Positions 1 to 64,000 of a DNA stretch of 64,000 nucleotides are shown one piece after another; the stretch's first letter is position 1, and the number at the start of each line of letters is the position of its first letter. Source of the DNA: Terriglobia bacterium (GTDB lineage Bacteria > Acidobacteriota > Terriglobia > 20CM-2-55-15); assembly GCA_963664115.2 (NCBI GenBank), contig CAXWPJ010000006.1, positions 128,001 to 192,000 of the forward strand. The letters run 5' to 3'. The notes below the pieces were generated by a model that was not told the DNA's origin, made no database searches, and saw only the letters and a program-made list of their open reading frames with translations. The position numbers were made by a program, and so were the translations under genes.

Positions 1-1226
1 CCCGTAAAGACGATCGCGATGAGGACCGGCACCATGATTCCTCCCCGCAGTCCCGTTACTCTGCTCAGAGGATTGACAAGAAACATGCCGCCGACCATGC
101 CGATGAAATTGCCGATAATTATCGTAAAGATCATTATGAAGACGACATCGACACGCGTGGTCACCATGTTCAGTCCGGTTTCCTGCCCGAGAACGAAGAG
201 TGCACTCAGGAGAATGGCCATTGAAGAACTTCCGGGTACGCCGAACGCTATCGTCGAGGCGAGCGCTCCGCCTTCCACGGCGTCGTTTGCCGCTTCAGAT
301 CCTATGACGCCTTCGATATTCCCCTTTCCGAAAGTGTCTTTGGTTTTGGAGGATTGCTTCGCATGCCCGTAGGCTATGAATGCGGCAGCAGCACTGCCCA
401 GGCCAGGAATCAAGCCCATCGTGACACCGATTGCGCTGCACCGCAGAACCAGCCACCAGTGCTTGAATGCTGATATGACTCCCTGAAAGATCTGCTTTTG
501 AGTTTCCCTGGCCGAGAGCCTGCGATGGCCTTCACCGGTCAAGGTGCCTCCTCCAACCCAGAGCTCGAACATCTCCGCCACGGCGAACAAACCGAGAATG
601 ACCGGCACGAGTTCGAGCCCGTCGCGCAACTCAAGCAATCCGAACGTAAATCGTTCCTGATTCGTTACGTTGTCGAGACCAATCATTGCCAGCAGCAATC
701 CGGCCAACGCCGCAATAAGGCTACGGGAAAGGTCCTCCTTACCCAGCACCGCCACAAACGTCAGTGCCAAAAACGCCAACACGAAAATCTCCGGTGGGCC
801 GAAGAACAATACGATCTGTTGCAACACCGGTAATAGCAGGGCCAGGGTGAAGGCGCCAAAGGTTGCGCCCAGAAAACAAGCCGTCAGAGCCGCCCCGGCT
901 GCCATGGCCCCAAGGCCCTTGTTTCTCATGGGTGGACCGTCCAGCAGGGTTGCCGCGTTCTGGCCGGTTCCCGGCGTGCTGAAAAATATGGCGGTCAGTC
1001 CACCGCCTTGAGCGACCGTTGCGTGAGCGCCGAGCAGAAATGCGATGCCGGGCGCCGGATCCAGTGAATAGAGGAAGGGGATCACCATCGCCATTGCAAA
1101 ATGGCCGCCGAGACCCGGGATCACGCCAATCATCAGCCCAAGCAGCGAACCCGCCAGCAGGTAGGGAAACACTTCGATGCTGATCGACTGTAGAAATCCG
1201 CTCAGAAGGCCGTCGACTATACCCAT
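1..1226 (-). CDS. tctA: Tripartite tricarboxylate transporter permease TctA (runs off left edge)
   Basis: Manual translation from ATG at 1226: MGIVDGLLSGFLQSISIEVFPYLLAGSLLGLMIGVIPGLGGHFAMAM...GGGLTAIFFSTPGTGQNAATLLDG...GSEAANDA...LAIAFGVPGSSSMAILL, typical TctA motifs; absent from ORF track because no stop in window. Confidence 0.88.
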   Translation of the reverse strand, partial: MGIVDGLLSGFLQSISIEVFPYLLAGSLLGLMIGVIPGLGGHFAMAMVIPFLYSLDPAPGIAFLLGAHATVAQGGGLTAIFFSTPGTGQNAATLLDGPPMRNKGLGAMAAGAALTACFLGATFGAFTLALLLPVLQQIVLFFGPPEIFVLAFLALTFVAVLGKEDLSRSLIAALAGLLLAMIGLDNVTNQERFTFGLLELRDGLELVPVILGLFAVAEMFELWVGGGTLTGEGHRRLSARETQKQIFQGVISAFKHWWLVLRCSAIGVTMGLIPGLGSAAAAFIAYGHAKQSSKTKDTFGKGNIEGVIGSEAANDAVEGGALASTIAFGVPGSSSMAILLSALFVLGQETGLNMVTTRVDVVFIMIFTIIIGNFIGMVGGMFLVNPLSRVTGLRGGIMVPVLIAIVFT

Positions 1227-1463
1227 ATTATCGCCGCTTATCCGTCAATCATCCGCCGTTCGCGACCGGTCCGCTTAGGGAAAAAGTATTGGCGAGTGTA
1301 CTCCGTGAAGCGGTGCAACTGTAGTCCTGACTTCGGCGACGGGCGCGGTCTGGTTCAGGTCAGCAGGGAATGCTGTTCAAGGTAAAGGAACGAGAGGTGT
1401 CGGTAGTGCATCAGTTTGAAATTAGACGTTAAATCCTTTCACGCCTCCGATATGCTTAGAGGC

Positions 1464-1697
1464 ATGGCAAAGAATCCCAAGACGAAGCGACCCGCCGACG
1501 TGGTCGGGAATGCCGTGCGCGTGATGCAGATCGCAACTGGTGATGCTGAAGAAGAAGAGAAGGACCCTGACGCCATTGCCCGTGGCAAGAAGGGCGGTAA
1601 GGTCCGTGCGTCGAAGCTGTCAGCCCGCAAGCGCCGTGAGATCGCCAAGAAGGCGGCAGAGGCGCGATGGGCGAAGGAGCACGCCAAAGATAATTAG
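1464..1697 (+). CDS. Small basic hypothetical protein (GKKGG..RA..L..R.EIAKKAA..RW motif), IS passenger
   Basis: MAKNPKTKRPADVVGNAVRVMQIATG...GKKGGKVRASKLSARKRREIAKKAAEARW; Lys/Arg-rich; ATG at 1464 in frame with ORF 1416. Confidence 0.75.
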   Translation: MAKNPKTKRPADVVGNAVRVMQIATGDAEEEEKDPDAIARGKKGGKVRASKLSARKRREIAKKAAEARWAKEHAKDN

Positions 1698-2800
1698 AGC
1701 GGCCGAATTTGGTCCCGGAGTTCTTTAGATTCCCTGCTGTCGGGCCTGTGCTTTCCGGAAATCGCCGTTACGTTCCTCAACCCGAATATCAGACCCTCCA
1801 CCTCATCCGTCCCGACACAGAGGTCCCGCGCTACGTCTGCATTCTTAACACCACTCTTCTTCAGGTCGCCGAAAACGCTTTCGAGCACCTGTGATGTTTC
1901 GCGTTCGATGCCTTCCGGCTCCCACGATCTACCGTGCTTGTTTAATTCAATGCAGATGCCGCGATAGTAGTAGTCGGTTATCAGCCCTAGTGTGTGGAGA
2001 CGGTGGGCTAGAAGAGAGACCGATACCTTCCAAATCTTCTTTTTTGAGGCGAGCGTCGAAACTGTTGGAGCACGCAGACGCCCAACGTTCGCCAATGCGC
2101 TCTTCTCTGGAACCAAAAACACTCCCGCGAATGTCTGGGCCTCTCTTTCAAAGGGTTGGCCTACCTGCTTGCGGTGGTGGTGGCGCAGCACGAGATGGCC
2201 CAGTTCATGAGCGGCATCAGTGCGGGAGTGCTCTGGAGTCTTGATGGTATTCAGGAACACCATCGGCACATCATCTGCCCAGAGCGAGAAGGCATCGACG
2301 TTCCTGGTCCTTTCGATCAGGGAAAACACCCGGACGCCTTTCGCTTCCAGAAGGCGAACCATATTACCAATTGGCCGCTCACCAATCCCCCAATACTGTC
2401 GCAGGACCGTCGCCGCGACAGGGGGCTTGTACATGGACAGGTCCGGGATATCTGGCTCAGGAAGGTGGTACTTCGCGTCGATCCACTTGTTGAGTTCCCA
2501 CGCAATCCCAGCTACTGAAAATGCCGAAGCCTTCTCTGCGGCAGACATCGTGCTGAGCGCACGGAATGAAGCGGATCCAAGTTTTGCGAGGTCTCCACGA
2601 TAGAAGAACGAAACTGGAAAACGTAGCACTTCGGAAAGCGACACGATCTCGCCTTCGGTGGGCTCGACCTCTCCGGTGATGAATCGGTGGAGCCGTTCGC
2701 GGCTTATTGCGGACTGCTTCGCCAGAGAAACCTTCGTGAGTCCGCGACGCATTCGCGCCAACTCCATCCGGTCCGGATTGAAGATGGTGTCAGTTGCCAC
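1694..2800 (-). CDS. XRE-family HTH fused to ImmA/IrrE (M78) zinc metallopeptidase; RmrA-like antitoxin candidate
   Basis: N-terminal HTH (ARMRRGLTKVSLAKQSAISRERLHRFITG), C-terminal AHELGH (HExxH) plus EREAQTFAGVFLVP. Confidence 0.9.
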   Translation of the reverse strand: MATDTIFNPDRMELARMRRGLTKVSLAKQSAISRERLHRFITGEVEPTEGEIVSLSEVLRFPVSFFYRGDLAKLGSASFRALSTMSAAEKASAFSVAGIAWELNKWIDAKYHLPEPDIPDLSMYKPPVAATVLRQYWGIGERPIGNMVRLLEAKGVRVFSLIERTRNVDAFSLWADDVPMVFLNTIKTPEHSRTDAAHELGHLVLRHHHRKQVGQPFEREAQTFAGVFLVPEKSALANVGRLRAPTVSTLASKKKIWKVSVSLLAHRLHTLGLITDYYYRGICIELNKHGRSWEPEGIERETSQVLESVFGDLKKSGVKNADVARDLCVGTDEVEGLIFGLRNVTAISGKHRPDSRESKELRDQIRPL

Positions 2801-3476
2801 GGCGACGAACTTCGACTATCGGCTCGACTGGCTCGTCTTCGGGTCTGGGCATCACTTCAGGACTTCCCGGAATGCGCCCGAGTATCAGCCGCTCTGACCA
2901 CGCGGTTATCTTTCCTGCTTCATCAATCTTCGTCGGATGCGAAAGTTCGGACCGGAGTTCACCGTCAACGAGGCAGTGGAGGAGAAACCACGTCAACTGG
3001 TATTTGTCCTGCCCATCGTCATCTGGGGCAAACACTTCTGCGTTGGTTTGTTCGGCGGAGTTGACGAATTCCAAGGCGGCTTGTCGATTACGGTAAACGA
3101 CGCGCCGAGTGACCAACCCCTTTCCATGTCTTGTCGTTGGCTGACGCGCCACGCTGGCGGTTCCCGTCCACTCGTCGCCGCTTGCGACAACGATAGCCAT
3201 CCTGCCGTCAGGAGCTACCAGCGTCTCGAAGTTTTTGGTCGATTCCCGAATCCAGCCGAGCGGTAGCCCGAGTTCTCGGAGGCGGCACGTCGATTCACCG
3301 TACATGACGCTGCCACGATAGGTTGCCGGATGATTCTCTGTCGTTCGTGCCCGGTCCGCCATCCCGGCCTCAAGCGCCGAGAGCAATAACTCGCCGCTAA
3401 GGGTTGACTGCAATTCGCGGAGCCGCTGCTCCACCTGTATCGGTTCCGAAATGATGATCCTTTCTATCGAACTCAC
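2790..3476 (-). CDS. Hypothetical protein coupled to the XRE-peptidase gene (putative toxin/effector)
   Basis: 228-aa ORF with SD-like AGGGGG, overlaps downstream gene start by 11 bp. Confidence 0.75.
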   Translation of the reverse strand: MSSIERIIISEPIQVEQRLRELQSTLSGELLLSALEAGMADRARTTENHPATYRGSVMYGESTCRLRELGLPLGWIRESTKNFETLVAPDGRMAIVVASGDEWTGTASVARQPTTRHGKGLVTRRVVYRNRQAALEFVNSAEQTNAEVFAPDDDGQDKYQLTWFLLHCLVDGELRSELSHPTKIDEAGKITAWSERLILGRIPGSPEVMPRPEDEPVEPIVEVRRRGN

Positions 3477-3502
3477 TTAAACCCCCTTAGTTCGGGCGGT
3501 GT

Positions 3503-3548
3503 CACATTTTCGGATCTCATTATAGATCGAGAAATGTGCATAGCTCAA
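3503..3548 (-). promoter_or_regulatory. Sigma70-like promoter for the cargo operon overlapped by an inverted repeat (likely operator)
   Basis: Minus strand TTGAGC-18-TATAAT; imperfect palindrome CACATTTTCGGATCT-cattat-AGATCGAGAAATGTG centred on the -10. Confidence 0.6.
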
Positions 3549-3595
3549 GCTCTAAACTGAGATATCCTTTGTTTTCATTAAATTGAATGAAACCA

Positions 3596-3624
3596 TTGAC
3601 AATGCTTATAGGTTTAAGCATAAT
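3596..3624 (+). promoter_or_regulatory. Transposase promoter with palindromic spacer
   Basis: TTGACA-17 bp-CATAAT; palindrome ATGCTTA-taggtt-TAAGCAT (3602-3621); ATG 7 nt after the -10, so probably leaderless. Confidence 0.7.
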
Positions 3625-3631
3625 AGTCAGT

Positions 3632-4516
3632 ATGAATAAGCTAGACACCAACGCCCGCGCTCAAATCCTTCACTTACTGTGCGAAGGAAACTCCATGCGT
3701 TCGGTCTCCAGGATCGCAAACGTGTCGTTCAATACCGTTAATAAGATCCTGATAGACTCGGGTCGCTCTTGCGCTACGTTCCATGATGAAAGAGTGCAGA
3801 ACGTAAAAGCAAGACGGGTCCAGTGCGATGAAATTTGGAGCTTCACCTACGCCAAACAGAAGAACGTCGGTACGGCTAAAAAGGCCCCTGACGGGGCTGG
3901 TGATACGTGGACGTGGACGGCGCTGGACAGCGACAGCAAGCTGATCGTGTCATGGCTGGTAGGTGGACGAGACACCGAATATGCCGCGATGTTCATGGAC
4001 GATGTTAAGAACCGTCTCGCCGGTCGCGTCCAGTTGACCACAGACGGACTTAAAGCATACCTGGTGGCAGTTGAAGGCGCTTTCGGTGCGGATGTCGATT
4101 TCGCACAACTTGTGAAGCTCTACGGCGAACCGAAGACCGCCAGTCCGGAACGCAAGTACAGCCCTTCAGAATGCACGGGTACACGATGTTACGCGCGGGA
4201 GGGACGCCCAGACCCGAAGCACATTTCAACGTCTCACGTCGAACGCCAAAATTTGACAATGCGGATGCACATGCGGCGGTTTACTCGCCTGACCAACGGA
4301 TTCTCGAAGAAGTTTGAGAATCACATGTGGATGGTTGCCTTGTACGCGGTCTATTACAACTTCCTGAAGATACATAAGACCCTGCGAGTGACGCCAGCGA
4401 TGGAAGCAGGTTTGACGGATCGAGTTTGGACGTTTGAGGATATTGTTGGGCTGATCGACGCGAACGCCCCGAAGCCGGGATCACGCGGACCATACAAGAA
4501 GCGGATTTCAAACTGA
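3632..4516 (+). CDS. IS1-family DDE transposase
   Basis: N-terminal HTH (LLCEGNSMRSVSRI), QCDEIWSF, LTTDGLKAY, VERQNLTMRMHMRRFTRLTNGFSKK; stop codon lies in the right TIR. Confidence 0.92.
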   Translation: MNKLDTNARAQILHLLCEGNSMRSVSRIANVSFNTVNKILIDSGRSCATFHDERVQNVKARRVQCDEIWSFTYAKQKNVGTAKKAPDGAGDTWTWTALDSDSKLIVSWLVGGRDTEYAAMFMDDVKNRLAGRVQLTTDGLKAYLVAVEGAFGADVDFAQLVKLYGEPKTASPERKYSPSECTGTRCYAREGRPDPKHISTSHVERQNLTMRMHMRRFTRLTNGFSKKFENHMWMVALYAVYYNFLKIHKTLRVTPAMEAGLTDRVWTFEDIVGLIDANAPKPGSRGPYKKRISN

Positions 4517-4556
4517 TGCACTACCGAGGTGTCGGGTCATTGCGGTCAGGAGACGA

Positions 4557-5645
4557 CTACAGCTCGCCTTTGATCGCCCTGACAAACAACTGCTTGATCT
4601 CATCCGGCATGACGGTTGCGTCAACAACGAATTGCCGCATCTCCTCGGCTGAAGCATAGCTGATCGGCCGTCCGGATCTTTCAGCGTCCGCTAGCAATTC
4701 GGGATCATGGAGGGCGTTGTAGAAAGCTTCACTCAAAAATTCAACTCTGTCGGGCGGCGTACCCGGGGGTGCCGCGATCGGACGTCCGACCGCATGCAGG
4801 TTTGCCCAGGCCGTGAGAATGGCCCGGGTACGCCCGGGATCAGCGGTCTGGTCGACCAATTCAGAGGTGGTGGGTACATCGGGAAGTTCTGGAATTCTTT
4901 GCTGGCCGCTCTGGAGAACAACCGTATCCCTGCCCGTGCCGACTGCATCCAGAGCGCTACCCCAGGATCCCCATGTGCCGATGATATCGCCCCTGAGCAT
5001 TGCCTGTCTCACCACAGCCGAGCTATCGAAGCCGTGGATGACATCCAGCGGGAAATCGAAGGCCTCGTTGGTAATGACGGCGTCCACATACGTGCTGCCG
5101 CCCAAGCCGGTTGCGCCGATCTTGAGCTGGCTGCCGGATTGCCATATCTCTTCAATGGATTCGAAGCCGCTATCAACGGACACGGCAAAGACCCTTGGAT
5201 CGGACACGACACGCCCGAGGAACTCAAACTCGGCGATCTCATAGTCGGCACCCTGAATCCCCGCGATTTCATTCGTTACCATGGCGCTGCCGTTAATCAT
5301 GCCGATCGTCAGGCCGTCACTGGGTGCGTTAAATAAATCGTTAACACCCCTCATGCCGCCGGCACCGGGTAGATTGACGATGTCTACACGCGCGCCGGTA
5401 TAATTTTCAATATAAGGCGCAAGGAGACGCCCATATTCATCGTATCCACCGCCAGGGATGTAAGGGACTATCCAGCGAATACTCCGGCCGTCATAAAAAG
5501 CCGCGGCACCCGTTTTGGGTTCCCCTCCGTTGTCCTCAGACTGGCAGGACGCCAATCCGCATAGAGTGAGTGCGACAATCAGGCCCAATCCCATCATCCG
5601 GTGCACGATCCTGGCATGTCCCATCGGTTTCTCCCGAAGTGTCAA
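4557..5645 (-). CDS. tctC: Tripartite tricarboxylate transporter substrate-binding lipoprotein (TctC/Bug family)
   Basis: Lipobox LASC; IRWIVPYIPGGGYDEYGR, VNLPGAGG, PELPDVPT, APPGTP motifs; true start may be a downstream Met. Confidence 0.88.
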   Translation of the reverse strand: MTLREKPMGHARIVHRMMGLGLIVALTLCGLASCQSEDNGGEPKTGAAAFYDGRSIRWIVPYIPGGGYDEYGRLLAPYIENYTGARVDIVNLPGAGGMRGVNDLFNAPSDGLTIGMINGSAMVTNEIAGIQGADYEIAEFEFLGRVVSDPRVFAVSVDSGFESIEEIWQSGSQLKIGATGLGGSTYVDAVITNEAFDFPLDVIHGFDSSAVVRQAMLRGDIIGTWGSWGSALDAVGTGRDTVVLQSGQQRIPELPDVPTTSELVDQTADPGRTRAILTAWANLHAVGRPIAAPPGTPPDRVEFLSEAFYNALHDPELLADAERSGRPISYASAEEMRQFVVDATVMPDEIKQLFVRAIKGEL

Positions 5646-5801
5646 GTGAGCTTAACGCTCCTGCGCAATTCCCGGAAAAGTATGCAGCAAGGTTTCCGTA
5701 TATTACAAGCGTGTATCGTCGATCAGAACGTTATCCATGCAATACTGATTTTTGCTATCCTCGTTTCTTTCAGCTGACGTCAGGGTTCCCCGAAAATAAC
5801 G

Positions 5802-6395
5802 ATGAAAGATCCTTCCACTAACCCAGACGCAGATCCCTCGCCCGGGAACTACCACAGTCAGAAAGATCGAATCTTTGTTCGATCGATTCGGGGTGAGTAT
5901 AACCTGAGGGAGGAACTGAAACGCCTGCGCTCGATGCCGCGAGTCCGGAAAGCCAAAAACATCAAGTTCGTCGACGGTCCGCAAACCTACAGCCGCCACT
6001 ATGTGGAACCGAAGGACGGTATCACCCAGGCGTTTCACTTGCACCTGGAGGAGTACGGACCTGGCGGCAGGTCGCAGAAGCACGGTCACGTAAACGAAGC
6101 GGCGTTTTATATTCTCGATGGGGAAGGCTATGAAATTCATGATGGCCAACGTTATGACTGGAAAGCTGGCGACATTGCGATCGTGCATAACAATTGCGTG
6201 CACCAGCACTTCAACGGGAGCGACACGAAGCCGGCGCGTGCACTGGTTATTAAGACGAAGCCGATGTTTCTGTTTATGAACATGCTGTTTCAAAAGCAGG
6301 TTGTTCCCCGTCCCAGTACCCCGGCGCCCGGTGGGGAAAACTTTTCCGCACGGGAGGAAGAAGACGACTTCAACCACCCGAAGGGCGGTTACTGA
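5802..6395 (+). CDS. Cupin domain protein
   Basis: PGGRSQKHGHVNEAAFYILDGEG ... WKAGDIAIVHNNCVHQHFN metal-binding cupin motifs. Confidence 0.85.
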   Translation: MKDPSTNPDADPSPGNYHSQKDRIFVRSIRGEYNLREELKRLRSMPRVRKAKNIKFVDGPQTYSRHYVEPKDGITQAFHLHLEEYGPGGRSQKHGHVNEAAFYILDGEGYEIHDGQRYDWKAGDIAIVHNNCVHQHFNGSDTKPARALVIKTKPMFLFMNMLFQKQVVPRPSTPAPGGENFSAREEEDDFNHPKGGY

Positions 6396-6397
6396 TC

Positions 6398-7003
6398 ATG
6401 GCCTGGGGCGAAACGTCAGTCTGGCTTGCGGGAGTTGAGAACGATGCTCTCTATCAGAAACTGCTCGACGACGCTGAATCCGCACCGGAGCGAAACGCCA
6501 AACGTAAGAAAATAATAACGCCGGCAGAGATGCCCTGGGAAATGTCTCGCCAGGGCATACTCAAACATCTGATTAATGAACAGATGAATACACGGATGGA
6601 AACGGTCGACGCCTACATGCAGATCATTCCGCCCCGAAGCCGGTCCGGCAAGCACCGCCACCTGGCGGAAGAATGCCTGTATGTTCTGGAGGGCCATGGT
6701 TATGATCTGCACCAGGACTGCGATGTGGAGATAACCGACGACTATCACTGGACGCCTCAGGAAGAGATTCAGCGCTTCGACTGGGAGGCGGGTGATGTCG
6801 TTTACATTCCACCAAACACCATCCATCAACACTTCAACGCCAACCCGGATCGTCCCGCCCGACTGATTTCGTCGATCAACCGAGTTTTTAAGCATAGCGG
6901 CTTAAACGATCTCGAACAGATCGAGGATGCCCCCGAATTTGAGCCCGGCCGCAGGCTTACACCGGAGTATGTGAGTGCATTGTTGCGAGGCGAAAAGCCT
7001 TGA
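6398..7003 (+). CDS. Cupin domain protein
   Basis: RSGKHRHLAEECLYVLEGHG ... WEAGDVVYIPPNTIHQHFN. Confidence 0.85.
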   Translation: MAWGETSVWLAGVENDALYQKLLDDAESAPERNAKRKKIITPAEMPWEMSRQGILKHLINEQMNTRMETVDAYMQIIPPRSRSGKHRHLAEECLYVLEGHGYDLHQDCDVEITDDYHWTPQEEIQRFDWEAGDVVYIPPNTIHQHFNANPDRPARLISSINRVFKHSGLNDLEQIEDAPEFEPGRRLTPEYVSALLRGEKP

Positions 7004-7112
7004 CACCCCCACACAAGCCATGTGCGCCCCGTGATGTCCGGCGGGGTGCGTCGCTGAGGATTTCCCTCTGTTAGGTGTCTACCTCGCCCTGGCCTCCGCG
7101 GCAACCTTTGGT

Positions 7113-8039
7113 TTGAACAACGCGTCGCTGCGACGTGGTGTGCTTACAGGCAGCGTTCTGCATGCCATGGCCATTACGGTACCGCTGGGCGTACCGCTTT
7201 TTGCGTTGGCCTGCCTGCTGTTTGGTGGCTTTGAAGCAATCCCCCGACTCGCACTGCCGGGTTGGTCCTGGATGGCGCTCGCAGGCGTGGTCCATTTTGT
7301 AATCGGCAGGTACGGTAACTACCGGGCCACCCGGGCCATTGGCGCAGCACTCTCAGCTCCGATACAACAACTGAGCGTGCCCGTTTCCCTGATCCTCGCC
7401 ATCGGCTTGTTGGACGAGGTCCTTACACCGCTGAAGCTTGTTGGTTTGGTCCTCGTCATGGCGGGCCCGGCCATTGCCCTCAGGCGGGGGAAGGTGTCGG
7501 ACATCGCTGGTCCAGGGTCAGCTTTTGTCCCGAGCTATAGTGAGGGCGTAATCTGGGGTTTGGTCAGCGCGTTGGGTTATGGTACGAGTCCGTTGTTAAT
7601 CATGATGGGTCTGGGCCCCGATGGCGGGCTGATCGACAGTCTGGCCGGTGGTCTCATATCGTATTCCTCAGCGGCCATCGTCGTTGCTGTTCTGGTCCTG
7701 TTCGCCGGTGGCACGTCGTACATACGGGAGCTCGATCCTACTGCGGGAAAATGGTTCCTCGCTTCCGGAATACTTGTGTTTTTCTCACAGATGTTTCGCT
7801 ACATGGCTCTTGCTGTCGCGCCGGTTTCGGTGGTCGTGCCGTTGCAGAGATTGTCGGTCGTGTTTCGCGTGATCTTCAGTTGGATCCTGAATCGGGATCA
7901 CGAGGCGCTTGGATTCCCGGTACTGGCAGGCATTGCCCTATCGGTCGTCGGTGCGCTTGCCCTCACGGTGAGTGCTGAGTTCGTGGCATCGCTCGTCGGA
8001 GCCGACTGGGCGACGAGTCTGACGGTTGAGTGGCCCTAA
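7113..8039 (+). CDS. DMT/EamA family transporter
   Basis: About 10 hydrophobic helices in two repeats; start codon uncertain. Confidence 0.75.
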   Translation: MNNASLRRGVLTGSVLHAMAITVPLGVPLFALACLLFGGFEAIPRLALPGWSWMALAGVVHFVIGRYGNYRATRAIGAALSAPIQQLSVPVSLILAIGLLDEVLTPLKLVGLVLVMAGPAIALRRGKVSDIAGPGSAFVPSYSEGVIWGLVSALGYGTSPLLIMMGLGPDGGLIDSLAGGLISYSSAAIVVAVLVLFAGGTSYIRELDPTAGKWFLASGILVFFSQMFRYMALAVAPVSVVVPLQRLSVVFRVIFSWILNRDHEALGFPVLAGIALSVVGALALTVSAEFVASLVGADWATSLTVEWP

Positions 8040-8368
8040 TTTCCCGAAGCGGAAATCTCGAGGGCCGCGGTCTCTACCGAGCCATCCGGGGAGGTTGACG
8101 TCTGGCGCCGCAGGAAGAGCGCCTGTCCTATAACACAATTCACCCATAGCATTTCGTTGGTTCTACTTGTCTCTAATTCTGCTCAGGAGATGGCATCATC
8201 TGGTATTTGCCAGGATATCGTTCAGTCGCCGTAGAAGGGGCCGAATCCACGCTTCCGGTTGGCCAGTTGTACATCCAAGTGACTGATTCAAATCACAAAA
8301 GACGTAGTTGAGGCTTCTCGTTTTTAGACCCAGGGATCTCAGTGTCCGAGAATGTCGTTTAACAGGCG

Positions 8369-8396
8369 TCGAGAATTTAATATCGAGAATTTAATA
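8369..8396. repeat. 14-bp tandem direct repeat TCGAGAATTTAATA x2
   Basis: Read directly. Confidence 0.8.
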
Positions 8397-8464
8397 GCGT
8401 CTAACTCCCTGCCTTAGTATCCTTTACCGAGTTTTTCGCGGTTTTTCAGCGACACACTTCAAAC

Positions 8465-9085
8465 ATGGAATCCGGCACCAAACTCGGCCACTACGAGATC
8501 TCAACGCCCTTAGGTAAGGGTGGAATTGGTGAAGTGTGGCGTGCGCGGGATACCAAGCTCGGGCGTGAAGTTGCGATCAAGACTCTGCCCGAGGAGTTTG
8601 CTAAGGATGCTGATCGGCTCGCACGGTTTGAACGTGAAGCCAAACTGCTTGCCTCACTAAATCATCCGAACATTGCAGCCATTCACGGGTTTGAAGAAGA
8701 CAATGGCACGCACTTCCTCGTTCTCGAACTCGTCGAAGGCGACACAGTGGCCGATCAGTTGGAGCGTGGGGAGATTCCCGTTGAGGAATCTCTCAAACGC
8801 GCATTGCAATTTGCAGAAGCACTCGAAGCTGCCCATGAGAAGGGTGTGATTCATAGGGACCTCAAACCCGCGAATATCAAAGTCACACCTGATGGCAAAG
8901 TGAAGGTGTTGGACTTTGGACTGGCGAAGGCGTTTGAAGGGGATGCTGTTGACGCAAGTGTATCGAACTCTCCGACACTCAGTCTGGCTGCGACTCAGCA
9001 GGGCATCATCCTGGGCACTGCTGCGTATATGAGTCCCGAGCAGACCCGCGCTCCAATGAAAGCGAACCTTATCCAAATGCAATAG
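8465..9085 (+). pseudogene. Truncated eukaryote-like Ser/Thr protein kinase
   Basis: GKGGIGEV, VAIK, HRDLKPAN, DFGLAK, GTAAYMSPEQ, then stop 13 aa later; subdomains IX-XI missing. Confidence 0.8.
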
Positions 9086-9086
9086 A

Positions 9087-9692
9087 GTGATCTATTCCAT
9101 GAAACCCGGCGTGACAGCTTCGATCGTAGCAGCTTTGATGATGGCCGGAGTCAGTACGCTTGGGGACTTTCTCTGGGCGGACGTTCTTCCGCGGCCACAT
9201 CCGGCGTTCTACGGTGTCATCCATGGCGGGATTCTCTTCCTCTGCGTCGGTCTCATTCTTGGCGCATCAGCCAGACGGCCCTTGACCGGTGCCATCGGGG
9301 CGGCAGCGATCGGCGCACTGGCGTCGGTGGGTTTCTATGCGTTCGTTCCGTTTGCGGGATATTCGGTGATGTTCCCGCTTTGGATCGGTGTATGGGTAGC
9401 TCTCGGCGTGTTGCACGAAAGTCTTCACGTGCGGCGAGTCGCGCTTCGCTTCGCGTTGACCCGGGGTGGGCTTGCGGCAATTGCCGCCGGGTCAGCCTTC
9501 TACTTGGTTTCGGGGATCTGGTTTCCCTTCGATCCGCAGGGTTGGGATTTCACGGTGCACTTCGGCGCCTGGACGATCGCATACTTCCCCGGGTTCGCAG
9601 CTCTCCTCATCAGCAGATCCGACTTTCGGAGGCGAACAAACCCCAACGTTGGACGCTCGGGTGCGGTGGTCGGGACAGACGGATCAGACTGA
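9087..9692 (+). CDS. Hypothetical membrane protein
   Basis: About 6 hydrophobic segments. Confidence 0.65.
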   Translation: MIYSMKPGVTASIVAALMMAGVSTLGDFLWADVLPRPHPAFYGVIHGGILFLCVGLILGASARRPLTGAIGAAAIGALASVGFYAFVPFAGYSVMFPLWIGVWVALGVLHESLHVRRVALRFALTRGGLAAIAAGSAFYLVSGIWFPFDPQGWDFTVHFGAWTIAYFPGFAALLISRSDFRRRTNPNVGRSGAVVGTDGSD

Positions 9693-10108
9693 GAATTTCA
9701 GCGTCCGGCTCAGCAAGCCAAAAGTCCGCTTCTCTTCCGTCCGACCTCCCTTCTTTCATTCTCAAGTCCTGTATCATCGTGTCGGAAGTTGAAAATCCTC
9801 TGTATTTAGGCCGATTCTCAACTACTGACAAATCCGTGTGTCTCAGTTGAGCTTTTCTTGCTAATAAATTTCACCCGTAGTCGAATTTATAAAGAATATC
9901 AGGCGTCAGAATCAGCGTACGCTATGGCATTGACACCCACTACAGCAAAGTAACGAGCATAGACGCTGTTGATAGCCGAGTAATACAGGATCTTGTCGCG
10001 CCATTCCGATCTTGCATCAGCGCCCAGCTGCCCGTGTCGGCAAGAAGAATTTACGAAGGCCGAGCCCTTTTGTGGCAGTATTGGTTATCCGCAAGGGAGG
10101 GAGAGATC

Positions 10109-10837
10109 ATGCGCATGACCGCGTTAGTTTTCGCTTTGGTGCTGTTGCTGCCTGGACCCGCAGTCGCCCAGGAATGGGAGGAGTATGTCAACACGCAAGA
10201 CGGCTTTAGAGTGAACTTTCCGGGGCAGCCCGAGGTGAGAGAGACCACCTGGACGTCGCAAATGGACTACATCCTTCCCGCGCGTGTTTACAGCGCCGGC
10301 AGAGACTCCGAGCACTACTCGGTCACAGTTGTCGATTACACCGATCTGGAACGACAGGGTATCGAGCGTTCCAAGACGTGTCCCCCCGGCAACGCCCAGT
10401 GCCGTGAAAACGCCCCCGACACCATCGGGCCCGGGTATTGGAAGCAGGATGAGCGGGGGGCGATCGTGTATGCGACGTCCAAGCTCCTTCAGCGGGACGC
10501 CACGCTCACAAATCTGGTTTGGGACTGGCAGGACATGGTTGAAGGACACTCCATACACCTGACCAACAACGCCGACCAGTCCCGCACCTTTGCGTACATC
10601 CTGATGCATGAAAACAAACTGTATATTCTGGAAGGCACGGTGCCGCAGGGATACCCGGAGCCAGGCTTGTTTCAGCAGTCGATGGGGTGGGTTGACAACG
10701 ATGGGAATAGGATTCGTTACCAGATGATTTATTCCAACTCGTACCACGGAATGGGCGTGTACCCGGTACCGCCTATCGCTGGCACCGGTGGGGGCGTTGG
10801 CGACGGTGCCGGGGTTCCGGTGGGTGGTGGCAGATAG
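10109..10837 (+). CDS. Secreted hypothetical protein (paralog of next gene)
   Basis: SD GGAGG, signal peptide ending AVA-QEW; shares F.GQP/LPARVYSA/LVEGH/HENKLYI.EG.VP.GYPEPG.FQQS motifs with next ORF. Confidence 0.8.
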   Translation: MRMTALVFALVLLLPGPAVAQEWEEYVNTQDGFRVNFPGQPEVRETTWTSQMDYILPARVYSAGRDSEHYSVTVVDYTDLERQGIERSKTCPPGNAQCRENAPDTIGPGYWKQDERGAIVYATSKLLQRDATLTNLVWDWQDMVEGHSIHLTNNADQSRTFAYILMHENKLYILEGTVPQGYPEPGLFQQSMGWVDNDGNRIRYQMIYSNSYHGMGVYPVPPIAGTGGGVGDGAGVPVGGGR

Positions 10838-10975
10838 TCCCGGAGGTACTGGATCCAGCGGTCTCTCCTCAGTTGCAGCCCGTTAAACATTGCACGCCCC
10901 GCTTGTTTCGTCTATGCTCTCGCCTATTATTCCTGCTTCTTTTTTGCAGTTTTTTGAAGACGCTGGAGGGGGTGA

Positions 10976-11701
10976 ATGATGCGCCTGATTCCAATTGTTT
11001 GGGCAGTCCTGGTGCTCTCAATGTCGGAGCCTTCGTTCGCCCAGGAATGGATTGAGTTTGCCAGTCCGGAAGATCGCTTCACGTGCAATTTCCCAGGCGA
11101 ACCGACCGTATCTGAGACCACCTATCTATCGGAATATGGCGCCGATCTGCCGGCGCGTGTTTACAGCGCCACCCAAGGCCAGAGCCGCTATTCCGTAACG
11201 GTGGTCGATTACAACCAGGCCCAACCGATACTTACAGAAAAAGCCGAGGCCTGCCCACCCGGCGCCGAACCCTGCAGGGGAGGAACCAACACCGGTGCGG
11301 GATACTGGAGGAATGATGTGCGCGGCGCGATTGTCTATGCGTCGTGGCAGTTAATGCAACGGGACGTTGAGTTGACTCACTACATGTGGAATTTTGTCGA
11401 CCTCGTGGAAGGGCACCAGCTACACCTGACCAACAACACCGATAGATCCCGTACGTTCGCGTCGATCTACATGCACGAAAACAAGCTATATATCGCGGAG
11501 GGAATCGTGCCGGCGGGTTACCCAGAGCCGGGGATCTTTCAGCAATCGCTAGGATGGCTCGACGAGAACGGGATCGGGCTTCGCTATCAGGCCGTCTACT
11601 CCAACGGATCCCCCCCACCCCCCCGTGTGGACCGAGCGACTCGGCCGGGTCAAGGCCGGATTGACGCTCCTGAGGCAGGTCAAGGGCGGCAGGAGCGCTA
11701 G
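10976..11701 (+). CDS. Secreted hypothetical protein (paralog of previous gene)
   Basis: Signal peptide ending SFA-QEW; same motifs. Confidence 0.8.
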   Translation: MMRLIPIVWAVLVLSMSEPSFAQEWIEFASPEDRFTCNFPGEPTVSETTYLSEYGADLPARVYSATQGQSRYSVTVVDYNQAQPILTEKAEACPPGAEPCRGGTNTGAGYWRNDVRGAIVYASWQLMQRDVELTHYMWNFVDLVEGHQLHLTNNTDRSRTFASIYMHENKLYIAEGIVPAGYPEPGIFQQSLGWLDENGIGLRYQAVYSNGSPPPPRVDRATRPGQGRIDAPEAGQGRQER

Positions 11702-11740
11702 TCGCGAAAAGTTATTCTATCGACAACGAGGAGGGTAAGC

Positions 11741-12142
11741 ATGCGTTTCAAACTAGGTCTTGGTCTTGTGGCGATTTGTGGCGTTGCTCTCGCCTTGCCG
11801 GCGTGGGCACACCACTCCCACGGCAACTACGTCGACACGTTTATTGATATTGAAGGTGTGGTCAAGGAATTTCACTTGATCGCCCCGCACTCCTGGATCT
11901 ACCTGGAAGTCATCGACGCCAATGGCGATCCGCAAATGTGGGCTTTGGAAGCAACCGGTCGCGCGGGGCTCGAAAGAATAGAAGTGACGCGCGACTACCT
12001 CAAACCGGGCGACACTGTCAAAGCGCGCTGCCATCATCACAGGGACGGCTCCAACGGCTGTCTTCTGGGATTTCTGAAAGCCCAAGACGGAACCGTCAAA
12101 GATTGGGACGGCAATAACGCGCCTCCACCGACTGATTTCTGA
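11741..12142 (+). CDS. DUF6152-like secreted protein
   Basis: Signal peptide, AWAHHS, EGVVKEF..IAPHSWIYLEV...WALE...LKPGDTV pattern. Confidence 0.75.
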   Translation: MRFKLGLGLVAICGVALALPAWAHHSHGNYVDTFIDIEGVVKEFHLIAPHSWIYLEVIDANGDPQMWALEATGRAGLERIEVTRDYLKPGDTVKARCHHHRDGSNGCLLGFLKAQDGTVKDWDGNNAPPPTDF

Positions 12143-12768
12143 GAGCTCCGGACTGACTGCTTGAACAGTTTTAACTAGACTGCGACACTATCTCCAGATC
12201 ACCGAGAGTTCGAAATCTTCGGTGACGCGGCTTGTTCCGCGGCGGGTGGTTTGGCCCTCTCACAGCCAAGAATGGAGGTGAGCCAGTGCCAATAGCCAAA
12301 AAGTTCATCAACGTATTGCGAAGAGAGCGAAATGGCTCTTGGAAGCATTTCTGGGGAATGTGGAACGCAATGCCACCCGAGGAGCTGCAACGCTAGCCGA
12401 TTCTTAGGTTCAAGTCCTGATCATTCATCTTCTCGGACGTTGACGACAGGACGACCACCATTCCTGGGAACTCTCGCCTTTTAGATAGTCACGGGTCGTT
12501 TTCCCTCGGCCGATTTGTGCGTCTAAAAACCATTGCGAGGAGCGCAGAGGTCCTTCAACGCGATTTCGCGCCGCACGATCCTGGAATGAGATTCTAGTTC
12601 CAGCGCAGAAAATTTTCATGGCCAGGGTGTTCTTGTTTTGACTCTCCCGCTCGGCTACGAGTTATAATCGGTCCATCTTATTACTGACGTTTACTGAAAT
12701 GTGCTCTTGGCCCATGTTCCTTCGTGGGGCCGATCGCGCGAAACACGTTTCGACATGGGGGTAATCCA

Positions 12769-13329
12769 ATGAAACGCATGATTCTCATCATTCTCGGTCT
12801 CGCTTCGCTGACGTTTTCAACAAGCCTGTACGCACAATCGGACGCGGAAATCATCGAACGGGCGCTTTCGGCGGCGCCGGCCCGGGGTCGCGACGCGACC
12901 GCGGTCATCAAGTGGAACGCCGACTACACTTACGAAACGATAAGGGAAGGCACCAACACAATGGTCTGCTTCGACCGGTCCGGGGAACCACACCAACGGC
13001 GGCCGTTCGCGATGCACTGCACCAACGTAGGGAACCTGCCCAGGGAAGCACAGAACCGGCGGTTCGCGGATGAGGCCGCAAACAACGAAGAGCTACAGGC
13101 GATACATCGCGCCGCCGAAGAGGCCGGAACCCGCGTGGCTCCTGAGTTCGGCTCGGTGTTCATCTCCAGGAACGGCGATGACGCGGCGAGTGCCCGAAAT
13201 CACACGACCATTGCCGTGCCAGGCGCCACGACCGAGTCCCTCGGACTGCCTGAAAATTCCAACGAGGGCGGTGCCTGGATCATGCAGGCAGGTTCGAGCT
13301 ACGCCCACATCATGACGCCGGGGAGCTAG
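12769..13329 (+). CDS. Secreted hypothetical protein
   Basis: Signal peptide MKRMILII...LYAQ; C-terminal WIMQAGSSYAHIMTP. Confidence 0.75.
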   Translation: MKRMILIILGLASLTFSTSLYAQSDAEIIERALSAAPARGRDATAVIKWNADYTYETIREGTNTMVCFDRSGEPHQRRPFAMHCTNVGNLPREAQNRRFADEAANNEELQAIHRAAEEAGTRVAPEFGSVFISRNGDDAASARNHTTIAVPGATTESLGLPENSNEGGAWIMQAGSSYAHIMTPGS

Positions 13330-13400
13330 CGACCTGCAGGTGTGACAGACGGATTACGACACGCTTACCTCGCGCAGGTCTGGAAGGTGTGCGTGAAGAA

Positions 13401-13442
13401 TTGACAGGCAGGAGATCGTCGGTTCGAGTCCGGTCGATCCAA
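13401..13442 (+). pseudogene. 3' half of a tRNA, probably tRNA-Val(GAC); possible att site
   Basis: TTGACA (anticodon loop)-GGCAG-GAGATC-GTCGG-TTCGAGT-CCGGT-CGATCCA-A; no D-arm or 5' acceptor strand upstream. Confidence 0.6.
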
Positions 13443-13461
13443 TTTTAGATCGCAACAACAG

Positions 13462-13489
13462 AGGCGGGTCCAGGCGGCCCGCCTTTTTT
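13462..13489 (+). terminator. Rho-independent terminator
   Basis: AGGCGGGTC-caggc-GGCCCGCCT followed by T run. Confidence 0.8.
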
Positions 13490-13614
13490 CGTGTCCAAAC
13501 CGAGCTCCACATGGGCCGAGGCTGGTTGCGCTTGGAACCCCGTCCTGTTCGCTTCCGATTGTGCGCTTGATTCGGCCTTTTCCATGGTTGCCAGCAGCTG
13601 TAAACGACCTGAAT

Positions 13615-15855
13615 CTATCGATGGAGCGAGTAGGTGATCTTTGTCGTGAGAGAGCGGTCCGAGATGCCTGAAAAAACACCATCGGTATAGCGGGTCTCGT
13701 TGTAAACGATATGGAAATTGTCAATTGTCCGGAAGATATAGTTGAATCGCAGTTGCAGCGCCGCCAGGTCGCCTGAACTGTTGTACTGGAGAAAGGCCGA
13801 TGTCAGGAGATTGTTGGTAAAGGAAACGTTCGCACGAATCCCGACAAGATGGGTGTTGAAAGCGCCCTCGCGTAAGTCGATCGCGTTGAATCTGTAACTG
13901 GGAATGAAGTTGATATTTTCGTTGGGCCGTATGTTGCTATCCAGGTTCAAGGATCGCTTTGTGCCGTTGTAAAAGTTCCCGATGTCCACTCCGGCGCTAC
14001 CGGCAAAGCTTCTGCCGTTGAAGGAGCGAAAGCTGAGGCTGGCCGCGTTCCATTGATAGGTTCCCACCGGCAAGGTCACGCCGGGACCGATCTGGAACTC
14101 TCGGGAAAGACGTTCCAAATCGTTCCGAAGATTGAATTGCAGCCGATCACCACTCTGAAAAACAGCGGCCAGCTGCAGTCGCGTCGTCCGGCTTTTGAGC
14201 ACGTTCGCGTCGTCGTGAAAGTAAACGAAGTCCGGATTGAATTCGAAGTTGCGGATGAGGTCGCCGCCGGGTCGTGGTCTGACGTAGAACCGCGCTCCGA
14301 TCATCCGATCCCGGCGCCGGGCAAACCCGATTCCAGGATCGAAATCGGGGTCGATGTCGATGTAATTGACGCCCGCAGAAATCAAAGCGTCCTGCCACAG
14401 GACTCCGAGTTGACGGGCCGTTTGCTTGCCGCTGATCCCGGTGCTGGATGACTTTGCGAATAGACCACCCAGGGTCAAATGGTCTTTCAGGACAAAGTTT
14501 GCATCGACACCCGCCAGGCGGTTGGCGTCGCCCTGGCTCTGCCGGTTCGTAAAAATAGTGCCGATATAGGAACGACCCAGGATCTCCTTGCGAACCCGTG
14601 CCACCATGAAGTTTTCGCCTGGCTGCTGCTGATAGTCGTCGGTTTGTACGTTAAGAACGCCCAGGTCGAACCCTCCAACTTTCCCTGTCAGCTTGCCGCC
14701 CCCGACAATCGAAATGGGTTGGCCCGATTCAGACAAGCCAATCCTCCGACTGTAAAACAGTTCCAGGGGAGGCGGCCCGAAATGAAGAAAACTCACTCTC
14801 ATCTTCAAGGAATCGGCGCCTTCGATGAAGAACTGCCGTTTTTCCTGGAAGAAAAGGCTGAAGCGAGTCAGGTTGACCTGCTGTGCATCGACTTCGACCT
14901 GTCCAAAATCCGGATTGAACGCCAGGTCAGCCGTGAGGTTTGAGGTCAACGCAAACTTCAGGTCATCGATACCCACATCCCACACTTTTTGCGTTCCATT
15001 AGACCTGTCGGCGGCGAGTCGCTTGAGGCCTGCGACTACGTATGGACGTATGCGCAGACGTTCTTCCTGTGTGATTTCGCTCAGCCCTTCCAGGTGCCCC
15101 GCTTGCGAGACGTGATTGAACTGAAAGTTACGATTCCACCCCGACCAGTAGACAAACTCGTTTTTTCTCTTGATCACCCGCTCGAAGTTGATGCCCCATG
15201 TCTGTTCTGCCGCTGCCGAAAACCGGAGTATCTTGAACGGGATCGAATACTCGGCGGTCCACCCGTTTCCGGTAATGACGCTGGCCTCGGTCCACTGCTC
15301 ATCCCACTCGCTGCTTACGCGATCCGACTCGTTGCGTATGAGGGCATCAAACCGGGTTCCGAGTGGGTTGACGCGGAACAGGAAAGCGTTCCGATGATCA
15401 TGGAATGTATCGAGAATGACCGTGAAGGTGTCGTCACCCTCGAGAGTGCTGTCACGCTGCAGTTGGCTGGCCCGAATCCGATCCGGTTCGCTATCTTGAA
15501 GTTCCACTCCTACGTAAAGATTGGCTTGGTCGTAGGCAATACATACGCGGGTGGGTTCGGTGGCTTGCTGACCTTCTAGCGGTTCCTTCTGATAGAAATC
15601 GGAAATACCACACGCTCCCTCCCATATGGTTTCGTCGAGCTGGCCATCGATCAACGGTGCCTGACTGACCTGCTGAGCGTAGACCCCGGGCCGCGCTTGA
15701 TCCTGCGAGGGAGAGACCACCGCGAAAGCGTCCGTCGAGAAAAGCAGGAGGCACAGCAGAAGTGCTCGGAGGTGCCGGTGTGTTACAGCTGCGGAGCAGA
15801 AAAACAGAAGGTGTCCCGAACTCACTTGAAACCTGGTGGCGATTTGCTCCGACAT
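13615..15855 (-). CDS. DUF5916 / CBM9-like outer membrane protein
   Basis: PLIDGQLDE..W, LDTFHDHRNAFLFRVNPLG, GWTAEYSIPF, NPDFGQVEVD...NLTRFSLFFQEKRQFFIEG, FYSRRIG. Confidence 0.85.
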   Translation of the reverse strand: MSEQIATRFQVSSGHLLFFCSAAVTHRHLRALLLCLLLFSTDAFAVVSPSQDQARPGVYAQQVSQAPLIDGQLDETIWEGACGISDFYQKEPLEGQQATEPTRVCIAYDQANLYVGVELQDSEPDRIRASQLQRDSTLEGDDTFTVILDTFHDHRNAFLFRVNPLGTRFDALIRNESDRVSSEWDEQWTEASVITGNGWTAEYSIPFKILRFSAAAEQTWGINFERVIKRKNEFVYWSGWNRNFQFNHVSQAGHLEGLSEITQEERLRIRPYVVAGLKRLAADRSNGTQKVWDVGIDDLKFALTSNLTADLAFNPDFGQVEVDAQQVNLTRFSLFFQEKRQFFIEGADSLKMRVSFLHFGPPPLELFYSRRIGLSESGQPISIVGGGKLTGKVGGFDLGVLNVQTDDYQQQPGENFMVARVRKEILGRSYIGTIFTNRQSQGDANRLAGVDANFVLKDHLTLGGLFAKSSSTGISGKQTARQLGVLWQDALISAGVNYIDIDPDFDPGIGFARRRDRMIGARFYVRPRPGGDLIRNFEFNPDFVYFHDDANVLKSRTTRLQLAAVFQSGDRLQFNLRNDLERLSREFQIGPGVTLPVGTYQWNAASLSFRSFNGRSFAGSAGVDIGNFYNGTKRSLNLDSNIRPNENINFIPSYRFNAIDLREGAFNTHLVGIRANVSFTNNLLTSAFLQYNSSGDLAALQLRFNYIFRTIDNFHIVYNETRYTDGVFSGISDRSLTTKITYSLHR

Positions 15856-16102
15856 GGATCGATCGCAGTTTGTGAGGAGCGTGTCATTGTTTGAGACAGG
15901 AAGCTGTGGGGTGCATCAGCATTGGTTCGTTCATATTGTTAGTGAATACGCGCGGCCCGGGCAAGGGAAAATATCGTACCTCAGGCTGAAGACCTTTTGA
16001 AATCAGGACATAGGCCTTTCTGAAGGCACCGCGAACCCTCCACCCTGCCCCCGCCACCGGGTCCGGAGGAGTCCACTGTGGGGAGTATGATGACTCCGTA
16101 AG

Positions 16103-17950
16103 ATGTCAGAAGCCGTCTCCAAAACGTTTCCGGTCGAGCAAAGCCCTCACGAGGTTCTGGCCCGTGTATTCGGCCATGCCGGTTTCCGCGGTCTGCAGGA
16201 AGAAATCGTCAACCATATTGTCGGTTCAGGTGATGCTCTTGTCCTCATGCCCACCGGGGGAGGGAAGTCGATCTGCTACCAGGTGCCTGCGCTGTGTCTG
16301 CCCGGCATGGGTGTGGTGATTTCACCTCTGATCGCTTTGATGGAAGATCAGGTGGCGCAACTGTGCCAGTCCGGTGTACGTGCTGTCGCTCTGACCTCCA
16401 ACCTGGGTCGCGCCGATTCCCAGGCCGCGCGTGGGGCGATCGACGCGGGTGAACTCGAAATCCTGTATGTGTCTCCGGAACGTTTGCTCACAGACAGTCT
16501 TCTGGAACAGCTTGACCGCTCGGAGATCGCGCTGTTTGCAATCGACGAGGCGCACTGTGTCAGCCAGTGGGGGCACGACTTCAGGACCGAATACCGAAAA
16601 CTTGCCATGCTTGCGGATCGTTTCCCATCGGTGCCCCGAATTGCGCTGACAGCCACTGCGGACGAAGTCACGCGACGCGACATCGTCGATCAGCTCCGTC
16701 TAGAGCGGGCCCGGGTATTCATCGCCAGCTTTAACCGGCCAAACATCCATTACCGCGTGCGAGCGAAAGACAATCCGAAACGTCAGGTACTTGAATTCAT
16801 CAAGTCCGCGCATCCCGGCGAGGCGGGCATCGTATACGCGATGAGTCGAAAGAGTGTGGACCGAATGGCGGTTTACCTGGAAAAGGAGGGCGTTCGTGCC
16901 TTGCCTTACCATGCGGGACTCGATGCTCAAACGCGGACGCGCAATCATCAGCGCTTCATCATGGAAGAGGGAGTCGTGATTGTCGCGACCATCGCTTTCG
17001 GCATGGGCATCGACAAGCCGGACGTGCGTTTCGTTGCCCACATGGACATGCCGAAGTCCTTCGAGGCCTACTACCAGGAAACTGGCCGGGCCGGGCGTGA
17101 TGGGCTGAGTGCCGACGCCTTCATGGTCTACGGTCTCCAGGACCTGGCGTTGCTTCGGGGCCTGATGGAGGAGTCGACGGCGCCCGAAGCGGTTCGGAGG
17201 GTCGAACACAGGAAGCTCGAAGCTCTGTTGGGTTATTGTGAAACCCCGCGTTGCCGGCGTCAGGTCCTGCTTGAATATTTCGGCGAACAGATTGATCCCT
17301 GTGGCAATTGCGATACCTGTCTGGAGCCGGTGGAGTTGATCGATGCGAGTCGGGAAACGCGGCTGGTCCTCTCCGCAATTCACCGTTGCGGGGAGTCTTT
17401 CGGTACCCGGCACATCGTTGACGTGCTTGTCGGAAAGAATACTGAGAAAGTGCAACGATTTCGGCATGAGCGGCTCAATGTCTTCGGAATGGGCCATCAT
17501 TTGAAGGACAGGCAGTGGCAGGGGATTTTGAGGCAATTGGTGGCTCTCGGAATGATCCGCGTCGATCTGGAGAACCACAATGTGTTGCGCCTGGGTCCGC
17601 GCGACCGGGTCATGCCCGTTTTACGGGAAGAAGCGACTGTGTCACTGAGGAAGGACGCCGGGCGGCCGGCACCGAAAGCCAAAACCAGGGCTGAACGGAA
17701 GGCTGCGATCCCCTACGAAATCGCGTTACCTGAGGACCGTGCTCTCTTCGAGGCACTCCGATCCAAGCGTCTGAAAATCGCCCAGGCTCAAAATCTGCCC
17801 GCATACATCGTGTTCAATGACGCAACACTGGTCGAGTTCGTACGGCAACGGCCGAGTTCCGAGGCCGAGTTCGCCGAGATCTCAGGCGTCGGGAAATCCA
17901 AACTGGAGCGATACGGTAAAACTTTTCTTGAAGTGATCGCCCTTTCCTGA
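16103..17950 (+). CDS. recQ: ATP-dependent DNA helicase RecQ
   Basis: MPTGGGKS, DEAHCVSQWGHDFR, YYQETGRAGRDG, Zn CGNCDTC, RQC and HRDC domains. Confidence 0.97.
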   Translation: MSEAVSKTFPVEQSPHEVLARVFGHAGFRGLQEEIVNHIVGSGDALVLMPTGGGKSICYQVPALCLPGMGVVISPLIALMEDQVAQLCQSGVRAVALTSNLGRADSQAARGAIDAGELEILYVSPERLLTDSLLEQLDRSEIALFAIDEAHCVSQWGHDFRTEYRKLAMLADRFPSVPRIALTATADEVTRRDIVDQLRLERARVFIASFNRPNIHYRVRAKDNPKRQVLEFIKSAHPGEAGIVYAMSRKSVDRMAVYLEKEGVRALPYHAGLDAQTRTRNHQRFIMEEGVVIVATIAFGMGIDKPDVRFVAHMDMPKSFEAYYQETGRAGRDGLSADAFMVYGLQDLALLRGLMEESTAPEAVRRVEHRKLEALLGYCETPRCRRQVLLEYFGEQIDPCGNCDTCLEPVELIDASRETRLVLSAIHRCGESFGTRHIVDVLVGKNTEKVQRFRHERLNVFGMGHHLKDRQWQGILRQLVALGMIRVDLENHNVLRLGPRDRVMPVLREEATVSLRKDAGRPAPKAKTRAERKAAIPYEIALPEDRALFEALRSKRLKIAQAQNLPAYIVFNDATLVEFVRQRPSSEAEFAEISGVGKSKLERYGKTFLEVIALS

Positions 17951-18081
17951 ATTGATTTCGATGCCGGGTCAACTACCCGTCCGCTTCTGAGCCGCTTGGT
18001 TAGACCCGCACATCAATAGTCAAGGCGTCGGGCTTACGCTGAGAGCAAGAATAAAACCAGTGGTTTACACGGATCAGACGG

Positions 18082-18555
18082 TTGATACAGACAGTCATCA
18101 CAAACGCAATGACGCCGGATGAGTTCTGCGAAGCGCGAAAGCTGTTTGAGGAATACGCGGAATGCATCGGTCTCGACCTGGGCTTTCAGAACTTCGCCCG
18201 GGAGCTTGAAGAATTGGAACAGATGTACGCTACGCCTGCAGGCTGTCTGTTGTTGGCCTCCCAGCTCGGACTGATTGTTGGTTGCGTCGGCCTGCGTCGG
18301 TTTGAAGGAGAAATCTGCGAGATGAAGCGGCTTTACGTGCGTCCTTCCGTTCAGGGACAGGGTTTGGGGCGGGCCTTGGCCGGTGCTGCGATCGGGCAGG
18401 CGCGCAAACTGGGTTACAGACTTATGGTGCTGGATACGCTCGCTTCGATGAAACCGGCAAGAAAACTGTACCGCTCGCTCGGCTTCCGTGAAACGGATCC
18501 CTATTACGACAACCCTATCGAAGGCGCAGTGTATATGGAATTGGATCTAACCTAG
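18082..18555 (+). CDS. GNAT family N-acetyltransferase
   Basis: CEMKRLYVRPSVQGQGLGRAL ... LYRSLGF. Confidence 0.9.
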   Translation: MIQTVITNAMTPDEFCEARKLFEEYAECIGLDLGFQNFARELEELEQMYATPAGCLLLASQLGLIVGCVGLRRFEGEICEMKRLYVRPSVQGQGLGRALAGAAIGQARKLGYRLMVLDTLASMKPARKLYRSLGFRETDPYYDNPIEGAVYMELDLT

Positions 18556-18690
18556 GTCAGACGTTCATTGCTTGTTAGTTTCGTCAGTGTCTGAAGCGAT
18601 CATTTGTTCTACTGAACGCCTGGGCTCAGCCGGGTTCGCCAGCGAAGAGGTCGCACCATCTCGAATCGGGAGTCGACGGTTTTTGTTCGC

Positions 18691-19479
18691 TTACAGGGCC
18701 CGCCAGTACGGAGACTTGTGGCTGATGTTTCCGTTCACCAGGCTGATGGAAGATTCAAATGGATCCTGCAGGCGGTTGATCAGTAACAGATGGGTCAGTC
18801 TGACCGCCGCCCGGGACGCGAGGGATTCGGCCAACTCCCGGTCTTCGTCTGAGAAGGGAACGACTTCACCCATTACCGGATGCCTGGCGTTCGACAGCTG
18901 GAGGACGCCGACGATTTCATTTTCGTCGTTTTTCATCGGGACGACCAGGAATGAGCTTGAACGGTATCCGGTCCTTCTGTCGAACTCGCGAGTGAGGGAA
19001 AAATCGAAACCTTCATCGGTGTAGGCGTCGGCGATGTTCAGCGAGGTGTCGTGGTGATAGGCATACGCTGCGACGTTCGAATCGATCGGGTTGTCGTCTT
19101 TGTCGTACAAGGGAATTGGAGCCGAAGGCATCTCCGGGCCCGAGGTGCCACACATCGCGATGTCGAGGGAATCGGTACGCATGATCCCGATCTTGAGCGT
19201 GCGCTCCGCCGTCACCCGATAGATCGTCCCACTGTCTGCGCGGGCTGTGTGCTTCGCCGCGGCCAGAATGGTTTCGAACAGGTGGCCGATGTTGGTTTCC
19301 GCCGATAGCGCTACGCCGACCTCGATCACTTGTCTTCGACGTTCATTCAAGTCGGCGGGATCCGCTGGAATTTCGAGGTGACTCCACGGGTGCAAACGCG
19401 GCGTGAACCCCACGACACCATCACTTTCACGGACGTTTTCCAATGCCGCTTCGATTTCGTCTTTTCTTAGTGCACGCAT
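18691..19479 (-). pseudogene. GAF-only truncated duplicate of the GAF/HD-GYP gene
   Basis: Colinear with N-terminal ~260 aa of 20018-21814; ends at KSPY just before the HD domain. Confidence 0.7.
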
Positions 19480-19727
19480 GTCCTAATTGATCCTGGCTAC
19501 GGACGCCTGATCGATGGCGGTCGGGAATGCCGCAACGATTCCTCCAAGTCAATGAATATCCAGTGCGTTTGCTCTCAACCGATCCGGCTAAGTCTTTGCC
19601 GCGCACTTTGACCGTCTATGAACGTTATAGAGACCTTATCGGCTGTGTTTGGCATTCCTTTAGGTACAAGTGGAATTGGGGTTGGGAAAACGCAGAGTAT
19701 TGATCGAGGGATCAGACCTTGCGATGA

Positions 19728-20016
19728 TCAACCGGCCAGAGATTCGATCGTTTCGACTTCTTCAGCCGTGAGCGTGAGGTCACGGCTTGCGAGGCCCTGT
19801 TTCATATGGTGTGTGTCGCTGGTGCCCGCCAGCGGCAGCATCCCGATCGCCTGAGCGAATCGGAACACGACCTGAGCCGGTGTATGGTTGCCACGTGCGG
19901 CAACCTCTCTGATGAAGGGATGACCGAGAATGTCGGGATTGGCCGTGAGGAGAGAAAAACCCTGATAGACGATGTTTCGCTCACTACAAAACGCGTGCAC
20001 TTTCCGGTCCCATCCG
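19728..20016 (-). pseudogene. 3' fragment duplicate of aldo/keto reductase
   Basis: Nearly identical to 21970-22258; no 5' part; abuts the stop of the HD-GYP gene. Confidence 0.85.
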
Positions 20017-20017
20017 C

Positions 20018-21814
20018 TTAGTCGGTTGCAGGTGGCGGGATGTAGCCTGGAACCTTCGACAGGTCCACTTCATCGATCTGGTAGGCATCCAGGTACTCTC
20101 GGGCGTATCGCAGATAGACCTTTTCCCACATGAAGACGTCGAAGAGATCCGGATCGATATGACCATTGAGTTTTAGCTTGCCGAGAATCTCCAGCGATTC
20201 CGAGAGCGTCTTGCCTTTCTTGTAGGGACGGTCCTTGGCTGTCAGTGCCTCGAAGACATCTGCGATTCCCATGCAACGTGCTTGCACGGACATCTGCTCG
20301 CGTGTGAGACCTTGTGGATAGCCGGTCCCGTCCATATGCTCGTGGTGACCGCCCGCGTACTCGGCAACGTTGCTGAGGTGCTTTGGCCACGGCAGCGCCC
20401 CCAGCATCCGGTTTGTCGCCTCGATGTGATAGTTGATGATCTTGCGCTCGGCCTGGGTCAGCGTTCCCGCTCGGATCGTCAGATTCTCAATTTCGTTCTC
20501 AGTCAGGAAGTCACTGTGACGACCGTCGACATCCCTCCAGCAGTATTTAGAGGAAATGTGGATCACCCGCCGGACATCTTCGGGATTCATGAACTCGCCA
20601 CCGACATTCGAAAAACGCAGGAACTGGCGGTCTTCCTCGATTTCGGCAACGCGCACTTCGAAATCGCGGTCGGCGCTTTGATCATTACCCTCCTGACGGT
20701 CTTCGAGCTTTTCAAGTTTCGCGCGGAGCATCGAGATCTCAACATCGCGGCGCACCACCTCAAATCGAGTGTCGATGGTGTTGATGCGATCGTAGATCGT
20801 TTCCAACTTGGTTGCCTTGTCGACGACGTGTATTGGACTGGTAACTTTGCCGCAATCATGCAGCAGTCCGGCGATCTTCAGTTCGTAGCGATCTTCTTTA
20901 GTCATGGCGAAGCCGCTGAGGGGACCTTCAGTGCAGTCATCGACAGCATCGGCCAGCATCATGGTTAACAGTGGTACGCGGTCGCAGTGTCTGCCCGTGT
21001 ACGGAGACTTTTCATCGATCGCTCCATTCACCAGGCTGATGAAGGACTCGAATAGTTTCTCCAGGCGATTGATCAGCAAGCGATTGGTCAACGCGACCGC
21101 CGCCTGGGACGCGAGCGACTCGGCCAGCTCCTGGTCCTCGTCTGAGAAGGGCACGACATCATCCGTTACCCGATCTCTGGCGTTCAACAACTGCAGGACG
21201 CCGATGATTTCGTTTTCATGGTTTTTCATCGGCACGGTCAGGAATGACTTCGAACGGTATCCCGTCTTTCTGTCGAATTCCCGTGTACCGGAGAAATCGA
21301 AGCCTTCTTCGGTGTAGGCATCGGCGATGTTCAGCGTTGCATCGTGGTGGTAGGCATAGGATACGACGTTCGAATAAATCGGGTTCTCGTTCTCGTCGTA
21401 CAAGGGAATTGGAGCAAAAGGAATTTCCGGGCCTGCCCCGCCACCCATCGCGATATTGAGAGAATCCGTACGCATGATCTCAAATCGAAGCGTGCGCTCT
21501 TCCGTCACCCGATATAGCGTTCCACCGTCTGCGTGGGTCGTGTTTTTCGCCGCGGTCAGTATCGTCTCGAGCAGGTGGGCGATATCGGTTTCAGTGGAGA
21601 GCGCCACGCCGACTTCGTTCAGTTGTCTTAAACGTTCGATCAGGTCGCCGGAATCCGGTCCCAGTCGGAGGTGGCTCCACGCCTGCAAACCGGGCTTAAA
21701 AGGCACTACACGGGCACTTTGAATGACGTTCTCCAGGGCCGGTTCGATTTCGTCTTTTCTTAGGGCACGCATCACTGCTCCATGTCCTTGAAATTCCGGT
21801 GTGTGTCCCCGCAT
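20018..21814 (-). CDS. GAF + HD-GYP cyclic dinucleotide phosphodiesterase
   Basis: GAF domain; LLHDCGK; HHEHMDGTGYPQGL; ADVFEALTAKDRPYK; start could be 21772. Confidence 0.92.
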   Translation of the reverse strand: MRGHTPEFQGHGAVMRALRKDEIEPALENVIQSARVVPFKPGLQAWSHLRLGPDSGDLIERLRQLNEVGVALSTETDIAHLLETILTAAKNTTHADGGTLYRVTEERTLRFEIMRTDSLNIAMGGGAGPEIPFAPIPLYDENENPIYSNVVSYAYHHDATLNIADAYTEEGFDFSGTREFDRKTGYRSKSFLTVPMKNHENEIIGVLQLLNARDRVTDDVVPFSDEDQELAESLASQAAVALTNRLLINRLEKLFESFISLVNGAIDEKSPYTGRHCDRVPLLTMMLADAVDDCTEGPLSGFAMTKEDRYELKIAGLLHDCGKVTSPIHVVDKATKLETIYDRINTIDTRFEVVRRDVEISMLRAKLEKLEDRQEGNDQSADRDFEVRVAEIEEDRQFLRFSNVGGEFMNPEDVRRVIHISSKYCWRDVDGRHSDFLTENEIENLTIRAGTLTQAERKIINYHIEATNRMLGALPWPKHLSNVAEYAGGHHEHMDGTGYPQGLTREQMSVQARCMGIADVFEALTAKDRPYKKGKTLSESLEILGKLKLNGHIDPDLFDVFMWEKVYLRYAREYLDAYQIDEVDLSKVPGYIPPPATD

Positions 21815-21969
21815 CCCCTCCGGTTAAATCCTCGGAACACACCTCGAATGTCAGTAGACCTCACATTGATCTTATCGGCTATGTTTACCCATTCATTTAG
21901 GAGCAGGTAGACCTAAGGAAAGCAAAATGCACGGGGCCCCAGGAGTTGAGGGATCAGACCTTGCGATGA

Positions 21970-22806
21970 TCAACCGGCCAGAGATTCGATCGTTTCGACT
22001 TCTTCAGCCGTGAGCGTGAGGTCATGGCTTGCGAGGTCCTGTTTCATATGGTGGGTGTCGCTGGTGCCCGTCAGCGGCAGCATCCCGATCGCCTGAGCGA
22101 ATCGGAACACGACTTGAGCCGGTGTATGGTTGCCACGTGCGGCAATCTCTCTGATGAAGGGATGACCGAGAATGTCGGGATTGGCCGTGAGGAGAGAAAA
22201 ACCCTGATAGACGATGTTTCGCTCACTACAAAACCTGCGCACTTCCCGGTCCCATCCGTGGATGGCATAACAGCGGTTCTGAACGAATCGAGGAGCCTCG
22301 CCATGGAGGGCGGTCATCTGTTCAAGGTGCAGCAGTGAAACATTGCTGACGCCCAGGAGTCGGGCTCGGCCCGCATCGCGTTCGGCCACCATCGCAGTCC
22401 AGACTTCAGCGTCCGCATCGGTCCAGCCATAGTGGGCTGAGGGGCCGTGTAATACGTAGGAATCAACGTAGTCCGTGCCCAGATGCTCGAGCGAACTGGC
22501 CATCGATTGTGCGACCTGAATGGACAGTCCCGCCGCCGGATCGTAAGGTAGCCGGTGGTCCTGACCACTCTGGTAGGTAAATTTCGATTGCAGGAATAGG
22601 TTTTCGCGCCGGACCAGGTCTGCGCCATACGCCGCAGCCAAGGCTGCCCCCACTCCGGCTTCGACGTAGTGCCGACGCTGGTTCGCGGTGTCTATACCGC
22701 GGAAGCCCGCTCCGAGAGCAAGCTCGGTGAGGGCCTGCGTGCGGTCTTCTTTCCATGCAGTTCCATAAAGGAAGTCCGGAATGGGTGTCGACTGATTTGT
22801 CGTCAT
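21970..22806 (-). CDS. Aldo/keto reductase
   Basis: GFRGIDTA, LFLQSK, LGTDYVDSYVLHGP, LGVSN, TPAQVVFRF. Confidence 0.92.
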   Translation of the reverse strand: MTTNQSTPIPDFLYGTAWKEDRTQALTELALGAGFRGIDTANQRRHYVEAGVGAALAAAYGADLVRRENLFLQSKFTYQSGQDHRLPYDPAAGLSIQVAQSMASSLEHLGTDYVDSYVLHGPSAHYGWTDADAEVWTAMVAERDAGRARLLGVSNVSLLHLEQMTALHGEAPRFVQNRCYAIHGWDREVRRFCSERNIVYQGFSLLTANPDILGHPFIREIAARGNHTPAQVVFRFAQAIGMLPLTGTSDTHHMKQDLASHDLTLTAEEVETIESLAG

Positions 22807-22855
22807 CGCATCAGGTTTCTATGGTCGGCAGTCGTCGACGATGGCCACGGATAGC

Positions 22856-23257
22856 TTATCGATTCATGTGCGTGGTTCGTTCGGGGACGATGGTGTAGGT
22901 GACACGCACTTCTTCAGGAGTTCGGAACGGGTACGCGTCGAGATCCATATAACGCTTCGCCAGTGAATCGATATGCGCGTCCGCCGCGGATTCATCGATT
23001 GTTTCGACGTGTCCGCGGACTTCCAAATAGCGATAGGGATTGGTCGGTTCGGTCATGACGATCGCGACTCTGGGATCGCGGCGCATGTTCTTGTCTTTTA
23101 CCCGACCTTTCGCGGAGTTGATCCGGATATTGCTGCCGTCGTAGTCGAACCAGACAGGCGTGACCTGCGGGCTGCCGTCAGGCATCACGGTTGAAAGCGA
23201 CGCAACGATTGGCTTATCCAACAGGTCTTTCATTTCTTCCGGGATGACGCTGCTCAT
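22856..23257 (-). CDS. PPOX class F420-dependent oxidoreductase
   Basis: LSTVMPDGSPQVTPVW...GRVKDKNMRRDPRVAI...PYRYLEVRG. Confidence 0.9.
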   Translation of the reverse strand: MSSVIPEEMKDLLDKPIVASLSTVMPDGSPQVTPVWFDYDGSNIRINSAKGRVKDKNMRRDPRVAIVMTEPTNPYRYLEVRGHVETIDESAADAHIDSLAKRYMDLDAYPFRTPEEVRVTYTIVPERTTHMNR

Positions 23258-23387
23258 GCAATGCTCCTTTTTTTGTTTCTAAAAATATAGCGATCCGCGG
23301 TCCGATCGGTCCGATTCCAGGGCAAAAGTATACTGTACTCTTCCATAAAAAATTGCGGGCCCGGGCGAACAACAAGTCGAAAGGCCT

Positions 23388-24047
23388 GTGATGGCCCCTC
23401 GCAGGCTTATGTTCTATCCTTCAAGAGACACGATGACTCGAAAAACCGCTTATCTCATCCGCCATGCTCAAAGCCACCCTTCATCTAAAGTGGCGGAGGC
23501 GGACTGGCCCCTGAGCGAGCGTGGACAGCAGCAGGCGGCCCAGCTTGGCCCTCTATTGGAGCCGCTCGACATCGACCGGATGTATTCCAGTCCCTACCTT
23601 CGCACACTGAGCACAATCGATTCGTTTGCGAAAAGTCAGGGACTGGAGGTCATTGTGGATTCCGACCTGCGTGAGCGCAAGATCACCGACAGGGTTCGAA
23701 AAGACTTTCCGGAACTCTGGTTGCGGTCCTGGCAGGATTTCTCCTTTGCCTTGCCGGGATGCGAAAACTCTTTCGACGCACAACGGCGATTCGTTGGCGC
23801 GGTAAGCCGTATCGTGACGGAAGAAACTTGTTCCACGATAGCGATCAGTGCTCATGGAAACGTCATCGCGCTCATGCTCAACCACGTGGAACCCGGATAC
23901 GGATGGGAAGAGGCGGATGGTCTGAGAAATCCGGACGTAGTCAAACTCGAACTTACCGGCGGAGGTCTCCGTTGGGATCGGGGTTTCCGTCTTTCCGGAA
24001 TTGACAACATCGTCACCCTCCATGAGGACACACCCATCGATTGGTAA
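23388..24047 (+). CDS. Histidine phosphatase family protein
   Basis: LIRHAQS, SSPYLRT, DLRER, SAHGNVI; start probably at MTRK. Confidence 0.88.
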   Translation: MMAPRRLMFYPSRDTMTRKTAYLIRHAQSHPSSKVAEADWPLSERGQQQAAQLGPLLEPLDIDRMYSSPYLRTLSTIDSFAKSQGLEVIVDSDLRERKITDRVRKDFPELWLRSWQDFSFALPGCENSFDAQRRFVGAVSRIVTEETCSTIAISAHGNVIALMLNHVEPGYGWEEADGLRNPDVVKLELTGGGLRWDRGFRLSGIDNIVTLHEDTPIDW

Positions 24048-24605
24048 GTTGCGACTGCCTGAGATCAAGGCGCCGCTCACTCAAAGCAGTCAATCAGGAT
24101 CGATAATCACGTACTTGCAGGAGGTGCCTCAGGACAGCTCAAGGAAATCGCGACACCGTTGCACCGGAAATGACTCCGATGTCCAATCTCTTTCTGTCTA
24201 TGCTCGATCAATTGGGAGTTGATCCGGAGAGCTTCGGCGACAGTAGCGGTAAGCCGGACAGTTCATTTGGCCTCGCGCGACAACAATCCTTATAAATCAA
24301 TCGCTTAGTAGAAGTCGGTGCTGGCCTCGAGCTGGGCTGGAACGACGACAGTCAATCGACCGATATATTTATGTAACCAATTACCATATTTGCCCGTATT
24401 TCCGGTTAATAGGAGTAGCAAAGTACCTTACTCCTTTGGCGGCCCGCTGGCTTGAAAAAGCGTTCACCCTAAAGGCCGGTGGGCCTCCATGATGCAGTGA
24501 TTTCGTCCCCCTTGCGGGAAGCATTCCGCTCCTGGTTTCCAGTGACACTCACGTTGATCGTGCGCCCCTCCACACGTACTATGAAAGGGCTGTCAGAGGT
24601 TCGCC

Positions 24606-25193
24606 ATCGATACGCCCATCCATTTTTGTCGATTTCGGGAATCGGACCTGCCCGAGATTACGCGGCTTATTCAAGAAAACCTGGTCTGGAAGCTCTCCGA
24701 ATCGGAACGCGCGGACGGTTTCCTTTCTGTCGATTTCGGGCCCGAGCAAATCATTCGAATCGACCGCAGTATTCCGATCGTCGTTGGACAACGGGGGCAG
24801 TCTTTAGCAGGATTTCTGATGGGAAGCACTCTCGGCGAGAGTGCCAGGATTCCTATTCTCGCCAAGATGATCGAGTGCTACGACTCGGTTCGCTTCGACG
24901 GGCGGTTCCTCAACGAATACCGGTCGTACGTATACGGCCCGGTCTGTGTCGACCGGGCCGTTCGTGGTCAGGGAGTCCTCGAAAGTCTCTTTCGTGAGTG
25001 TCTGGCACAACTCGCGGGTCGGTTCGAAGTGGGTGTGCTATTCATTTCCGCCGAAAATCAGCGTTCCATCGAAGCGCACCGGCGCAAGCTAGGGATGCGG
25101 TGGGTCGGTGAATTTGAGTTCGAGGCAAAGGTGTTTCACGTTCTCGCGTTCCACCTGCCAGATTCGCCAACAAAGAACGCCCGTAAGGGTTAG
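24606..25193 (+). CDS. GNAT family acetyltransferase, apparent ATC start
   Basis: Frame open from 24585; (I)DTPIHFCRFRESDLPEITRLIQENL...ADGFLS...YGPVCVDRAVRGQG...NQRSIEAH; SD AGAGGT 5 nt before ATC. Confidence 0.65.
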   Translation: MDTPIHFCRFRESDLPEITRLIQENLVWKLSESERADGFLSVDFGPEQIIRIDRSIPIVVGQRGQSLAGFLMGSTLGESARIPILAKMIECYDSVRFDGRFLNEYRSYVYGPVCVDRAVRGQGVLESLFRECLAQLAGRFEVGVLFISAENQRSIEAHRRKLGMRWVGEFEFEAKVFHVLAFHLPDSPTKNARKG

Positions 25194-25231
25194 CGAAATT
25201 ATATAATGGCGTCCATTCTCAGGAGGTTGTT

Positions 25232-26308
25232 GTGATGGATCGAATCCGTTTCTTGTTACCTGTCCTGTTAGTCAGCCTGTCCGCGTGCGCGCCGGGCGAA
25301 CCGGTGACGCCTGATGGAGACGCGGCAGGGAGCGCCGTGCCAGCCGGGACGCTGCACAACGGACCGGCGTTCCAGTTTAATGAAATTGCCGAGGGTGTTT
25401 ACCATATCGTGGGTACGGGGTCGCTGACCGCCGGTGCGAATTCCGTCGCAATCGTTAATGAAGAGGACGTCATGCTGGTGGATTCCCACATCTCACCCGC
25501 AGCCGCATTTGTGCTCCAGGAAGAGCTCCTCAACATTACCGACAAACCGATCCGCTATGTTGTGAACACGCACTATCACTTCGATCACGCGGATGGGAAC
25601 CAGGTGTTTGGCGACGACGTCGAGGTAATCGGCCATCGCTTCACGCGTGAGGCCCTGGAAGGGAATCCCCTGGAGGGGCGAACGTTTCAGACCTTCACTT
25701 CAGGCATTCCCGGACAGATCGAACAGTTGCAAATCGACGTTGACGGGGCTTCGGAAGCAGACCGCGCCGAGCTGGAAGAGCGGTTGTTTGTTCTGGAAAA
25801 CTACCGCGATGCTCTTGCCGAGGTCCGACCCACGCCGCCAAACCTGACGCTGGATCGAAAGATGACGATCTTCGCAGGCGACAGAGAGATCCAGTTGTTG
25901 TTCGTCGGCCGTGCGCATACGGGCGGTGACGTTCTTGTCTACCTGCCTGCTGAGGGAATTCTGTGCAGCGGTGATCTGCTGGTGGAGGGCCTCGCGTTTA
26001 TGGGAGACGGGTATGTTGACGAGTGGATCGGTGCCTTGGACGCCGTCGCCGAGCTGGACTTCGATACCGTACTGCCCGGGCATGGAGCGGCCTTTACAGG
26101 GAAAGACAAGGTCGCTTCTTTCAGGTCGTACCTGGCGGACCTCTGGACCCAGACAAACCAACTTCACGGGCAGGGTGTTTCGGCCCCAGATGCTGCGGCA
26201 ATGGTGGATCTGACGGTCCACAGCAATGCATACCCGCAGATTGAAGGCCCGGGTGCTGATGCTTTAGCCGTTCAGCGGATCTACGAATTGCTGGATGGGG
26301 AAGAATAG
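25232..26308 (+). CDS. MBL-fold metallo-hydrolase lipoprotein
   Basis: Lipobox LSAC; THYHFDHADGN, AHTGGD, SGDL, PGHG. Confidence 0.9.
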   Translation: MMDRIRFLLPVLLVSLSACAPGEPVTPDGDAAGSAVPAGTLHNGPAFQFNEIAEGVYHIVGTGSLTAGANSVAIVNEEDVMLVDSHISPAAAFVLQEELLNITDKPIRYVVNTHYHFDHADGNQVFGDDVEVIGHRFTREALEGNPLEGRTFQTFTSGIPGQIEQLQIDVDGASEADRAELEERLFVLENYRDALAEVRPTPPNLTLDRKMTIFAGDREIQLLFVGRAHTGGDVLVYLPAEGILCSGDLLVEGLAFMGDGYVDEWIGALDAVAELDFDTVLPGHGAAFTGKDKVASFRSYLADLWTQTNQLHGQGVSAPDAAAMVDLTVHSNAYPQIEGPGADALAVQRIYELLDGEE

Positions 26309-26375
26309 ATAGTGCGGGACGGAGACCTGATTCTTAGAATTGCGCCTCCGTCCCTGAACTAAGCGACCACCCCCA

Positions 26376-27215
26376 TCATCGCCGGCGGACGTCGGAGGCC
26401 AGCCCCAGGCTCTCCAGCAAACGGACCGTATACCAACCGCAATCAATTTGCCACAAGTGTCGGCCAAACGATGCTGAGCTTGGAGAGGCGTGGTGGTTTT
26501 CGTGCCAGTTTTCGCCCCACGCTGTCAGCTGCAGCGGCCCCAGCCACCATATGTTCCGTGCCGATTCCTCTCCGATGGGTATGTCCTTTTTCATGTGAAG
26601 GATGCTGTTGACGGCTGCCTGCAGGTGCAGGGCATAGGCGAGCCGAATCCCGCCGAGCCAGAACAGTCCGGGCCAGCCAAAGAGAAACCATCCGCAGGTC
26701 AACGATGTGGCTATCAGGGGGATGTGGATGTGTTGCCAGAAGCGATAGCGCGGGGCCAACAGGTCTGGACACCATCGGCTGAGACTGCATTGCGGTATCT
26801 GGTAGAGACATCGCAAATGGGCCCACCAGAATCCACCGTAGCGGGGGCTGGATACATCGTCCACTGTATCTGAGTGCGCGTGGTGATATCGGTGATTGGC
26901 GACCCAAGTACCGGGGACACCGGAACCGTTGAATACTGCGAAGAAAATGAGTAATTGTTCCGCAAACGGGTTCAGCCGCAAGGCGCGATGAGACAACGCG
27001 CGGTGATAGGCGACGGTGGTTCCCAATCCTCCTAGACCGGTCATCGCGAGCGCTGTCAGGAAGACGGGCCACCCGGGAAGAGGAAACAGGACGAGTCCTA
27101 CTCCAGCTAAGGCATGAATCAATATGAGATAGATGAAAACTGCAACGTCACCGTTGTTGGTTTGATACCACGGCTGGGTCCAGGGATGTGGGCGAACCTG
27201 CCCTGTATTTTGCAT
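26376..27215 (-). CDS. Acyl-CoA (delta-9 type) fatty acid desaturase
   Basis: His boxes YHRALSH, HRYHH, GENWHENHH. Confidence 0.9.
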   Translation of the reverse strand: MQNTGQVRPHPWTQPWYQTNNGDVAVFIYLILIHALAGVGLVLFPLPGWPVFLTALAMTGLGGLGTTVAYHRALSHRALRLNPFAEQLLIFFAVFNGSGVPGTWVANHRYHHAHSDTVDDVSSPRYGGFWWAHLRCLYQIPQCSLSRWCPDLLAPRYRFWQHIHIPLIATSLTCGWFLFGWPGLFWLGGIRLAYALHLQAAVNSILHMKKDIPIGEESARNIWWLGPLQLTAWGENWHENHHASPSSASFGRHLWQIDCGWYTVRLLESLGLASDVRRR

Positions 27216-27393
27216 TCGTATTCCTGCCTTCTATGTGAAGAAAGTTGCTCTTTAAAATGGTGGGTTCAGTGTGTGGCTCGGAGCGACCTCCAGGCTGCAA
27301 TTCAGACCGGAGTAATAGTAACATTGGAATCCGCAATTTGTCGCCGAGACTCACCCTCCCCGGGGGACCGTCTTATTAGAGCGAAGGAGAGAT

Positions 27394-28509
27394 ATGGCTT
27401 TCAAGTACCGTGCCGATCAGGTGGGCAGCTTCCTGCGTCCTCCGCAACTATTGGATGCGCGCGAGGATCCAGGTATTTCCCCTGACGAGCTCAAAGATAT
27501 CGAGGATCAGCACATTCTTCATGTGTTGGCGCGGCAGAAGGACATCGGTCTCGAGATTTTTACCGACGGAGAATTCCGCCGCAGCAGTTTCATGGGCGAC
27601 TTCTATGATTCGGTTGAAGGATTGGACACACGCGGGACCGTCGAACGGAAGTGGAAGCAGAGTGAAGCCGGTGACCCTAAGAGCGGTGCGTCGGCGATTC
27701 CTCTGCTCGGTGTCGTCGTCGAACCCATCAAGCAAACAAAGCGTCTTGCGAAGGACGAATTGGACTTTCTGAAACAGCACAGTCCGGGCGACATTAAGAT
27801 GACGTTGCCGACTGCGAACCAGTTTCCGGCGATCATGTACAAGAAAGGGCTTAGCGAGTCGGCCTATCCCACGTATTCGGATTTCCTGTGGGATATCGTC
27901 CCTATCTTTAGATCCGAGATCGAATCACTGGCGCGTGAGGGCGTGTCCTACATTCAGATCGATGCTCCACGTTATACCTATTACATTGACCCCAAATGGC
28001 GCCGTTACGTCGCCAACGAGATGGGCGTCGATCCGGATCAAGCCCTGGACGAAGCCATTCGGGTCGACAACGCTTGCCTTGAAGGTGCAAAGAAGGCGGG
28101 TGTTACTCTGGCCATCCATCTCTGCCGCGGGAACAACAGAAGCCAATGGTACGCTGAAGGTGGCTACGATCCGATTGCCGAAAAGCTGTTCAACGAACTT
28201 AACGTAGACGTTTTTCTGCTCGAATATGAATCCGAGCGTTCCGGAAACTTTGAACCCCTGCGCTTTGTTCCTGACGACAAGGTCGTCGTTCTGGGTCTTC
28301 TTTCGAGTAAAGTGCCCGACTTGGAGTCGTCCGACTCGATTGTCTCTCGGATAAAAGAAGCGTCTCGATACGTGCCACTCGACAACTTGGCACTCAGTAC
28401 GCAGTGTGGATTTGCGTCGATGAAGGAAGGCAATCTGCTGACCGAAGACGACCAGTGGAAGAAGTTGGAGCGCGTCGTCGATACGGCGCGTCATGTCTGG
28501 AAGGCCTAA
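27394..28509 (+). CDS. Cobalamin-independent methionine synthase II family protein
   Basis: ADQVGSFLRP, TDGEFRR, IHLCRGN, LSTQCGFAS. Confidence 0.9.
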   Translation: MAFKYRADQVGSFLRPPQLLDAREDPGISPDELKDIEDQHILHVLARQKDIGLEIFTDGEFRRSSFMGDFYDSVEGLDTRGTVERKWKQSEAGDPKSGASAIPLLGVVVEPIKQTKRLAKDELDFLKQHSPGDIKMTLPTANQFPAIMYKKGLSESAYPTYSDFLWDIVPIFRSEIESLAREGVSYIQIDAPRYTYYIDPKWRRYVANEMGVDPDQALDEAIRVDNACLEGAKKAGVTLAIHLCRGNNRSQWYAEGGYDPIAEKLFNELNVDVFLLEYESERSGNFEPLRFVPDDKVVVLGLLSSKVPDLESSDSIVSRIKEASRYVPLDNLALSTQCGFASMKEGNLLTEDDQWKKLERVVDTARHVWKA

Positions 28510-28577
28510 TAATAGTGAGGACAGTGTGTCGGCCGGGCCCGGAACCGGGCCGCGGTCTCGAATTCTCCTCGAGGCTC

Positions 28578-29249
28578 TCAGCTCTTGTGAGCTAAAAAGA
28601 TGGTATGGCGGGGCCCGCCTTTTTTCCCCCGGCCGCGAACCTGCTCCACTTCGACCCTGAATCCTGCATAGCGAAGGCGTTGCTCGAACTTTCTATCTTC
28701 CCGGGCGGACCAGACCGCCAGCACCCCGCCACTTTTGAGGGCCGAGTGGGCGGAGGCCAATCCTCCGTCGTCGTAGAGTCGCTTGTTGCCGGATGTGGCA
28801 AATGCGCTTGGGCCGTTGTCCACGTCGAGTAGCACGGCATCGAAGCGGTCGGGAGCTCGGCTGAGCGTGACCGCGACATCGTTCACGTCAACCTGGACCC
28901 GCGTGTCATCGAGCGGGTGGCTGGTCAGTGGGCCGAGCACGCCATGGTTCCATTCCACAACTGCGGGTACGAGTTCTGCGACAACAACCGAAGCGTCGGG
29001 TGGCAGCAGGTCCAGCGTCGCGCGCAGCGTAAAGCTCATTCCGAGGCCTCCGACGAGAACCGACGGTTGCTCCATCGTCCGCGCCCTGCGGCAGGCGAGT
29101 GTGGCCAGGGCCTCCTCTGAGCCGTGCATGCGGCTCGACATGAGACTCTCCCCGCCTGCGAGAATGATGTACTCCCGGTCGCGGCGTGTCAGTTTCAGGT
29201 CTGTACCATCGGGGCTTAGTGATTCTCCGAGCAACTCCAGGTATTTCAT
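28578..29249 (-). CDS. Spermidine-synthase-like SAM-dependent methyltransferase
   Basis: LMSSRMHGSEEALA, VLVGGLGM, LLDVDNGP. Confidence 0.8.
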   Translation of the reverse strand: MKYLELLGESLSPDGTDLKLTRRDREYIILAGGESLMSSRMHGSEEALATLACRRARTMEQPSVLVGGLGMSFTLRATLDLLPPDASVVVAELVPAVVEWNHGVLGPLTSHPLDDTRVQVDVNDVAVTLSRAPDRFDAVLLDVDNGPSAFATSGNKRLYDDGGLASAHSALKSGGVLAVWSAREDRKFEQRLRYAGFRVEVEQVRGRGKKGGPRHTIFLAHKS

Positions 29250-29310
29250 TGAGTCATTGCCGCAAAGAGGTGGGTCGACGGTCTGTGCAGACGACGCTGT
29301 TCATCATACA

Positions 29311-29352
29311 AAAAGAAAGAGAGCGGGTTTCCTACCGCGCTCTCTTTCTTTT
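29311..29352. terminator. Intrinsic terminator downstream of glnA
   Basis: AAAAGAAAGAGAGCG...CGCTCTCTTTCTTTT hairpin. Confidence 0.8.
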
Positions 29353-29372
29353 CTGACCTGCTGAGTAAGCGA

Positions 29373-30782
29373 TCAGCAGCTGTAGGACTGCTGAAACTCG
29401 ATTGGGTGGGTCCATTGTCTCAGCGTAGTGACCTCTTCCATTTTCAAATCGATGTAGGCGTCGATCAGATCGTCGGTCATCACGCCCCCCTGGGTGAGGA
29501 ATTTGCGATCTTTGTCGAGAGCTTCCAGCGCGTCGTCCAGAGACGAACAGACCGTGGGCAGCTTCGCTTCTTCCTTCTCAGTCAGCGCGTACAGATCCTT
29601 GTCCATCGGTTTGCCCGGATCGATCTTGTTCTGAATGCCGTCCAGGCCCGCCATCATCATGGCAACGAAGCAAAAGTAGGGGTTTGCGGTGGAATCCGGG
29701 AACCGGACTTCGACGCGGCGTTGGTTCGGATTGGCAACGAAGGGGATCCGGATAGCAGCCGAGCGATTGAGCGCTGAATAGACCAGGAACGTTGGCGCTT
29801 CGAAGCCCGGCACGAGCCGCTTGTAGCTGTTCGTGCTCGCATTCGTGAAAGCGTTCAAGGCCCGTGCATGTTTAATGACGCCCCCGATGTAGTACAGGGC
29901 GAGCTTGGAAATGCCGCCGACTTCCTTGCCCGCAAACACGTTTTTGCCCTTTTTCACCAGTGACTGGTGGACGTGCATTCCATTCCCGTTGTCGCCAACC
30001 AGCGGTTTCGGCATGAAGGTCGCCGTTTTTCCAGCCTGATGCGCGACGTTGTGAATGACGTACTTCAATATCTGGATCTGGTCCGCCTTATCGACCAGAG
30101 ATCCGGCGGCGACACCGATTTCGCCCTGGCCAGCGGTCGCCACCTCATGATGGTGTACTTCGGATACCAGACCCATGGCGTTCAGCGCCACGCACATGTC
30201 CCCGCGAAGATCGCTTAGCGAGTCGACCGGGGGAACGGGAAAGTACCCCCCCTTTACGCCGGGCCGGTGGGCCAGATTGCCGCCGGGCAGATCATGACCC
30301 GAAACCCATGATGCTTCGTTAGAGTGGATTTCGTAAAACGCTCCCTGCATTTCCGCTCCGTACTTCACGTCGTCGAACACGAAGAATTCATTTTCCGGTC
30401 CGAAAAACGCATTGTCTGCGATCCCGGTTGACTTGAGGTATTTGAGGGCTCGCTTGGCGCAGGTACGCGGGCAGCGCTCGTAGCCCTCTCCAGTCAGCGG
30501 TTCGACGACGTCGCAGCGAATGTTGAGCTGTTTGTGTTTTGCAAAAATGTCAATGACCGACGTCTCTGAATCGGGCATCAGGATCATGTCCGATTCATTA
30601 ATAAACTTCCAGCCGGCAATCGAGGATCCGTCGAACATCTTTCCGCCCGTTAGGAAGGTCTTGTCAACCTCCCCAGCGGGCACCGTGACGTGCTGTTCTT
30701 TACCTTTGGTGTCGGTGAAGCGAAGATCGACGAATACGACGTCTTCCTTTTTTATGAGTTTAAGTACATCAGCGGGTGTCAT
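29373..30782 (-). CDS. glnA: Glutamine synthetase type I
   Basis: [59 protein letters not shown]; adenylylation-site Tyr in DKDLY. Confidence 0.97.
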
Positions 30783-31269
30783 CGTTGGGTGAAACCTCCA
30801 TATAGAACGAACCGAGTTTGTCTTGGTTTGCTGGCCGGCTGTTTACGGGGACTGGCCCCGCAAGCCGCTTATTCTACATTAGGTTCGAAGTTCTGCACAA
30901 AAGTATTGTGGCAGCGGAATGAGCGATTGGCGGGTATAGCGGTGCCTTGACGGCCTTGAAGAGGCGATCATCGCTCGACTGGCCAATACGCGCCGGCTCG
31001 CCCACATTCCGGTATCCCGGTTATTGAGTATGCCCTGGCGATATTGAAAGAGGTCACCCCAGCGTATCGGCCTGAATCCGAACGTCCTCAACTCGAGGAG
31101 ACGATGTTAAGTTGTCCGCCGCCGATTCTTCTGTAATCCATTGCGGACCAGTGGCCGATTAGACGAGAGAGGACCAGCGATCTGGGCCAGACGAATTTGA
31201 AAGACGACCGGACCGGCTTCGAGTGGCGAAATACAGTCCGTCTGTGTTTCGGAAGGATGAATTAGAGGT

Positions 31270-33114
31270 ATGGCTACGCCTAGAAATAAGGTTCCAATCA
31301 CCCAGGAATCCAATTTCGAGATCCAAGCGTCGCAACCGGCCGGCTTCGGGAAAGTTCCCGGCTTCCGTATCGGCGACATTTTGCTGGACCGGAAACTGAT
31401 CACCGAGGAGCAACTCCGCGACGTGTTGCAACGCCAGAAGTCCTCCGGTAACAGACTCGGGACCTGTCTCCTCCAGATGGGTTTGATCGACGAAGAAACC
31501 CTCGCTCAGACACTGTCCGAACAATACAAAATTCCTTACGTCAACCTGGACCAGGTGGAGCCGGACAAAGAGACGGTTCTCCTAATTCCGAAGAAGCTCG
31601 CCCTACAATGTCAGGCGATACCGCTATCCAGAACCGGCACCTCGCTCCTTGTCGCGATGCTCGATCCATCCAACCTTGCGGCCATTCAGGAGCTGAAGTT
31701 CGCAAGTGGACTTGAAATTCAGGTGTTTGTTGCGCCCGAATCGCAGATTCGTCGCGAGATCCAGAGGTTCTACGATGAGTCGTCCCCGGAGTCCGGTGAT
31801 GAGGAATTGCCCCGGACGGAAGCCGTTGATGGTGAAGTCTATGACCGGCTCCTGCACTCCGATCTGAGCGAGGCGTCAGTAGAGGTCATCGACGAAACTC
31901 CCGAAGCCGTCGACGTATACGCGCTTGAATCCATGTCCGGCGAGGACCGCGTCGTCGATCTGGCGAACCTGATTCTGGTAGACGCCGTGAGGAGGCATGC
32001 CAGCGACATCCACCTGGAGCCCTATGACCGGGAATTCAGGCTGCGATTCAGGACTGATGGTCAGCTCGTGACGGTCATGAATTTACCGCTCACGATCAAG
32101 GACGCTCTGACATCGCGGCTGAAGATCATGGCGCGTTTGGACATTGCGGAGAGAAGGATTCCACAGGACGGCCGGATCCGGCTCAATGTGCGTCTGGGTG
32201 ATGGTGTAAAGGAAATGGACTTCCGCGTATCGATTCTACCCACGCTCTTTGGCGAGAAAATCGTGATGCGGTTGCTGGACAAGGGCAACCTCATGTTCGA
32301 CATGGGTGGCCTCGGATTGGATCATGAATCTCTCGCTCGATTTCAAACGGCGATCCACAAACCGTTCGGGTTAATCCTGGTGACGGGTCCGACTGGAAGT
32401 GGCAAGACCAACACCCTGTACTCGGCGATCTCGCAAATCAACCAGCCGAATGTGAACATCATGACGGCCGAGGATCCGGTCGAATTCACGATGAAGGGTG
32501 TGAACCAGGTGCAGATCAATGAACGGGTTGGAATGAACTTTGCGGCTGCGCTTCGATCGTTCATGAGACAGGATCCGGACGTCGTTCTCATCGGGGAAAT
32601 GCGAGACCGTGAGACCGCCGATATGGCTATCAAGGCCTCGCTCACAGGTCACCTGGTACTCAGCACCGTGCACACCAACAGTGCTCCTGCAGCAATTGAC
32701 CGGCTCGTGAACATGGACATCGAACCCTTCCTGATCGCATCTTCGCTGCAGTTGATCTGCGCGCAACGCCTCGTCCGGCGCATCTGCAACTCCTGTAACG
32801 AAACCGTTTCTGTCGAATCCTCTGTGCTGCGTCAGGCCGGATTTGCGAACCAAGAACTGGAGTCCATCAAGCCTCAGAAAGGGCGCGGTTGTGACGAGTG
32901 TCGGGGTTCGGGCTACAAGGGCCGGGTCGGTCTCTATGAGGTCATGGAGATCAATGAGGACATCAGGAAGTTGATTCTTTCACGTGCGTCCGCCATCGAA
33001 ATCCGTGAAGCGGCCGAACGGAACGGGATGATCACGCTACGGGGTAGTGGGCTGCAGAAAGTGCGGGACGGCGTCACCTCGCTCGAACAGGTGATACAGG
33101 AAACCAGCATCTGA
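31270..33114 (+). CDS. pilB: Type IV pilus / T2SS assembly ATPase (PilB/GspE)
   Basis: MshEN-like N-terminus (RIGDILL..., RLGTCLLQMGLI), GPTGSGKT, RQDPD, GEMRD, four-Cys Zn site. Confidence 0.88.
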   Translation: MATPRNKVPITQESNFEIQASQPAGFGKVPGFRIGDILLDRKLITEEQLRDVLQRQKSSGNRLGTCLLQMGLIDEETLAQTLSEQYKIPYVNLDQVEPDKETVLLIPKKLALQCQAIPLSRTGTSLLVAMLDPSNLAAIQELKFASGLEIQVFVAPESQIRREIQRFYDESSPESGDEELPRTEAVDGEVYDRLLHSDLSEASVEVIDETPEAVDVYALESMSGEDRVVDLANLILVDAVRRHASDIHLEPYDREFRLRFRTDGQLVTVMNLPLTIKDALTSRLKIMARLDIAERRIPQDGRIRLNVRLGDGVKEMDFRVSILPTLFGEKIVMRLLDKGNLMFDMGGLGLDHESLARFQTAIHKPFGLILVTGPTGSGKTNTLYSAISQINQPNVNIMTAEDPVEFTMKGVNQVQINERVGMNFAAALRSFMRQDPDVVLIGEMRDRETADMAIKASLTGHLVLSTVHTNSAPAAIDRLVNMDIEPFLIASSLQLICAQRLVRRICNSCNETVSVESSVLRQAGFANQELESIKPQKGRGCDECRGSGYKGRVGLYEVMEINEDIRKLILSRASAIEIREAAERNGMITLRGSGLQKVRDGVTSLEQVIQETSI

Positions 33115-33237
33115 AGGTTTATGGCCAAGTTAATCAACGCTGACCGAAGCGATGCTTTGTCGGAGAAAGTTGATCAATCTGAATCCAAAGGCCGTCAATT
33201 TGATTCGAGGATGTTAAGTTGATAACGTCGCCCAGTC

Positions 33238-36200
33238 TCACCGTGCCGCTGTTGGGAAATTGATCTCCGCAGTTCCGGCTGGACTGTCGAAGCCAACCGT
33301 CACACGCCACTCGCCCGCCATGGGTAGGTCAATCGTGCCGCGCCACTGCCCGGGCTCGGCGGGCACCACATCTGCAGTCGCATGCATCGCCTGCATCGCT
33401 CCCATTGCCGGCATGAAGAGCTCGACGTTGACATTGGAAGCAGCGACCGGCTGGCCGGTTGCCGCGTCGAGGATCTGGAGGCCAAACGCATTGGCTCCAG
33501 AGCGGAACACGCCCGCTGGGTGCCGCAAGTAAATCTCGAATTCATTCTGCTGTTGTGTATGGATGATTGCGGCCGAAAGGACATCGTCGCCCGCGGGCCG
33601 GTTCATCCAGGCCAGGCCCAATGTTGTCGACAGAACCAAGACCGATGCACGCCCACTTCCGATTGTCGCCCACTTCCAACCCCCAGACACGGCGGGTTCC
33701 CTAGTCACGCCAATCGGTTCCGGCAGGGCCGGATGTGTCAGAATCGCCGACCAACCCTCCATCTCCACCCGCTTCCAGATCGCGAAGATCGCGGGATAAA
33801 TTGTCAATGTGAGGAGGAACGAGGTCACCAGCCCGCCAACCATCGGCGCGGCAACACGCTTCATAACATCGGCACCGATCTCGGTCGTACTGGTCCACAG
33901 GATTGGCATCAGTCCGATCATCGTTGTGCCCACCGCCATGACTTTCGGACGCACGCGCCGGACGGCACCTTCGTGTATCGCTTCTTTCAGGTCGACAAAG
34001 TTGCGCATCTGTCCCACAGCCTTCGCCTTCTCATACGCCAGGTCCAGGTACAGCAGCATGACGGCCCCGGTCTCTGCCGCCAGTCCCGCCAGGGCGATCA
34101 TCCCGACCCAGACAGCAATACTCAGGTTGTAGTCGAGCAGGTAAAGAAGCCAGAAACCGCCGATCAGGGAAAAGGGTATCGCCATCAGGAGCATCACAGT
34201 TTTTCGCCAGTCTCTAAAATTCATGTACAAGAGGAAGAACACGAGGAACAACGTCAGCGGGATGACGACTCCGAGCCTCTCCCGCATTCGCTGCAGATAC
34301 TGATACTGACCTGCCCACTCCAGCCGGTATCCTGCCGGGAGCGTGACCTCCCTGCTGATGATCTGCTGTGCCCGCTCGACATAGCCTTCGTAGTCGGGGT
34401 CACTCACGTCCACGAACACGTACCCGACTAGTTGCGCGTTCTCGTCCCGGATCATCGATGGGCCCGTGGTATAGGTGATGTCGGCCACGAGCGATATGGG
34501 AATCTGAGCGCCCGAGGGTGTAGGAACGAGCAGCTGTCCCAGGCGGTCGGGATCGTCCCGAAGCTCCCGGAGGTAACGGACGTTGATGGGGTATCGCTCC
34601 CTGCCCTCAATCGCGTACGACACATCCTTGCCGCCGACTGCGGTTTCAATGATGTCCTGAACATCCTGGACAGTAAGGCCGTAGCGTGCTGCCTCCCCAC
34701 GGCGTACCGTGAAGTCCAGGAAATATCCACCGGTTACGCGGTCCGCAAACGCGCTGCGCGTGCCTTCGACGTTGGCAAGCGCGTTCTCGATATCGAGTGC
34801 GACACTCTCGATGGTATTGAGGTCGCTGCCGAAGACTTTGATCCCCAGGTTGCTGCGGATCCCGGTATTGAGCATCTCGGTCCGTGTCTGTATCGGCATC
34901 CACCAGATATTGGTCATGCCGGGTACCTTTACTTGCGGGTCGAGCTCTGCTATCAGCTCGTCCCATGACATCGGCCGTTCTTCAGGCCACAGCCGGTTGA
35001 GCAGGGGCCGCAGCCAGTCCGGAGCACCTTCCGAGTACCAGCGGTCCTCCCTCACAGTGCGCCACTCGCTCTGGTCTTTCAGCAACACGGTTGTTTCCGC
35101 CATGCTCAGTGGCGCGGAATCGGTCGACGTGGTCGCTCGCCCGATCTTTCCAAACACTCGTTCGACTTCAGGTGCCTCGGCGAGAATCCGGTCCTGGATT
35201 TGAAGAATCCGTCCGGCTTCGGCGATCGGCATACCCGGAACTGCCGTCGGCATGAATAAAATTGAGCCCTCGTTCAAGGGAGGCATGAACTCGGATCCCA
35301 GACGCTGGAATACCGGAATGGTCGACAGGCCCAAAACTAAGGCCACTATGATGACCGTTTTGGGAAAGCGCACCACGAAGTTTAAGACCGGCGTATACAA
35401 CCAGAACAGAAATCTGCTGATCGGGTGCTTGTCTTCGGACCGAATGCGACCCCGGATCAGGAGGACCCCAAGGGCGGGAACCAAGGTGACTGCCAGAATG
35501 GCGGCGAAGGCCATTGAAAATGTTTTCGTGTAGGCGAGCGGTTTGAAGAGGCGGCCCTCCTGAGCCTGGAGCGTGAAAACCGGCAAGAAAGAAACGGTAA
35601 TCACAAGCAGCGCAAAGAAGATCGTTCGCCCCACTTCCTGAAAGGATGAGATCAAGACCTCAATTCGCTTGCCGGGCCGGCCCTCCCGTTCCCAGTGATT
35701 CAGTCTCTTGTGAGCGTTCTCGACCAGAACGATCGAGGCGTCGACCATCGCACCAATGGCAACGGCAATCCCTCCCAACGACATGATGCTGGCGGTCAGA
35801 CCCATGTAGTACATCGGGATGAACGACAGGGCAACGGCAATGGGGAGGACGATAATCGCCACCAGCGACGTGCCTAAATGGAGCAGGAACAAGATGATGA
35901 CGATGCTGACGACGACCATCTCTTGGGTCAGGGCGTTGCGAAGCGTATCGATCGCGCGCAGGATCAGTTCAGATCTGTCGTAGGTTGTGACGATTCGAAC
36001 ACCGGCGGGCAGCGTGGACTCGATTTCAGCCAGGCGTTGCTTGACGCCCCTGATCACGTCGATCGCGTCTTCGCCGTAACGCATCACGACAATACCGCCA
36101 ACTGCTTCACCGCGGCCATCGAGTTCGGCGACGCCACGGCGCATGGCGGGTCCGAGTTGCACGGTGCCCAGGTCCCGCACGAGGATGGGGGTTCCCGACG

Positions 36201-36954
36201 GACTCACATGGACCGGCACCTGTTCCAGATCCTGGGTCGAACTCACATAGCCGCGGCCACGCACCATGTACTCGGTCGTCGCGATTTCCAACGATCTGCC
36301 GCCCACGTCGCTGTTGCTGCGCCGAATCGCGTCGATGACCTGGCTGAGTGAGATGTTGTAGCCCAGGAGCTTATTCGGATCGACATTCACCTGGTACTGC
36401 TTCACGAACCCGCCGACGCTGGCCACCTCGGCGACGCCGTCCACGGCCTCCAGGGCGTAGCGCAGCGTCCAATCCTGAAAACTGCGCAGCTGCTGCAGGT
36501 CCATCTGGCCGGTCTCGTCCACCAGAGCGTACTGGAACACCCAACCGACAGCGGTGGCGTCAGGACCGAGTGCCGGATTGACGCCTTCGGGAAGCTGACC
36601 GCTAATCTTACTGAGGTATTCGATCACCCGGCTACGTGCCCAGTAAATGTCGGTTCCGTCCTCGAAGATGATGTATACGTAGGAAAAGCCAAAGTCGGAC
36701 AGACCCCGTACCAATTGGACCTCGGGCGCCGCGACCATCGAGCTGACGATGGGGTAGGTGATCTGATCTTCGACCAGATCCGGACTTTGTCCAGCCCACT
36801 CAGTAAAAACGATTACCTGCGTGTCGGACAGGTCGGGAACTGCATCGAGAGGGACGTTCACCAATGCCCAAAGCCCCCACGCGAGAGCGAACGCGACCAG
36901 TACGAAGACGAGGAAGCGCTGGCGGGCGCTGAAATCGATGAGACGCTCTATCAT
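33238..36954 (-). CDS. cusA: CusA/CzcA heavy-metal RND permease with C-terminal FixH/YtkA-like extension
   Basis: DAVPDLSDTQVIVFTEW, GSEFMPPLNEG, GAVRRVRPKVM; extra tail with ELFMPAMGAMQAMH...MAGEWRVTV. Confidence 0.93.
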   Translation of the reverse strand: MIERLIDFSARQRFLVFVLVAFALAWGLWALVNVPLDAVPDLSDTQVIVFTEWAGQSPDLVEDQITYPIVSSMVAAPEVQLVRGLSDFGFSYVYIIFEDGTDIYWARSRVIEYLSKISGQLPEGVNPALGPDATAVGWVFQYALVDETGQMDLQQLRSFQDWTLRYALEAVDGVAEVASVGGFVKQYQVNVDPNKLLGYNISLSQVIDAIRRSNSDVGGRSLEIATTEYMVRGRGYVSSTQDLEQVPVHVSPSGTPILVRDLGTVQLGPAMRRGVAELDGRGEAVGGIVVMRYGEDAIDVIRGVKQRLAEIESTLPAGVRIVTTYDRSELILRAIDTLRNALTQEMVVVSIVIILFLLHLGTSLVAIIVLPIAVALSFIPMYYMGLTASIMSLGGIAVAIGAMVDASIVLVENAHKRLNHWEREGRPGKRIEVLISSFQEVGRTIFFALLVITVSFLPVFTLQAQEGRLFKPLAYTKTFSMAFAAILAVTLVPALGVLLIRGRIRSEDKHPISRFLFWLYTPVLNFVVRFPKTVIIVALVLGLSTIPVFQRLGSEFMPPLNEGSILFMPTAVPGMPIAEAGRILQIQDRILAEAPEVERVFGKIGRATTSTDSAPLSMAETTVLLKDQSEWRTVREDRWYSEGAPDWLRPLLNRLWPEERPMSWDELIAELDPQVKVPGMTNIWWMPIQTRTEMLNTGIRSNLGIKVFGSDLNTIESVALDIENALANVEGTRSAFADRVTGGYFLDFTVRRGEAARYGLTVQDVQDIIETAVGGKDVSYAIEGRERYPINVRYLRELRDDPDRLGQLLVPTPSGAQIPISLVADITYTTGPSMIRDENAQLVGYVFVDVSDPDYEGYVERAQQIISREVTLPAGYRLEWAGQYQYLQRMRERLGVVIPLTLFLVFFLLYMNFRDWRKTVMLLMAIPFSLIGGFWLLYLLDYNLSIAVWVGMIALAGLAAETGAVMLLYLDLAYEKAKAVGQMRNFVDLKEAIHEGAVRRVRPKVMAVGTTMIGLMPILWTSTTEIGADVMKRVAAPMVGGLVTSFLLTLTIYPAIFAIWKRVEMEGWSAILTHPALPEPIGVTREPAVSGGWKWATIGSGRASVLVLSTTLGLAWMNRPAGDDVLSAAIIHTQQQNEFEIYLRHPAGVFRSGANAFGLQILDAATGQPVAASNVNVELFMPAMGAMQAMHATADVVPAEPGQWRGTIDLPMAGEWRVTVGFDSPAGTAEINFPTAAR

Positions 36955-38417
36955 TGCGGGTTCTCGCCCTGCCAGACGGGCTCCGCCGCCTGCAACTTGC
37001 TTTCCGCGTCGATCAGGAAGTTACCGGAAGTCACGACAAGCTCGCCCTCGACGAGACCTCCAAGTATCTCGAAGTGATCACTGACCTTCGCTCCGAGTTG
37101 AACGTTCCGGATTTCCATGCGTCCCTCGCCGCGGTCGACGAAGACGATGTTCCGCAACCCGGTCGGCAACACCGCGGATTCGGGCACCATCAGCCGGCGT
37201 CCCATTGACGCACTTAACTCGACATCGGCGTACATTCCCGGCTTGAGCGTGAGATCGGCATTCGCGAACTCGACACGAAGCGTCAGCGTCCGCGTACGTT
37301 CGTTCACATGCGGATCGATGAAAGTTACGCGGCCCGCGAACTCGCGTCCCGGGAGAGCCTGGACTCGCATCACGGCGCGCAGTCCAGTCCGCACCCACGC
37401 GATGTCGTTTTCGTACACGTCCGCCTTGACCCAAACGACGGAGTGGTCCGCAATTTCATAGAGTTTCGTTTCCGGCGTGACGTGCTGGCCTGGGAAGGCA
37501 TTTCGGGTCATGACGTGACCCGTGAATGGTGAATAGATCGTCATTGTCCGGAATGGTTCCCGAGCTTCCTCAAGTTGCTCGATCTGTTCGGGAGTGATGT
37601 CCCACAGCTCCAGGCGCCGCCGCGCCGCCCGAACCAGGTCTTGGGCACCCAATGCCACGGACGGAAACCTGCTCTCGCCCAGCATGTCCAGACCCCGCAG
37701 GGCCAGCAGGTACTCCTCCTGTGTGGCAACGAGTTCGGGGCTGTACAACGTGAACAGAGCGTCGCCGTTCTGGACGTGCTGGTACTGGAAATCCACGAAA
37801 GACTCCTCGATCCAACCTGCGACCTTGGGATGCACTTCGCTCATTCGTGTCTCGTCGAGCGCCACGGTTCCGATCGTGCGCAGCGTCCGATCGAAGGTCT
37901 CATACCTTACCGGAGACGTCCGGACGCCTATAAATTGCTGGCGGCCCGAATCAACGAAAAACATCGCCTGGTCCTGATTCGGAGTGGGGACGGTGCCCTG
38001 GGTGGCCTCCCCCGAAATCGCAAACACCTGAATCGTGTTCTCTCCTGGGTTGGTGGCATCAAGTGTCTCTATCCGGAACTCGATGCCATCGTCAACCGTG
38101 AAGGCTTCGAGCTCTACGTCGTCAGACACAGGAAACGTCATCGTCATAGCGCCCATCAGACCCGGGATCTGCTCATGAGCAATTGCGAGCTGACGGTCGT
38201 CGATCTGGATGTCACGGATCACGCCCTGTCCGACGTAGGGGTCCTCGCGTGTCCCTCGAGGGGTGGAATCTCTCATCCCGGCATCCGCAGGCACGCCCGG
38301 CTCGGACGCGGCATCCCTCGAAAGATACTGACGATATAGATCGCGGTAGAGGTAGACGGATCCCACCGCCACCGCCACCACCGCCACCATTGCAGCCTTC
38401 AATAGAATGCGTTTCAT
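36951..38417 (-). CDS. cusB: CusB-type periplasmic adaptor with N-terminal CusF-like domain
   Basis: IAHEQIPGLMGAMTMTF (CusF-like H/M/M site); YSPELVATQEEYL; VTSGNFLIDAES. Confidence 0.9.
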   Translation of the reverse strand: MKRILLKAAMVAVVAVAVGSVYLYRDLYRQYLSRDAASEPGVPADAGMRDSTPRGTREDPYVGQGVIRDIQIDDRQLAIAHEQIPGLMGAMTMTFPVSDDVELEAFTVDDGIEFRIETLDATNPGENTIQVFAISGEATQGTVPTPNQDQAMFFVDSGRQQFIGVRTSPVRYETFDRTLRTIGTVALDETRMSEVHPKVAGWIEESFVDFQYQHVQNGDALFTLYSPELVATQEEYLLALRGLDMLGESRFPSVALGAQDLVRAARRRLELWDITPEQIEQLEEAREPFRTMTIYSPFTGHVMTRNAFPGQHVTPETKLYEIADHSVVWVKADVYENDIAWVRTGLRAVMRVQALPGREFAGRVTFIDPHVNERTRTLTLRVEFANADLTLKPGMYADVELSASMGRRLMVPESAVLPTGLRNIVFVDRGEGRMEIRNVQLGAKVSDHFEILGGLVEGELVVTSGNFLIDAESKLQAAEPVWQGENPQ

Positions 38418-39136
38418 TGGATACTCCCCCGATAGGTCTGAATCTGAGGCTCGTAAACCTTGTTCCAGATGTGTTGGTATGTATCCCTGTTCAAGGGAAT
38501 CTTCAGATCGAAATGGAAGGTTTCCTCTCTGGTCGAGATCCGCAGATCGAATTCGTTAGTTGATGCAAACGATTCCACGTCGGCCAAGCGCCAGATGCGG
38601 GAATCGTTTGGATTGTCGGTGACGTAGATGATCCTGTTCTCCGTGACGTCAATGATCCCCTGACAGCCCCCGAAAAGATGGTCATGGCGGACTGGAAATT
38701 CTTGCACGACCTGGTCCGCCGCGGCCGCGAAAGTTCCACTTGAGCTATCAGTGTCGGAAGTGTTGCCGGGGATTATCCGAGTACGAATGGGTCGGAGACT
38801 GCGTGCTTCCAGATATGCGTACACATCCCCATCGAGGGAATCGTCGTTCAGGCGAAACGCGAAAGCTCTATCCCCCCAAAGTTTGAGAATCCCATCGCTT
38901 TCATAGGTGTGAATACGAATTTCGCTGGCCGAAACGATCTCGAACGACTCCACTTCTGGATAATTCCAATCACGCGCGTGATCATCGTTCGACGTTTCGT
39001 ATCTAATCGAATCTTCGGAGATAAGCAGTTGGCCCTCACACGCGCCAAACATGTGATCATGACGCACATCGAGAGTCCATCCAGGTGGTGTCGGGCCCGA
39101 CTGCGCCATCAACAGAAACAACAGAAACGCCGTCAT
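38414..39136 (-). CDS. Secreted hypothetical protein with two internal repeats (VRHDHxFGxC)
   Basis: ATGA overlaps with both neighbours; repeated ~70-aa unit. Confidence 0.8.
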   Translation of the reverse strand: MTAFLLFLLMAQSGPTPPGWTLDVRHDHMFGACEGQLLISEDSIRYETSNDDHARDWNYPEVESFEIVSASEIRIHTYESDGILKLWGDRAFAFRLNDDSLDGDVYAYLEARSLRPIRTRIIPGNTSDTDSSSGTFAAAADQVVQEFPVRHDHLFGGCQGIIDVTENRIIYVTDNPNDSRIWRLADVESFASTNEFDLRISTREETFHFDLKIPLNRDTYQHIWNKVYEPQIQTYRGSIQ

Positions 39137-40386
39137 TCGGAACCTCCAGTCTGAAGCAACTCGAGACCCGTCAGTTCTTCGAGACCGGCCAGCGCCTTCT
39201 CGTGTTCGACGAGTTGCGCGTAGTATTCGACCTCGAAGTCCAACAGCGCCGACCAGTTGTCCAGGACACCGAGGAAATCGATGTCACCGACACGATAGGC
39301 AGTCAGCGACGACTCCAACGTCAACGATGCTTGAGGAATGACCGCTTCGCGATACAGGCTTTCCAGACGATCGGTCCTCTCAACCAGAAGGTACAGATCC
39401 CTCACCTGGCGGAAGAGCGCCTGGCCTGTCGCCTCGAACTCGTTTCGCGACATTTGAAGCGTCGATCCTGCCTGTTCGACCGCACGCCGTTCCTTTTGCC
39501 AGAAGAACAGCGGGATGTCGGTCGAGATCGATACCTCCCACATATCATCGAAAGCGCCCATGAACATGCGGCCGACCTTCACGTCGAAGTCTGGAAGATG
39601 TTCCTTCCGAGCCAACCGGAGAGCGCTGGCGTCGCGATCAATATTGAGCCGGCGCGAATCGAGAATGGGATTGGCTTCTTCGGCAACGGCGTAAAGCTGT
39701 TCAGACGAATAGTCGAGGATTGACGGGCTCAGTTCGCTAGCAGAGCGCACCAATGTATCCGGAGGCCGGTGCAATAGCTGATTGATGTGCGCCGCAAGCG
39801 AACCGGCCTGCTCGGTGAGGACAGCCATCCGGTCTTCCAGCAGCGTCTCTTCCACCTGCGCGCGCAGGACATCCTGCTGCAGTCCCGACCCAACCTCATA
39901 GCGGCTTCTTGCAACACTAACGAAACGGTTCAGGAGCACACGGCTCTGCTCGACGGTTTCGATCGACCGTTCCACGTGGTAGAGATCGAAGTACGCGCGC
40001 TTCAGTTCGCTCATGACCCGCAGCCTCACCGCGTCATACAGCCGGCCCTCACGGTCGGCTTCCGCCCGAGCGATTTCCCCTCGCAAGCCGAGTTTGCCAG
40101 GGAAAGGAAGACGCTGGGTGACCATGGGTTCTACGAAACTCATCGGATTCTCACCGAGAGATGTGCCGGGCAGCGGACTGCCGGAGTTCCAATATCCGAA
40201 GCTGACAATCGGATTCGGGAGCGCACGGGCCTGCGATGGTCGCGCCGTTGCTGCCTCCCAGCGCCGACTGGCAGCTTGAATCTCGGGGTTTTGCCGCAGC
40301 GCGATCCGTACCAAGTCATCGAGATCGTTGGACATCGGCGGCGAAAGCTGTGCAAACAGAATTAATAACGCAAAGAAACCAGGCAT
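39133..40386 (-). CDS. TolC/CusC family outer membrane efflux protein
   Basis: ALRQNPEIQAA, QRLPFPGKLGLRG, RYEVGSGLQQDVLRAQVE, IPLFFWQK. Confidence 0.9.
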   Translation of the reverse strand: MPGFFALLILFAQLSPPMSNDLDDLVRIALRQNPEIQAASRRWEAATARPSQARALPNPIVSFGYWNSGSPLPGTSLGENPMSFVEPMVTQRLPFPGKLGLRGEIARAEADREGRLYDAVRLRVMSELKRAYFDLYHVERSIETVEQSRVLLNRFVSVARSRYEVGSGLQQDVLRAQVEETLLEDRMAVLTEQAGSLAAHINQLLHRPPDTLVRSASELSPSILDYSSEQLYAVAEEANPILDSRRLNIDRDASALRLARKEHLPDFDVKVGRMFMGAFDDMWEVSISTDIPLFFWQKERRAVEQAGSTLQMSRNEFEATGQALFRQVRDLYLLVERTDRLESLYREAVIPQASLTLESSLTAYRVGDIDFLGVLDNWSALLDFEVEYYAQLVEHEKALAGLEELTGLELLQTGGSE

Positions 40387-40454
40387 AGGGCACCAACCTC
40401 ACTTCTTGAGACAGAAAGAGATTCGGAACAACAAGAGGGCAGTCAGTGCCTGTT

Positions 40455-40823
40455 CTAGATCAGGAAAGTACTATTCAGGAGAAAAACGGGCGGTGAAACT
40501 GTAGCTAAGACGAGTGGTAATTCCTCGTCGAACTCGAACGCCGGAATCTCATTCGAGAAGGAAACTGGGTTGGACGACGGGAGAATGGCAAGACCTATAG
40601 GAGCGCTGAGGCCGACGTTCGTCGGCAGGGTCGCGCTTTCGACACAAGCCAGGCAGCAGTCGTGATTCGAACCCAGCGCTGGCCCCTCGAAGTCCTCCAT
40701 TGGCATCGGGCAGGTCGGCATCCCCGGAGCCCCCATAACGCAGAGCGTCACAAATATGTTCACTCCCAGGAATCCCAGGAGAAGCATTCCGGCTATGGGC
40801 TTGGAGAGGATTTGCATTACCAA
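40455..40823 (-). CDS. Small Cys/Met-rich protein upstream of the cus operon
   Basis: TM helix, CPMPM, HDCCLAC, C-terminal SPPVFLLNSTFLI. Confidence 0.65.
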   Translation of the reverse strand: MVMQILSKPIAGMLLLGFLGVNIFVTLCVMGAPGMPTCPMPMEDFEGPALGSNHDCCLACVESATLPTNVGLSAPIGLAILPSSNPVSFSNEIPAFEFDEELPLVLATVSPPVFLLNSTFLI

Positions 40824-40893
40824 AGAATCATATCATGGCAGGGTAAAGTTGAACTGTTCGGGGACTTGCTCGCAGCCCTCTACGGCCTCTAAG

Positions 40894-42225
40894 TCATTGA
40901 TTTCTGGTCTCAAAACCAGCAGTGCTCGTTCCTAAATAGGACTCAGCGGCGGGGGAACGGTTATTCAAGTAAGGTATGGTTTGTGGGCCCTGTGGCAGGA
41001 CACACAGAGTGGACCCGGCACCCGCATCTCTTAAGGCATTGTGAGTGGCTTTGGCGAGGTCGGTGACAGGTTCGAAATGTGCCGCCCGGATTGCGGAGTC
41101 CGACAGGCCGTCGGATTTCAAAAGAACCTTTGCCTTGAGCTGGATCTGAGCCTGGACCTGGACCTGCCACTGATCCGGTCGTCGATAACCGGTTGCGGTG
41201 ACCTTGTCCAGCATTCCCTGTGGGGATTGGCACGAGGCCAGGATCTCTCCGTAGGCGCCGTGGTCGGGGATACCGTCACGACACTCCGCCGCGCAGATGA
41301 TCGTCCCTCCCGGTTTTACAATCTTCGCTGCCGCGGACATGCCTTTGACCGATTGGTACAGGTTTTGATCGAGCGGATAGCCGGAGTTAGTCGTGACGAC
41401 CACATCGAAGAGGGCATCGACGGCTTGCATGGCATTAGACTGCGCCCAGCGGCATGCAGCGGCATGCTCGTCGAAAAGTTTCCCGGCAAAAACGGCCGTA
41501 ATTTCTTGTCGGCGATTGAGCGTGACGTCCAGAGCGAAATCGACGCCTGTCATTGCGGAAATCTCCCGAACGTCATCGTGTATGGGATTGCCCTCGGTGA
41601 TGCCCCACGTGGCGCTCGGATGCCCGATGCGGGAGGCGTCATGGAGGTGGAGCACGGTTTCCAGTCCCGCCAGACCCGGCGCCACCATCTTGGGTCCACC
41701 GCTGAATCCCGCGAAGAAGTGCGGTTCGACGAAGCCGGTGGTGATCCTGAAATCGGCCTCCAGCCAATGCCGGTTCAACAATACCGGAACACCGGACTCT
41801 GTTTCTCCGGCACGAATCAGGGCCGAATCGTCCCGGGCATTGTGGCAGACGATGCGATAGTTTGCAGCGATCTCCGCCCCAAGCATTGCGACGAGTTCAT
41901 CCTGAGTGTTGGCCCGATGGGTTCCGGTGGCTATGAACAGCGTGATGTCTTCAGGCCGGGTTCCGGGCATTTCGGAAAACAAAGCTTCCAGCATCAGTTG
42001 CCGCGGCTGCGCCCGCGTGATGTCGCAGACGGAAATACCGACCTGCTGACCTGCTTGCACAAGTTCCGAAAGAGCGGTACCGGCGACCGGTGTTCGGATG
42101 GCGTCGATTAATAAATCGGTTGGATGGGCCGCCCCGGGCCGATCTTGCGGTTCGATGACGGTGCACCGTTCATCGGGAAGTTCGACCTTCAAGCCCGCTG
42201 TGCCGTAGTCCAGGTTGAGTATCAA
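40894..42225 (-). CDS. larA: Nickel-pincer-dependent lactate racemase family (LarA)
   Basis: DITR, IATGTHR, EPHFFAGFSGGPKMVAPG, GYPLDQNLYQSVKGM. Confidence 0.92.
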   Translation of the reverse strand: MILNLDYGTAGLKVELPDERCTVIEPQDRPGAAHPTDLLIDAIRTPVAGTALSELVQAGQQVGISVCDITRAQPRQLMLEALFSEMPGTRPEDITLFIATGTHRANTQDELVAMLGAEIAANYRIVCHNARDDSALIRAGETESGVPVLLNRHWLEADFRITTGFVEPHFFAGFSGGPKMVAPGLAGLETVLHLHDASRIGHPSATWGITEGNPIHDDVREISAMTGVDFALDVTLNRRQEITAVFAGKLFDEHAAACRWAQSNAMQAVDALFDVVVTTNSGYPLDQNLYQSVKGMSAAAKIVKPGGTIICAAECRDGIPDHGAYGEILASCQSPQGMLDKVTATGYRRPDQWQVQVQAQIQLKAKVLLKSDGLSDSAIRAAHFEPVTDLAKATHNALRDAGAGSTLCVLPQGPQTIPYLNNRSPAAESYLGTSTAGFETRNQ

Positions 42226-42334
42226 GCGTCAGTCCCTAAGTGTGGGGGACAGCCCACCCAATCCCATGTCTTTCCGTCCAGCTCGAGGTTCGGCGGTCTG
42301 TCCCAACATTCAATATCAAGAGTCCATCTGCAGC

Positions 42335-43747
42335 CTAGAAAACACCGACGAGGGGCGCGATAAGCGTCATAGCCGCCGTCATCACGATCACCCAGATGAT
42401 GCTGATGATGGCCCCGGGCAGGAACATATCCGTCATCTTGTAGTAACCCTTGCTGTATGTGATCAGGGGCACGGCATCCAGCGGGAGAAGAAACGAGCAC
42501 GAGGCCGTGAACGCAACCGGAAGCGCGTAGAGCGCGGGATTCGCTCCGGCAGCTTCTGCGAGGAGCATGATCGGAGGAATCATCACCACTATAATGACGG
42601 GATTGATCGGCAGCATCAGGTGAATGACAACGGTGAACGCACTGATCAGTAGGAGAATCCAGAGTGTGGGGAGGTCGGCCAGTCCGCCGAGGACCGAATC
42701 GACGAGCCACCGCGCCAGGCCGCTGCTCGACGACGCTCCTCCCAGTGTGGTCACACCGCCTAACATGACCAGGATGCCCCAACCCACTGCATCTTGAGCT
42801 TCCTGCCAGGAAAACAAGCGTATGCCGGGTAAGAACATTGCGCATCCGCCGCACATTGCGACCAGGGTGACGTCGAGGGCCGGTACCCAGGTGCTCAGAA
42901 TCCACAAAACCATCAAGGTCCCCACAATAGCCACAACCTTCCATTCGCCCGGACTGATGGGTCCCAGTTGGCGACGTTCTTCCTCTATTTCGTCATGGGT
43001 TCCAATAGACGCGATCTCGGGCGGGAAGAACTTGCCCAGGATCCAGGCGGCGATCGGCAACAATATGACGGCCATGGGGATCCCGATGGCCATCCAGGAA
43101 AGGAAGGGTATGCGCGGCCCACCGTTCTGTTCGATCATCACGAGACCCAGGATATTGATCGAACTGCCGGCCGGAGTGCCGATGCCTCCAATCAGCGCGC
43201 CGATAGGGATGCCCAGCATGACGGATTTAGCAAACTGAGATCCCGGTTTCAATTCCAGTTTCGCGAAGATGCCCAGCGCGATGGCCATAAACACAGCCGC
43301 GCTCGGTACGTCCGACATGGTCAAAGATATTGCGCCACTGCCGATCACGAATACATATAGAACCCGTTTCGATTCTGTACCCGCTTTAGAGATCATCCAA
43401 AGCGCGAACCTTTGCGCGAGTCCTGTCTTAACCCAGGCCAGGGAGATCAGAAACATGACCAGCACGAAGAAGAAAACAGGACTTATGAAGTTGCCGAAAG
43501 CCACGCCGAGCGTGCTTAATCCGAAGATCGGCTGGAAGATCAGGGCCAGCAGTGCCGTTACGGCAATGGGTAACGCTTCGGTCGCCCACAAGACCAGAAT
43601 TCCGGCGAGCAGGGCCGCGAGTCGCTGGCCCTCCACGGGTAAGCCCTCCGGGTTGGGCAGGATCAAGACCACCGCCGTGGCAGCGATCGCCCCTAGGATT
43701 CCCCAAGCGGCCGAATTACTTTTCGCAGTGCCCGAGCTTTGCGCCAT
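42335..43747 (-). CDS. DASS/SLC13 sodium-coupled anion symporter
   Basis: LWATEALPIAVTALL, IGGIGTPAGSSIN, ASCSFLLP. Confidence 0.9.
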   Translation of the reverse strand: MAQSSGTAKSNSAAWGILGAIAATAVVLILPNPEGLPVEGQRLAALLAGILVLWATEALPIAVTALLALIFQPIFGLSTLGVAFGNFISPVFFFVLVMFLISLAWVKTGLAQRFALWMISKAGTESKRVLYVFVIGSGAISLTMSDVPSAAVFMAIALGIFAKLELKPGSQFAKSVMLGIPIGALIGGIGTPAGSSINILGLVMIEQNGGPRIPFLSWMAIGIPMAVILLPIAAWILGKFFPPEIASIGTHDEIEEERRQLGPISPGEWKVVAIVGTLMVLWILSTWVPALDVTLVAMCGGCAMFLPGIRLFSWQEAQDAVGWGILVMLGGVTTLGGASSSSGLARWLVDSVLGGLADLPTLWILLLISAFTVVIHLMLPINPVIIVVMIPPIMLLAEAAGANPALYALPVAFTASCSFLLPLDAVPLITYSKGYYKMTDMFLPGAIISIIWVIVMTAAMTLIAPLVGVF

Positions 43748-43750
43748 CCG

Positions 43751-44149
43751 TCACTCCTTGGCGTCTTCGAAGACGGCAGTGATTTCACATTGAACGCGGT
43801 AATTCTGAGGGAGGTCCTGATTCTGAAACGTATGGCGGACAGGCCGTGATTCGACGTCGGGGAACATCGCGAGCCATTCTTTGTTGAGGTGGGTCTTATC
43901 GTCACCTTCGAGCCAGACCGACAGCTTGATAATGTCGTCGATGGACCCGCCGGCGGCTTCCATGATGCGTGGCAGGTTGGCGAACATCAACGCGCATTCG
44001 CTTTCAAGGTCAACCCCTGTCTCGCCGGTCTCCGGATCCTTTCCCGAGATGGGCCCGGTCACGAGCAGTGAACCCATGCGTGTCGCCAACGGGATCGGGT
44101 GCATATGTTCGAGACCCGGCACCTTAAGAACGATTCGCTTGTGCGTCAT
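43751..44149 (-). CDS. RidA family protein
   Basis: MEAAGGSIDDIIKL, LNKEWLAMFPD...RPVRHT. Confidence 0.85.
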   Translation of the reverse strand: MTHKRIVLKVPGLEHMHPIPLATRMGSLLVTGPISGKDPETGETGVDLESECALMFANLPRIMEAAGGSIDDIIKLSVWLEGDDKTHLNKEWLAMFPDVESRPVRHTFQNQDLPQNYRVQCEITAVFEDAKE

Positions 44150-44343
44150 ATCCTGCTCGGTGAATGTATTTCACGGTGTCCACTGCGGTGCTCCCGTTTC
44201 GAAAACCCGCTATCAACGCCGTAAAGGCTCTCGTTACCCCGCCATCAGGGCGCCATTGTAGCCTGATGATCTCTCCCGACCAAGGTCAGGGCACTTCCAG
44301 TTGGATTCGCCCCGGACTGCTACACTTGACCGGGAGGCGTTTC

Positions 44344-45747
44344 ATGATCTGTTGTCGATCGATAACAGCAGTCGGTTTTCTCCTGCTCTGCCTCGGGGTG
44401 ATGCCTTTGCGAGGCGCCGCACAATCGGGCCCTGCTGATCCGAATGTGTTGGATGTCTGCGATTCCATCGCGGAATTGTTGGAGGCCGAACACGGATTCC
44501 AAAACCTCGTGAACCCGGTGATACGAAACCGGGTTGAGGTTGAAGCCAGGGTGAGCGACTACAGAGAGATGCTGTCCTGCCTCGATTCGGTGGCGGTGTC
44601 GGCAAGCTCTCTGGGCTGGGTCCGCAACCTGAGGTACCACCTTCGATTGTTCCTTTCCTTCGCTGCTCCATCCGAAGTAAACACTCGAGGCTCCGTGCTG
44701 CGGTTGGTCGATCTTCAGGCGAGTGAGGATCCTGCGATACGCCGGTTGGTCCAAGAGCTCGGACTCGCTTCGCCCGAAGGGTCGGTTCTGGTTCGATATT
44801 TCCGGAGCCGTGAACAGATGCCGGAGAACATCCAGCGGGCATTCGAGAGTCCTCAGACTCAGGCCGTGACGATGTCGTCACGATATATTGCCGTCCTGAC
44901 ATCGCCTTCCAGGAGTTTCGGACAGGGAGGGATCGGGGGTGGGGCCTCGGCGGCGACATTGTCCCACGAACTCGTCCACGCGTTCCTTAGCGCGCGGCTG
45001 AATACCGAGCTTTCGCCTGAAGGGTTTCCCCGCTGGTTTCACGAAGGAATGGCGATTCACTATAGCGATCGCGGCCGGGCGCATATCAGTGTCGATCCCG
45101 TTTCCGGTGACCTCCTGCGTATCGAGCCGACACCGCAGTACGAGCAATACGAAAGGGTGTTTCGCTTCCTGGAATCCGAACTGGGAGTCGATCGATTCAG
45201 ACAGGAAGTGCGACGTTCAGTGGAGGACGTCGATCCGTCGATTCTGTATCGAACGATGGATTTTCCGTCTTATGAAGAGCTCGCGCTCAATGCCGAACTC
45301 TGGTGGCGTTGGTGGCCTCTCCCCCTCGTGTTCGTCCGCGATGGAAACGCTGGGTGGTTTGCTGGGCTCATGGTTATCCTGGGCGCCGGAGCCATGTTTG
45401 CCTGGCGCCGCTGGCAGCCTGCCGTTCCCGGATCTGCCCTGGAGGTTGGCGTTGATAGGGATCTGATTGCGGCTGTCAAGACGGGCGACATCACCAGCAT
45501 GGCTTACTTGATTCGTTCGGGAGCGAATCCCGATTCCCGCGACGATGGTGGCTGGTCAGCCCTCGCGTGGGCGGTTTGGGCCGACAATGCCCAGGCCGTG
45601 GAACTGCTCCTCAACGGTGGAGCGGATGTGAGCTCCCAAATCCGAGCCCTTGCGGAATCTCGCGATTGTTCTCCAGGAGTAATCTGTGTGCTGGCCGATG
45701 CTGTGACGCGTGAGGATGACGACTCGGTCGCAATGGACCGGAGCTGA
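44344..45747 (+). CDS. Exported HExxH peptidase-like domain + TM helix + ankyrin repeats
   Basis: Signal peptide; LSHELVH...PRWFHEGMA; TM; LIRSGANPD..GWSALAWA..VELLLNGGAD. Confidence 0.75.
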   Translation: MICCRSITAVGFLLLCLGVMPLRGAAQSGPADPNVLDVCDSIAELLEAEHGFQNLVNPVIRNRVEVEARVSDYREMLSCLDSVAVSASSLGWVRNLRYHLRLFLSFAAPSEVNTRGSVLRLVDLQASEDPAIRRLVQELGLASPEGSVLVRYFRSREQMPENIQRAFESPQTQAVTMSSRYIAVLTSPSRSFGQGGIGGGASAATLSHELVHAFLSARLNTELSPEGFPRWFHEGMAIHYSDRGRAHISVDPVSGDLLRIEPTPQYEQYERVFRFLESELGVDRFRQEVRRSVEDVDPSILYRTMDFPSYEELALNAELWWRWWPLPLVFVRDGNAGWFAGLMVILGAGAMFAWRRWQPAVPGSALEVGVDRDLIAAVKTGDITSMAYLIRSGANPDSRDDGGWSALAWAVWADNAQAVELLLNGGADVSSQIRALAESRDCSPGVICVLADAVTREDDDSVAMDRS

Positions 45748-45978
45748 GGCAAGGGGTTCCGCTATAGTCGTTTGAGTTAGGCGTAGATCCGAACGCGGGC
45801 TGCGGGGCGGATCAGTTCAGAGGCCCTGTCGGGCGCTTTCCTGCCGTATGATTGAAGACTTAGAGCAGAGCCGGACCGCGACAACCCGCATTTTGCTAAC
45901 ACTTCGAATGCAGTCGAGGGAAAAATTGTCCATCCCCTTGTGCGTGACGCTCCGGCATAAACCTGGAGGACTCCAAGA

Positions 45979-47334
45979 ATGAACAAGGCAGCCCAATCCG
46001 AACTGGATAAATTCATGAAGGGCTTGATTCGGCGCAATCCGGGTGAGCCTGAGTTTCACCAGGCCGTCCAGGAGGTTGCCGAAAGTCTGGCGCCGTTCAT
46101 CCTGGAGCACCCTGAATATCGTGACGCGCAGATCGTGGAACGCATGACCGAGCCGGATCGGATAATCATCTTTCGCGTGACCTGGCAGGATGACGCAGGA
46201 TGTATTCGTGCGAACCGTGGGTGGCGCGTTCAGTTCAATAATGCGATTGGCCCATACAAAGGCGGGCTCCGTTTTCATCCTTCGGTGACCTTGAGCGTTC
46301 TTAAGTTCCTTGGATTCGAACAGGTGTTCAAGAACAGTCTGACCGGTCTGCCAATGGGGGGCGCCAAGGGCGGTTCGAACTTCAACCCCAAGGACAAGAG
46401 TGACGGAGAGGTCATGCGATTCTGCCAGTCTCTGATGACGGAGCTCCACCGCTACATCGGAGAAGACACCGACGTTCCGGCCGGGGATATCGGTGTCGGC
46501 CCACGGGAGATCAGCTACCTCTTCGGCCAGTACAAGCGTCTCGAGAATCGATTTGCAGGCGTTCTGACCGGGAAGGGTCTGAGTTTTGGGGGGAGTTTTA
46601 TTCGACAGGAAGCGACCGGATACGGATGTATATATTTTGTAGAGCAAATGATGGAGAATCGCGGAGAAAGTGTGGAGGGGAAGACCTGTGTAGTTTCCGG
46701 CTCCGGTAATGTGTCGCTATATGCCATCGAAAAGCTGATCGAGCGGGGAGCGAGGCCCGTGACTGCGTCCGATTCAGGTGGATTCATTCACGACCCTGAT
46801 GGGATTGACGGCGACAAGCTTGAATGGCTCAAAGGACTGAAGGAGATCCGCCGCGGTCGGATTGGCGAGTACGCCGAGCAGTTTCCTCGAGCGACCTTCT
46901 ATGAAAAGCGCCGGCCATGGGGCGTGCCGGCGGATATTGCGATTCCATGTGCGACACAGAACGAACTGGACGGGGACGACGCCCGGGTCTTGATTGGAAA
47001 CGGCTTGCAGGCGATTGCCGAGGGCGCCAACATGCCCTGTACCCGGGAAGCGATTGAAGCGTTTGTCGGGGCGAAAATCCCGATTGCACCCGGAAAGGCA
47101 GCAAACGCAGGAGGCGTCGCCGTGTCCGGCCTCGAGCAAAGCCAGAATGCGCTACGGATCTCCTGGAGCCGCGAAGACGTCGATCAGCGTTTACAGGACA
47201 TCATGCGCAATATCCACGCACGGTCGGCCCGGTTCGGATACGAAAAAGACGGCTACATCAATTATGTCAACGGGGCGAACATCGCAGGGTTCGTCAAGGT
47301 TGCCGATGCCATGATCGCGTATGGCGTTGTTTAA
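45979..47334 (+). CDS. gdhA: NADP-specific glutamate dehydrogenase
   Basis: GPYKGGLRFHPSV, LPMGGAKGG, DVPAGDIGVG, GKAANAGGVAVSGLE. Confidence 0.96.
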   Translation: MNKAAQSELDKFMKGLIRRNPGEPEFHQAVQEVAESLAPFILEHPEYRDAQIVERMTEPDRIIIFRVTWQDDAGCIRANRGWRVQFNNAIGPYKGGLRFHPSVTLSVLKFLGFEQVFKNSLTGLPMGGAKGGSNFNPKDKSDGEVMRFCQSLMTELHRYIGEDTDVPAGDIGVGPREISYLFGQYKRLENRFAGVLTGKGLSFGGSFIRQEATGYGCIYFVEQMMENRGESVEGKTCVVSGSGNVSLYAIEKLIERGARPVTASDSGGFIHDPDGIDGDKLEWLKGLKEIRRGRIGEYAEQFPRATFYEKRRPWGVPADIAIPCATQNELDGDDARVLIGNGLQAIAEGANMPCTREAIEAFVGAKIPIAPGKAANAGGVAVSGLEQSQNALRISWSREDVDQRLQDIMRNIHARSARFGYEKDGYINYVNGANIAGFVKVADAMIAYGVV

Positions 47335-47574
47335 CCGGCACTTTCCCCGCTGGCTGGAAAACCCTGCCGATTTAATTGCCAAGTGGAGGAGTTATTTTGA
47401 TTGTCGCTGACCACCGATGGACCTATTCTTCACCGTGGACTCCTTGTCACGATCGGGCTGCTCGACGAGAGTCCACTTTCGCTTTCGCAATGCAATGCCG
47501 TTTGGGTCTGCATTTGGCGAGAAGGGTGAGTTCGGGTTAACAATTTTCAATTCAAAATCAGGCTGGAGGTTTCT

Positions 47575-48855
47575 ATGCGCCGTGTGACGTGCATCGCGGG
47601 TCTAATTTCGATCACTCTATTTTTAGTTGGGGCGTGTTCAGCGCCAACACCGGTGGAAGCCCCACAGACGGACGACGTCACCGTGTTCGAAGGGGCGCGG
47701 CTCATTGTCGGTGACGGGAGCGGGCCGATTGAGGATGCCGCATTCGTTGTCGTGAACGATCGATTCACCCAGGTGGGTCAAACGGGGCAGCTCAACGTGC
47801 CGGCAGGGGCCAATCGTGTGGATCTGACCGGCAAGACTGTCATGCCGGCGATTGTCGACGCACATAAGCACATCTCGAGCGACCGAGACGAGATGGTCGA
47901 ACAACTGCAGCGCCTGGCGTACTACGGCGTTGGCATGGTGACGAGTCTGGGTCAGGATCAGGGTGATGTGGCGTTGCAGGTACGGGAAAATCCGATTCCG
48001 AATGCCGCGCTGCTGCGCACGGCGGGACGGGGGATCACCGCGCCAGAGCCGGGGCGCTCCGAGGTCCCCTACTGGGTCACTACAGAAGATGAAGCCCGAA
48101 CGGCCATACAGGAACTGGCCGCGAGACAGGTTGACATGGTCAAGCTCTGGGTTGACGACCGGAACGGCATGTATGAAAAATTAAGTCCTGCCCTCTATGG
48201 CGCCGCTATCGACGAGGCTCACAGTGCCAATCTTCGCGTGACAGCCCATCTCTTTACGCTCGAAGACGCGAAAGGCCTTCTCAGGGCAGGTCTCGATGCC
48301 TTCGCCCACGGAATCCGGGACCGCGATATCGACGACGAGGTCGTTGAGCTGTTCCAGGAACGGCCTGATTTTTTCCTTGTGCCGAATATGCCCGACAGAG
48401 GAGTCGCTGTGGATATGAGCTGGCTGAGTGGAACGCTGCCCGCCGAAGAGGTCGAGCGGCTCCAGGCAGCGTCCACGGACCGGCCCGAGGCTCAAGAGTT
48501 CTGGGGAATTCAGGCCCGCAATCTGGACAGGCTGAACGCGGCGGGTGTGCGGATCGCCTTGGGGACCGACGGCAGCACGGACTGGGCACCGCATGTTGAA
48601 ATGGTTGACATGGTAGCGGCGGGGATGACGCCCGCTGAGGTTATAGTAGCCGCCACGAGCAATGCGGCTGAGCTGATGCAAGTCGACGACGTTGGTATGG
48701 TGGAAACGGGCAGGAGTGCGGACTTCATCGTTCTGAACGCCAATCCTCTCGATGACATCACCAACACGCGGCAAATCGACTCGGTCTATCTCCGCGGCAG
48801 TGCACTTGACCGGGCGGCTATGAGCGCCCAATGGACCAGTCAGGCATCGCAGTGA
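47575..48855 (+). CDS. Amidohydrolase family lipoprotein
   Basis: Lipobox VGAC; MPAIVDAHKH, VTAH, ALGTDG, GRSADFIVLNANPL. Confidence 0.88.
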   Translation: MRRVTCIAGLISITLFLVGACSAPTPVEAPQTDDVTVFEGARLIVGDGSGPIEDAAFVVVNDRFTQVGQTGQLNVPAGANRVDLTGKTVMPAIVDAHKHISSDRDEMVEQLQRLAYYGVGMVTSLGQDQGDVALQVRENPIPNAALLRTAGRGITAPEPGRSEVPYWVTTEDEARTAIQELAARQVDMVKLWVDDRNGMYEKLSPALYGAAIDEAHSANLRVTAHLFTLEDAKGLLRAGLDAFAHGIRDRDIDDEVVELFQERPDFFLVPNMPDRGVAVDMSWLSGTLPAEEVERLQAASTDRPEAQEFWGIQARNLDRLNAAGVRIALGTDGSTDWAPHVEMVDMVAAGMTPAEVIVAATSNAAELMQVDDVGMVETGRSADFIVLNANPLDDITNTRQIDSVYLRGSALDRAAMSAQWTSQASQ

Positions 48856-49198
48856 AACCGAAAGGTTCGCGATTCGAAGAGAGCGTTTCGAATTCGTGAA
48901 CGTCGAGTGGCTGAGTTGGACCTGTCCACTGTTTCAGGGCGCATGGCCTGGGACAGTGGACCTCACCGACTGAGCCGATAGCCCAGCCAGATTCCGGCGA
49001 TTCCGCCGACGAACGACAACCCGACTCCCGACATCGACAGCCCGCTTCCGCCCCAGAGCGCAGGCAGGTAACCCCCGAGGGCCGATCCCACAAAGAATCC
49101 ACCCCAGATGAACTTTTTAGTCATGTGCTGGGCCCACTGTGTAATGCGGTCTTCCCGGAATCAACACCTTCTCAATTTCTAATCGCGTATTGTGTTAG

Positions 49199-49494
49199 CA
49201 GCCCGTGGCAGAAGTCTCGAGGACCGCGCGCAGGGGTCTTCGAGTTGCGGGCGCGAAGTGAGGAGCGGGCACCGAGGTCTGAAACCGAGGCCGCTGGCGC
49301 CGTCTTTACATCGTGACCGACGAGAGACAAAGCCTGCGGCCCGAACCCCCCTGCGCCCACAGGGTTACGGCGAAACGGGGCTGTCTTCGTTGTCGCCGAC
49401 TCCTCCCAATGAATGAGCATTGTCTCGTCGTCGTCTCCTAAAATCCAGCCCCGTTTGGCCGTAACGCGGCCCTCGAGACTTCTGCCACGGGCTG
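49199..49494. mobile_element. MITE, non-coding, 296 bp
   Basis: Perfect 24-bp TIR CAGCCCGTGGCAGAAGTCTCGAGG, flanked by TTAG/CTAG; two long internal hairpins. Confidence 0.85.
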
Positions 49495-49498
49495 CTAG

Positions 49499-50966
49499 TA
49501 CTACTGTGTTACAAACGAAGCGGCCCACAGAGCGGACAGCACGGGAGTTGCTGGATGAGGAATCGTGCGATGCGAATGCGAAGTGAGGCGATCGAGCACG
49601 GATTATGTCGCTCGGGCCGGATCCGGGGCTCCGCGGGGTTTGAAGTGTCTGGGGAGTTGGGGGACGGATAGTCCAACATGCGTGACAAATGCAGAGGGGG
49701 AAAAACGGTTCCGCTCAGCGACCAGGAACCCATAAGCTGCGATGCATAAAGCGCCATGGTGGTGAAATCCACGCCAGCCGCGACCTTCGTAATGGCCCAG
49801 TCCGAGTTCCTGCTTGAGTTCCTGATAGTCGCGTTCGATGATCCAGCGATGCTTGGCCCGATAGACCAGATTTGAAAGAGAGGTATTGGTCCCGAGACTG
49901 GAGAGCCAGTATTGAACCGGTTCGGATTCGGTCTTGGGCCATTCGATCAACAACCATTCTTCCGGATGGGGCTCGTGGCGCTCATGATCGCGATGAGCCG
50001 TGCGAATCCGGATTGCGGCGAAGCGGGAGCGCAACGTGTCGGCCGTGCCTTCGCGCCAGGACACGTTCTTCCATTTTTGTCGAGGCAAGGAGAGAGCCAG
50101 TTGTTTGACCGAAACAGGACGATGCTTCTTGTGACGCCTCAACAGCGTCGGCGGGCGCCCCTGGCCGGTCCACGACTTCTTGGGCAGGGGTTGCCGACCG
50201 GGCTCCCAGACCGAGGTCGAGGATTGGATGCCAACCACATAAGGCAGCCCCAGTGCGGTAATCGTCGCGCGAAACTTACTGTCGTTGCCGTAGGCGGCAT
50301 CGGCCAACACGGGAGCCGTCCCCACACCGTCCGCAATCGCCTGTCGGATTTGGTCCAGAGCAATCGCAATCTTGGTCTGGAATCCAACCGCGTCGGGGAC
50401 ACCGGTCTTCTTGCGGCGTTCGGCATCGTTCGCCCAAAGCTTCGGCAGGTACAGCCGCCATGCCACGGGCAGACTCGATTTCGCCGTCGCTACCGACAGA
50501 CTGACCGCCACCCGGCAGTTCTCCTGCTTGCCGACCTGTCCACAGTATTGCCGGGCCACACCTACCGAGTGGGTCCCCTTCTTCACGAATCCGGTGTCGT
50601 CGACAATCCACGATTCAATCGGACCGTGCGCTTCCATCCCCGGCAACGTCGACTCCCGGACTTGTCGCAATATGGCCGCATCCTCCCAGGGGGCATCCGC
50701 CACCAGGTGATGCAGCGACTGATGCATTTGGCGCACATTATCCGGAGCCAATCGCGCCGCCATCGGTTCCACGCTCTTGCGCTTGATTGGCAGCAGCAAT
50801 CCCTTGCAGTACCACTTCAGCGGTTCATGACGGTCGGCGTGTCCGGCGGCCGACGCCAGGCGTTCCATATAGGCCGCAAAACGTTCTTCCTGAGTGCCTG
50901 GCGCCTTCGTTTTGGCGCTCATGTGCAAATGCTAACACAAGCTCGTCATTTTGTAACACAGTAGTA
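49499..50966 (-). mobile_element. IS701 family insertion sequence, copy 1
   Basis: TIR TACTACTGTGTTACAAA; CTAG on both sides. Confidence 0.95.
49603..50922 (-). CDS. IS701 family transposase
   Basis: RKSVEPMA, IVDDTGFVKKG.HSVGVARQYCG..GK.ENC, LADAAYG, RWIIERDYQELKQELGL.HYEGR.W.GFHHH. Confidence 0.95.
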   Translation of the reverse strand: MSAKTKAPGTQEERFAAYMERLASAAGHADRHEPLKWYCKGLLLPIKRKSVEPMAARLAPDNVRQMHQSLHHLVADAPWEDAAILRQVRESTLPGMEAHGPIESWIVDDTGFVKKGTHSVGVARQYCGQVGKQENCRVAVSLSVATAKSSLPVAWRLYLPKLWANDAERRKKTGVPDAVGFQTKIAIALDQIRQAIADGVGTAPVLADAAYGNDSKFRATITALGLPYVVGIQSSTSVWEPGRQPLPKKSWTGQGRPPTLLRRHKKHRPVSVKQLALSLPRQKWKNVSWREGTADTLRSRFAAIRIRTAHRDHERHEPHPEEWLLIEWPKTESEPVQYWLSSLGTNTSLSNLVYRAKHRWIIERDYQELKQELGLGHYEGRGWRGFHHHGALCIAAYGFLVAERNRFSPSAFVTHVGLSVPQLPRHFKPRGAPDPARAT

Positions 50967-51014
50967 CTAGAGGGGAGCTGATCACCCAGCTCTGGTCACA
51001 ACACTGAACGTGGA

Positions 51015-52025
51015 TCAAGGGACTTGGGACGCTCTGAGGGATTTGAGGTGACGCCACCCGACCAACTCGCGTCGCTTCTCATCCCATAGGTGCAGGGAGA
51101 GCGCTCTCAAACTGGTCCATAGCGTAATCGGGGTGATGCTTCTAAATAGGGGGTTCTCGTCGTAGCACTTTTTCAGGAAATAGTTTGGAACCCGAGGCCC
51201 GAGGTGATGGATGTGGTGAAAACCGATGTTGCCAGTGAACCATCGGAGTACGCTCGGCAGTTTGTAGAACGAAGAGCCTTCCAGCGCTGCGGTCAGGTAA
51301 TCCCAGTTTCCATGCCGCTCCCAATAGACCCCTTCAAATTGATGTTGGATATAGAACATCCACACCCCGGCTGAAGAGCTGATCATGAGTATCGGCAACT
51401 GGATCAAGAGATATTCTTTAACGCCGATTACGGAGCTGATCAAAGCTGCAAGTCCGATTATTGCGACATTCGTTCGAATCACGCTTCGCCGTTGGCGCCT
51501 GACGGCGTTGCTGGGCGGAAGGCGGTATCCAATCAGGAAAAGAAGCACCGGTCCCACAGCGAAGAGGACTATGGGATTGCGATAGAAACGGTACCGCATC
51601 CGCTTCCAGATGGGCGCACGCAGATACTCATCCACCGTCCATGTCTTGATGTCCCCGACGCTGCGTCGGTCGAGATCACCGGATGTTGCGTGGTGGATTG
51701 AGTGTTCGTATGTCCAGGAGTGATATGGAGTGAACGTCAGCACACCAATGATGCTGCCCAGGAAATTGTTGGCCTTCTGAGATCTGAAAAACGAACCGTG
51801 CCCGCAATCGTGAAGAATTACAAAACTGCGAATTAGAAAGCCGGCGGTGAGGAAGGCCAGTCCCAGTGTGAGCAGGTAGGACACTTCCAGGCTCAGATAC
51901 ATCAGGTACCAAAGTGCGGCGAATGGAACGAGCGTGTTGGCCGTTTGCCACGCGCTTCTCCATAAAACTGGAGTCTCATAGGGATCCATGGCCTTCCGCC
52001 AGGTCAGTTTCTCGGCATCTCTCAT
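51015..52025 (-). CDS. Fatty acid desaturase (Des/DesA type)
   Basis: HDCGH, HSIHH, YIQHQFE, GFHHIHH. Confidence 0.92.
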   Translation of the reverse strand: MRDAEKLTWRKAMDPYETPVLWRSAWQTANTLVPFAALWYLMYLSLEVSYLLTLGLAFLTAGFLIRSFVILHDCGHGSFFRSQKANNFLGSIIGVLTFTPYHSWTYEHSIHHATSGDLDRRSVGDIKTWTVDEYLRAPIWKRMRYRFYRNPIVLFAVGPVLLFLIGYRLPPSNAVRRQRRSVIRTNVAIIGLAALISSVIGVKEYLLIQLPILMISSSAGVWMFYIQHQFEGVYWERHGNWDYLTAALEGSSFYKLPSVLRWFTGNIGFHHIHHLGPRVPNYFLKKCYDENPLFRSITPITLWTSLRALSLHLWDEKRRELVGWRHLKSLRASQVP

Positions 52026-52463
52026 AGTTTAAATGCTCAACACGCTCGGATCAGTCATATGTCTTGGGCGTCATGGCTTACCTATGGACCCCGATGGCTT
52101 CGGGTCGTTTGACATCGACACCGACGATCCCGACCGAGCGCTCCACAGATCCCGGTAGCTGGCACGTCGCTGCGCCAGAATTCTAACAGACAGTCTCATG
52201 GCGCCGGATTTCATCGGTTCCGGGTTGGGATTGATACGGTTGATTTGGGATGTCCCGCAGTCAAGGCAGTCGCTTTCTTTTCCTTACGCTTTCCTATTCC
52301 TTGTCTCTTGTTTCCACCTACTTGGTGGATCGAGCGCTCCCTATGCTACACCATCAACATTCATAGATTCTAGGATTTAGATGTTGTTTGAAACTCTGGT
52401 CCCGTTCTTGCAGTGCCTTAGGCATTGGCAGGCGAACAGCTTCGATATTGCCAGGAGGTGACC

Positions 52464-53102
52464 ATGCCGTCTTCTGAGGATGAAGGGAATTTGGGGGCGT
52501 TATTTTCAGGCGGCACGGGAAAAGACCTGAATCAGGTGACAAACGAGTTCAGGGCAAAGCTGGACCGGGCAGAGAGCGAGCAGAGGCGAGCCGAGGGAAA
52601 ACTCACAGCCGCAACTGTTTCCTGGGAACGGGAACGGCGGCAACTGCGTGATCAAATTGATAGGTTTCGTCAGGCCTTGGCCCGCTCATCGGCCGATGTC
52701 AAAGAGACGGATGGGCTCGGGCGGCGTCTTGAAGAAACCATTCGTTACAGTCAGCAGCTTGAACTCAAATGTCAGGAGCAAGCAGTGGCAAAGGAGTCCG
52801 AGCAAAAAGACTTCCAATCCCGCATCGAAGATTTGGAGAACCAGATCGTAGAGTGGATAGCCCGCTCCCACAACACACACCGGAGGGTGCAGTCCGGGGA
52901 GTGAAGAATGGAAACCGAACTTGCATCCCGCAAGAGGGTTGTCGAGATCGAGTTCGAGAGAAAGCTGCTCTCCGAACAGGTCCGGTGGCAGAAGACCCAG
53001 CGTGTTCTGGAGGGCGAGATTGCAAGCCTCAGGAAAGAGTTGGCCGCCGCCTCCGTCGATAAGCCATCGGTGATCCGACGTTTTTTCAGTGCCCGCCGTT
53101 AG
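52464..53102 (+). pseudogene. Coiled-coil protein interrupted by in-frame TGA (52902-52904), or two adjacent small genes
   Basis: SD AGGAGGTG; ORFs 52464-52904 and 52908-53102 are in the same frame, both Glu/Arg-rich coiled-coil. Confidence 0.55.
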
Positions 53103-53193
53103 ACAGAATCCCCGCGCTCCAAGCCAAAAGATCGCTATAATAGCAGCCCTGCTAAGGTCGCAGCAGACGGTGTAGGAGCACTTTCCCTAAACA

Positions 53194-54204
53194 GTGAGGA
53201 CGCGAGTGGAAGAATCTGTACTGGAAATCAAGGAAGAGCAAATAGCGGAGTTTCAGGCCGAATTTCAAAAGGTCAAGTCAGAGATCTCCAAAGTGATTGT
53301 CGGCTACGAGGAGATCATTGAGGGAGTGTTGATTACGATCCTCGCTCGCGGCCATGCCATATTGGAAGGTGTCCCCGGGGTCGGAAAGACGTGTCTGGTA
53401 CTGACTCTGTGTGATGTCCTTCACCTGTCGTCTTCACGAATCCAGTTCACTCCTGACCTCATGCCTGCCGACATCGTCGGTACAAATGTCGTTCAGGAGA
53501 GTGACAGTGGTGAGAAGTTCCTCAAATTTCAGGCGGGACCAGTATTCGCTAACGTAGTATTGGCCGACGAGATCAACCGCGCCACTCCCAAGACACAATC
53601 GGCTCTGTTGGAAGCCATGCAGGAGAAGACCGTGACGGTGGGCAATCAGACCTATTCCCTGGATCTGCCGTTCGTCGTACTCGCAACACTGAACCCCTTG
53701 GAGTTGGAGGCAACCTATCCTTTGCCTGAAGCCCAGGTAGACCGGTTCTTCATGAAGTTGAAAATGGGATTTCCGGACATGGATAGTATTCACGAAATTC
53801 TGGACCGTACGACGCAGGCGGAAGCTCCTGTAGTAGAACGGATCTGGGATGGACCGAAGATCATCGAGATGCGGGAAATTGCTCTTGAGGTGCCAATTCC
53901 CGATTCGGTGCAGGATTATGCGATACGGGTCGTCATGGCCACCCAACCCTCCACCGAATACGCTCACAAACTGACCAAGCAATACCTGCGTTATGGCGCG
54001 AGTCCCAGAGGTTCACAGGCTTTGGTGGTCGGGGGAAAGATACGCGCCTTGTTGGCCGGACGGAAAGAGGTGATGGTCGAGGACGTTCGCGCCGTCATAC
54101 TTCCTGCCCTGCGGCACCGGATTATCCTGAACTTTGAAGGCGAGGCCGAGAGGATCGATCCTGATACGGTGCTCCAGGCGATCATCGACAGCGTTCCTGT
54201 CTAG
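53194..54204 (+). CDS. MoxR family AAA+ ATPase
   Basis: EGVPGVGKT, RIQFTPDLMPAD, LADEINRATPKTQSALLEAMQE, GASPR, LRHRI. Confidence 0.93.
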   Translation: MRTRVEESVLEIKEEQIAEFQAEFQKVKSEISKVIVGYEEIIEGVLITILARGHAILEGVPGVGKTCLVLTLCDVLHLSSSRIQFTPDLMPADIVGTNVVQESDSGEKFLKFQAGPVFANVVLADEINRATPKTQSALLEAMQEKTVTVGNQTYSLDLPFVVLATLNPLELEATYPLPEAQVDRFFMKLKMGFPDMDSIHEILDRTTQAEAPVVERIWDGPKIIEMREIALEVPIPDSVQDYAIRVVMATQPSTEYAHKLTKQYLRYGASPRGSQALVVGGKIRALLAGRKEVMVEDVRAVILPALRHRIILNFEGEAERIDPDTVLQAIIDSVPV

Positions 54205-54238
54205 CTGTTTCCGGTCTCCCACACAATCTGTGACCTAG

Positions 54239-55706
54239 TACTACTGTGTTACAAACGAAGCGGCCCACAGAGCGGACAGCACGGGAGTTGCTGGATGAGG
54301 AATCGTGCGATGCGAATGCGAAGTGAGGCGATCGAGCACGGATTATGTCGCTCGGGCCGGATCCGGGGCTCCGCGGGGTTTGAAGTGTCTGGGGAGTTGG
54401 GGGACGGATAGTCCAACATGCGTGACAAATGCAGAGGGGGAAAAACGGTTCCGCTCAGCGACCAGGAACCCATAAGCTGCGATGCATAAAGCGCCATGGT
54501 GGTGAAATCCACGCCAGCCGCGACCTTCGTAATGGCCCAGTCCGAGTTCCTGCTTGAGTTCCTGATAGTCGCGTTCGATGATCCAGCGATGCTTGGCCCG
54601 ATAGACCAGATTTGAAAGAGAGGTATTGGTCCCGAGACTGGAGAGCCAGTATTGAACCGGTTCGGATTCGGTCTTGGGCCATTCGATCAACAACCATTCT
54701 TCCGGATGGGGCTCGTGGCGCTCATGATCGCGATGAGCCGTGCGAATCCGGATTGCGGCGAAGCGGGAGCGCAACGTGTCGGCCGTGCCTTCGCGCCAGG
54801 ACACGTTCTTCCATTTTTGTCGAGGCAAGGAGAGAGCCAGTTGTTTGACCGAAACAGGACGATGCTTCTTGTGACGCCTCAACAGCGTCGGCGGGCGCCC
54901 CTGGCCGGTCCACGACTTCTTGGGCAGGGGTTGCCGACCGGGCTCCCAGACCGAGGTCGAGGATTGGATGCCAACCACATAAGGCAGCCCCAGTGCGGTA
55001 ATCGTCGCGCGAAACTTACTGTCGTTGCCGTAGGCGGCATCGGCCAACACGGGAGCCGTCCCCACACCGTCCGCAATCGCCTGTCGGATTTGGTCCAGAG
55101 CAATCGCGATTTTGGTCTGGAATCCAACCGCGTCGGGGACACCGGTCTTCTTGCGGCGTTCGGCATCGTTCGCCCAAAGCTTCGGCAGGTACAGCCGCCA
55201 TGCCACGGGCAGACTCGATTTCGCCGTCGCTACCGACAGACTGACCGCCACCCGGCAGTTCTCCTGCTTGCCGACCTGTCCACAGTATTGCCGGGCCACA
55301 CCTACCGAGTGGGTCCCCTTCTTCACGAATCCGGTGTCGTCGACAATCCACGATTCAATCGGACCGTGCGCTTCCATCCCCGGCAACGTCGACTCCCGGA
55401 CTTGTCGCAATATGGCCGCATCCTCCCAGGGGGCATCCGCCACCAGGTGATGCAACGACTGATGCATTCGGCGCACATTATCCGGAGCCAATCGCGCCGC
55501 CATCGGCTCCACGCTCTTGCGCTTGATTGGCAGCAGCAATCCCTTGCAGTACCACTTCAGCGGTTCATGACGGTCGGCGTGTCCGGCGGCCGACGCCAGG
55601 CGTTCCATATAGGCCGCAAAACGTTCTTCCTGAGTGCCTGGCGCCTTCGTTTTGGCGCTCATGTGCCAATGCTAACACAAGCTCGTCATTTTGTAACACA
55701 GTAGTA
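54239..55706 (-). mobile_element. IS701 family insertion sequence, copy 2
   Basis: Same TIRs and CTAG flanks; about 6 substitutions versus copy 1. Confidence 0.95.
54343..55662 (-). CDS. IS701 family transposase
   Basis: Same as copy 1 except Q>R in NVRQM. Confidence 0.95.
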   Translation of the reverse strand: MSAKTKAPGTQEERFAAYMERLASAAGHADRHEPLKWYCKGLLLPIKRKSVEPMAARLAPDNVRRMHQSLHHLVADAPWEDAAILRQVRESTLPGMEAHGPIESWIVDDTGFVKKGTHSVGVARQYCGQVGKQENCRVAVSLSVATAKSSLPVAWRLYLPKLWANDAERRKKTGVPDAVGFQTKIAIALDQIRQAIADGVGTAPVLADAAYGNDSKFRATITALGLPYVVGIQSSTSVWEPGRQPLPKKSWTGQGRPPTLLRRHKKHRPVSVKQLALSLPRQKWKNVSWREGTADTLRSRFAAIRIRTAHRDHERHEPHPEEWLLIEWPKTESEPVQYWLSSLGTNTSLSNLVYRAKHRWIIERDYQELKQELGLGHYEGRGWRGFHHHGALCIAAYGFLVAERNRFSPSAFVTHVGLSVPQLPRHFKPRGAPDPARAT

Positions 55707-55764
55707 CTAGCAGCCCGTGGCTAAAGTCGGCCGAGCGATCATCGTGCTCGGTTAGATAATTTTC

Positions 55765-55953
55765 TTACACTGACGCCTCGGCTCCGCCTCTTTACTATGA
55801 AAGCTGTCCACCCGCACCGGGGGGCCGGTGCGGGTCCTCCAGTGCCTGCTTCAAAATGTCGTTCAGCCCTTTAGGCCTCGCAGTCAGGACGATTGCGAGG
55901 GTCGGCGGTCGTTCAGACAGGATGTCTGAATGAACGATCGAGCGAAATCTTCT
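55765..55953 (+). repeat. Structured dispersed element, copy C (candidate ncRNA)
   Basis: TTACACTGACGCCTCGGCT...TGTCCACCCGCA...TGCGGGT...CCTCGCAG...GCGAGGGTCG...TGAACGATCGAGCGAAATCTTCT is the diverged reverse complement of the + strand at 63730-63930. Confidence 0.75.
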
Positions 55954-56013
55954 CCCAGCAGCGAACCGTTCGCATCACCTAGCACAGCCGGATTCGACTT
56001 TGACCTCCGACTC

Positions 56014-56457
56014 CTAGGACCGCAGATCTTCAGTTCGCTTCAGGGTTTCTTTGAGATCACCGGCTGAGCGGCAGAGGACGAAGATGGTGTCGTCCCCCGC
56101 AATCGTGCCGACGATTTCCCTCCAGCCTGCGTTGTCCACAGCGTCGGCAACGGTGGAGGCGCTGCCGGTCGTGGTCCTGATCACGAGCAGCGGCGCTACG
56201 CTGTCGATTGCGACCACATAATCTCTTAAGACGCGACGCAGGGTTTGCTTTGAAGTGCGGCGGGCCTCGGGCCGCCCCACGACATAAGCGCTGCCCGCCT
56301 TGACCAGCCCGAGTTCCTTAATATCCCGTGACAAAGTGGCCTGGGAGACCTCGATGCCGTTTCGGTGCAGCGCGTTGGCCAGAACGTGTTGGCTTCCGAT
56401 GCGATTTTCCCGAACCAGTTCTAAAATAGAGTTTTGGCGGTCTCGTTTGCTCCTCAT
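56014..56457 (-). CDS. argR: Arginine repressor
   Basis: VSQATLSRDIKELGLVK, VGTIAGDDTIFV. Confidence 0.96.
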   Translation of the reverse strand: MRSKRDRQNSILELVRENRIGSQHVLANALHRNGIEVSQATLSRDIKELGLVKAGSAYVVGRPEARRTSKQTLRRVLRDYVVAIDSVAPLLVIRTTTGSASTVADAVDNAGWREIVGTIAGDDTIFVLCRSAGDLKETLKRTEDLRS

Positions 56458-56485
56458 CGTTGCGACAAATTATATAGCAAAAGGC

Positions 56486-56545
56486 TTGACTTCATAGAAG
56501 TCCAAAGTGCATAATTATTCATTCGTATAGGATGAATATTCATTT
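56486..56545 (+). promoter_or_regulatory. arg operon promoter with ARG box
   Basis: TTGACT-18-CATAAT; AGTGCATAATTATTCATT (56506-56523) matches the ARG-box palindrome; second palindrome ATGAATATTCAT follows. Confidence 0.75.
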
Positions 56546-56564
56546 TGGTGTGTGAAGCAGGACT

Positions 56565-57485
56565 ATGAAGAGATCTCCGACAACTGCAGCGTGGCCCGTT
56601 CTGGATAAATATCGCGATACGTGTTTCGTAGTGAAGCTCGGCGGCCAGCCGCTGACCGACCCGGAGGCACTCAACAGTCTCGCCTTCGATCTATCCATTC
56701 TCCGTCAGGCTGGGGTCCGTGTCGTCGTCGTTCATGGCGGCGGTCCGCAGTTGTCGGAGATGTCTGAGCGGCTTGGCCTGGAAACTAAGAAAATCGACGG
56801 TCGCCGGATTACGGATAACAACACCCTGAAGCTGGCGAAAATGGTTTTTGCCGGCGAGATCTCGACGGATATCGTAGCCGCTCTCCGCCGCCACGGAGTG
56901 TCCGGTATCGGGTTGAGTGGTGTTGATGGTGAGTTGGTCGACGCCGAGCGTCGGGCTCCGGTTTGGCGGACTAATCCGGAAACAGGCGAGGAAGAATTGA
57001 TCGACTTCGATCATGTGGGTGATATCCGTCAGGTGAACCCGTTCGTATTGAACGTATTGCTCGACCAGGGTTTTGTCCCTGTCGTTGCTTCTCTTGGATC
57101 GGATAAAGCCGGTTCCGTCCTCAACATCAATGCCGATACCGTTGCCGCTGAAATTGCGATAGCCATCGGGGCAGAGAAACTGGTTGTGATGTCTGATGTT
57201 CCCGGATTGTTACGCGACGTCGGCGATCGCAATAGCCGGATTCCAGATATTACAGTCGATGCTGTCCGAGAACTCAAACAGACCGGCAGCGTTTCGGGTG
57301 GGATGCTCCCGAAGCTTGAGAGCATCATCCGCACTATCGAATCCGGTACGGAGCAGATCCACATCCTGGATGGGCATACGCCGCACGCCCTTCTGGAGGA
57401 ACTCAGCGGACCCGGTACCCACGGTACTTTCATTTCCTCAGCCAGGCACGCCGGGGGTGTCTCGATCGGGCACGAGCCGGCCTGA
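56565..57485 (+). CDS. argB: Acetylglutamate kinase
   Basis: VVKLGG, VVHGGGPQ, GRRITD, NINADTVA, SGGMLPKL. Confidence 0.95.
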   Translation: MKRSPTTAAWPVLDKYRDTCFVVKLGGQPLTDPEALNSLAFDLSILRQAGVRVVVVHGGGPQLSEMSERLGLETKKIDGRRITDNNTLKLAKMVFAGEISTDIVAALRRHGVSGIGLSGVDGELVDAERRAPVWRTNPETGEEELIDFDHVGDIRQVNPFVLNVLLDQGFVPVVASLGSDKAGSVLNINADTVAAEIAIAIGAEKLVVMSDVPGLLRDVGDRNSRIPDITVDAVRELKQTGSVSGGMLPKLESIIRTIESGTEQIHILDGHTPHALLEELSGPGTHGTFISSARHAGGVSIGHEPA

Positions 57486-58912
57486 TGCGCGCCGCTCGGT
57501 TTGCGGCGCCTATGAATCCTCACTTTCGCGCCCTCAACGCCAGTATTGGTTTCGATAAACGTTTGCTCCACGAGGACATCGACGGGAGCCGTGCGTGGGT
57601 TCGTGCGCTCTCCGGTTCCGGGCTTCTCTCCGATGAGGAGGCACAAAAAATCGATGAAGGCCTGGAAGGAGTGCGGAAGGGGATTGAGTCAGGCGAACTT
57701 CCCTTGTCGGAAGAACTCGAAGACATTCACATGAATGTGGAGGCCTTGCTTGCCGATGCGGTGGGTCCTGTGGCTGGCAAACTTCACACGGGCCGCAGTC
57801 GCAACGAGCAGGTAGCGACGGATTTGAGGCTCTACCTGCGTGATCGCTCTCGGCGGATCGCAGCCGATCTGTTGTCCCTCGTTACCACGCTCGCTGAGAC
57901 GGCCGAGCGGAACTACGACGTAGTCATACCGGCCTATACACATTTGCAGCGGGCGCAGCCGGTCCTGTTCGCTCACCATTTCCTTGCGTACGCGGAAATG
58001 TTTCTCAGAGATCACGAGCGGCTGCTCTGGGCAGCGAATCAAGCCGATGCCTGTGTGCTTGGAGCGGGTGCCTGCGTCGGCAATCAGTTTGGCATCGACC
58101 GGGAATACTTACGTGAAAACCTCGGTTTTTCACGTCTCACGCATAACTCTCTCGACGCTGTAAGCGACCGGGATTTTGTATGTGACTTTCTGCACGCGGC
58201 GGTCATGTTTCTGGTCCATGTGTCCCGCTTGAGCGAGGACATCATCCTCTGGTCGTCCAGCGAATTCGGGTTCGTCGAACTGGATGAATCCGTGTCTTCG
58301 GGCAGTTCGATGCTTCCGCAAAAGAAGAATCCGGATGCGTGTGAGCTGGGGCGCGCGAAGTGCGGGCGTGTGCTTGGACATCTGGTGGCTTCGGTTTCGA
58401 TGTTGAAAGGTCTGCCGTTGTCCTACAACAAGGATCTCCAGGAGGACAAGGAAGGTACGTTCGACGCGGTGGATACCATAGCGGCGCTGATACCGGTCTT
58501 CGAGGTCGTCGTGGGCAAGTTAAGCGTCAATCGCGAACGGGCGGGGTCCGCCCTTCGAGGAGGATATCTGGAGGCCATTTCGGTTGCCGACTACTTCACA
58601 CGCAAGGGAATGCCTTTTCGTGAAGCGCACTCGGTTGCGGGCAAACTTGTCCGCCTGGCCGAAGAGCGTGTCGTGTCGTTATCGGAGCTGTCGATCGAGG
58701 ACTATCGGGAGCTTGCCGGTGACATGGCCGACAGCGTAGACGAAGACCTGTTCGAAGCCATCACGCTGGAGGCTGCTTTGGAGAGCAAGGACGTCGTCGG
58801 TGGTACCGCGCCCAGACGTGTGGCCGAGGAAATTGATCGCGTTAAGAAGCTTGTCGAACAGCTTCGGAAACATCAGATCCCGGGTAATCGCGAGGTGACT
58901 CTTGGCGGATAA
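57485..58912 (+). CDS. argH: Argininosuccinate lyase
   Basis: EDIHMNVE, LHTGRSRNEQVATD, SSGSSMLPQKKNPD. Confidence 0.96.
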   Translation: MRAARFAAPMNPHFRALNASIGFDKRLLHEDIDGSRAWVRALSGSGLLSDEEAQKIDEGLEGVRKGIESGELPLSEELEDIHMNVEALLADAVGPVAGKLHTGRSRNEQVATDLRLYLRDRSRRIAADLLSLVTTLAETAERNYDVVIPAYTHLQRAQPVLFAHHFLAYAEMFLRDHERLLWAANQADACVLGAGACVGNQFGIDREYLRENLGFSRLTHNSLDAVSDRDFVCDFLHAAVMFLVHVSRLSEDIILWSSSEFGFVELDESVSSGSSMLPQKKNPDACELGRAKCGRVLGHLVASVSMLKGLPLSYNKDLQEDKEGTFDAVDTIAALIPVFEVVVGKLSVNRERAGSALRGGYLEAISVADYFTRKGMPFREAHSVAGKLVRLAEERVVSLSELSIEDYRELAGDMADSVDEDLFEAITLEAALESKDVVGGTAPRRVAEEIDRVKKLVEQLRKHQIPGNREVTLGG

Positions 58913-60110
58913 GAAGAAAGTCGTCCTGGCGTATTCAGGAGGGTTGGATACTTCGTATTGTGTCCTGCATCTCCAGGAACAGGGATTCGAGGTGATTACG
59001 CTCACCGTCGATACCGGTGGTTTTTCCGCGTCCGAGCTCAGTGAAATGGAGGCGCGAGCCAAGCAGCTCGGGGCGGCGGAACATCACACTGTCGATGCGC
59101 GGGCACAGGTGTTCGACGAGTACGTCAGCTACCAGATCAAAGGAAATATTCTGCGGGGACAGGTATACCCCCTGGCGGTTGCGGCCGAGCGTGTCGTGCA
59201 GGCGTCGGTGGTAGCCGACTATGCCATCCGCGTGGGCGCCGCCGCCGTTGCCCACGGGTCCACAGGCGCTGGTAACGATCAGGTTCGTTTCGACGTCGTC
59301 TTCCAGGTGCTTTGTCCGGCACTGGAAATCATTTCGCCGGTCCGTGACGAAACGCTGACCCGGGAGGAAGAGTATTCGAAACTGGCCGAACGAGGAGTCA
59401 AGATTCCTGATTCGACACGGAAGTATTCGATCAACACAGGCCTTTGGGGTGGGACGATCGGGGGCGGGGAAACACACGACTCTTGGGCAGAGATTCCGGA
59501 CCATGTATACGATCTGGTTCTCGACAGTGAGCAGGAGATTGAATCCGAGCACCTTACGATTGAATTTGAAAAAGGTATTCCAACAAAAATCGACGACACC
59601 GCATATGCCGGTCCGGAACTGATTTCTGTGCTTGGGAACAAGTGCCGCGGCCATCGTGTGGGTCTGGATGTTCATATCGGTGACACGGTCCTGGGGATCA
59701 AGGGACGTATCGCATTTGAGGCCGGCGCCGCTATCGTGCTGATTAAAGCGCACAGGGAACTGGAGAAGATCACAACCACGTCGTGGCAGCGTTTCTGGAA
59801 AGACCAGATGGCAGAGTTCTACGGAAAGCTGTTGCACGAGGGCCTGGCCTTTGAGCCGGCCCTGCGGGATATCGAAGCGCTGATCGACAGCTCCCAGGAG
59901 CGTGTGTCCGGTGAGGCGCGCGTCCGGCTGGACCGCGGCCATTTCACTGTAACCGGTGTCCGCAGCCCGCACAGCATGATGGACTCCGGCAGCGGGGTGT
60001 ACGGTGAAATGCCGAAGCTCTGGGACGGTTCCGACACGCGTGGGTACGGCAAAATTGTTGCGGTGCCGGCTCGACTTCATCGAAGCGCCGCCGGTAAAGG
60101 ATCCGAGTAG
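58902..60110 (+). CDS. argG: Argininosuccinate synthase
   Basis: VVLAYSGGLDTS, AHGSTGAGNDQVRF, GIKGRIAFEA. Confidence 0.96.
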   Translation: MADKKKVVLAYSGGLDTSYCVLHLQEQGFEVITLTVDTGGFSASELSEMEARAKQLGAAEHHTVDARAQVFDEYVSYQIKGNILRGQVYPLAVAAERVVQASVVADYAIRVGAAAVAHGSTGAGNDQVRFDVVFQVLCPALEIISPVRDETLTREEEYSKLAERGVKIPDSTRKYSINTGLWGGTIGGGETHDSWAEIPDHVYDLVLDSEQEIESEHLTIEFEKGIPTKIDDTAYAGPELISVLGNKCRGHRVGLDVHIGDTVLGIKGRIAFEAGAAIVLIKAHRELEKITTTSWQRFWKDQMAEFYGKLLHEGLAFEPALRDIEALIDSSQERVSGEARVRLDRGHFTVTGVRSPHSMMDSGSGVYGEMPKLWDGSDTRGYGKIVAVPARLHRSAAGKGSE

Positions 60111-60139
60111 TTTTTTGTAATTCGATACAGTAGAGAAAG

Positions 60140-61195
60140 ATGGCCGAGACTATTCAGTTAGATAAAATCGCATCAGTGGTGAGTCGCGTCGGCTTGCCCC
60201 GAACTGTATCGATTACTTCCAAGCTCGAGTCGACTTCCGGAAACGCGATCGTAGTTCGCGTTTTGCCCGACGGTAGGGCCAGACAAGAACTCGAACTGTC
60301 GGACGGCCGAATGATCCGAATGTTCGGCGATGATGTTATCGTCGGCGCCCTTGGACGCCGCCGGGCGCTGAGGGGACACGTGGGCGACGTCCCGTCGAGC
60401 GTGAGAGTTGGAGACCGGTTGGCCATATTGAACCGCGGGGGCGTGGTGGGTACTTCGGCCTCCTCCGATCCGGAGCCGGAAGGCCCGCTGGCATGCGAAG
60501 TTCTGGGAATGCCCATCATCGACGGACGGATTCCCAACATTCGCGACAATGCCATCAAGAACGTATCAAGTCTTGTCGGGATGGCTATCCCTCCGATCGT
60601 GATCGTATCCGGCACCTCGATGGCGAGCGGGAAAACGAGTTTGCTGACGGAACTGGTTCAGGTTTTGTCTAAAAAAGGCATTCGTGTGGCCGCGGGCAAG
60701 CTGACCGGAGTTGCATGTTTGAGAGATCTGCTGTCAATGGAAGATAACGGCGCTGTCGAGACCGCTTCGTTCCTGGATGCGGGTTACCCATCGACGGCGG
60801 GTCTGGAAGCGGCGGTCCTGATCGATACCGCGAAGGCCGTGATCGCCGAGCTGGCGGCGGGCAACCCCGAGGTCATGCTTCTGGAATTGGGCGATGGTAT
60901 CGTGGGCGATTACGGTGTGATCGATGTCCTGGTTGATCCTGAGATTCGTGATGTCGTTCATGTGCACGCATTTTGTGCGAATGACCTGGCCGGTGCGTGG
61001 GGAGGTCTTCGATTTGCCCAGGAGCATGGACTCGATATCGATCTGTTTGCGGGGCCTGCGACAGACAACCTTGTGGGTGTCGAATACCTGGAGTCGGAGT
61101 TCAACCGTCCCGCGATCAACGCTTGTAAACATCCCGCCCGAATGGCGGAAGTCGTTTTGACTCTCCTGAAGCTGAAGAAGCGCAAGGTTTCCTGA
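60140..61195 (+). CDS. DUF1611-like P-loop NTPase of unknown function
   Basis: GTSMASGKTS Walker A; KLTGVACLRD, FLDAGYPST, LELGDG. Confidence 0.75.
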   Translation: MAETIQLDKIASVVSRVGLPRTVSITSKLESTSGNAIVVRVLPDGRARQELELSDGRMIRMFGDDVIVGALGRRRALRGHVGDVPSSVRVGDRLAILNRGGVVGTSASSDPEPEGPLACEVLGMPIIDGRIPNIRDNAIKNVSSLVGMAIPPIVIVSGTSMASGKTSLLTELVQVLSKKGIRVAAGKLTGVACLRDLLSMEDNGAVETASFLDAGYPSTAGLEAAVLIDTAKAVIAELAAGNPEVMLLELGDGIVGDYGVIDVLVDPEIRDVVHVHAFCANDLAGAWGGLRFAQEHGLDIDLFAGPATDNLVGVEYLESEFNRPAINACKHPARMAEVVLTLLKLKKRKVS

Positions 61196-61236
61196 TTTGT
61201 CGGTTCTGGTGTCTTCGGTCTAACGTCCACGAGCTG

Positions 61237-61342
61237 AGATTTCGCTCGGTCGTTGATGCGGTTCTTTAAACAAACCCGCAGCGTTCCTCGCTGCGGGTGG
61301 ACAACGAGGCGGTCGCCGAGGCGTCAGAGTAAATAGGATGAT
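61237..61342 (-). repeat. Structured dispersed element, copy A (internally deleted)
   Basis: Shares AGATTTCGCTCGGTCGTT and the ~85-nt block ending GGCGTCAGAGTAA(A)TAGGATGAT with copy B. Confidence 0.85.
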
Positions 61343-61425
61343 CGGATGGGAAGAGAACAGCGTTGTGAAGCACCGATCTTCTCACCGACGGCTCTAACGA
61401 CCCGTCAACCGTTCCAAGAAACAAC

Positions 61426-62472
61426 ATGGCTAAGGCTAGGGACAATATCGGTGTCGGCGTTCTCGGTGCCTCAGGATACATAGGTGCGGAGTTGATGCGC
61501 TATGTTGCGCTGCATCCTCGTCTGTCGCTTCGATGGGCAACGGCCAACCGGGACGCGGGTCGGCCCGTTGGCGACGTGTTTCCGAACCTCCAGGGCTTCG
61601 TGAATCAAAGTTTTCTTAAGGCGGAAGAGGTCGAGACCCGGTTTGGCGAAGTCGCAGCCGTATTCCTGGCTCTCCCGCACCATGAATCCCAGGAAGTCTT
61701 ACCTTCACTGGTAGATGCTTATCCGGAAACGGTTTTCATCGATCTTGCAGGAGATTTCCGGACTCCCGATGCTGAAGGTTATCGCCGCTATTACGGACGT
61801 GATCATCAGGCTCCTGAATTGTTGGAGCGTTTTGTCTATGGCTTTACCGAGGTTCAGCGCAAAGCGCTGGCGGGTGCGCGCCTGATCGCCAATCCGGGTT
61901 GTTTCGCAACTGGAATGCTTCTGCTCTTGTATCCCCTGGCCCAAAGCGGTCTCTTGTCGGAACCCGTGTGTCTGACCGGTATCACGGGATCTTCCGGTTC
62001 CGGGCGTCAAGCTATCACGACGACCCATCACCCGGAACGTGCGCAGAACGTCCGGGCTTACAGGTCGCTGGTGCACCAGCATCTACTGGAAGTCGAGTGG
62101 TTTCTCAACAGAGGTTCCGGACCGGACATCCGACTCCAGTTCGTGTCACAGTCGGCCCCGATCGTGCGTGGAATATTCACAACACTGTTTCTGCCAGCTC
62201 AGGAAGCCGCTGCGGTACGCGAGGTGTATGAGGGGTTTTACGGCGCCGAGGCCCTCATCGACGTCGTTGAGGGGTCGCCCGATCTAAGGTCCGTACAGAC
62301 GACGCCCCGGTCTGTCGTCGGAGTCGATGGCGCAGCCGGGAGAGGTGCAGTTGTCTTCTCGACGATCGACAACCTGGGCAAGGGTGCGGCCGGCCAGGCT
62401 ATACAGAATCTCAACTGCGCACTCGGGCTTGGCGAAACGGAGGGTTTGGATTGGCCAGGAGGTTTTGTTTGA
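61426..62472 (+). CDS. argC: N-acetyl-gamma-glutamyl-phosphate reductase
   Basis: GASGYIGAEL, IANPGCFAT, IDNLGKGAAGQAIQNLN. Confidence 0.96.
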   Translation: MAKARDNIGVGVLGASGYIGAELMRYVALHPRLSLRWATANRDAGRPVGDVFPNLQGFVNQSFLKAEEVETRFGEVAAVFLALPHHESQEVLPSLVDAYPETVFIDLAGDFRTPDAEGYRRYYGRDHQAPELLERFVYGFTEVQRKALAGARLIANPGCFATGMLLLLYPLAQSGLLSEPVCLTGITGSSGSGRQAITTTHHPERAQNVRAYRSLVHQHLLEVEWFLNRGSGPDIRLQFVSQSAPIVRGIFTTLFLPAQEAAAVREVYEGFYGAEALIDVVEGSPDLRSVQTTPRSVVGVDGAAGRGAVVFSTIDNLGKGAAGQAIQNLNCALGLGETEGLDWPGGFV

Positions 62473-63647
62473 AGAACGCGCAGTCCATCCCCCAATTGGA
62501 AGACGCCTATACCTTGCCGGTCTATAGCAACATACGCTTGCCCTTGACGATCGTGAAAGGCAAGGGCAACTGCGTCTACGATGACGATGGAAACGAATAT
62601 CTCGATTTGTATGGCGGACACGCGGTCTGCAGCATCGGTCACTCGCATCCAGACTGGGTTCACGACATGCAGCGACAGATTGAGACGCTGACGTTCTATT
62701 CCAACGCAGTGTACAACCCGGTGCGTGCTGAGGCTGCGGAGGTGCTGGTCACACACAGCTACCCGTCCATGCACTCGGTCTTTTTCTGTAATTCGGGTGC
62801 CGAGGCTAACGAGACGGCGATGAAGATTGCACGGAAGGCAACCGGCCGCGGGCTAGTCGTGTCAATGCAGCGTGGGTTCCACGGCAGAACGATCGGGGCA
62901 CTGAGCGCGACGGGCTTCCCGGCGATGCGTGAGCGTTTTCCGGAAAATATCGAAGCCTGGAGTCGGTTCTTCGAGTTTGGCTCGGCGGACATTTTCGATA
63001 TGGAAGATCCCGACGAGGTCTCAGCGATTATTGTAGAGCCCATTCAGAGTGTGGCCGGAGTGTACATGGCGGAGCCGGACTACTACCGGCGATTGAGAGA
63101 GTTCTCGAGCGACCATGGGATCTGCCTCATTTTCGATGAGGTGCAGACTGGATCGGGACGAACAGGCGCGTGGTATGCAGGCACGCACTGGGGCGTGGAG
63201 CCAGACATCGTCACCACAGCCAAAGGTGTTGCAGGTGGCATGCCGGCCGGCGTTGTCATCGCAAATGAGTTTGTGGCCGGGACCGTCGAGCCCGGTGATC
63301 AGGCGACTACGTTCGGAGGCAATCCACTGGCGGCGGCGGCGATATGTGCGACGTACCGGGTAATCGAGAAAGGCAAACTTGTCGATCGGGTCCGGGACCA
63401 TTCGTCCCAGGTCATTTCGCGACTGCTGGAGCTCGAGGCTGTCCGTGAGGTCCGGGGCTTGGGATATTTGCTCGGTGTCGAGTGTTCCGTGTCTGCGAAA
63501 GAGCTGTCGGGCCGTTTGCTCAAGGAGCGGATTCTGGTGGGCACGTGCGCCCAGGGGGAAACCATCCGCTTGCTGCCTCCGTTGACCATGAACATGGATG
63601 AATGGGAACACTTTCTGGAAGTATTTGGGAAGGTGGTTAAGGGTTGA
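62469..63647 (+). CDS. argD: Acetylornithine aminotransferase
   Basis: TTG start after AGGAGG; FFCNSGAEANE, FHGRT, FDEVQTG, AKGVAGG, TTFGGNPLA. Confidence 0.9.
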   Translation: MKNAQSIPQLEDAYTLPVYSNIRLPLTIVKGKGNCVYDDDGNEYLDLYGGHAVCSIGHSHPDWVHDMQRQIETLTFYSNAVYNPVRAEAAEVLVTHSYPSMHSVFFCNSGAEANETAMKIARKATGRGLVVSMQRGFHGRTIGALSATGFPAMRERFPENIEAWSRFFEFGSADIFDMEDPDEVSAIIVEPIQSVAGVYMAEPDYYRRLREFSSDHGICLIFDEVQTGSGRTGAWYAGTHWGVEPDIVTTAKGVAGGMPAGVVIANEFVAGTVEPGDQATTFGGNPLAAAAICATYRVIEKGKLVDRVRDHSSQVISRLLELEAVREVRGLGYLLGVECSVSAKELSGRLLKERILVGTCAQGETIRLLPPLTMNMDEWEHFLEVFGKVVKG

Positions 63648-63729
63648 GAGGGAGTTAGTAGTTGTGAGTACCGATTCTCAGCTCATGACCTTGCCCTCTA
63701 ACTGGTGCCCTTGGGTGAAACATCGCGAC

Positions 63730-63939
63730 AGAAGATTTCGCTCGGTCGTTCAACCGGCCGACCATCTCTGTCGCGATTCACGCGTGGGCCGAACGAGGGG
63801 CGACCCTCACCATCATCCTGATGGCGAGGCTTATTGGGGACAAAGAAACGTTGATGCAGTTCCCCAACAAAACCCGCAGCGTTCCTCGCTGCGAATGGAC
63901 AACGAGGCGGTAGCCGAGGCGTCAGAGTAATAGGATGAT
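63730..63939 (-). repeat. Structured dispersed element, copy B (longest)
   Basis: Homologous to copies A and C; several nested hairpins. Confidence 0.85.
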
Positions 63940-64000
63940 TTGTTCGGATCCGAACGAAACTTTGAATCAACGAACTTCTAATCCAACTATCTAGCAACTT

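Follow-up and report, generated by a model that had tools for sequence, protein, structure and literature searches.

The question raised by this locus is whether three similar hairpin-bearing segments lying among arg genes in the window (the whole 64-kb stretch analysed) encode a structured RNA concerned with those genes or are copies of something that moves. The initial annotation leaned towards an RNA family, with a mobile element as the alternative. The hairpin copies are members of a genome-wide family and not an arginine-specific RNA, and the element is, as judged from its sequence, a MITE with IS630-type ends. In what follows G000 is the genome of the window, and G001, G002, G004, G022 and G049 are relatives used in the comparison.

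Three copies, C, A and B, are indeed present where they were first reported, 42–83 nt past the stops of argR, the gene at 60140–61195 and argD, and on the strand opposite to each gene (Table 1). The boundaries first drawn were too narrow; the unit is about 260–310 bp, with ends outside the flagged spans. The inverted repeats of copy A (61207–61229 and 61374–61396) have 13/23 and 16/23 matches and those of copy B (63703–63725 and 63971–63993) 14/23 and 16/23. P2 and most of P1 are missing from copy A, while its orthologue in G002 is full-length and the G004 site is empty; copy B also has an orthologue in G002, with empty sites in G001 and G004, and both copies share arg site and orientation with G002. 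At the argR site the G002 copy is in the opposite orientation and G001, G004 and G022 are without a copy. The left end of copy C is IS1182-like, with a 19/21 match to the terminus of a 1491-bp IS in the same genome, and its right side is a fourth end type matching no assigned IS end. No sigma-70-like site was found in 61100–64000. Elsewhere in the genome, further copies of this core are flanked by the end type of the IS1-like element near the start of the window.

Table 1. Features of the window; hairpin coordinates in the copies were read from the sequence ruler, with a possible error of one base.
Feature	Position	Strand	Basis or remark
IS1-like element, two passenger ORFs, 8-bp duplication	1402..4525	+	NF033558 59 bits, below cut-off 100
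IS701 transposase, neighbour inserted at copy C left end	54343..55662	-	NF033540 419 bits, cut-off 150
Copy C, whole element, chimeric ends	~55708..55982	+	Left-end match; right end from sequence ruler
Copy C conserved 5' motif (P0 region)	55770..55790	+	Long-range pairing of P0 unsupported
Copy C hairpin P3	55811..55834	+	Sequence, folding, covariation
Copy C hairpin P2, GGA loop	55876..55900	+	Sequence, folding, covariation
Copy C hairpin P1, short-insert allele, GGA loop	55909..55937	+	Sequence, folding, covariation
Host arg cluster: argR (-); argB, argH, argG, 351-aa gene, argC, argD (+)	56014..63647		
Copy A, internally deleted element	61207..61396	-	Between decayed IS630-type inverted repeats
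Copy A hairpin P3 then T-rich tail, terminator-like on minus strand	61274..61298	-	
Copy B, full element	63703..63993	-	Between decayed IS630-type inverted repeats
Copy B hairpin P1, long-insert allele	63746..63796	-	
Copy B hairpin P2, GGA loop	63805..63829	-	
Copy B hairpin P3 with T-rich tail	63872..63896	-	

What had been described as a three-copy element occupies 59 merged loci genome-wide, of which 44 are near full length; searching with a profile made from the copies gave 79 matches at E<=1 in the genome and 0 in the reversed genome. Copies are intergenic and have no coding capacity, as no ORF of at least 90 aa is confined to a copy. They lie between convergent genes at 32 of 59 loci, compared with 240 of 1073 long intergenic gaps (p=3e-7), and between divergent genes at 5 of 59. 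The antisense placement noted at the arg genes does not extend to the family as a rule, with 14 antisense and 8 sense copies at tandem intergenic sites (p=0.29), and there was no replication-strand bias among the 48 loci scored (25 leading, 23 lagging). Insertion at stop codons was considered as a placement rule and rejected, accounting for only 5 of 38 recognizable ends. Two motif matches came from outside the acidobacteria, one (L323) a full copy on a 3.8-kb contig that may be mis-binned, the other (L328) discarded as a single chance match in coding DNA. Three metatranscriptomes contained 6–14% of the region's words, and contigs from RNA runs held scattered gene pieces and copies 90–95% alike, with strand and level not readable from contigs.

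The proposal of three stems, P3, P2 and P1, with compensatory changes was well founded: across five genomes and 33 copies, two-sided changes occur at 13 of 30 pairs and 97.1% of cells pair, a result reached by none of 500 shuffles. The helix thought to join the 5' and 3' parts into a multibranch fold showed two-sided changes at 0 of 5 pairs, had its score reached by 500/500 shuffles and shares a base with P1. Selection on a single strand had been read from a G-U bias in mismatches, and G.T cells do outnumber A.C cells (50 vs 29, p=0.024), yet 17 of the former come from one column, distinct column types number 20 and 17, and P3 is reversed (8 vs 15). A clean copy folds equally on both strands (RNA -80.9/-82.8, DNA -46.9/-47.0 kcal/mol), and folding z-scores of whole copies are modest, at -1.8 to -2.4. 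The suggested likeness to a hammerhead came down to 6 scattered matches in 121 sequences over both strands (core pattern CUGANGA...GAAA), and Rfam returned nothing at gathering level for the window and only chance matches for three clean copies. A structured ncRNA family, whether antisense arg regulator, ribozyme or guide scaffold, would be consistent with covariation in three hairpins, with conserved unpaired motifs and with the shared sites and orientation of copies A and B in G002, but the 59 dispersed loci adjoin unrelated genes, the arg sites are empty in close relatives, and transposon ends and target duplications are present. With the orientation counts, the argR-site variation in relatives, the hammerhead scan and Rfam all against it, this explanation is very improbable.

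IS200/IS605-derived elements have no terminal inverted repeats, make no target duplication and insert beside a fixed tetranucleotide. The suggestion of a non-autonomous mobile element was borne out but its HUH signature was not, the inverted repeats and the TA or 8-bp duplication being of DDE type, and an IS200/IS605-derived element does not agree with these same repeats and duplications. The 5' tetranucleotide proposed as an HUH target lies within the element, about 70 bp in from the left end, and differs from copy to copy (the guide concept for IS200/IS605-type target recognition is set out in the available portion of PMC8266576).

The end consensus had about 2700 matches in metagenomes, and 38 of the 128 loci read have paired ends. 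All 18 long paired-end loci (13 distinct, 1129–1445 bp) encode an IS630-like transposase, two of which pass NF033545 (270 and 275 bits, cut-off 100), and a transposase was found in none of the 20 short ones (88–431 bp); two class relatives, G091 and G273, both carry 1162-bp elements together with short elements having these ends. Copies of the core 280–284 bp long with near-perfect ends occur in G002, near-perfect terminal inverted repeats (criterion 15–30 bp) are present in G002 and G001 copies, and both ends are recognizable (at 15/22) in 21/52 copies from relatives vs 3/43 from G000. Of 62 relative loci, 13 correspond to clean empty sites in G000, and 11 G002 loci correspond to filled ones. 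One pair (L085) exposes a 262-bp insert with duplicated target, and another (L069) establishes that the duplicated bases are TA; of the 18 filled/empty junctions aligned, most are too diverged to read. Assignment as a MITE thus follows from ends matching IS630 elements, from filled and empty orthologous sites and from the TA duplication seen in those pairs that read most cleanly. A search of G000–G004 turned up no IS630 whose ends match (ends of 10 loci inspected), nor any unit-length element with these ends in G000, where the resident IS630s inspected have other ends. An end-like match at C10:293625 was rejected as autonomous parent, its ORF reading by eye as SAM synthetase. Genome G119 was also scanned, and none of the statements made here depends on it.

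Identity to consensus in G000 is 53–57% for the ends, 59–69% for linkers and 89–99% for motifs and stems, a contrast that is inflated because the selection of copies relied on a core profile and core motifs; some remnants, one of them in G001 at the argC site, have a decayed core but better ends. Conservation of the single-stranded P2-P1 joint and 5' motif equals that of the stems. A particular P2 allele is found in 18/39 G000 copies vs 0/34 in G002 and a particular P3 allele in 20/39 vs 2/34, and in 5 of 7 orthologous pairs at least one P0/P3/P1 allele differs or the G000-specific P2 allele is present. Right ends of orthologous pairs are more alike than permuted ones (0.54 vs 0.41, 0/2000), and the left ends of the 7 pairs are not significantly so (p=0.27). 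The species carry different hairpin alleles, at orthologous sites too, which suggests overwriting after insertion; the hairpin core likely continues to be overwritten by other copies once it has landed. As a MITE the element is ordinary; less usual is the uncoupling of core from ends, with one core lying in ends of unrelated IS families. Three G002 copies and three G000 copies are enclosed by IS1-like ends, two of the six with 8-bp near-duplications, and in another genus the same core forms arrays without such ends. A second G000 core likewise sits between the termini of IS families that are unrelated to each other. In the openly available MITE literature examined, no account was found of a single core carried by several IS shells.

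These patterns probably reflect a gene-less repeat with decayed IS630-matching ends that likely inserted at TA through a borrowed IS630 transposase, and whose core likely continues to be exchanged between resident copies afterwards. Most insertions would have been made by an IS630 transposase not found in the genomes examined, and the compensatory changes would stem mainly from whole-hairpin replacement at the DNA level and not from selection on RNA. Copies would be retained at the 3' ends of genes because the harm done there is small, and some may act as terminators. No two G000 copies were found to share >90% identity, which is unlike a recent MITE burst and counts against this explanation. 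The likeliest agent of exchange, although named here only tentatively, would be a co-occurring RAYT (HUH/Y1) clade working on hairpins in single-stranded form, in the manner of TnpA-REP on REPs; ordinary gene conversion is the alternative.

Of 35 family genomes, the 7 that have the RAYT clade (at least 54% identity; one clade, support 0.947) are also the 7 that have the core motif, a co-occurrence that rests on about two independent lineages, and it scores 53 against an NCBIfam RAYT cut-off of 80; one full core copy is in a genome without a RAYT match. In G000, G001, G002 and G004 no intact cores were seen flanking the RAYT genes: a degenerate core remnant lies about 300 nt behind the G004 gene (E=1.7e-4), a short core motif about 125 nt behind a G000 gene, and nothing clear was seen in G001 and G002. 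Interruptions affect the G004 gene and one of the G000 copies. Given the co-occurrence, an HUH enzyme may act on the inner core. The available part of PMC8266576 reports that TnpA-REP cleaves and recombines single-stranded REPs, and the clade may belong to the subclass-2.1-like Y1 proteins treated in PMC6006769. A second repeat family, with 106 matches in G000, could be the RAYT substrate instead of the core; it is absent from G022 and G049, both of which have RAYT and core motif. It is possible, if unlikely, that the ~200-bp core is itself the replicating unit: a dedicated RAYT clade would use it as ssDNA substrate and rewrite resident copies in place, and the ends of whichever DDE IS is active (IS630, IS1-like, IS1182-like) would re-shell it. 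The element would then be a two-enzyme parasite of parasites, and a Y1 group without REP-like targets found would have a target.

An alternative of appreciable weight, though clearly the less probable, could be a plain IS630 MITE in which the core is kept because stable gene-end hairpins are mildly useful as terminators or mRNA 3' barriers, RecA-type gene conversion spreads alleles and the RAYT is unrelated. The excess between convergent genes and the T-rich tail after P3 in 24/32 G000 copies are consistent with this, as is the statement in the accessible text of PMC2229807 that MITE transcripts can affect mRNA stability, and the RAYT may serve another repeat; but this would not account for single-stranded motifs conserved as strongly as stems, for a T tail in only 6/27 G002 copies, for a core recurring in other shells and without shells, or for the missing second repeat in G022 and G049. 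The loops themselves could point to a dispersed CsrA sponge, in which read-through RNA presents two or three GGA-loop hairpins per copy that would bind CsrA. GGA is present in 81/102 P2 loops and 54/55 short P1 loops, AGGA in loops is a CsrA-sRNA signature according to the part of PMC1488887 available, the genome has two csrA genes and the strand with GGA is sense to the upstream gene in 40/59 loci. We consider this improbable: all three window copies put GGA opposite the arg genes, loop-inverted hairpins occur (3/102 P2), the strand asymmetry is not robust, two or three sites per copy compare with 16–21 in CsrB-type RNAs (same source), and csrA is in 33/35 family genomes and so does not track the element.

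The element has partial counterparts among known systems, each compared through the accessible portion of its source. RUP of Streptococcus pneumoniae with IS630-Spn1 (PMC2229807) is likewise gene-less and intergenic, with IS630-matching inverted repeats, a TA target and a role as hot spot for other IS, but the present element is longer (260–310 bp), has several internal hairpins instead of one long stem, has ends less conserved than the interior and no near-identical copies, and its core also occurs in IS1-like ends. REP/BIME/REPIN with TnpA-REP (RAYT) (PMC8266576, PMC6006769) also have GC-rich hairpin modules at the 3' ends of genes, with shuffled alleles, inverted tandem arrays as in G022 and a low-copy co-occurring Y1 gene; in contrast, the GTAG foot before hairpins was not found here in the alignment and parsed copies, no intact repeats were seen flanking the Y1 gene, and in this genus the unit moves by DDE-type ends with target duplication. 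The CGTC-tagged palindromes and TIRYT/TIRtrons (PMC3733652), of which the CGTC repeats are reported to be without dedicated transposase, resemble P3 in its 9-bp stem, 5–6 nt loop and similar short tag before it, whereas the CGTC stems, compared by description only, open with A-T and end in a CCA tail and position 1 of P3 is C-G in 77/87 copies. CsrB/RsmZ-type CsrA-binding sRNAs (PMC1488887) share AGGA/GGA in hairpin loops and a host that encodes CsrA; such sRNAs are made as discrete transcripts from a promoter of their own with an upstream regulator site, and the element here is a dispersed mobile repeat with 2–3 sites per copy.

The findings carry a caution for RNA-motif discovery, in that DNA-level hairpin replacement in a repeat family can yield strong covariation. 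If the RAYT clade acts on the core, this would bear on the upkeep of REP-like repeats without flanking transposase, as discussed in the available text of PMC3733652, and on what the subclass-2.1-like Y1 proteins treated in the accessible part of PMC6006769 cut.

The element beside the arg genes is a genus-wide MITE family, i.e. a gene-less repeat of approximately 260–310 bp with IS630-type ends, and not the new non-coding RNA family that the initial annotation had proposed. The three copies described there are present, adjoining argR, the gene for a 351-aa protein, and argD, but they are not the whole set: a profile built from copies gave 79 matches in the 4.9-Mb source genome (G000) and 0 in the same genome reversed, and these merge to 59 loci, 44 of them near full length. 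Comparison with Rfam for known non-coding RNAs gave no match at gathering level on the window and nothing beyond chance on three clean copies. The element was found in all four congeners (G001–G004) and its 5′ part in one genome of another genus (G022), i.e. in 6 of 41 genomes including the source; its motif occurred in 7 of 35 family genomes, and a scan across all species genomes gave 36 stretches, 34 of which come from records with Acidobacteria or Terriglobia in the title. A single full copy (L323:367-580) lies on a contig of 3.8 kb filed under the title Gammaproteobacteria and reflects either horizontal transfer or mis-binning.

Tests for an IS630-type MITE, the kind to which RUP belongs (PMC2229807), gave the results expected of one. 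A decayed inverted repeat lies in the flanks, 40–70 bp outside the flagged core. When 62 loci from relatives were mapped to the source genome, 13 corresponded to clean empty sites and 11 G002 loci to filled sites, with the remainder unlinked or ambiguous; the cleanest filled/empty pairs differed by an insert of 262 or 290 bp with duplicated TA. Of the 18 junctions aligned, most were too diverged for the duplication to be read. The end consensus matched about 2700 metagenome stretches. Among 128 such loci read, all 18 long paired-end elements (13 distinct) contained an IS630-like transposase, none of the 20 short ones did, and the core was found in only one locus. Two class relatives hold both long and short forms of these ends, and G002 has copies with the core and near-perfect ends. 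Searches of G000–G004, in which the ends of 10 loci were inspected, turned up no IS630 bounded by these ends, no pair of G000 copies exceeds 90% identity, and transposition in this genus is probably old. Metagenome loci L145-L257, L304-L309, L384 and L385 also contain many short elements with IS630-type or IS1-like ends and differing REP-like hairpin interiors.

Coordinates of the element copies and associated features (w, window; C9, C4 and C10, contigs of G000)
Feature	Position	Remarks
Element copy C	w 55708-55982	
Element copy A	w 61207-61396	
Element copy B	w 63703-63993	
351-aa gene	w 60140-61195	within arg operon; same position in relatives
IS1-like parent element	w 1402-4525	8-bp duplication; passenger ORFs of 368 aa (HTH plus zinc-peptidase look, by eye) and 228 aa; NCBIfam score below cut-off
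Elements of 3.1-3.4 kb	C4:64360; C10:484008	ends similar to IS1-like parent
Second MITE, 302 bp	w 49196-49497	IS1182-like ends
Two near-identical IS701 copies	w 49603-50928; w 54343-55662	each inserted at a MITE end
csrA genes	C9:34511-34765; C9:507307-507534	one next to genes resembling fliW and flgL (by eye), the other stand-alone
RAYT gene duplicated around nucleotidyltransferase toxin-antitoxin-like pair (by eye)	C10:490039-493317	third fragment downstream; one copy with internal stop
Separate paired-end hairpin repeat	e.g. C10:180217-180283	one copy nested in P1 loop of element

Association with the arg genes is incidental. By a crude ORF caller, 32 of the 59 G000 loci are flanked by convergent genes and 5 by divergent genes; at tandem sites 14 copies are antisense and 8 sense. 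G002 has copies at sites A and B, both empty in G004 and G022; in G001, site A retains a decayed remnant and site B is empty. At the site 3′ of argR, G002 has a copy facing the other way, and none occurs there in G001, G004 or G022. Antisense placement therefore fails as a rule. The DUF1611 label given to the 351-aa gene was unconfirmed, with no Pfam match and only weak P-loop-type NCBIfam matches.

The local hairpins P3, P2 and P1 are real, with two-sided changes at 13 of 30 pairs and a score reached by 0 of 500 shuffles, although the shuffles preserve column make-up and not kinship, so that covariation is overstated. There is no evidence for the proposed multibranch fold or for selection on a single strand, since the closing helix had no two-sided changes, the wobble bias across 121 sequences (50 G.T vs 29 A.C) shrank to 33 vs 29 with one column dropped and reversed in P3, and both strands fold alike. 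Unusually, the interior is better preserved than the ends: identity to consensus in G000 was 53–57% for ends, 59–69% for linkers and 89–99% for motifs and stems. This contrast is inflated by a motif filter, which 91 of 121 copies passed, and some remnants have decayed cores. Hairpin alleles are species-specific, with one P2 allele present in 18 of 39 copies from G000 and in none of 34 from G002, and at orthologous sites (7 pairs scored) they differ although right ends, and not left ends, are more alike than chance. At one such site the element is inverted between G000 and G002. This is most simply explained if resident copies have swapped whole hairpins after insertion, a process that would generate compensatory changes in the absence of selection on RNA; recurrent insertion at hot spots might produce some of the same pattern.

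An RNA-level explanation, that the GGA-loop hairpins bind CsrA, is improbable: the loops are very constant and fit the CsrA signature (PMC1488887), and G000 has two csrA genes, but sites per copy are few, inverted loops occur, and csrA is present in 33 of 35 relatives. Two csrA copies are typical of the family. P3 and the tail after it resemble a terminator in 24 of 32 G000 copies vs only 6 of 27 in G002, so a terminator role may be local co-option.

Also unusual is the uncoupling of core and ends. IS1-like ends enclose this core in three G002 and three G000 copies, two with 8-bp near-duplications; single IS1182-like ends (an assignment below cut-off) occur on some copies, for example on the left of copy C; and G022 has the 5′ module in inverted tandem arrays, with four loci checked lacking an IS630 end. 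A second, unrelated core is common to three end types, one copy being the 302-bp MITE, the inner part of which has 73–81% identity to MITE interiors bounded by two further types of end (L321:1225-1501; L306-L308). Elsewhere in G000, further insertion sequences of IS630 and IS1182-like type lie at element ends. A single core shared by several IS shells was not found described in the literature searched, which included passages of PMC11602168, PMC3184786 and PMC10969869; figures, supplements and ISfinder may bear on the point.

A candidate enzyme is a single Y1/HUH transposase (RAYT) clade, above cut-off for Pfam Y1_Tnp and below it for NCBIfam RAYT, which occurs in exactly the 7 core-motif genomes of the 35 family genomes; co-occurrence was predicted beforehand for one of them, G049, and held. 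TnpA-REP cuts and rejoins single-stranded REPs (PMC8266576), which makes it plausible, by analogy only, that the clade would act on the core. Against it, the co-occurring genomes are kin and not independent, the genes lack intact flanking cores, two are interrupted, one full element copy is in a genome without RAYT, and the separate hairpin repeat, with 106 pattern matches in G000, is a rival substrate, itself absent from G022 and G049. The element works in part like REP/BIME modules and fails their tag tests (PMC3733652; PMC6006769). It is conceivable, if rather unlikely, that the core is the replicating unit, a single-stranded DNA substrate of this clade re-shelled by active DDE IS ends. What sets the element apart from known MITEs is a core that is apparently self-homogenising and independent of its shell.
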